Part shown: positions 1-26,141 of the stretch, one piece after another
Position numbering within the stretch: position 1 is the stretch's first letter
How the letters are laid out: every line of letters begins with the position of its first letter
Source of the DNA: Candidatus Thorarchaeota archaeon
GTDB taxonomy: Archaea > Asgardarchaeota > Thorarchaeia > Thorarchaeales > Thorarchaeaceae
Reading direction: 5' to 3'
DNA: 26,141 nucleotides
Assembly: GCA_003345595.1 (NCBI GenBank)
Contig: PRDI01000097.1
Coordinates: 1 to 26,141, forward strand
Made by a program: the position numbers and the translations under genes
Notes under the pieces: model-generated
Told to the model about the DNA's origin: nothing
The model's input: the letters and a program-made list of their open reading frames with translations, nothing else
Database searches by the model: none

Positions 1-1
1 G

Positions 2-133
2 ACAACCCCAACCACTACAACCAGCGGCGACAATGCCATGCTGCTAATAGCCAGTCTGGCAATTGTGGTCGTCTTTGCAGTCATCATTGTGTTGTTTTTG
101 CTCAGGCAAAAGGGCTTCATCCTGAAACCCTAG
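2..133 (+). CDS. C-terminal fragment of a membrane-anchored surface protein (5'-truncated by window edge)
   Basis: Not in the ORF track. Frame +2 reads TTPTTTTSGDNAMLLIASLAIVVVFAVIIVLFLLRQKGFILKP* (TAG 131-133): Thr-rich linker, one TM helix, basic tail, the same ending as the next gene. Confidence 0.8.
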   Translation, partial: TTPTTTTSGDNAMLLIASLAIVVVFAVIIVLFLLRQKGFILKP

Positions 134-161
134 AGCTAGGAACTATTGCTGGTGACCTATC

Positions 162-1796
162 ATGCCGAACCGTTCCATACTGAAACTTGCATCCTTCGTG
201 CTCCTGTCAGTGATTGCCTCAGTGCCGCTCATCGTTGTGACATGTGATAGCATAGTGTTTGACAATGAGTGCGAAGGGATCACATCCGAGTGTTTGATGG
301 CATCGTACATTAGCAGCCTTCCGATAGTGATTAGCAGCAATGTTGACTTTGCCAGTCAGGCCTCAGCCAATTCGTGGCCCGGCAACGGATCAGCAACGAC
401 TCCCTACATCATCGAAGACCTCAACGTGACTTCGGGTGTGATTAGTCAGGTTCTCTTCAATGTCAGTGATACTGACGTGTACTTTGTTCTCCAGGACTGT
501 TTACTGGTGGGTGGGTCTGTAGCTGTCTTGCTGGAGAACGTGGTTCATGGCAGCATTGTGAACAACACAATTCATGATGCCAACGAACATGGCATGTTGC
601 TGACGGAGTGTCTTGATACAGAGGTCCGAAACAACACTGTCTATCACACTCTGGTGGGCTCGGGCGTCTATCTGATGTGGTGCGAAGATACGATTGTCAC
701 AAACAACACACTCCTTGTGAACACAGACAGAGGTGTTCTCGTAGACTACTCGTCACTATGTGTGGTTGAACGGAACATTATTGCTCACAATGAGTACAAT
801 GGTATCACAGTAAGGGACTCGGATCATATCATTCTGCGGAATAACACGATTGACGGCAACAGCGGCACCGGCATAGTGCTGGGCAATTCCCCGCTCTGCA
901 ACATTAGTGATAACATCATTGGCAATTCCTCGTTCAGAGGCATATCCCTCGAAGCCTCCGCGTACACACGTGTTCACAGGAATCTGATAGTCCGGAACAC
1001 TTATGCCGGCTTGTCTATTGAAGGCTCGAACTCTGCTGCAGTATTGAACAACACATTCTACAATAACGGCTTCTATGGAGTCCGAGTAGAGTCGAACTAT
1101 GTGAATGTCACAACGAACAACTTCGTTGACAATAGGATGGGTCTTCCTCCTGGAGCGGTGCCCCAAGGGTGTGATCTTGGCATAGGCTGCCTGTTTGCTC
1201 ACAACTTCTGGAGCGATTGCCTTGCACCTGATTCCAATCATGATGGGATTGTCGACTCGCCGTATGCATTAGATGGGCCTTCATTGAGCAAAGATTACTA
1301 CGCTCGCACAGTAGTCTATGAAACCCAGATGATGCACATCCTCGTAAGGCCTATTGTCTTGTTTCCACCTCTGAGCAACAATGGTACGGTCTTCTCTGAT
1401 TCTATGAACTTGACATGGGCAGAGTCAAGTGACACATTCAGGCATGGCATATCGTACTCAGTGTACTACAACCAGAGTCTGGCACAGAACTGGGTCCAGT
1501 TGGCGACGGAACTGACTTCGGCATACTATTTGTGGAATCTGACATCTGTTCCTGACATTGTCAACTGCATGGTCAAAGTTGAGGCTAAATGCACGGAGGG
1601 CCTAACGTCAGAAAGAATCTCCAGTGCGATGTTCTCTATAATGAGCAACACAACCACAACGAGTACAACCACGACTACCACGACCACTCCGGGGTGGGAT
1701 CAAGGCTTGATCCTGGCATTTGTGGGGACGGGCATTGCAGGAATCGTCGTGGCAACAGTCATTGTTCTCATGCTCAGAAGACGGAAGGGCGGATAG
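162..1796 (+). CDS. Cell-surface protein: right-handed beta-helix (NosD/pectin-lyase-like) repeats, FN3/Ig-like domain, Thr-rich linker, C-terminal TM anchor
   Basis: N-terminal hydrophobic signal; WPGNGSATTPYIIE motif; repeated (I/V)xNNxI...GI parallel beta-helix units; NFW..D.NHDGIVDSPY motif; poly-Thr, TM helix and RRRKGG tail; many N-x-S/T sequons; GGTGA SD just upstream. Confidence 0.85.
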   Translation: MPNRSILKLASFVLLSVIASVPLIVVTCDSIVFDNECEGITSECLMASYISSLPIVISSNVDFASQASANSWPGNGSATTPYIIEDLNVTSGVISQVLFNVSDTDVYFVLQDCLLVGGSVAVLLENVVHGSIVNNTIHDANEHGMLLTECLDTEVRNNTVYHTLVGSGVYLMWCEDTIVTNNTLLVNTDRGVLVDYSSLCVVERNIIAHNEYNGITVRDSDHIILRNNTIDGNSGTGIVLGNSPLCNISDNIIGNSSFRGISLEASAYTRVHRNLIVRNTYAGLSIEGSNSAAVLNNTFYNNGFYGVRVESNYVNVTTNNFVDNRMGLPPGAVPQGCDLGIGCLFAHNFWSDCLAPDSNHDGIVDSPYALDGPSLSKDYYARTVVYETQMMHILVRPIVLFPPLSNNGTVFSDSMNLTWAESSDTFRHGISYSVYYNQSLAQNWVQLATELTSAYYLWNLTSVPDIVNCMVKVEAKCTEGLTSERISSAMFSIMSNTTTTSTTTTTTTTPGWDQGLILAFVGTGIAGIVVATVIVLMLRRRKGG

Positions 1797-1908
1797 TCGA
1801 TCTACAGGTGATTCTGGGGAAGTAGCTAGCGAGTCCACGAGGAATGGGCTCAGGTAGCTTTTTCCATGCACGCAGGCATTTCCGCGGGGACAGTGAAGTG
1901 GATTTGCA

Positions 1909-3075
1909 TTGACATATACGTCGCAGGTTTCCGAAGGCTACCAAGGGTTTGAACAGGGTCCGATCCGTCCCCCTAGTGAAGCTCAGAGTCTGCTTATTCG
2001 AGTCACCCGCAACTGTGCATGGAATCGCTGTACATTCTGTCCTGTGTACAAAGCGCTCGCTTTCTCCAAGCGGCCTGTAGCAGACGTCAAGAGAGACATC
2101 GATCTCGTGTATGAGTACCTGCTGGAGATTCAGCAGGCCCATGACATGCAATCTGCGGGAATTCGTCGTGAAATGACGAGATTGGCGAAGAGCGGCGGCC
2201 CGATGGATCCTGCCGCATTCGAGGCAGCCATGCAATGGTTCCTCAATGGTGCGAACTCTGTGTTTCTCCAAGATGCTGACTCTCTTGTAACAGGCGCTTC
2301 CGAACTGATTGACATAGTCAGTCACCTCAAGACTCGTTTCCCTTGGGTGGAACGAGTGACTTCGTATGCACGATCGAGCACGATTGGCAAAGTCGCTGAA
2401 GATGATCTCAAAGCGTTGAGGACAGCGGGACTCAACAGACTTCATGTGGGTCTTGAATCAGGGTCTGATAAGGTCCTTCGTATGGTGAGGAAGGGTTCGT
2501 CAAAGGAGATGCACGTGAAGGCGGGGCTGAAAGTGAAGAAGGCAGGCATGGAGCTCTCCGAGTACGTAATGCCCGGGCTGGGTGGGATCGGATTGTCAAC
2601 AGAGCATGCACTGGAAACTGCTGACGCGCTAAGCCAAATCGACCCCGACTTCATACGTTTCCGAACTCTGGCAGTGTCCGAGAGGGCACCCCTACACGTA
2701 GACCGTGTTTCAGGCCGCTTCCAGACGTGCTCCGATGTGATGATTGTGAAGGAGATGAGGACTCTGATAGAGAACCTGAGGGGCGTGAGCAGTGCTATCA
2801 AGAGTGACCACATTCTAAATCTCTTCGAGGATCTCGAAGGAAGGATGCCTCAGGACAAGGGCCGCATGCTGGCAATTCTAGATGAGTTTCTCGAGATGGA
2901 ACCCGAGAAACAAGACTTGTATCGTGTGGGCAGACGGCTGGGCGTCTTCTCGAGCTTGGGGGACATGAGGGATTTAGAGAGGGTTTCGCGAGTTCAGCAA
3001 CTGTGTGAGTCAAACGGCATCACACATGAAAGCACTGATGCTCTGTTGGAACATATCATGCAGACTTTCATCTGA
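1909..3075 (+). CDS. Radical SAM protein (COG1032-like, function unknown)
   Basis: IRPPSEAQSLLIRVTRNCAWNRCTFC Fe-S motif (CX4CX2C), FLQDAD, GLESGSD, SDHILN; TTG start. Confidence 0.88.
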   Translation: MTYTSQVSEGYQGFEQGPIRPPSEAQSLLIRVTRNCAWNRCTFCPVYKALAFSKRPVADVKRDIDLVYEYLLEIQQAHDMQSAGIRREMTRLAKSGGPMDPAAFEAAMQWFLNGANSVFLQDADSLVTGASELIDIVSHLKTRFPWVERVTSYARSSTIGKVAEDDLKALRTAGLNRLHVGLESGSDKVLRMVRKGSSKEMHVKAGLKVKKAGMELSEYVMPGLGGIGLSTEHALETADALSQIDPDFIRFRTLAVSERAPLHVDRVSGRFQTCSDVMIVKEMRTLIENLRGVSSAIKSDHILNLFEDLEGRMPQDKGRMLAILDEFLEMEPEKQDLYRVGRRLGVFSSLGDMRDLERVSRVQQLCESNGITHESTDALLEHIMQTFI

Positions 3076-3198
3076 TTTGGCGTTGTCTGTATTCGCAGTG
3101 TCATGTTTTCGGATTCAGGAGCATTCCAGCAGATCGGCAGAAAGGAGCCGGGACTATGGCAAACTAGGTCCTTCTCTCGATGCGAACAAGCAGAATGA

Positions 3199-3206
3199 CT
3201 ATATAC
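3199..3206 (+). promoter_or_regulatory. Putative TATA box for a leaderless carboxyltransferase operon
   Basis: CTATATAC ending about 25 nt upstream of ATG 3232; no SD before that ATG. Confidence 0.55.
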
Positions 3207-3231
3207 GCCACCGATACTGCGGTTCCTGACT

Positions 3232-4818
3232 ATGACACGGCTCCGCATAACAGACACGCTTCTCCGTGATGCGCACCAGTCGCTTCTGGCGACGCGCATG
3301 AAGACAGAGGACATGATACCGATCTGTGAGAAGCTCGACAGAGTAGGCTATCAGTCGCTTGAGATGTTCGGCGGGGCCACATTCGATACTATGATGCGTT
3401 TTCTCGACGAGGACCCATGGGAAAGGCTGGAAGTCCTGCGAGATGCATTGCCCCACACGAAGCTGCAAATGCTGCTGCGGGGACAGAACATAGTTGGCTA
3501 TAGGAACTTCCCAGATGATGTTCTTGAGGCATTTGTGGTTGAGGCTGTGAAGGCAGGTCTAGACATCTTTAGAATCTTCGATGCGCTGAACGATGTTCGT
3601 AACATGGAAGCGGCCATGCGTTTTGTGAAGCAAGAAGGGGGCCATGTTCAAGCGGCCATATGCTACACGCTGAGTCCATTTCACACCATTGAGAAGTTCG
3701 TTGAGAACGCAAAGGTCCTCTACTCGATGGACGCCGACTCGATATGTATCAAGGACATGGCCGGTCTCATCTCTCCTCAGGCGGCATTCGAGCTTGTCAC
3801 GAGGATGAAAGAGGAGATCGATATACCCATACAACTCCACTCTCACTACACGAGTGGGATGGCATCAATGGCATATCTGAAGGCCGCCGAGGCCGGTGTG
3901 GATGCGGTCGACTGCGCGATTTCTTCCCTTTCCATGGCGACATCTCAGCCTGCCACTGAGTCGATGGTGGAGGCGTTGAAGGGGACTGAGAGGGATACAG
4001 GACTGGACCTTGTGCTGCTTGCAGAGATTGCAGACTACTTCAGAAAGGTCCGGGCGAAGTATGCGAAGTTCGAGGGTGCTCTGCAGGGTGTTGACCCTCA
4101 AGTTCTGGTCTTTCAGATCCCTGGCGGAATGCTGTCAAACCTCGACAATCAGCTCAGGGAACAGGGAGCGCTTGACCGATATGACGAGGTCCTCAAAGAA
4201 GTGCCGCGTGTTCGTGCGGAGCTGGGATATCCTCCCTTAGTCACGCCATCTAGCCAGATAGTGGGCACACAGGCCACTCTGAATGTGATAACGGGTGAGC
4301 GATACAAGATCATCCCCACGGAAGTGAAGCAGTACGTACGAGGGCTCTATGGCAGACCTCCCGCACCCATTGACCCAAAGATTAGGAAGCTAGTCATAGG
4401 CGATGAGACTCCTCTCACCGTACGTCCCGCAGATCTGTTGCAGCCCGAGATGCCGAAGGCCCGAGAGGCGTTGAAAGACATACCGCACGTCCCTCGTGAT
4501 GAGGTCTCCTATGCATTGTTTCCTCAGTATGCGCTTGACTTCCTCAAGAGAAGAGCCGAGAAACGAACCGGTGAGTCGAGAAGCCCAGAGCTTGAACTTG
4601 CCATGATAGCTGCTGTTCTCCACACGGGCAGCCAAGTCACTACTGCAGTGCAGCCGGGTGTGATCTCAGGGGAAGCGTGGTCTCATGCGGGCCGCGACGA
4701 TTTGATGACTGGTAGACGAGTGGAGAACCTCCCCGGCCGATGGGAGCGTGGCTCCTCTGCATGGGCATCATCAGGCAGGAAAGAGAACATGAAGAGCCGC
4801 GAGCAGGGGGAAGTCTGA
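3232..4818 (+). CDS. pycB: Pyruvate/oxaloacetate carboxyltransferase (pyruvate carboxylase subunit B / oxaloacetate decarboxylase alpha / transcarboxylase 5S family) without a fused biotinyl domain
   Basis: DTLLRDAHQSLLATRM, GGATFD, RIFDALND, CIKDMAG, LHSHYTSG, QIPGGMLSNL, GYPPLVTPSSQIVGTQA; no AMKM motif. Confidence 0.9.
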   Translation: MTRLRITDTLLRDAHQSLLATRMKTEDMIPICEKLDRVGYQSLEMFGGATFDTMMRFLDEDPWERLEVLRDALPHTKLQMLLRGQNIVGYRNFPDDVLEAFVVEAVKAGLDIFRIFDALNDVRNMEAAMRFVKQEGGHVQAAICYTLSPFHTIEKFVENAKVLYSMDADSICIKDMAGLISPQAAFELVTRMKEEIDIPIQLHSHYTSGMASMAYLKAAEAGVDAVDCAISSLSMATSQPATESMVEALKGTERDTGLDLVLLAEIADYFRKVRAKYAKFEGALQGVDPQVLVFQIPGGMLSNLDNQLREQGALDRYDEVLKEVPRVRAELGYPPLVTPSSQIVGTQATLNVITGERYKIIPTEVKQYVRGLYGRPPAPIDPKIRKLVIGDETPLTVRPADLLQPEMPKAREALKDIPHVPRDEVSYALFPQYALDFLKRRAEKRTGESRSPELELAMIAAVLHTGSQVTTAVQPGVISGEAWSHAGRDDLMTGRRVENLPGRWERGSSAWASSGRKENMKSREQGEV

Positions 4819-5342
4819 TGAGCAATGAGTATGATGCCAAGCTAGATGGTCGTGACTTCAGAGTTGAGGTACGCCACCTTGACGAGGGCGGCCTTTTGGT
4901 TGTGAAGGTTGGAACGGAAACCTTCACACTAAAAGCATCGCTCAAGGAAGATGGCACATGGACTGTCAATGATACGAGGAGTGATCATGCTCTGAAGTTA
5001 CTGCGACGAAGTGGAAAGCGGGTAGTCGTGGAGGTAGACGGACAGCAGAAAGAGGTAGAGTGGGAGAGAGTACGCAAAGAAGAAACGGACAGAAAAACAG
5101 GTCCATCCTCGAAGACCGGGAAGCGAGTGAGTGGTGGTGTCTATCCACCCATGCCAGGAAAGGTGACGGAAGTCAGAGTGACCGTCGGCGACAAGGTCGA
5201 GCCCGGCCAGACAGTGTGCATTCTTGAGGCCATGAAGATGTTCAACGAGCTGAAAGCGCCGAACAGCGGCACTGTCAAGCAGATCAACGTTAAACCTGGT
5301 TCATCTGTGGCTTTGGGTGACCTTCTGATTCTGATTGAGTGA
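4818..5342 (+). CDS. Biotin carboxyl carrier protein with an N-terminal beta-rich linker domain
   Basis: PPMPGKV...ILEAMKMFNE biotinylation motif. Start moved from 4740 to ATG 4818, which overlaps the upstream stop (TGATG). Confidence 0.9.
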   Translation: MSNEYDAKLDGRDFRVEVRHLDEGGLLVVKVGTETFTLKASLKEDGTWTVNDTRSDHALKLLRRSGKRVVVEVDGQQKEVEWERVRKEETDRKTGPSSKTGKRVSGGVYPPMPGKVTEVRVTVGDKVEPGQTVCILEAMKMFNELKAPNSGTVKQINVKPGSSVALGDLLILIE

Positions 5343-5345
5343 GGC

Positions 5346-6521
5346 TTGACCGCGATGGAGCCCGTCTACGTGGCAGGTGTGGGCATGACCCGGTTTGGAG
5401 TTCTCGATGATAGCATCACTGAGCTGGCGGAGAAAGCTGCAGTCGAAGCAATGCGTGACTCCAACTCGATTGAGCACAAATTCGACTATGTCATTGTGGG
5501 CAGTCAGGACCCGGAGGAGTTCACAGGCCAAGGCCATCTCTCAACCGTGTTGGCTGATAGGCTTGGCATCGTCCCTGCGGGTGCGACCCGCGTCGAAACT
5601 GGGCCATCTGCGGGCTCGAGCGCTTTCGAGGAGGCTGTCGCACTTGTCGGAGCAGGATTGGCGAGTCTGGTCCTAGTTATAGGAGTCGAGAAGATGTCTG
5701 GCGTGGATCGGGGAGCTGCTTCCAGAATCATCGCCAAGATGGTTTCGCTGGAGAGTGAAGCGAGATACGGAGCAACACCTGCAGCATTGGCGGCGTTGGT
5801 CGCGCGACGATACATGCATGACTATGGTCTCACAAGGGATGACCTGTCGCTCATTCCAGTCAAGGCTCACAAGAATGGAGCCAAGAATCCTTTGGCTCAT
5901 TTCCAGAACGAAGTAACAGTTGAGAAGGTGAATGCTGGACGCATTGTGTCTGATCCCCTGACGCTCTATGACTGCTCTCCAACCAGCGATGGGGCTGCGG
6001 CGTTAGTCGTGGCTTCAGAAGAAGCGGTCGCAGTGCTTGAATCTCAGAACGAATCAGTCAGGGTTTTGGGTATTGGGCATGCCACAGACTATCATGCTGT
6101 TCAACATAGATTGTCATTGACTTCTCTGAGAGCCACTGTAGTCGCTGCTGAGAGCGCTTTCCGAATGGCCCGGGTCAAACCGAAGGATCTGGACGTGTGC
6201 GAGCTTCACGATGCGTTCTCTATTCTCGAGCTAATCGACATGGAGGACATCGGTCTGGCAAAGCCCGGCAGGGCAATCGAGCTGGTGAAAAGCGGAACGT
6301 CGCAAGTGGATGGCAGGATTCCCGTCAACACAACGGGCGGGCTCAAAGCTCGTGGGCATCCAACAGGTGCAACTGGGGTCGCGCAGATACGCGACACGGT
6401 TCTTCAACTTCGGGGTAGTGCGCCAAAGGGACTGCAGGTTCGGGACGCAGAGATTGGACTGACGCATAACATAGGTGGGTTTGGCAACAACATGGTCGTT
6501 TCAATCTTGAGACGGCGGTAG
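5346..6521 (+). CDS. Thiolase-family protein (SCP2/archaeal type) lacking both canonical catalytic cysteines
   Basis: GVGMTRFG, GVEKMS, DCSPTSDGAAA, ELHDAF, GGLKARGHPTGATG, HNIGG; RVETGPSAG where RVExxCxxG is expected. Start is TTG 5346 or ATG 5355. Confidence 0.88.
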   Translation: MTAMEPVYVAGVGMTRFGVLDDSITELAEKAAVEAMRDSNSIEHKFDYVIVGSQDPEEFTGQGHLSTVLADRLGIVPAGATRVETGPSAGSSAFEEAVALVGAGLASLVLVIGVEKMSGVDRGAASRIIAKMVSLESEARYGATPAALAALVARRYMHDYGLTRDDLSLIPVKAHKNGAKNPLAHFQNEVTVEKVNAGRIVSDPLTLYDCSPTSDGAAALVVASEEAVAVLESQNESVRVLGIGHATDYHAVQHRLSLTSLRATVVAAESAFRMARVKPKDLDVCELHDAFSILELIDMEDIGLAKPGRAIELVKSGTSQVDGRIPVNTTGGLKARGHPTGATGVAQIRDTVLQLRGSAPKGLQVRDAEIGLTHNIGGFGNNMVVSILRRR

Positions 6522-6686
6522 ACAGCCTAACCAGAGTGCGGACTTACATTCACTCATCCAAGATTCTCTTATTAATCGCCAAGTGACTCTTGTCTGATGG
6601 TCATGGTCTGATCGAATGCCAAGGGACTCCATTCGGTCATGTTTAGCGACCAACCGGTCTGTTCAGGAATGGGTGGTATGGGATAA

Positions 6687-7073
6687 ATGGGACTGTACGA
6701 TAGTTCGAGACGCAAGAAGACGCAGCATCCAGAGTTCAAGCCCGTCGCGAGAGGACGCGAGTCTGTGCGCACTGAGGGGCCGAGGCAGGGTGCGCCCACA
6801 GCAAAGCCCGTCGTTACAGGAGCGGCGCGATCAGCGGTCCGATCCGAAACGGCATCATTACTTGCGGAATACCGGAAGCTCGTTCAAAGGCGCGGAGCAC
6901 TTACGGCGGAGAGGGCAGAGTTGACCACCCGCCTTGAGAGAGGTGAGATAACCACTGCTCAGTTCCATAAGGAGCTCAGAGCGAAGATTCAGGAGGCCGC
7001 GCGGGTTTCAGAGAACCTGAGCGCCACTGCCGCGCGTCTGAGTGAGCTTGGTTATTCTGGTCTTGCCCCATGA
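6687..7073 (+). CDS. Hypothetical protein: basic disordered N-terminus plus helical hairpin/coiled coil
   Basis: 128-aa ORF co-oriented with neighbours; amphipathic helices around RLERGEITTAQFHKELR; GGTGG SD-like site upstream and TTATTAA near 6569-6575. Confidence 0.65.
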   Translation: MGLYDSSRRKKTQHPEFKPVARGRESVRTEGPRQGAPTAKPVVTGAARSAVRSETASLLAEYRKLVQRRGALTAERAELTTRLERGEITTAQFHKELRAKIQEAARVSENLSATAARLSELGYSGLAP

Positions 7074-7208
7074 AGGCTCAGGCATGCGTGATTTGCCTGC
7101 GTCGTGCCAGCTGAACGGAGTTGCAGGGTCTGCCGTGTAGAGCCAAATGATACGTACAGAGGTAAACCCTTTTGACCGGCAACCATTGAAATGCATGTGG
7201 TTTCTAAG

Positions 7209-7535
7209 ATGAGCATCTCCGCATCGAAATGCAAGAGCTGTGACAGGACCGTAATACCGCCCAGAACCATCTGTCCGTACTGCGGACCGAAGGCAGGTGA
7301 CATGTCCCAAATAACAGTCGGAGAGGAAGGGACAGTTCTGAGCTACACACTGTCACAGATGCCTCCGGAAGGGTTCGACCCTCCGATTCTACTGGCGCTT
7401 GTCCAGCTGCAACACAATGCAGTCGTGTTGTGTTTGGGCAATCCAGAGGACTCCTCACGTATCCAGATAGACAAACGAGTGAAGGTCCTTTCGGGTGATG
7501 ATGGCCGTTTCCACTTCTCTCCTGTTGAGATCTGA
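7209..7535 (+). CDS. DUF35 family Zn-ribbon + OB-fold protein (thiolase partner)
   Basis: CKSC...PPRTICPYC Zn ribbon and GTVLSYT...PPEGF.PP...ALVQL OB fold. ATG 7209 preferred; 7191 is the alternative. Confidence 0.88.
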   Translation: MSISASKCKSCDRTVIPPRTICPYCGPKAGDMSQITVGEEGTVLSYTLSQMPPEGFDPPILLALVQLQHNAVVLCLGNPEDSSRIQIDKRVKVLSGDDGRFHFSPVEI

Positions 7536-7662
7536 TGCCTGCTAATAGCTGCTCGTATGGGCCACCTTTTCGCCAGCAATTCGAAGTAGATGCAATTCCG
7601 ACTGACTGAATCACATATTGATTTAAGGAGGCAGTTTCAGCCTACCGTTGGGTGATTCCGGC

Positions 7663-8826
7663 ATGGACTATCTAAGCACAGTATTCTGGACTCAAGATGA
7701 GATTAGGTTCCGCGAGGAAGTACGAGCCTTCTGTGAAAAGGAGATAGCCCCAGTTTCCGACAAGCTGGACAAGGGCCCTTACCCACGGGATCTCATCACC
7801 AAGATTGGCAAGGCTGGCTACATGGGTGTCCATCACGAGAAGGCTGCTGGCGGATCTGCTCGAGGTCTCTCCTACGAAACAATAGTGGCAGAGGAGATTA
7901 GCAGATGCAACGGTGGTCTCGACATGGCTCGGATGGCGTCAGCAACACTCTATGGCATGCCGGTGAGCAAGTTCGGAACTGTGGAACAGAAGAAGAGGTA
8001 TCTTGCTCCAATCATTAGAGGCGACAAGATAGGCTGCATAGGCATCACCGAACCTGATGTTGGTTCAGACACTGCTGGTATGAAGACACGCGCCGAGAGG
8101 GATGGTAACGAATGGGTCGTCACCGGGGAGAAACGTTTCATCACGAACGGCAGTCAGGCAGATTACATGTGCTGTTTTGCCATCACTGATCCCAAGGTCG
8201 ACCCGAAGAATGGCATGACCGCTTTCATCGTGGACACAAAGAGCAAGGGCTTCAGTGTTTTGAAAGACCACGACCTATTGGGAATGAAATCCTCGAGGGT
8301 ATCTTGGCTGAAGATTGACCATGTTCGCGTTCCTTCCGACATGGTATTGGGATCGCCTGGTCAGGGCTTCAGAATCCTGATGGACGAGCTTGACAGTGAG
8401 CGGACGGCCATTGCAGCGGAGGCAATTGGTTACGCCCGCATTCCGTACGAGACCGCAGTGAAGCATTCCAATGAGCGACAGCAGTTTGGCAAGAGAATCC
8501 GCGAGTTTGAGGGCGTGAGTTTCAAGATTGCAGACATGGCTATGAAGCTTGAGGCAGGTCGTGCACTGACTCTTACTGCCGCCCGAATGCTCGATAAAGG
8601 ACTGAAGGCCACGAAGCAGGCATCAATCGCAAAGCTGTATACGACAGAAGCCGCTGTCCAGATCACGAACGATGCTCTGCAGATTCTGGGCGGTTTGGGC
8701 TATACAACCGACTATCCTGTTGAACGGTTTCTCAGAGACGCAAGACTGATGACGATAGGCGGGGGAACGGCAGAGATACTGAGGTTCCTGATTCAGCGCG
8801 AAGTGTTCAAGGAGTTCGAGCTCTAG
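7663..8826 (+). CDS. Acyl-CoA dehydrogenase (isovaleryl-CoA/LCAD-type catalytic Glu position)
   Basis: ITEPDVGSD, GEKRFITNG, RQQFGK, QILGGLGY, RDARLMTIGGGTAE, ELDSER. TTTAAG at 7622-7627 and GGTGAT SD at 7651-7656 support ATG 7663 over TTG 7648. Confidence 0.92.
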   Translation: MDYLSTVFWTQDEIRFREEVRAFCEKEIAPVSDKLDKGPYPRDLITKIGKAGYMGVHHEKAAGGSARGLSYETIVAEEISRCNGGLDMARMASATLYGMPVSKFGTVEQKKRYLAPIIRGDKIGCIGITEPDVGSDTAGMKTRAERDGNEWVVTGEKRFITNGSQADYMCCFAITDPKVDPKNGMTAFIVDTKSKGFSVLKDHDLLGMKSSRVSWLKIDHVRVPSDMVLGSPGQGFRILMDELDSERTAIAAEAIGYARIPYETAVKHSNERQQFGKRIREFEGVSFKIADMAMKLEAGRALTLTAARMLDKGLKATKQASIAKLYTTEAAVQITNDALQILGGLGYTTDYPVERFLRDARLMTIGGGTAEILRFLIQREVFKEFEL

Positions 8827-8865
8827 GGTGACAACCTAGTACCACGTCTGTGCAGAGGATAGAAC

Positions 8866-8888
8866 GTGAAGGGGACGAACCCCTTCAC
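8866..8888. terminator. Perfect 9-bp hairpin between convergent genes
   Basis: GTGAAGGGG-ACGAA-CCCCTTCAC between the stops at 8826 (+) and 8891 (-). Confidence 0.6.
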
Positions 8889-8890
8889 AC

Positions 8891-10684
8891 TTAGTTCTTC
8901 GTAATGGCCATTATGCGGAACTGGCCATCAACAACGTGTATTGTGGCGGTGAAGCTGTCTCCAATACCCAAGTTCAACAGTGTGTACCAGTCTGTGAGGT
9001 TCATCCAGGAGCGTGTTCCCTCGACATACCAGCATGTCGAGTTGTTCGTTCCAAGGACTATGTGGGTGTCGCCGCCCTCGACATACTGCGTCTTGTTCAC
9101 GACGTTGGCAGTCAGTTGGAATGTGTCTATGGGTACCAGTACCGTTCCCCCCAGAAGCGTGACGTAGCCAACTCGTGCCGCCTGCACTAGGGTCGGTCCT
9201 GACAAAACCCCGCCCAGTTCTTGAATGTAGAACTTGTCTACGTTACTGGCGTCAACAAGTGCAAGCGCGTGGAGCCTCATGTCTGAAACAGAAAACTCGC
9301 CCGATTCTTCATCATAGTAGCCATCTGCCCAGTAGATGGGGCAATACCAAGTCCACGTGGTCAGCGTAGAGTTGATCTCCACCGGGTAGAGTAGTGGCAT
9401 CGCACCATAGTAGCTGCCAGTGGCAGGAAGTGGCAACTGACTAATGACGTTGGCCTTTGCGGCCTCCCCGCTGATGTATCTAAACGAACTCAGGTCATAG
9501 TAGTAGACACCATTACGCGTGGCCCTGAAGATGCCGGCTAGGGCCTGTTCACTGGTCACAGGGTGGACCGCAATGAACGCCTCGACTGTCTGAGTGTCGG
9601 GGTTCAGGATGTAGCGTGTGTCCTCGGACATTTGCAGACGGTCGCTTGAGGGGGGCACGAACCAAAGGAAGCCACCAGCGAACAGATCAAAGCCTGATCC
9701 TCGTCTGTAGCCTCCCCATCTGCTGACCTGTCGTTCAAGCCATTCCTCTGCATACGCCTGAGTAATCCAGTAGGGCGTGTCTTGTATAGAGTCATAGCTG
9801 ACAATGGTACCGTTCTCGCAGTAGACGATTGGCCCGATGGCACGTTCCACGAAGTCAAACCCGAGAGGTGTCCTCGTCTGGACATACACCATGTTTCCTG
9901 TCGGGTCCCAGGTCGGATATGCATACTGATACGTGGCAGACATATCATTCAGGTAGTTGCCGAAATTAATGTTCCTGTCCCAGAAGAGTCCTTCACCGAC
10001 GGGTATTGTCGTCTGATTGATGAGTACGGGGCTGATTGTCTGCGGGTTATTGGCGTCCACGACGATGAACCCCTTGACGTAGTTCTCCGCAAGTACGTTC
10101 GACGAGACTATCGTGCAGACCCAGACGAGTTTCCCGAGCCTTGTCGTGATGTGTGCCGATGCAATGACCACATTGGAGCCAAAGGGTGACAGATGCTGTT
10201 TAGCCACATAAGTTGCATAGTCCTCTGTCACGAGTCTGACTCTTTCGTCTGGAATTGGGGCGGAGAAGAGTGCATCATGCTTCTCCTGGATCATTGAGTT
10301 GAAGAAAGTAGCGTTCGACACGTCCGATGTCCAAGACACCAGTCCTGAAAACAGCGGTACGACAAGCACAATGATCATGCCGAGGCAGACGACAGGAAGC
10401 TTTACCCCTTCGAATCCCCGCCCAAAGCGACTTGGCCTAACGCCGCCCGACACAAGAAGAAGCAGACCGAGGCTGAAGAGGAGGCTGAGTACTGCCCAAG
10501 GCAGAGTCGCCGCCATGACCAAGCATATCACAATCCATGCAATCGTGCCCCAGACAAGTCTGAAAGGAAGCCATCTGATGAGTCGGCCCATTCTCACCAT
10601 GTCTGAGGAGAAGGGAATCGGAATCGAGTGCACCAAGAGAGAGATTAGAAGAAAGAGCAAAACGTTCATCAAGAGTTCACCCAT
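8891..10684 (-). CDS. Hypothetical membrane protein: about 4 N-terminal TM helices plus a large extracytoplasmic domain
   Basis: 597-aa ORF; hydrophobic first ~120 aa; aromatic/beta-rich remainder with N-x-S/T sequons. Confidence 0.8.
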   Translation of the reverse strand: MGELLMNVLLFLLISLLVHSIPIPFSSDMVRMGRLIRWLPFRLVWGTIAWIVICLVMAATLPWAVLSLLFSLGLLLLVSGGVRPSRFGRGFEGVKLPVVCLGMIIVLVVPLFSGLVSWTSDVSNATFFNSMIQEKHDALFSAPIPDERVRLVTEDYATYVAKQHLSPFGSNVVIASAHITTRLGKLVWVCTIVSSNVLAENYVKGFIVVDANNPQTISPVLINQTTIPVGEGLFWDRNINFGNYLNDMSATYQYAYPTWDPTGNMVYVQTRTPLGFDFVERAIGPIVYCENGTIVSYDSIQDTPYWITQAYAEEWLERQVSRWGGYRRGSGFDLFAGGFLWFVPPSSDRLQMSEDTRYILNPDTQTVEAFIAVHPVTSEQALAGIFRATRNGVYYYDLSSFRYISGEAAKANVISQLPLPATGSYYGAMPLLYPVEINSTLTTWTWYCPIYWADGYYDEESGEFSVSDMRLHALALVDASNVDKFYIQELGGVLSGPTLVQAARVGYVTLLGGTVLVPIDTFQLTANVVNKTQYVEGGDTHIVLGTNNSTCWYVEGTRSWMNLTDWYTLLNLGIGDSFTATIHVVDGQFRIMAITKN

Positions 10685-10769
10685 ATCATGCAGACTTTGA
10701 GGAGGCTCTCGACAACCCCTTTTAGCGTTTTTGTCTTTATATGATATGGACGTGATGAAACCACGTGTC

Positions 10770-11285
10770 TCATGACTGCTTCCGCTTCTTCTTGCGATAC
10801 CAAGGAACTGCGCCGCCTGCCCGCAGAATCTCGAGCATCAACCGGGGCAATGGCTGGCCATGGAGGATTTGACCTGTCTCAACTACTGAAACAGCGCCCT
10901 TGACGAGGTTCACCTCCAGAGTCATGCCATCCTTAGCTGAATTAGTGATGTCAGGCACAATAAGAGCCGGAAGTCCGATGTTGAATGCGTTGCGATAGAA
11001 CAACCGCGAAAATGACTCTGCGACAACACACCCGACTCCTAGCTCCAACAACACATGAGGGGCTTCCTCCCTTGATGATCCTCCCCCGAAGTTCTCACCG
11101 GCTACCACTATGTCTCCTCTCTTTACATTCCCAGCGAACTCAGGCCGCGGAATCTCGAAGGCGTGTCCTGCCATCTCGGAGTAGTCGAGTATTGTCAAGT
11201 ACCGGCCTTGGATGATCTGGTCTGTATCCACGTTGTCACCAAAGAGCCATATCCTGCCGCTGAGAACCCCTGTCCCTTTTGGCAT
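10770..11285 (-). CDS. leuD: 3-isopropylmalate dehydratase/homoaconitase small subunit
   Basis: FGDNVDTDQIIQGRYL, GENFGGGSSREEAP, AESFSRLFYRNAFNIGLP; ATG overlaps the leuC stop. Confidence 0.9.
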   Translation of the reverse strand: MPKGTGVLSGRIWLFGDNVDTDQIIQGRYLTILDYSEMAGHAFEIPRPEFAGNVKRGDIVVAGENFGGGSSREEAPHVLLELGVGCVVAESFSRLFYRNAFNIGLPALIVPDITNSAKDGMTLEVNLVKGAVSVVETGQILHGQPLPRLMLEILRAGGAVPWYRKKKRKQS

Positions 11286-12562
11286 CACGCGGCCCTCCTT
11301 GGATCAGTGATCACTCCCTCTATGGCACTGGCAGCCACTGTCGCAGGCGAAGCAAGATAGACCTTGGAGTCAGGGTGCCCCATTCTTCCTCTGAAGTTTC
11401 GATTCGTGCTCGATATGCAGGTTTCCCCGGGACCTAGCACACCTAGGTGTCCGCCAACACATGCGCCGCACGTCGAGTTGGTGACGACAGCCCCTGCCCT
11501 GACAAAGGTCTCAACGTATCCGGACCTGAGCGCCTGAAGATAGGTGTCCCTACTTGCTGGCGTGATGACCATCCGACAACCTGCATTCACTCTCTTTCCT
11601 TTCAAGATACGGGCCGCAATCTCAAGGTCTTCCAATCGGCCGTTCGTACAAGAGCCAATGAACGCTTGGTCTATGCGGACTCCCTCGACCTCTGAGACAG
11701 GTCTTCCATTCGCAGGACTGTGAGGCAGCGCCACGATTGGGCCCAGGGGCTCTGAATTGAGGTCAATCTTTATTGTTTCCAAGTATTCTGCGTCTGTGTC
11801 AGGCAGTGTGGGGGTCCACTGTGCTGAGGGAGCATGGATACTGACCCAGTCCCTGACAGCATCATTCACTGTCATGAGACCACACTTGGCACCTGCTTCG
11901 ACAGTCATGTTGCACATCGTCATTCTCGAGGCCACAGACATCGAGTCGATCGTGAGACCATGGAATTCAATCGACCTATAGTTTGCCCCACTGGATCCGA
12001 GATCAGATACAATCTTCAGAATGAGGTCCTTGCTCATGACCATTTCCGGGAGTCTACCAGTCGTTTCAATTCTAATCGACTCTGGTACCCTGAACCAACA
12101 CTTGCCAGTGGCTAGGATGATAGCGCTGTCCGTTGCTGCGAGACCAGTCGAGAACGCATTGAAGGCTCCATAGGTCGTCGAATGCGAATCACTCCCTATT
12201 ACTAGGTCACCCGGCTTGACAAGTCCCATCTCAGGAAGAACCTGATGGCATATACCACAGTCCACATCGCAGAAGTGAGTAATACCCTGCTGCCTCACGA
12301 AACGCCTGTTCCTTATGTGTATCTCAGCGCTCTGCGTGTCCGAGGCTGGGGCCCAATGGTCGTTGACCACCAGAATTCTCTCTGGGTCCCACACCTTCTC
12401 AACTCCCATCTCCTCAAGCACCGACAGGATCCTTGAGCCCAATACCTCATGCACCATCAGCAGGTCAACGGATGCGTCAACAATCTCTCCTGCCGAGGCC
12501 TTTCCTGTTTCAGTATGGGTGCCAAGCAGTTTCTCGGCGAGAGTCTTGCCCAGCTTTATCAC
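11285..12562 (-). CDS. leuC: 3-isopropylmalate dehydratase/homoaconitase large subunit
   Basis: GKTLAEK, GICHQV, GSDSHSTTYGA, IGSCTNGR, CGACVG, STNRNFRGRMG, LASPATVAASA. Start revised from 12643 to GTG 12562 (or CTG 12553) at the leuB stop. Confidence 0.92.
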   Translation of the reverse strand: MIKLGKTLAEKLLGTHTETGKASAGEIVDASVDLLMVHEVLGSRILSVLEEMGVEKVWDPERILVVNDHWAPASDTQSAEIHIRNRRFVRQQGITHFCDVDCGICHQVLPEMGLVKPGDLVIGSDSHSTTYGAFNAFSTGLAATDSAIILATGKCWFRVPESIRIETTGRLPEMVMSKDLILKIVSDLGSSGANYRSIEFHGLTIDSMSVASRMTMCNMTVEAGAKCGLMTVNDAVRDWVSIHAPSAQWTPTLPDTDAEYLETIKIDLNSEPLGPIVALPHSPANGRPVSEVEGVRIDQAFIGSCTNGRLEDLEIAARILKGKRVNAGCRMVITPASRDTYLQALRSGYVETFVRAGAVVTNSTCGACVGGHLGVLGPGETCISSTNRNFRGRMGHPDSKVYLASPATVAASAIEGVITDPRRAA

Positions 12563-13719
12563 CCCTGACTTCCGATTTTCTTCACTGTGTCTGCAATCCG
12601 GGCCCCAACATAGTCTGTTGATGAGGGCTTGACGCTCGCCCATGGCCCCAGACAGAGATCATAGGTCCGGGTTCTTCCATCTTTGAGGACCTTGGCAACT
12701 GACTCTCTGATTATTCGGGCCCCTTCCAGACAGCTGCGGTCTCGGCGCCTTGAGCCAAGCCAGTCCAGCATCATGCTAGAAGCCAAGATTGACGCCACAG
12801 GGTTTGCATCGTTCTTTCCGTAGTGTTTTGGTGCTGAACCGTGTACGGGTTCGAACACTCCATGCTTGTCACCGATGTTGCCTGCAGGCGCCACACCGAG
12901 GCCTCCCTGGATCGCTGCTCCAAGGTCCGTTATTATGTCACCAAACTCGTTTGGAGCCACCACCAAGTCATAATACTCGGGTTTCCTCACACACCACTGA
13001 GTCCAAGCGTCCACGTAGGAGTAGTCTCTCTGCACCTGAGGGAACTGCTCCGCAACCTGATTGAAGACCTCTCTGAAGAGCTGACATCCAGCCAAGAGAT
13101 TGCTCTTGTCTACACAGGTGACTCTTCTTACGCCGTCTGCTGGGGCTCCGTTCCTGATCATCGACTGCTCAAAAGAGAACTTCACAACCCTTTCCGAGCC
13201 TTTCCTTGTGATGATGCGGACGTCCACTGCCATCTCCTTCGACCCTCCCCTCGAGAAGCTACCCCGTATCGGGGCATACAAGCCCTCAGTGTTCTCTCTC
13301 ACTATGACCATGTCTATGTGTCTGGGGTCCTTATCTGCGAGTGGTGTCGGTACTCCCTGATACAGCTTGACGGGACGCACATTAGCATACAGATCTAGGT
13401 CCATTCTCAGACCTATCGCAATGCCGTACCCAGCTAGATTCCCGTCCGGAAGTCTTACCGATTCGCCATCCGCCCGCACGGCTCCGACCGCGCCCAGGAG
13501 CACTGCGTCCGCCTCATTCTTGACGAAGGTTTCTGCCTCTTTCGACCATTCACGTCCAGCCGTTAGGTAGTATTCTCCTCCACACTCGAACTCATGTTTC
13601 TCAAGCCGAAGCCCACTGATAGTTTCCTCTGCTGCTTCGAGAACTCGTACAGCCTGAGGTGTGACCTCGCGTCCTATTCCGTCACCGGGCAGCACAGCGA
13701 GCTTGTACTTCCGAGTCAA
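12559..13719 (-). CDS. leuB: Isocitrate/isopropylmalate/tartrate dehydrogenase family beta-decarboxylating dehydrogenase
   Basis: [57 protein letters not shown]; TTG start after GGTGGTGA SD. Substrate is uncertain. Confidence 0.85.
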
Positions 13720-13729
13720 CGTTCACCAC

Positions 13730-14071
13730 CTAGAAGTTGCCGAGCCAACCAAGGTCATTTCCCCTATCGTCGAGCAGGCTGACCATTGTGTCGATTCTCG
13801 CACCGTCCACGTACCGAATCTTGCACCGGATTGTGAACGTTCTGCCACACTTCTGGCACTTCACGAGCCAGTCCTCAACAACTCTCTCCAGTCCATGACC
13901 TTTTGTAGTTTGAGGATCCCTTTTCACGCTAACGAGGGCGATTTCTTTTCCGTCGCACGCATAAGTGCACTCCTTGAGGGGTATCGGTTCCATACCTCTT
14001 TGACCAAGAGGAACGAACACCTCGTTAGGCAAGTCATCGAGGGTTGGGGCGTGTTCCATGTGTGACACCAT
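13730..14071 (-). CDS. Small putative Zn-binding hypothetical protein
   Basis: CTYAC and CQKC pairs; C-terminal LGWLGNF; ends 10 nt before leuB. Confidence 0.75.
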   Translation of the reverse strand: MVSHMEHAPTLDDLPNEVFVPLGQRGMEPIPLKECTYACDGKEIALVSVKRDPQTTKGHGLERVVEDWLVKCQKCGRTFTIRCKIRYVDGARIDTMVSLLDDRGNDLGWLGNF

Positions 14072-14094
14072 CTATAGGCTTGACAGGCGCTACG

Positions 14095-14102
14095 GATAAA
14101 TG
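14095..14102. promoter_or_regulatory. Putative shared bidirectional TATA-like element
   Basis: ATAAAT at 14096-14101 lies 24 nt from ATG 14071 (-) and 23 nt from ATG 14125 (+) in a 53-nt divergent gap. Confidence 0.5.
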
Positions 14103-14124
14103 AGGCGGTTGGGACTCCACACCT

Positions 14125-15030
14125 ATGCGGCTTGTGACCTATTCGAGACTCGGTGTGCCTTCGATTGGCCTAGAACTTGACACTGGCATTCTTGACATCC
14201 CGGATGCAGCGTCATGTTTTGGCAGAACGTACCATGTTCATGGCTACAAGTTTCCTAACACAATGATTGACCTCCTCAACTGGGAAGCTGGAATTGAGGT
14301 CGTCAAACAGATCCTTTCCCGATTCCTAAAAGCCCCTGCCGAAGAGCGACCATTGACTTACGGTCGCTCCGACATCAGACTCGAAGCTCCTATTCCAAAG
14401 CCAGGGAAGATAATAGCTTTGGGTCTCAACTACAAGAGCCACATAAGGGAGCTCGGAGAGGAGCCACCCAAGTTTCCTGTTGTGTTTGCGAAGTTCTCTT
14501 CATCTGTCATTGGACCTGATAGACCAGTAGCCGTTCCCAGGGTGACCAGCAAGCTCGACTGGGAGGTAGAACTGGCGATTGTCATCGGCAAGGCCTGCAA
14601 AGACGTACCCGAGAAGGATGCCCTGAAGTACGTAGCAGGTTACACCATTGTGAACGATTTGACCGCAAGGGAGCTTCAGAAGATCGACGTCCAGTGGGTG
14701 AGGGCCAAGTCGCTCGATGGACTCTGTCCCATGGGCCCCGCAATTGTCACGACAGATGAACTGGGCGATGCGTCTGGACTCAGGCTGTACACCAAGGTAA
14801 ATGGTGTGACAAAGCAAGACTCGAACACATCCGACCTGCTGTATGGAGTTCCTCAACTTGTTTCCATGCTCTCTGGATCGTTCACCCTAGAGCCCGGCGA
14901 CATAATCTCCACCGGGACACCGTCCGGTGTCGGGTTCAAGCGCAACCCCCCAGAATATCTCAAAGCAGGTGACAAGATGGAGCTATGGATTGAGAAGATC
15001 GGTTACCTGAAGAACTGGATTGTTGCCTGA
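14125..15030 (+). CDS. Fumarylacetoacetate hydrolase (FAH) family protein
   Basis: KIIALGLNY..H, LDWEVELAIVIG, NDLTARELQ, RAKSLDGLCPMGP, LEPGDIISTGTPSGVG. Confidence 0.92.
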   Translation: MRLVTYSRLGVPSIGLELDTGILDIPDAASCFGRTYHVHGYKFPNTMIDLLNWEAGIEVVKQILSRFLKAPAEERPLTYGRSDIRLEAPIPKPGKIIALGLNYKSHIRELGEEPPKFPVVFAKFSSSVIGPDRPVAVPRVTSKLDWEVELAIVIGKACKDVPEKDALKYVAGYTIVNDLTARELQKIDVQWVRAKSLDGLCPMGPAIVTTDELGDASGLRLYTKVNGVTKQDSNTSDLLYGVPQLVSMLSGSFTLEPGDIISTGTPSGVGFKRNPPEYLKAGDKMELWIEKIGYLKNWIVA

Positions 15031-15089
15031 GGATATTGCCCGAATCATCCAGAAGTTCGCATGCTGAGGAGTCTGCGCTAGGGGATGGT

Positions 15090-17390
15090 TCATCGGCCCC
15101 TGAACCTGACCTTGACAATCTGTCCTGTCTTGAATACCTGCCGCACAGCCACGACCTCTGGTGCCACCTGCTCCAGTTTCGCGTCGACGCCATCCACAAG
15201 AGCTTTCTCCGGGCGCCAATTGCTACCGTAAACGAAGAACACGGCCTCCGAATCCCTTGTGTTCACGGCTATGGTAGTACTTAGCTCATGCCTAGACGAG
15301 TCCCACGACATGCCGTTGAGTTCTACAGCCCCCTGGGTGAAATGCATGGTTGTGCTGAGGACCGTTGGTACCTTCGTTTCGGGTTTGACCGCGAGCAGCT
15401 TGCAGGAGTGAGGATTGAGACCCTTAATCACTACGGTCTTCTCAGACAATCCTAGATACTCCTGTTTCCAGAAGTCGAAGACGTAGTGAAGCTTGGTCGG
15501 GTCAAGGCCCATATCGCCGAGAGGGAAGGTGACATCTATGGGTTTGTCTGTCAGATTGACAGCTGCCGCCACTGCCCAAAGTCCGAGAGGAGTTTCGATG
15601 GGCAAGACGAACATGCTCGGCTCTGGCCTTACTAGGGCATCCAACGCAAAAGCACCCTTTCCATACGGGGGCAGGATTCTATCAAGGAGTCGAAGACGTT
15701 CTTCGGAAACGTCCATCATGCGGTCGCTGAGCAGGACCAAACCTCCGCTCAGGGCTACTAGCGAAACCCACAGCCGGACCTCATCCATTGTCAGTTGAGT
15801 GTCATCCTGTCTCACTAAGACACAGTCGGGGTCGTTGATCCACCATCGACCGTTGAGTACGGATCGCGACATTGTATTGATTGCGCATTCATAGACCCCG
15901 AGTCCCATGGTTTCATATCGCCACACGGAAGCTATGTCTGTGCCTATCCTCATGGCATTGGTGATTCCGACGCAGGGACCAAGAGGCGCCCCACAACCAA
16001 GAATGAGGTCCTCGCCTACTGCCTTTCTTACCGTTTCAAGCCCGAGTCGAAGAGCCTCCGCACGGGTAACATTCATGTCCTGCCTGATCCCCGGCTTGAC
16101 GGCATGGTGGAGGAAGTCTATCTTGAAATACTCGTACCCATCTGCCTTGAGACTCTTGAAGAGTTCCTCAATGTGACTGAGTACTGCAGGGTTGGTCAGG
16201 TCCAGTGCGTAGTAGTTGCCCAGCCAAAGGACATTCTGGTCAACAGCAATTGGGTTTCCGTCTTCGTCACGCACAAACCAGTCGGGTCTGTCCTTGAACA
16301 GTACTGAATGCTCGGTCGCCACAAATGGAGCTGTCCATATGCCTGCTCTATGACCAGTGTTCCTAATTCTGTCGGCGAGATTCTTGAGCCCGCTACTGAA
16401 CCTGGAATTGCATTCCCAGTCGCCAACGGTCTTTTGGAACCCATCATCCAGCTGTATCCACTCTACGGAGTCGGCAAACCTTCTCTGAACAAACTCGGAG
16501 TTTGCGACAATCTCGTCCTGATCGGGCATTGTGTAGTAGAAATACCAGCTGCACCAGCCTGTAGGCACATTCTTCCATGTGACGGCTCTCATTCGATGAG
16601 ATGTGACATCGACATAAGTGCGAAGCCCACGGAGTGGCTCGTGTGTTGCCACCAACAACATCTCTTCTGACATCATGCTGTGTTTGTCAGGTAGAGATAC
16701 ATTGTCACACTGACAAGTGCAGGCGACACGTGCGAGGCGATTCTCCTGTGTTTGCCGCCCGAAGACTGACACTGTCGAGAACTGATTTGCCAAAGTAGCA
16801 AAACCCATGACTAGGGCAGCACCAGTGTCTGGGTTATTAAGCACTGAGAAGAAGTGGCTTGTGTTCTCTCCCGAAGCGACCTGTGTTGCCTGCGTGAGTT
16901 CCCACGAGTGAAAGCCATTCTTGAAGAACCTGAGGCTTTCTCCACTCCAGCCTGTATAGACTCTCGACCCGTCATCTACGTCAATCAGAAGAGTCTCAAT
17001 GGATGTCATCTTCAACTCATGACCTGTGTTGTTCTTGAACTGGACAACGCACGAGTAACCTGGACGGTCTTTGACAACAACCAGCTTGATGTGCATGTCA
17101 ACAGTGGCTGCAGGATCCTGGAGTTTCAACACCACTGCCTTGCCCTCATCTCGCCCGTCATGAAAGTCTAGAGTACTGATGCCCCTGTAGACCATCTTGC
17201 GCGAATCAAAGACGCCGGCATCGGTGTGCACTTGGACGTACCCTCTAGAGAAGCACATAGTCTTCTCGTCTGATTCGGTGAGCATTATGAGGCCAAGCCG
17301 TGTGTCAAAGAACAACGAAACCAGTCCATTGCTTAACCGTATCCCGGCATCAGCTACCTCAAGTCTGCATGATGAGTCTCGTTTCGTCAC
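15090..17390 (-). CDS. Alpha-galactosidase, glycoside hydrolase family 36 (clan D)
   Basis: PTGWCSWY, IQLDDGFQ, GIWTAPF, LDLTNP, FKIDF (nucleophile), MRIGTD (acid/base), WINDPDC; GTG start after GAGGGAGG; no signal peptide. Confidence 0.9.
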   Translation of the reverse strand: MTKRDSSCRLEVADAGIRLSNGLVSLFFDTRLGLIMLTESDEKTMCFSRGYVQVHTDAGVFDSRKMVYRGISTLDFHDGRDEGKAVVLKLQDPAATVDMHIKLVVVKDRPGYSCVVQFKNNTGHELKMTSIETLLIDVDDGSRVYTGWSGESLRFFKNGFHSWELTQATQVASGENTSHFFSVLNNPDTGAALVMGFATLANQFSTVSVFGRQTQENRLARVACTCQCDNVSLPDKHSMMSEEMLLVATHEPLRGLRTYVDVTSHRMRAVTWKNVPTGWCSWYFYYTMPDQDEIVANSEFVQRRFADSVEWIQLDDGFQKTVGDWECNSRFSSGLKNLADRIRNTGHRAGIWTAPFVATEHSVLFKDRPDWFVRDEDGNPIAVDQNVLWLGNYYALDLTNPAVLSHIEELFKSLKADGYEYFKIDFLHHAVKPGIRQDMNVTRAEALRLGLETVRKAVGEDLILGCGAPLGPCVGITNAMRIGTDIASVWRYETMGLGVYECAINTMSRSVLNGRWWINDPDCVLVRQDDTQLTMDEVRLWVSLVALSGGLVLLSDRMMDVSEERLRLLDRILPPYGKGAFALDALVRPEPSMFVLPIETPLGLWAVAAAVNLTDKPIDVTFPLGDMGLDPTKLHYVFDFWKQEYLGLSEKTVVIKGLNPHSCKLLAVKPETKVPTVLSTTMHFTQGAVELNGMSWDSSRHELSTTIAVNTRDSEAVFFVYGSNWRPEKALVDGVDAKLEQVAPEVVAVRQVFKTGQIVKVRFRGR

Positions 17391-17474
17391 GATGGTCTGC
17401 CTCCCTCAAGTCGTACCGTGATGGCCTTCTTATTCTTGCTGTGTCTGAGAGGTCCGTGCCGCGATGACTCGGCA

Positions 17475-18023
17475 CTATGTGGAGCTTCGGAGTTGCGATG
17501 CCCTGTTCATTGCCTCTTCTGCTTCGTCGTATTCGAAGAGTCGCTTGTGGGCATTCGCGAGCATTTCCCATACATCTCGATCCTTTGGCTGCATGGCTAG
17601 ATACTTCGTACAGTACAGCTTCACGGCCTCCCAGTCGTTAAGCTGTTCACTGCAGCGCGCCGCATAGTACAGTGCTCTCTTGTGATCCATCTTCGGACCC
17701 ATCAGTCCTCTGAATATGTCCAGTGCTTCTTGCCACTCTCCTCTCTCAAAGTACTCCACTCCCTCCTTTAGCTTGTCTTCCATCTCACCATATGCAGGCA
17801 TTCTTGCAGCGTAGGATCCGGTGAGGAGATACGATGAACAGCACAGGAGAGCTACCGAGATGGTGATGCTCCCGCCCAGGATCAGCCCTGGCGCCACTGG
17901 AATAGCCCCTTGAGCGGCAATCCATGCCATAGCGACTCCTGAAATGAAGACGATTGTTGCCGAGAGAGAAACCCATCTGACCTTGCCGCTGCCGCTCGGT
18001 GAACGGTCATCATGTTCTGGCAT
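17475..18023 (-). CDS. Two-TM membrane protein with C-terminal TPR repeats
   Basis: Two hydrophobic segments then about 3 TPR-like helical pairs (GVEYFERGEWQEALDIF, ALYYAARC, VWEMLANAH); GAGGTG SD favours a start at 18023/18026. Confidence 0.8.
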   Translation of the reverse strand: MPEHDDRSPSGSGKVRWVSLSATIVFISGVAMAWIAAQGAIPVAPGLILGGSITISVALLCCSSYLLTGSYAARMPAYGEMEDKLKEGVEYFERGEWQEALDIFRGLMGPKMDHKRALYYAARCSEQLNDWEAVKLYCTKYLAMQPKDRDVWEMLANAHKRLFEYDEAEEAMNRASQLRSST

Positions 18024-18093
18024 CACAGTGAGCACCTCGAACCGGGCGCACGTGGGTCTCTTTTAGAGTTGATGAACCCTGCTATTACCCTGT

Positions 18094-18744
18094 CTATGAG
18101 TCGCCATTCAGGTTGAGATCGAGTCGCTTAGCAGGCTCAGTTCGCTTCTCGTATTCTTCCTGATCTTTTTGAGCATTCAGCCGGGCGCGTGAAACATGTA
18201 TCCACTGCTCGACCATCTCAGACAGCTTAGGGTCGAGTTTGACTGCGAGCTCGGCATAGGCAATTGCATGTTCGTCGTCACCCTCAATGAAATGAGCATT
18301 GGCCTTGTTGTAGAAGGCCTGCGCATAATCAGGCTTCAGTGCAACGGCACGCGTGTATGACTCGATGGCCTCTTTTCCCTCTCCGAGTCGGGATTGGCTG
18401 TCGCCTAGGTTGTTCCAGGCTTCTGCATCATCGGGTCTGAGTTCTACTGCTTTCTCGTAGCACTGCTTGGCTCCTTTGAAGTCCTTGAGCTGATAGAGCA
18501 CAGTTCCCTTGTTGAACCATATCTCGAAGATCATAGTGTCTATAGCCAGTGCCTCGTCGTACGCTCTGACGGCATCCTCGCTCCTGTTGGCCTCTGCCAG
18601 TGCCACGCCAAGGTTGTACCAGCCCTCTATCGAGTGAGGATTCTCCTTTGTGAATTCCTGCAACAGTCGGACTGCTTCTTCGTGGTGGCCGACCTTGATC
18701 AACCTAACTGCTTGACGGATGGTTCGATTGCTCTTCTGAGTCAA
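18094..18744 (-). CDS. Tetratricopeptide repeat protein
   Basis: About 5 canonical TPRs (WYNLGVAL, WFNKGTVL, AWNNLG, AFYNKA); TTG start. Confidence 0.9.
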   Translation of the reverse strand: MTQKSNRTIRQAVRLIKVGHHEEAVRLLQEFTKENPHSIEGWYNLGVALAEANRSEDAVRAYDEALAIDTMIFEIWFNKGTVLYQLKDFKGAKQCYEKAVELRPDDAEAWNNLGDSQSRLGEGKEAIESYTRAVALKPDYAQAFYNKANAHFIEGDDEHAIAYAELAVKLDPKLSEMVEQWIHVSRARLNAQKDQEEYEKRTEPAKRLDLNLNGDS

Positions 18745-18796
18745 ACTAATACCGCGTGGCTCGGTCTGTGAAGCGGGATAAGTATTGCGAAGGAAC

Positions 18797-19228
18797 CTAT
18801 TGGGATTTCTTCGCCATTTGCCTTCCGATTATCGTCAGGATTGTGCCTATCCAACCTAGCGACTGAGCTTCCAGCATTAGGGAGCTGACGAGAACCCCGA
18901 AGCCTGATGTCCAGAGGATCTCTATCAGAGAGATCACAAGCCCAATCAGACCCATGCCGGCGCCTAGACCGATGATGAACTTCCCTGTGCCCACTCGGGC
19001 ACCAGTGAGGAGAACGCCCCCGATGATCACGCTGATGCCGCCCAGCCCAGCTAGGAAGAGCAGGACGTACATGATGATGTTAATCAGCCACATGTAGGGT
19101 ACAAGAGCCGGTATTGAGGCCGCGATGTCGTCCATCAGTTCTAGGAATCCTAAGCTTCCAGTTGTGCTGGTGGCTATCAAGAGTAGGCCGCCCACGATGC
19201 AGAGCAAGAACGATGTTCGGTTGTGCAC
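18797..19228 (-). CDS. Small Gly-rich 4-TM hypothetical membrane protein
   Basis: Almost entirely hydrophobic with GxxxG-like patterns; GGTGA SD before GTG and AATATA upstream. Confidence 0.8.
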   Translation of the reverse strand: MHNRTSFLLCIVGGLLLIATSTTGSLGFLELMDDIAASIPALVPYMWLINIIMYVLLFLAGLGGISVIIGGVLLTGARVGTGKFIIGLGAGMGLIGLVISLIEILWTSGFGVLVSSLMLEAQSLGWIGTILTIIGRQMAKKSQ

Positions 19229-19288
19229 ACATTCACCCGGGCGTTGATGGTCTGAAGTATCCTATATTCGTATCCTTCTTGCGGCTCT

Positions 19289-20197
19289 CTAGGTGATGTC
19301 TGCCATCATGACCGGCCGTCTCTTCAGGAAGTCGAATGGTGCGTCAAACCCGCAGTTTCTAATCAAGTCGAGGGCCCTGTCAACATCTGCACCCACATCT
19401 GCGGGATTGTGAGCGTCAGAGCCAACAGTCACTGTCGTGATACCCGATTTCCGCAGCGCTCGAATCAGAGATGATTCAGGCATTGGTTCCTGCATACCCT
19501 TCCTCCATGACGACGTATTGACTTCGAAGCCAACAGCGTGCGCCTTCATCTTGGCTGTGAGTCCCTTCAGGTGCGACGACCACAGGGAGTGGATTTCGTT
19601 TCCATAGAACCGCTCGCCGTACCGACGATATATGTCCAAGTGGCCGAGCAGATCGAAGAACCCGGTTTCCACACATTGAGTCAGAAGACCGTAGTACCTT
19701 TCACCCAGTTCCTCCAGCGAGAGTTTCCGAAAAGTCGTGAGCGCGTCCTTCTCTGTGGACATCTGCATGTGGTCAACGAGATGAACTGAGCCCATCACTA
19801 AATCGAACTCTGTCTCATGGAACTGATCGGGCAAGACTTCCAAGGCCCCGGGATAGTAGTCAACCTCGACACCCAAGCGGACTTGGAGTCCACGATCCCT
19901 GAAAGAGTCACCGGCAGTCCTCACTTCAGACTCGTAGTTCTCCAGCCAGCGGCCGTCGAAGACGCTGAGCCTCTTGCCGTTGACAACAACATATGCATCG
20001 TCGTAATCTGGGTCGGTGTCTAGATGCGTTGTAAAACAGATCCCCCTGAGACCCATTTCGACTGCTTTGAGGCAGAAATCCTCTACGCTACCTTTGGCGT
20101 CAATCGAGTAGTCGGGATGGACATGGAGATCAATCACAGGATGGTTGCCGGGCCTCCCAAAGCAAACGACCCTATCAAGGCTCGAAATGTGTTTCAC
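19289..20197 (-). CDS. PHP-domain phosphatase, histidinol-phosphatase HisJ/HisK family
   Basis: IDLHVHPDYSID, ICFTTH, GVEVDY, GSVH, GHLD, EVNTS, GSDAH. True start may be GTG 20137. Confidence 0.85.
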   Translation of the reverse strand: MKHISSLDRVVCFGRPGNHPVIDLHVHPDYSIDAKGSVEDFCLKAVEMGLRGICFTTHLDTDPDYDDAYVVVNGKRLSVFDGRWLENYESEVRTAGDSFRDRGLQVRLGVEVDYYPGALEVLPDQFHETEFDLVMGSVHLVDHMQMSTEKDALTTFRKLSLEELGERYYGLLTQCVETGFFDLLGHLDIYRRYGERFYGNEIHSLWSSHLKGLTAKMKAHAVGFEVNTSSWRKGMQEPMPESSLIRALRKSGITTVTVGSDAHNPADVGADVDRALDLIRNCGFDAPFDFLKRRPVMMADIT

Positions 20198-20247
20198 GCA
20201 TATCTTCTTGCCGATATGGTCCCCGGTGCAATGCTAGTGGTGATTTG

Positions 20248-20282
20248 AGGAGAAAAAAGAGGAATGAAGAAGCAGGTGCTTC
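20248..20282 (-). terminator. Short hairpin plus oligo-T terminator of the PAKK-protein gene
   Basis: Minus strand after the stop: GAAGC-ACCT-GCTTC then TTCATTCCTCTTTTTTCTCC. Confidence 0.65.
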
Positions 20283-20645
20283 CTACTTCTTCTTAGCTGG
20301 CTTCTTGGCTGGCTTCTTGGCCGCTTTAGCGGCTGGCTTCTTGGCTGGCTTCTTAGCTGGTTTAGCAGCTGGCTTCTTGGCTGGCTTCTTAGCTGGTTTA
20401 GCAGCTGGCTTCTTGGCTGGCTTCTCAACTGGCTTGGGCGCTGGCGCTGGGGCCGGTGCTGGCTTAGGCGCTGGCGCTGGGGCCGGTGTTGGTGCTGGAG
20501 CCGGCCTAGGAGCAGGCGCTGGAGCCGGCCATGGAGCCGGTGTCGGTGCTGGAGCCGGCTTAGGAGCCGGTGCTGGAGCCGGTGTGGGTGCTGGAGCCGG
20601 TGCTGGCTTTGGAGGCTCTGACCCTGGTTTTGGTGGTTGTGCCAT
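20283..20645 (-). CDS. Low-complexity Pro/Ala/Lys protein resembling a histone H1 tail (PA repeats plus PAKK/PAAK repeats)
   Basis: 120 aa with 26 Lys, 1 Arg, 2 Glu; third-position variation between repeat units fits this frame; own TATA box and T-rich terminator. Confidence 0.75.
   Translation of the reverse strand: MAQPPKPGSEPPKPAPAPAPTPAPAPAPKPAPAPTPAPWPAPAPAPRPAPAPTPAPAPAPKPAPAPAPAPKPVEKPAKKPAAKPAKKPAKKPAAKPAKKPAKKPAAKAAKKPAKKPAKKK
20286..20604. repeat. Coding tandem repeats (6-nt PA units, 12-nt PAKK units, one exact 36-nt duplication)
   Basis: GGCTTCTTGGCTGGCTTCTTAGCTGGTTTAGCAGCT at 20335-20370 and 20371-20406, plus a partial third copy; GGTGCT/GGAGCC/GGCGCT hexamers beyond. Confidence 0.9.
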
Positions 20646-20742
20646 GACTTGTTTCCCAACTCGCTACTTTGTGTGGGTTGCTTCATGACATCAGTCTCGT
20701 GTGATGAAGCTCTATCCCGCCCGTCGCATAGTGAATCATCTC

Positions 20743-20750
20743 AATATAAA
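20743..20750 (-). promoter_or_regulatory. TATA box for the PAKK-protein gene
   Basis: TTTATATT on the minus strand preceded by purine-rich GACAAAATCG; predicts a TSS near 20720. Confidence 0.6.
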
Positions 20751-20795
20751 CGATTTTGTCAGAAAGCCACTGAGGGAGCTTGCGGCACCCATGAT

Positions 20796-22031
20796 TCACG
20801 CGTCAGCTGTTCCCGAATCTAGTTCTGCCCCGACAGATGTTGGCCGCCACACCTTGGATCTCTTCTCTCGGAGAAACAATGAAATGACGCCTGCAATGGC
20901 TGTTGTTGAGGCCAGAAACAGGATTGACGCTGAAAGGCCGTAAGTATCCCCTAGAGAGCCGAAGACTAGAGGTGCAATGGCCCCCGGAAGCGCTCCTACC
21001 GAGAACAGGAGGCCAAAAGCGAGCCCTCTTGACCTAGTTGGGCTAACTTCCGTTTCGAAGGCCTCGTTCGGAGGAACTCCGAGGAAGTAGAAGAATCCGA
21101 AGATGATTAGTACTGCAATTACAAGTGTTTGGTCAATTGATGTGTTGAGCAACAACAAACAGGGAGTAATGAGTGCGTTGGAGAGCACTATAAACGGCAC
21201 TCGCCGCCTGAGCCTGTCTGAGAGGGGAGCCGACACAACTTCGCCAACAAGCCCTCCCACAAGCATTATGGTTGTCAAGGATCCTGCCCAGACGGGCGTA
21301 TAGCCGAATCTGTCAACAAGATAGACTGGCATCAGCATTGCAACGCACCTAAATGGTATTCCTCTGAGGCCTGAAAGAATCAGAATCAGGGCGTAATTGC
21401 GAGTCCAGCCTTCAACATCGGGCTCTCGCTGAACTGTAACGTGACAGGCAGGAGGTTCTCTGCGTCCCCAGGCCATAAACATCGAGGCAGAAGCAAACAG
21501 AACAAAGCCCATCATCCCGAGAACGAACAGAGACTGTTGCCATCCTCCGAGTAACACGAAGAGTGTGATTCCTAGAGCTGGTACGACTGCCATGCCCACG
21601 AGTCCCCCTGCCGCCTGTATGCCGGCCGCTGTGGCCCTAGAGCTTCCGGGGAATCTCACCGTAAGTGCCGGGAATGCGCAGGGATGATAGGCTGAGGCGG
21701 CCAGACCTAGAAGGACCTGACAGAGGATTAGGAAGGCTAGCGTAGTCGCGAGGCTTGTAAGGAGCACGACGAGAGCAGTGAACAGAATACTCGCAGGGAT
21801 CAGGATATCCCGCCACCCCTTGTCCGAGAGATACCCCACGAGCAAGTGCGACGCAGTCATAGTGAACACTGCTGCACTTGTGACAAGCCCCACTTCCGTG
21901 AGACTCAGCGAAAGCTCGTCTCTGATGATGGGCATGAAAGGTGAAAGAGCACCGGTGTACAGATGATTCGAGAAATGGGCGACCGTACAGGCTGCCAGTA
22001 CTGCAAGTGAGGCTCTCGTTGCTCTGGACAC
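20796..22031 (-). CDS. Major facilitator superfamily transporter (Fsr-like)
   Basis: About 12 TM helices; GYLSDKGWR and LSDRLRRR motif-A-like loops; AYHP; GSLGDTYG; GTG start. Confidence 0.9.
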   Translation of the reverse strand: MSRATRASLAVLAACTVAHFSNHLYTGALSPFMPIIRDELSLSLTEVGLVTSAAVFTMTASHLLVGYLSDKGWRDILIPASILFTALVVLLTSLATTLAFLILCQVLLGLAASAYHPCAFPALTVRFPGSSRATAAGIQAAGGLVGMAVVPALGITLFVLLGGWQQSLFVLGMMGFVLFASASMFMAWGRREPPACHVTVQREPDVEGWTRNYALILILSGLRGIPFRCVAMLMPVYLVDRFGYTPVWAGSLTTIMLVGGLVGEVVSAPLSDRLRRRVPFIVLSNALITPCLLLLNTSIDQTLVIAVLIIFGFFYFLGVPPNEAFETEVSPTRSRGLAFGLLFSVGALPGAIAPLVFGSLGDTYGLSASILFLASTTAIAGVISLFLREKRSKVWRPTSVGAELDSGTADA

Positions 22032-22154
22032 GCGGGCGACCTCTTCAGTGTGACCGCGTTTGGCCCTCGAATTGTCGCACAGTTAAGCATGCTGGTTTGG
22101 AGGTCCGTCCCGTGAGATGGGCTCAGACCTCCGCGTAGCTCACAAGTACCGTGC

Positions 22155-22246
22155 TAAAAGAAGAAGGAAAGAAACCGACAAGTTGGTAGCTGGCGACCAG
22201 AGCTATGCCCCGGTCACCAGCACCGCTTCGACTCGGTAGTTTTAGC
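22155..22246 (-). ncRNA. Candidate ~90-nt structured non-coding RNA (unknown family)
   Basis: TTTTAA box at 22270-22275 (-), long G-U-supported hairpin, T-rich end, no ORF. Confidence 0.5.
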
Positions 22247-22295
22247 GACTATGCCCTGTGATTCCCGGCTTAAAAGCTTCCAAGACCACGCAATG

Positions 22296-22317
22296 GAAGT
22301 GTATCCATCCACACTTC
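22296..22317 (-). terminator. Hairpin just downstream of the S8 protease stop
   Basis: GAAGTGT-N8-ACACTTC, 13 nt after the stop at 22331. Confidence 0.4.
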
Positions 22318-22330
22318 GGTTTCGACGTTC

Positions 22331-24292
22331 TTACGGCAGTCCTGTCAACCACTTGACAATCTTGAGCGCCAGTACATCATCATCATGTGAACTGTAGCGG
22401 CCGGCCATGCCCCAATTGTCGACAAAGAAGTTGGACCCGGTCACAACTATTCGACCTCCGCCGCCTCCTTGCCTGCAGGCCAAGACTGTGCCCGAGTTAT
22501 ACCGAGCAAGAGACACCGCGCCTATTGGAATGGCTATGGTCGATCCTAGATAATCGAAATCACTCACTCCTACGGTTGTCGGATGCGTAGTGATGTCGGT
22601 GATAAGCGCTGGCGAGTCTCCAGACGGGACGCTTGTGTAACTCAGGGAGAATCCTGTCCAGTTGAGAAAATCGTTCAGTGAGCTGATGTCAACACTGTCG
22701 TTGGAGAGAGCGGCCACGAAGATACCGTGACCTGCGTCGAAGTACTGCTGGTAGGCTTCCTCTTCTGCCTGAGAGAACGGGATCGAGAATATCACTGGTG
22801 CAAGTGGCTCTGTTTCATTCAATTCCCAAGTGCATGGATCCAGCAACAAGACGGCGTCATACTGCGATAGAGATTCGAAGGTTGTTGCAGAACTATTGCG
22901 CAGCTCGGTCACTGAAATCGAGTTCGATGTCAGTTCCGTGTAGAGTTCCTTGAACTGCCCATAGACAGTGTCCATTGACCATGCAGTGTGACTGATATCA
23001 AACGCTACTCGTGCAGCGGGAGTTGTGACATTGAAATCGACACTGACATTGGCGCTTCCGCCGGTTTCCGACACGAACTGGATTTCTGCACTGTATACGG
23101 CGGAACCGTTGCTAGGAACTTCAACCATCATAGGAATCAGGCCTGTCTGATTGATGGTCACGGCCTCCGGCACGTGAAACACGCTTGGAGTGACAGTCAC
23201 AACCTGAACATCAAAGACTGCGAGCTTAGTCGTGAAGAGGGTCAACTCAAACTCATAGGCATCCCCGTAGAAGAGTTTCTCGAAATCCAGAGGTAGGCTC
23301 ACTGGTGACACATAGGCCAAAGCAGGAAGGCCTTGAAGGTTTGTACTCTGTGCTATCAATTGTATAGATCTGTCCACATTGAGTGCTCCTGCACCAACCA
23401 TGTACTCTGGCCAGGGGATTGGGTCTGCACCTTTTAACAGAGCAGTCATCACAAGACCTGGTGTCCATGATCGGTTGTTCGCAAGACAGTATGCCACAAT
23501 GTCCGCCGCGGCCGCAGCAACCCTAGGAGATGAGAATGAAGTGCCATAGTATATGGTTGTCGTAGTTTCAGTATATCCGAGCGCGGCGATGTCTGGTTTC
23601 ATGTACCTCGATTGAGTTGGTCCGAAGCTAGTGAAGTAGTACGGGTCGTTCTTGTCGTCGATACCTGCAACAGAGAGACAGGCTGGGAAGACTCCTGGCG
23701 ACGCGATACTGGTCCCTGCAATCCCGCTGTCCCCTTCATTGCCTGCTGACGCAACGACAATCACGCCATGGGAAAATGCATACTGAACAGCCTGCTGGCC
23801 TGGATCCCCAAAGGTAGGTGTCGAACCTATCGAGAGATTGATGACACTGCAGTTCTGTTCAATCGCCCAGTAGATAGCTGCTATAATCCCGGCCGTGGTG
23901 GCTGAACCTTGAGGCCCAATCACCTTTGCAATGACTAGGTAAGCGCTGTCGCTCTCTGCGGCGATCAGCGTGGAAACGAGTGTCCCGTGCGGCACGCCAT
24001 CAGGCTCAGCATCACTCGTGGACGCATCATTCAGGTCATAGCCATACTCCGTACTGACGAAGCTCTTCTGTGCAACCACTCTGTTCTCGAGACTAAGACC
24101 GACGTTTATCCCGGAGTCAATTACCCCGACTCTCACAGATTGGCTGGATGGGCCAATTGGAATCAACCCCAGCAGGATCACCATGCCTGTGGATACTACA
24201 ATCAGCAGTATCACGATTACAGCGAGCAGCTTTGTAACGCTTGTCGACGACCCTCGTCTGGAAGCAACAGGGGTTTCCCAGTATCTATACAC
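22331..24292 (-). CDS. Membrane-anchored subtilisin-like S8 serine protease with C-terminal GATase-like/DUF4350-like domain (Site-1-protease-like architecture)
   Basis: Catalytic motifs VIDSG, HGT, SAGN, GTSFSSP; N-terminal TM; C-domain RVAFDISH...LSQYDAVLLLD...GRIVVTG. GTG 24292 after AGGAG is preferred to 24364. Confidence 0.9.
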   Translation of the reverse strand: MYRYWETPVASRRGSSTSVTKLLAVIVILLIVVSTGMVILLGLIPIGPSSQSVRVGVIDSGINVGLSLENRVVAQKSFVSTEYGYDLNDASTSDAEPDGVPHGTLVSTLIAAESDSAYLVIAKVIGPQGSATTAGIIAAIYWAIEQNCSVINLSIGSTPTFGDPGQQAVQYAFSHGVIVVASAGNEGDSGIAGTSIASPGVFPACLSVAGIDDKNDPYYFTSFGPTQSRYMKPDIAALGYTETTTTIYYGTSFSSPRVAAAAADIVAYCLANNRSWTPGLVMTALLKGADPIPWPEYMVGAGALNVDRSIQLIAQSTNLQGLPALAYVSPVSLPLDFEKLFYGDAYEFELTLFTTKLAVFDVQVVTVTPSVFHVPEAVTINQTGLIPMMVEVPSNGSAVYSAEIQFVSETGGSANVSVDFNVTTPAARVAFDISHTAWSMDTVYGQFKELYTELTSNSISVTELRNSSATTFESLSQYDAVLLLDPCTWELNETEPLAPVIFSIPFSQAEEEAYQQYFDAGHGIFVAALSNDSVDISSLNDFLNWTGFSLSYTSVPSGDSPALITDITTHPTTVGVSDFDYLGSTIAIPIGAVSLARYNSGTVLACRQGGGGGRIVVTGSNFFVDNWGMAGRYSSHDDDVLALKIVKWLTGLP

Positions 24293-24533
24293 ACCTATTC
24301 TTCTCCTGTCAATGCCAAAAGAATCTGTCGGAGCCTGTAACACCTGCAACCATTGCGATAACACGTTTACGTGCTTTTGAACGGGCTTCTGCAGAGCGTC
24401 CAGGTACTCGGCTCAAAGAAGCTTCAAAAGGTATGTTCATGGGAAGTACAACGCTCAAGACTGCCTGGACCTGTTACAAGTTGCTTTATCTGTGAGCGCC
24501 GTTCAGAGTGCTTATCCGACCGAGGGACATATC

Positions 24534-26141
24534 TTGTCAGAGAAGGACGCCATCACGACCTCACTGACCGCATGTAGGTTTCAATGCATTCCTCTCGACG
24601 ATGTCCTCAACACTCTCTCTGTCGATTCGAGAGTCGGACTATCGGACGATGACGTGAGGACTCGTCTTCAGAAGTATGGACCCAATACATTGCCAAAGGT
24701 AAGAGGTTCCTTCTGGAAGGTCTATCTTGCACCCATTCTCAACTGGCTGATAAACATCTATCTCATGAGCTCAGTGGCGTTGATTGCGCTCGCATTCCTG
24801 TTTCCCTCTGGGGAGAACCAGCTGGGAGAAGCCACACTCTGGTTGAGCGTTGTGGCAATCAACTGCTTGGTGGCAATCTTCCAGCAGTACAGGGCGCAAA
24901 AGAAGCTGGAAGCACTCGAGAAGCTTTCTGCGGGTGAGTCACGAGTCATCCGTGGTGGGCGGGAGATGAAGATAGACCCCACGTTGATTGTTCCCGGCGA
25001 TATCGTCAAGCTGGAACAAGGGGACAAAGTACCGGCCGATGGGCGAATCGTTACGTCTACAAACCTCAGTACAAACGAGGCTTCATTGACTGGTGAGAGC
25101 GTTCCGAACTCGAAGGATCCCAGAGCAATCGTAGAAGCAGAGGCACCCTTGACCGACATGAAGAATATGGTCTTCTTTGGCACATATGTTTCGACCGGAA
25201 CTGCAGTCATTGCTGTGACTATGACAGGCGCGTCAACCGAGATCGGCTTGATTCAGGGCGAGCTTGAGGAACTGAACACGGGTGACATCCCGCTCCGCAA
25301 GAAGGTCAATATGCTAGCGAAGTTTCTGGGCATTGCTGCGTTGGTCCTCATGGGCGTATCGGTTCTATGGCGGACCATCATTCGTCCGATGCTCTCTGGC
25401 CAGCTTCCAAATTTCGCTCCGGCCGCAATCGCCGCCGACCTAACGGATGGGATAACAAGGGCGATGACAATAATGCCCATCAATATCCCTCTACTCACGA
25501 CGATTGTACTATTGACTGGGGTTCTTGCCATGGCGAAGAAGGCGGTGATCATCAGGGACCTATCGGCAATAGAGAGTCTCGGACGAGTGAGCGTGATATG
25601 TTCGGACAAGACCGGTACAATGACTCGTAATCAGATGACCGTCAAGTTCTGTTGGGACGGTCGGGATCTCTATACTATCACTGGTGATGGGTACGAGCCG
25701 CTAGGGGAGATATATCGGCTCAAGGATTTGCCTGTCACAGACTCGACGATTCCACCAAATGCTGTCTTGGTCAATGATGTTGAGGGCTCGAAGGGCCTGT
25801 ACAAGCTTGTGCTCTGTGGTGTGATAGACAATGATGCAGAAATCAGCCAGAAAGAGATAGTTGGGCAGGGCGTCGTATGGTTTCCAATTGGAGATCCGAC
25901 TGACGCCGCTCTCCTTGCTCTCTTCCGCAAGAGTGGTCTAGATGAGGGTGAGATCAAGAGGAAGTACAAGGTAGTGAAGGAGTTTCCATTCGAGTCGGAG
26001 CTCAAGCGAATGTCCAAAATATGCTATGACGGCCAGAAGTTCATTGTTTTTGTCAAAGGTGCGACAGAGGTCATCTTGCAGAGGTGCACAATGATCAGCA
26101 GCGGGGATCGGGCTTCGAAGCTAGCGCCTGAAACTGCGACG
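24534..26141 (+). CDS. P-type ATPase, P2-like scaffold with atypical M4 motif (3'-truncated by window edge)
   Basis: Missing from the ORF track because it has no stop in the window. TTG 24534 after GAGGGA; GLS....RLQKYGPN, VPGDIV...GDKVPADGR, LTGES (TGES 25089-25100), PINIP (25476-25490), DKTGT (25605-25619), GDPTD.AL, FPFES.LKRMS, KGA (26055-26063). Confidence 0.93.
   Translation, partial: MSEKDAITTSLTACRFQCIPLDDVLNTLSVDSRVGLSDDDVRTRLQKYGPNTLPKVRGSFWKVYLAPILNWLINIYLMSSVALIALAFLFPSGENQLGEATLWLSVVAINCLVAIFQQYRAQKKLEALEKLSAGESRVIRGGREMKIDPTLIVPGDIVKLEQGDKVPADGRIVTSTNLSTNEASLTGESVPNSKDPRAIVEAEAPLTDMKNMVFFGTYVSTGTAVIAVTMTGASTEIGLIQGELEELNTGDIPLRKKVNMLAKFLGIAALVLMGVSVLWRTIIRPMLSGQLPNFAPAAIAADLTDGITRAMTIMPINIPLLTTIVLLTGVLAMAKKAVIIRDLSAIESLGRVSVICSDKTGTMTRNQMTVKFCWDGRDLYTITGDGYEPLGEIYRLKDLPVTDSTIPPNAVLVNDVEGSKGLYKLVLCGVIDNDAEISQKEIVGQGVVWFPIGDPTDAALLALFRKSGLDEGEIKRKYKVVKEFPFESELKRMSKICYDGQKFIVFVKGATEVILQRCTMISSGDRASKLAPETAT

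Follow-up and report, generated by a model that had tools for sequence, protein, structure and literature searches.

In P2 and P3 P-type ATPases, a glutamate in transmembrane helix M4 and an aspartate in M6 are the textbook cation ligands, and plant P3A H+ pumps carry PIAMP in M4, with Ile at the position of SERCA E309. TM4 of the ENA-type pump NcENA1 (P2D) contains S339, I341, P342, A343 and S344 (PMC10779151), and PfATP4, the structural representative of P2D, retains every SERCA-type ligand (PMC12537908). P4 pumps are reported from eukaryotes only, with no prokaryotic look-alikes (PMC10654040). In Asgard archaea, the archaeal phylum closest to eukaryotes, 'Ca2+-ATPase' labels have been used as an argument for eukaryote-like Ca2+ signalling (PMC7997004). 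Here we describe an Asgard pump family with PINIP in M4; in the searchable literature, we located no description of this family and no relevant paper on Asgard P4 or P5 pumps.

The truncated pump gene and its catalytic machinery

The window, a contig of Candidatus Thorarchaeota archaeon analysed over its entire length of 26,141 nucleotides, ends within a P-type ATPase gene, the ORF of which is open at the 3′ end and truncated by the contig end at 26141. The start candidates are GTG at 24492 and TTG at 24534, the latter being the public gene call. The features are as follows.

24492..26141, + strand: 5′ part of the P-type ATPase gene, 550 codons (~57%), from the ORF list and sequence
24591..24776, + strand: Cation_ATPase_N domain (residues 34-95), a P2/P3-type N-terminus (Pfam PF00690, E = 5.7e-11)
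24711..24800, + strand: M1 with the family-specific YLAP(I/L)xN (helix 66-95 in the ortholog model; column statistics)
24819..24923, + strand: M2, with the C-terminal end FQQYRAQ at 24879-24899 (sequence, column statistics)
25089..25100, + strand: TGES dephosphorylation motif of the A-domain, in the P2/P3 form and not the P4 form DGET (sequence)
25419..25538, + strand: M4 with the unwound PINIP at 25476-25490 (sequence; helix break in the model)
25605..25619, + strand: DKTGT phosphorylation motif, Asp372 of the window ORF (sequence; invariant in the alignment)
25875..26096, + strand: N-domain (Cation_ATPase, PF13246) including KGATEV (Pfam E = 1.1e-19)

The position that a preliminary description of this DNA had given for the M4 motif, 25461-25520, is exact and in frame, with codons 324-343 reading AMTIMPINIPLLTTIVLLTG, and TGES, FQQYRAQ and ICSDKTGT (25599-25622; phospho-Asp codon at 25605) are all in frame with it in the ATPase ORF. 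Pfam identifies Cation_ATPase_N, E1-E2_ATPase and Cation_ATPase in the ORF. DKTGT and TGES, both features of the P-type superfamily, are present in the window, and with the superfamily model TIGR01494 the window fragment reaches 128 bits and full-length relatives reach 261-299 bits (cut-off 62). The 3′ half of the gene was not recovered from the assembly by searches at the DNA or protein level. A 5′-open ATPase C-terminal fragment on another contig was considered as the missing end and rejected, having no blastp match to the PINIP family. As the contig ends at residue 550 of the window gene, M5 to M10 were read in a same-genus ortholog (975-981 aa, 91% identity across 541 residues), the numbering of which is used below (window residue = ortholog model residue + 8). 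Comparison of the two genes gives dN/dS = 0.13 over 542 codons; the pump gene is under purifying selection.

Of the 82 full-length homologs, 81 carry TGES and 80-82 the P-domain motifs TGD and GDGxND, which the 91%-identical ortholog has as well. The Asp of DKTGT would be phosphorylated and TGES would act in dephosphorylation, with TGD and GDGxND also taking part; because this machinery is canonical, a normal E1/E2 phospho-enzyme cycle is to be expected. Full-length members have the domain set Cation_ATPase_N, E1-E2, Cation_ATPase, Hydrolase and Cation_ATPase_C, and the AF2 model of the ortholog (pLDDT 91.5) has ten TM helices with a helix break at the M4 motif.

A transport site rebuilt throughout the family

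Among the 116 homologs covering M4, 113 have PINIP, as far as 41% identity, the exceptions being PMNIP, PLNIP and PINLP. Since the motif is shared by so many homologs, it is neither a chance occurrence nor a sequencing error, and the close homologs are without PEGLP. In the tree, a single branch with a support of 100 separates the family from the rest, and its signature has a single origin; basal members already have the His described below and a polar residue at the SERCA 310 position, which is always small and polar (N, or S/T in one lineage, where M4 reads PISIP or PITIP). The host genome's PEELP pump was examined as a sister of the family and set aside, as its apparent position may be due to long-branch attraction. 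Most of the phylum's sampled genomes carry the family (Thor, Hod, Loki, Heimdall, Hel and Odin), and its copies are often in tandem.

We compared the alignment columns (alignment A1) of 84 family members with those of 45 PEGLP relatives, using ortholog numbering with SERCA equivalents and, as references for site mapping, Listeria LMCA1, the non-gastric H+/K+-ATPase and the same 45 relatives. In M4, whose motif itself delimits the two groups, position 322 (SERCA E309) is I in 74/84 family members vs. E in 45/45 relatives, and position 323 (G310) is N in 81/84 vs. G in 43/45. In M6, position 787 (D800) is H in 83/84 vs. D in 42/45, and position 783 (N796), which is N in 43/45 relatives, is mostly T, V, F, S or Y in the family. 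At the cytoplasmic side, the Q-F-x-D of M1 in the relatives is replaced by YLAP(I/L)xN (Q to P and D to N, the Asp being found in about half of the PEGLP relatives), and the M2 Glu of the relatives (E109 position) is Gln in 77/84 family members. Conversely, position 753 in M5 (N768) is N in 80/84 vs. 44/45, position 756 in M5 (E771) is E in 84/84 vs. 41/45, and position 886 in M8 (E908) is E in 79/84 family members. Fixed differences between the two groups occur in 11 of 981 columns, 7 of these in M1, M2, M4 and M6. The same signature was observed in 22/22 full-length copies taken from genomes, tandem pairs being represented by both copies. Judged from these columns, PINIP is one part of a rebuild of the transport site throughout the family. 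A full Ca2+ site, which the preliminary description had set as a point to check through the acidic residues of M5, M6 and M8, is absent from the orthologs, as they have His at D800 and lack N796.

The loss of three canonical ligands could in principle mark a degenerate or non-transporting ATPase, for instance a sensor or regulator without an ion site. The replacements, however, are near-invariant (N 96%, H 99%) among sequences that are only 35-45% identical, and intact catalytic motifs, the low dN/dS and retention by the majority of genomes in the phylum, frequently as tandem copies, speak against decay as well; we regard this as the least probable of the alternatives.

Comparison with known P-type subfamilies

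The family was placed using curated HMM scores and structural ranking. None of the curated subfamily models is passed, so that no characterised subfamily claims the protein. Among NCBIfam models, the best scores are to the PMR1-type and SERCA-type models, with bit ranges from five full-length members of 407-490 for TIGR01116 (cut-off 703) and 423-476 for TIGR01522 (cut-off 798); a third Ca2+-pump equivalog gives 403 bits (cut-off 507). The best PDB sequence matches are likewise P2A pumps (LMCA1, SPCA1/PMR1 and SERCA1/2; E = 1.6e-122 to 1e-100), with 28-29% identity and a TM-score of up to 0.82 in Foldseek, the top 50 matches of which are P2 pumps only. The best matches of the AF2 model are SPCA1, SERCA, LMCA1 and PfATP4, and an ESM Atlas search returned generic P2 clusters only. 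The domain set, ten TM helices, TGES and an M5 N..E plus M8 Glu resembling SERCA site I are shared with P2A pumps; the differences are PINIP for PEGLP, the loss of N796 and the His at D800 (both read in orthologs), and an M1/M2 entrance in which Q, D and E have become P, N and Q. HMMs, sequence and model all agree on a P2 scaffold; as the preliminary description had proposed, the pump is uncharacterised and keeps TGES, and its transport site is altered. The family is an Asgard-wide uncharacterised offshoot of P2A-like cation pumps.

The ENA-type P2D model TIGR01523 is the second-best NCBIfam model (393-446 bits vs. cut-off 645), and PfATP4 is the top match in whole-pump VIA comparisons (Z = 33.4, 25% identity), in which Z-scores vary with conformational state and discriminate poorly between P-type classes. 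ENA pumps resemble the family in the absence of the M4 Glu and in a small polar residue at 310 (IPAS) (PMC10779151), but retain the M6 Asp (D860 in NcENA1), which is His in the family. Similarity to P3A pumps (AHA2, Pma1) is lower (TIGR01647 292-354 bits vs. cut-off 615; Z = 30.3 and 22% identity to AHA2, with the same dependence on state); an M2 Asn is conserved, as in P3A, whereas P3A proton transport relies on the M6 Asp. P5 pumps differ from the family in their M4 motif, PP(E/D/A/V)xP vs. PINIP, and TIGR01657 gives 204-254 bits (cut-off 618).

Relatives are labelled 'Ca2+-transporting ATPase' in public sources, an annotation that had been anticipated from the DNA alone. This label would be roughly right if the protein transported a hard divalent cation (Ca2+, Mg2+ or Mn2+) by means of the site-I ligands, with the His as a tuning residue or built-in charge. 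The retention of N768, E771 and E908, the Ca2+ and Ca2+/Mn2+ pumps among the nearest solved relatives and the top scores to PMR1-type and SERCA-type models are all consistent with such a pump. However, D800, which bridges both Ca2+ sites, is His in nearly every member, E309 and N796 are lost, the entrance acidic residues are neutralised, and all scores for the Ca2+-pump equivalogs fall far short of their cut-offs (466/798, 419/703 and 403/507). The same genome, moreover, already encodes canonical PEGLP/NLATD pumps in addition to MgtA-like and CPC pumps; because these ordinary pumps coexist with it, the PINIP pump represents an additional function. Transport of a hard divalent cation is thus unlikely. 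Automatic 'Ca2+-ATPase' labels in Asgard genomes span at least two kinds of pump.

Comparison with P4 flippases

The preliminary description had read PINIP as a flippase-like M4 in a pump for a non-cation, possibly lipid substrate, and had suggested a P2-to-P4 intermediate. The likeness to P4 pumps (Drs2, ATP8A1, Neo1) lies in the Ile at E309 with an adjacent polar residue (PISL vs. PINIP), which is closest in the lineage with PISIP or PITIP; the acidic residues of the M1/M2 entrance are gone; and the overall P-type fold is shared, with structural Z-scores of 24-27 to P4 chains, near the 29-33 of P2 chains in a score that depends on conformational state. These features could indicate a convergent flippase-like pump in which the hydrophobic residue at the M4 gate opens the kind of groove that follows M1-M2-M4-M6 in P4 and P5 pumps, for a lipid, hydrophobic or bulky substrate.

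Most of the evidence points away from this reading. The P4 model TIGR01652 gives 84-147 bits vs. a cut-off of 431, is among the weakest P-type models for the family, below the heavy-metal P1B family model, and is passed by none of the phylum's 201 genomes. PhoLip_ATPase_N and PhoLip_ATPase_C (PF16209 and PF16212) are missing from the Pfam lists, identity is 17-18% to solved P4 chains vs. 28-32% to P2A chains, the A-domain has TGES in place of DGET, and the family keeps the second Pro of the M4 motif. The conserved buried Glu/Glu/His/Asn set includes M5 and M8 glutamates that P4 pumps do not have, and constitutes a cation-type site, contrary to the non-cation substrate. P4B pumps require no Cdc50 β-subunit; no Cdc50-like gene lies beside the ATPase in the neighbourhoods of 21 loci. 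H+ pumps, too, occur with an M4 that lacks Glu. The loss of this Glu is not specific to flippases, because ENA-type Na+ pumps are also without it (PMC10779151). Taken together, these observations make a flippase-like pump very unlikely, and less probable still is that the Asgard-wide family moves a hydrophobic or bulky substrate and represents in prokaryotes, or even stands at the base of, the Glu-less M4 architecture of P4 and P5; were this true, it would supply a prokaryotic counterpart to pumps now said to have none.

A probable small-cation site

We favour, at a probability of roughly 70%, an active pump on a P2 scaffold in which one rebuilt site takes a small cation that is not Ca2+. Ca2+ site II has lost its ligands, E309 to Ile and N796 to a varied non-ligand residue, and the acidic or polar residues of M1 and M2 at the cytoplasmic entrance have given way to Pro, Asn and Gln. 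Site I is retained in a rebuilt form: the Asn and Glu of M5 and the Glu of M8 remain, and it gains the M4 Asn at the G310 position and the invariant His in place of the M6 Asp. By homology to solved pumps, N323, N753, E756, H787 and E886 are the proposed ligand cluster, and one small non-Ca2+ cation would pass through this Glu/Glu/His/Asn/Asn site per cycle. Within the small-cation reading, H+ or a monovalent ion (Na+, K+ or NH4+) is a tentative proposal, and a borderline divalent metal with a preference for His (Mn2+, Fe2+, Co2+, Ni2+ or Zn2+) a slightly more doubtful one. Neither fits perfectly: transition metals are poorly coordinated by Asn, Ser and Thr, and a His would be unusual in a site for Na+ or K+. 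A conserved clade with His and Ile-Asn in place of textbook ligands, widespread in the phylum closest to eukaryotes, is a candidate new specificity class of P-type ATPases, and knowing its substrate would inform both Asgard membrane physiology and how P-type selectivity gets rebuilt.

Gene neighbourhood

The ATPase gene is preceded by a divergently transcribed gene.

22331..24364, − strand: S8 subtilase, 677 aa, membrane-anchored (Peptidase_S8, E = 2.4e-32)

Pairing with the subtilase was observed at 7 of 7 loci from the window's taxonomic family and at 0 of 14 other loci, and across all 21 loci we identified no partner conserved between lineages, including any metallochaperone, regulator or β-subunit. 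The neighbours encountered across the 21 loci include the S8 protease, a UFL1-like protein, PanB, an MFS protein, LonB, an M29 peptidase and Oxidored_molyb.

The pump gene at the end of the contig

The window ends in a P-type ATPase open reading frame that starts at a GTG (24492; the public gene call starts at a TTG, 24534), contains Cation_ATPase_N, E1-E2_ATPase and P2-type N-domain matches (Pfam), and lacks a stop codon. Because the window is the entire contig, the gene is cut by the assembly (2.7 Mb, 83% complete), and the window carries just its truncated 5' part. All sequence elements listed in the preliminary description are present and in frame.

Pump gene and motifs (in-frame readings)
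24492-26141, plus strand: P-type ATPase, 550 codons, running to the window end
24879-24899, plus strand: FQQYRAQ, end of M2
25089-25100, plus strand: TGES
25461-25520, plus strand: M4 region, exactly codons 324-343, AMTIMPINIPLLTTIVLLTG
25476-25490, plus strand: PINIP (M4)
25605, plus strand: phospho-Asp codon of ICSDKTGT

DNA and protein searches of the assembly with the 3' half of an ortholog as query found no 3' half of the gene elsewhere, so that M5-M10 of the window gene itself are unreadable. Contig C39 of the same assembly carries an ATPase C-terminus that is open at its 5' end; it does not match the PINIP family and was rejected as the missing half. As a surrogate for M5-M10 we used the same-genus ortholog P0268 (locus L020), a 981-residue stop-to-stop frame with 91% identity to the window frame over 541 residues (window residue = P0268 residue + 8). 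Between the two copies dN/dS is 0.13 (542 codons), and the window's copy is thus under purifying selection.

Transport-site residues across the family

Among 116 homologs spanning M4, 113 read PINIP and the remaining three PMNIP, PLNIP and PINLP; the PINIP-type motif persists down to 41% identity. We compared 84 non-redundant family members with 45 relatives that keep the M4 Glu (PEGLP), numbering positions by the ortholog. On the strength of this alignment we place position 886 in the E908 column; the SERCA M8 sequence aligns to it gap-free.

Residues at transport-site positions (family; PEGLP relatives)
322 (SERCA E309): I 74/84; E 45/45
323 (SERCA G310): N 81/84; G 43/45
753 (SERCA N768): N 80/84; N 44/45
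756 (SERCA E771): E 84/84; E 41/45
783 (SERCA N796): T/V/F/S/Y; N 43/45
787 (SERCA D800): H 83/84; D 42/45
886 (M8, E908 column): E 79/84; Q 30/45, E 11/45

HMMER alignments to Listeria LMCA1 and the non-gastric H+/K+-ATPase likewise place the family's M5 'INLxE' on N768/E771 and its M6 His on the Asp equivalent to D800. Fixed differences between family and relatives are confined to 11 of 981 columns, seven of them in M1 (Q→P), M2 (E→Q, G→A), M4 (E→I, G→N, A→L) and M6 (D→H), and TGES, DKTGT, TGD and GDGxND are intact family-wide. This clustering around the transport site and the way into it from the cytoplasm is the pattern expected of a specificity switch rather than of decay, and PINIP belongs to a rebuild of the site that runs through the whole family. 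The family-wide replacement of E309 by Ile and of D800 by His, with the loss of N796, supports the earlier proposal of an uncharacterised pump with a non-Ca2+ site; of the acidic residues of M5, M6 and M8, to which that proposal had pointed and which we read in orthologs, only that of M6 is replaced, the M5 and M8 glutamates being kept.

Class assignment

Curated subfamily models were scored on full-length family members. None of the subfamily cut-offs was passed; the generic TIGR01494 alone passes.

Subfamily model scores (bits; cut-off)
TIGR01522, PMR1-type Ca2+: 423-476; 798
TIGR01116, SERCA-type Ca2+: 407-490; 703
TIGR01523, ENA-type Na+/K+: 393-446; 645
TIGR01517, PMCA-type Ca2+: 376-409; 507
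TIGR01647, P3A H+: 292-354; 615
TIGR01657, P5: 204-254; 618
TIGR01652, P4 flippase: 84-147; 431

An AlphaFold2 model of the ortholog (pLDDT 91.5, pTM 0.87) has ten TM helices with M4 unwound at the motif. Its top 50 Foldseek matches are P2 pumps throughout (SPCA1, SERCA, LMCA1, Na+/K+, H+/K+), and a second, independent structure search gave the following.

Matches to solved pumps (Z; identity)
PfATP4, P2 (Na+ efflux): 33.4; 25%
SERCA2, P2A: 30.7; 30%
AHA2, P3A: 30.3; 22%
SPCA1, P2A: 29.2; 32%
LMCA1, P2A: 29.0; 30%
MgtA, P3B: 29.0; 23%
P4 flippases: 24-27; 17-18%
P5B: 26.4; 18%
P5A: 21.2; 19%

The scaffold is P2, and the flippase-like, P2-to-P4 reading of the preliminary description is not supported. 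Unlike P4 flippases, the family retains TGES, a second Pro in the M4 motif, and both Cation_ATPase_N and Cation_ATPase_C. It also retains two buried glutamates, an Asn and a His in M5, M6 and M8, a charged, ligand-rich cavity of a kind absent from known P4 structures. Of the P4 and P5 features tested, all are missing apart from a hydrophobic residue in place of E309. A missing M4 Glu does not by itself identify a flippase, because plant H+ pumps read PIAMP in M4 and the ENA Na+/K+ efflux pump NcENA1 reads IPAS. The proposed TM4 ligands of NcENA1 are S339, I341, P342, A343 and S344 (PMC10779151). None of the 201 sampled genomes of the phylum exceeds the P4 cut-off (top score, 84 bits), and our results hold nothing against a recent review that describes P4 and P5 pumps as restricted to eukaryotes and as bearing no resemblance to prokaryotic P-type ATPases (PMC10654040). 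The site features that define P2A, P2D and P3A are missing from the family as well, which is a candidate new subfamily of P-type ATPase. Literature searches found no paper describing it; an Asgard transporter survey lists 'putative Ca2+ ATPase' orthologs in 5/5 proteomes examined (PMC7997004). Members (full-length, ~950-962 aa) carry the JGI name 'Ca2+-transporting ATPase', the annotation that had been anticipated.

Extent and origin of the family

Taxon labels among the 120 best homologs are Thor-, Hod-, Loki-, Heimdallarchaeota or 'Promethearchaeota', and named members extend to Hel- and Odinarchaeota. When 1.84 billion representatives were searched exhaustively with phmmer, the boundary was sharp: above ~540 bits most combine a Glu-less M4 P-x-(N/S)-x-P with the M6 His, as do P0154, P0155 and P0159 at scores down to ~495 bits; two divergent representatives break the pattern (PIMIP with 'HD', PVSIP with Gln), and the remainder below ~520 bits have PEGLP and Asp. 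Records labelled Korarchaeota (P0125, 982 aa, 156-kb contig, PINIV) and Bathyarchaeota (P0079, 683 aa, partial) are explained either by mis-binning or by a rare transfer of the gene out of Asgard archaea.

A 134-sequence tree sets the family apart on one side of a single branch (support 100); the trait itself had served to define the groups, and its few columns stayed in the 932-column alignment. Basal members, with M4 PW(N/S)FP and P(V/F)NFP, already have the His, and the rebuild thus arose once. A strong match occurs in 176 of 201 sampled genomes of the phylum, and matches above ~740 bits make up the family proper. The signature is present in each of the 22 full-length copies taken from genomes, both tandem members included. 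One lineage (taxonomic family f5: L042, L043, L048) reads PITIP or PISIP (Asn to Thr/Ser) and keeps the M6 His and M5 N..E.

Tandem pairs are frequent in the phylum's genomes (also G025:C86, G141:C50 and G121:C53).

Tandem pump copies
L046, 6995-9892 and 10918-13785, minus strand
L047, 6995-9880 and 9993-12845, minus strand

The copies fall in different subclades (M6 'ITLH(T/M)FPG' vs. 'GIVH(A/S)LPS'), which suggests that the duplication is old and that both copies were kept.

Possible substrate

The catalytic core is intact, and a normal Post-Albers cycle would carry a single small cation through a pocket resembling site I. The family has a conserved, singly derived site composed of an Asn in M4, an Asn and a Glu in M5, a His in M6 and a Glu in M8, and has lost the ligands of site II and the acidic residues of the entrance; the loss of two to three negative charges from path and site would argue against Ca2+. 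The His might serve as a protonatable carrier or built-in charge, suggesting H+ or monovalent cation transport, or alternatively as a ligand for a borderline metal (Mn, Fe, Co, Ni, Zn). Alkali cations or protons are the better match for the polar N/S/T at position 310, and a transition metal for the M6 His. The same genome encodes pumps with canonical PEGLP/NLATD, PEALP, MgtA-like PELLP, PEELP, PEGLQ and CPC; the organism therefore has other Ca2+-type pumps, and the PINIP pump is an added function.

Gene neighbourhood and other pumps

In the 21 loci compared, the pump has no partner gene that different lineages share. The S8 subtilase adjoins the pump in 7/7 loci of the taxonomic family to which the window belongs and in 0/14 loci of other families.

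Neighbouring genes
22331-24364, minus strand: S8 subtilase, 677 aa, N-terminal TM segment, divergent from the pump across a 127-nt gap
L035:9893-11854, plus strand: UFL1-like protein, likewise in L031, L033 and L036; the counterpart position is just past the window's end

The UFL1-like product, whose gene comes immediately after that of the pump in Thor-family loci, is a eukaryote-signature protein of ~655 aa with a weak E3_UFM1_ligase Pfam match (2.3e-9), followed by ketopantoate hydroxymethyltransferase. A ~198-aa molybdopterin-oxidoreductase-domain gene lies at most two genes from the pump in L037, L038, L040 and L041 (two taxonomic families).

Contig C64 of the window's genome (partly L004/L012) encodes another atypical pump in an 876-aa frame, with PEELP in M4, Lys for the usual Asn in M5 ('SVKVA') and 'LLEMFMD' in M6. 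FastTree places it as the PINIP clade's nearest neighbour, possibly through long-branch attraction. Two further fragments of this genome may be halves of one gene.

P-type ATPase fragments cut by contig ends
C39:2-409, plus strand: C-terminal fragment
C79:1-1233, minus strand: N-terminal half, M4 PEGLQ, TGEA
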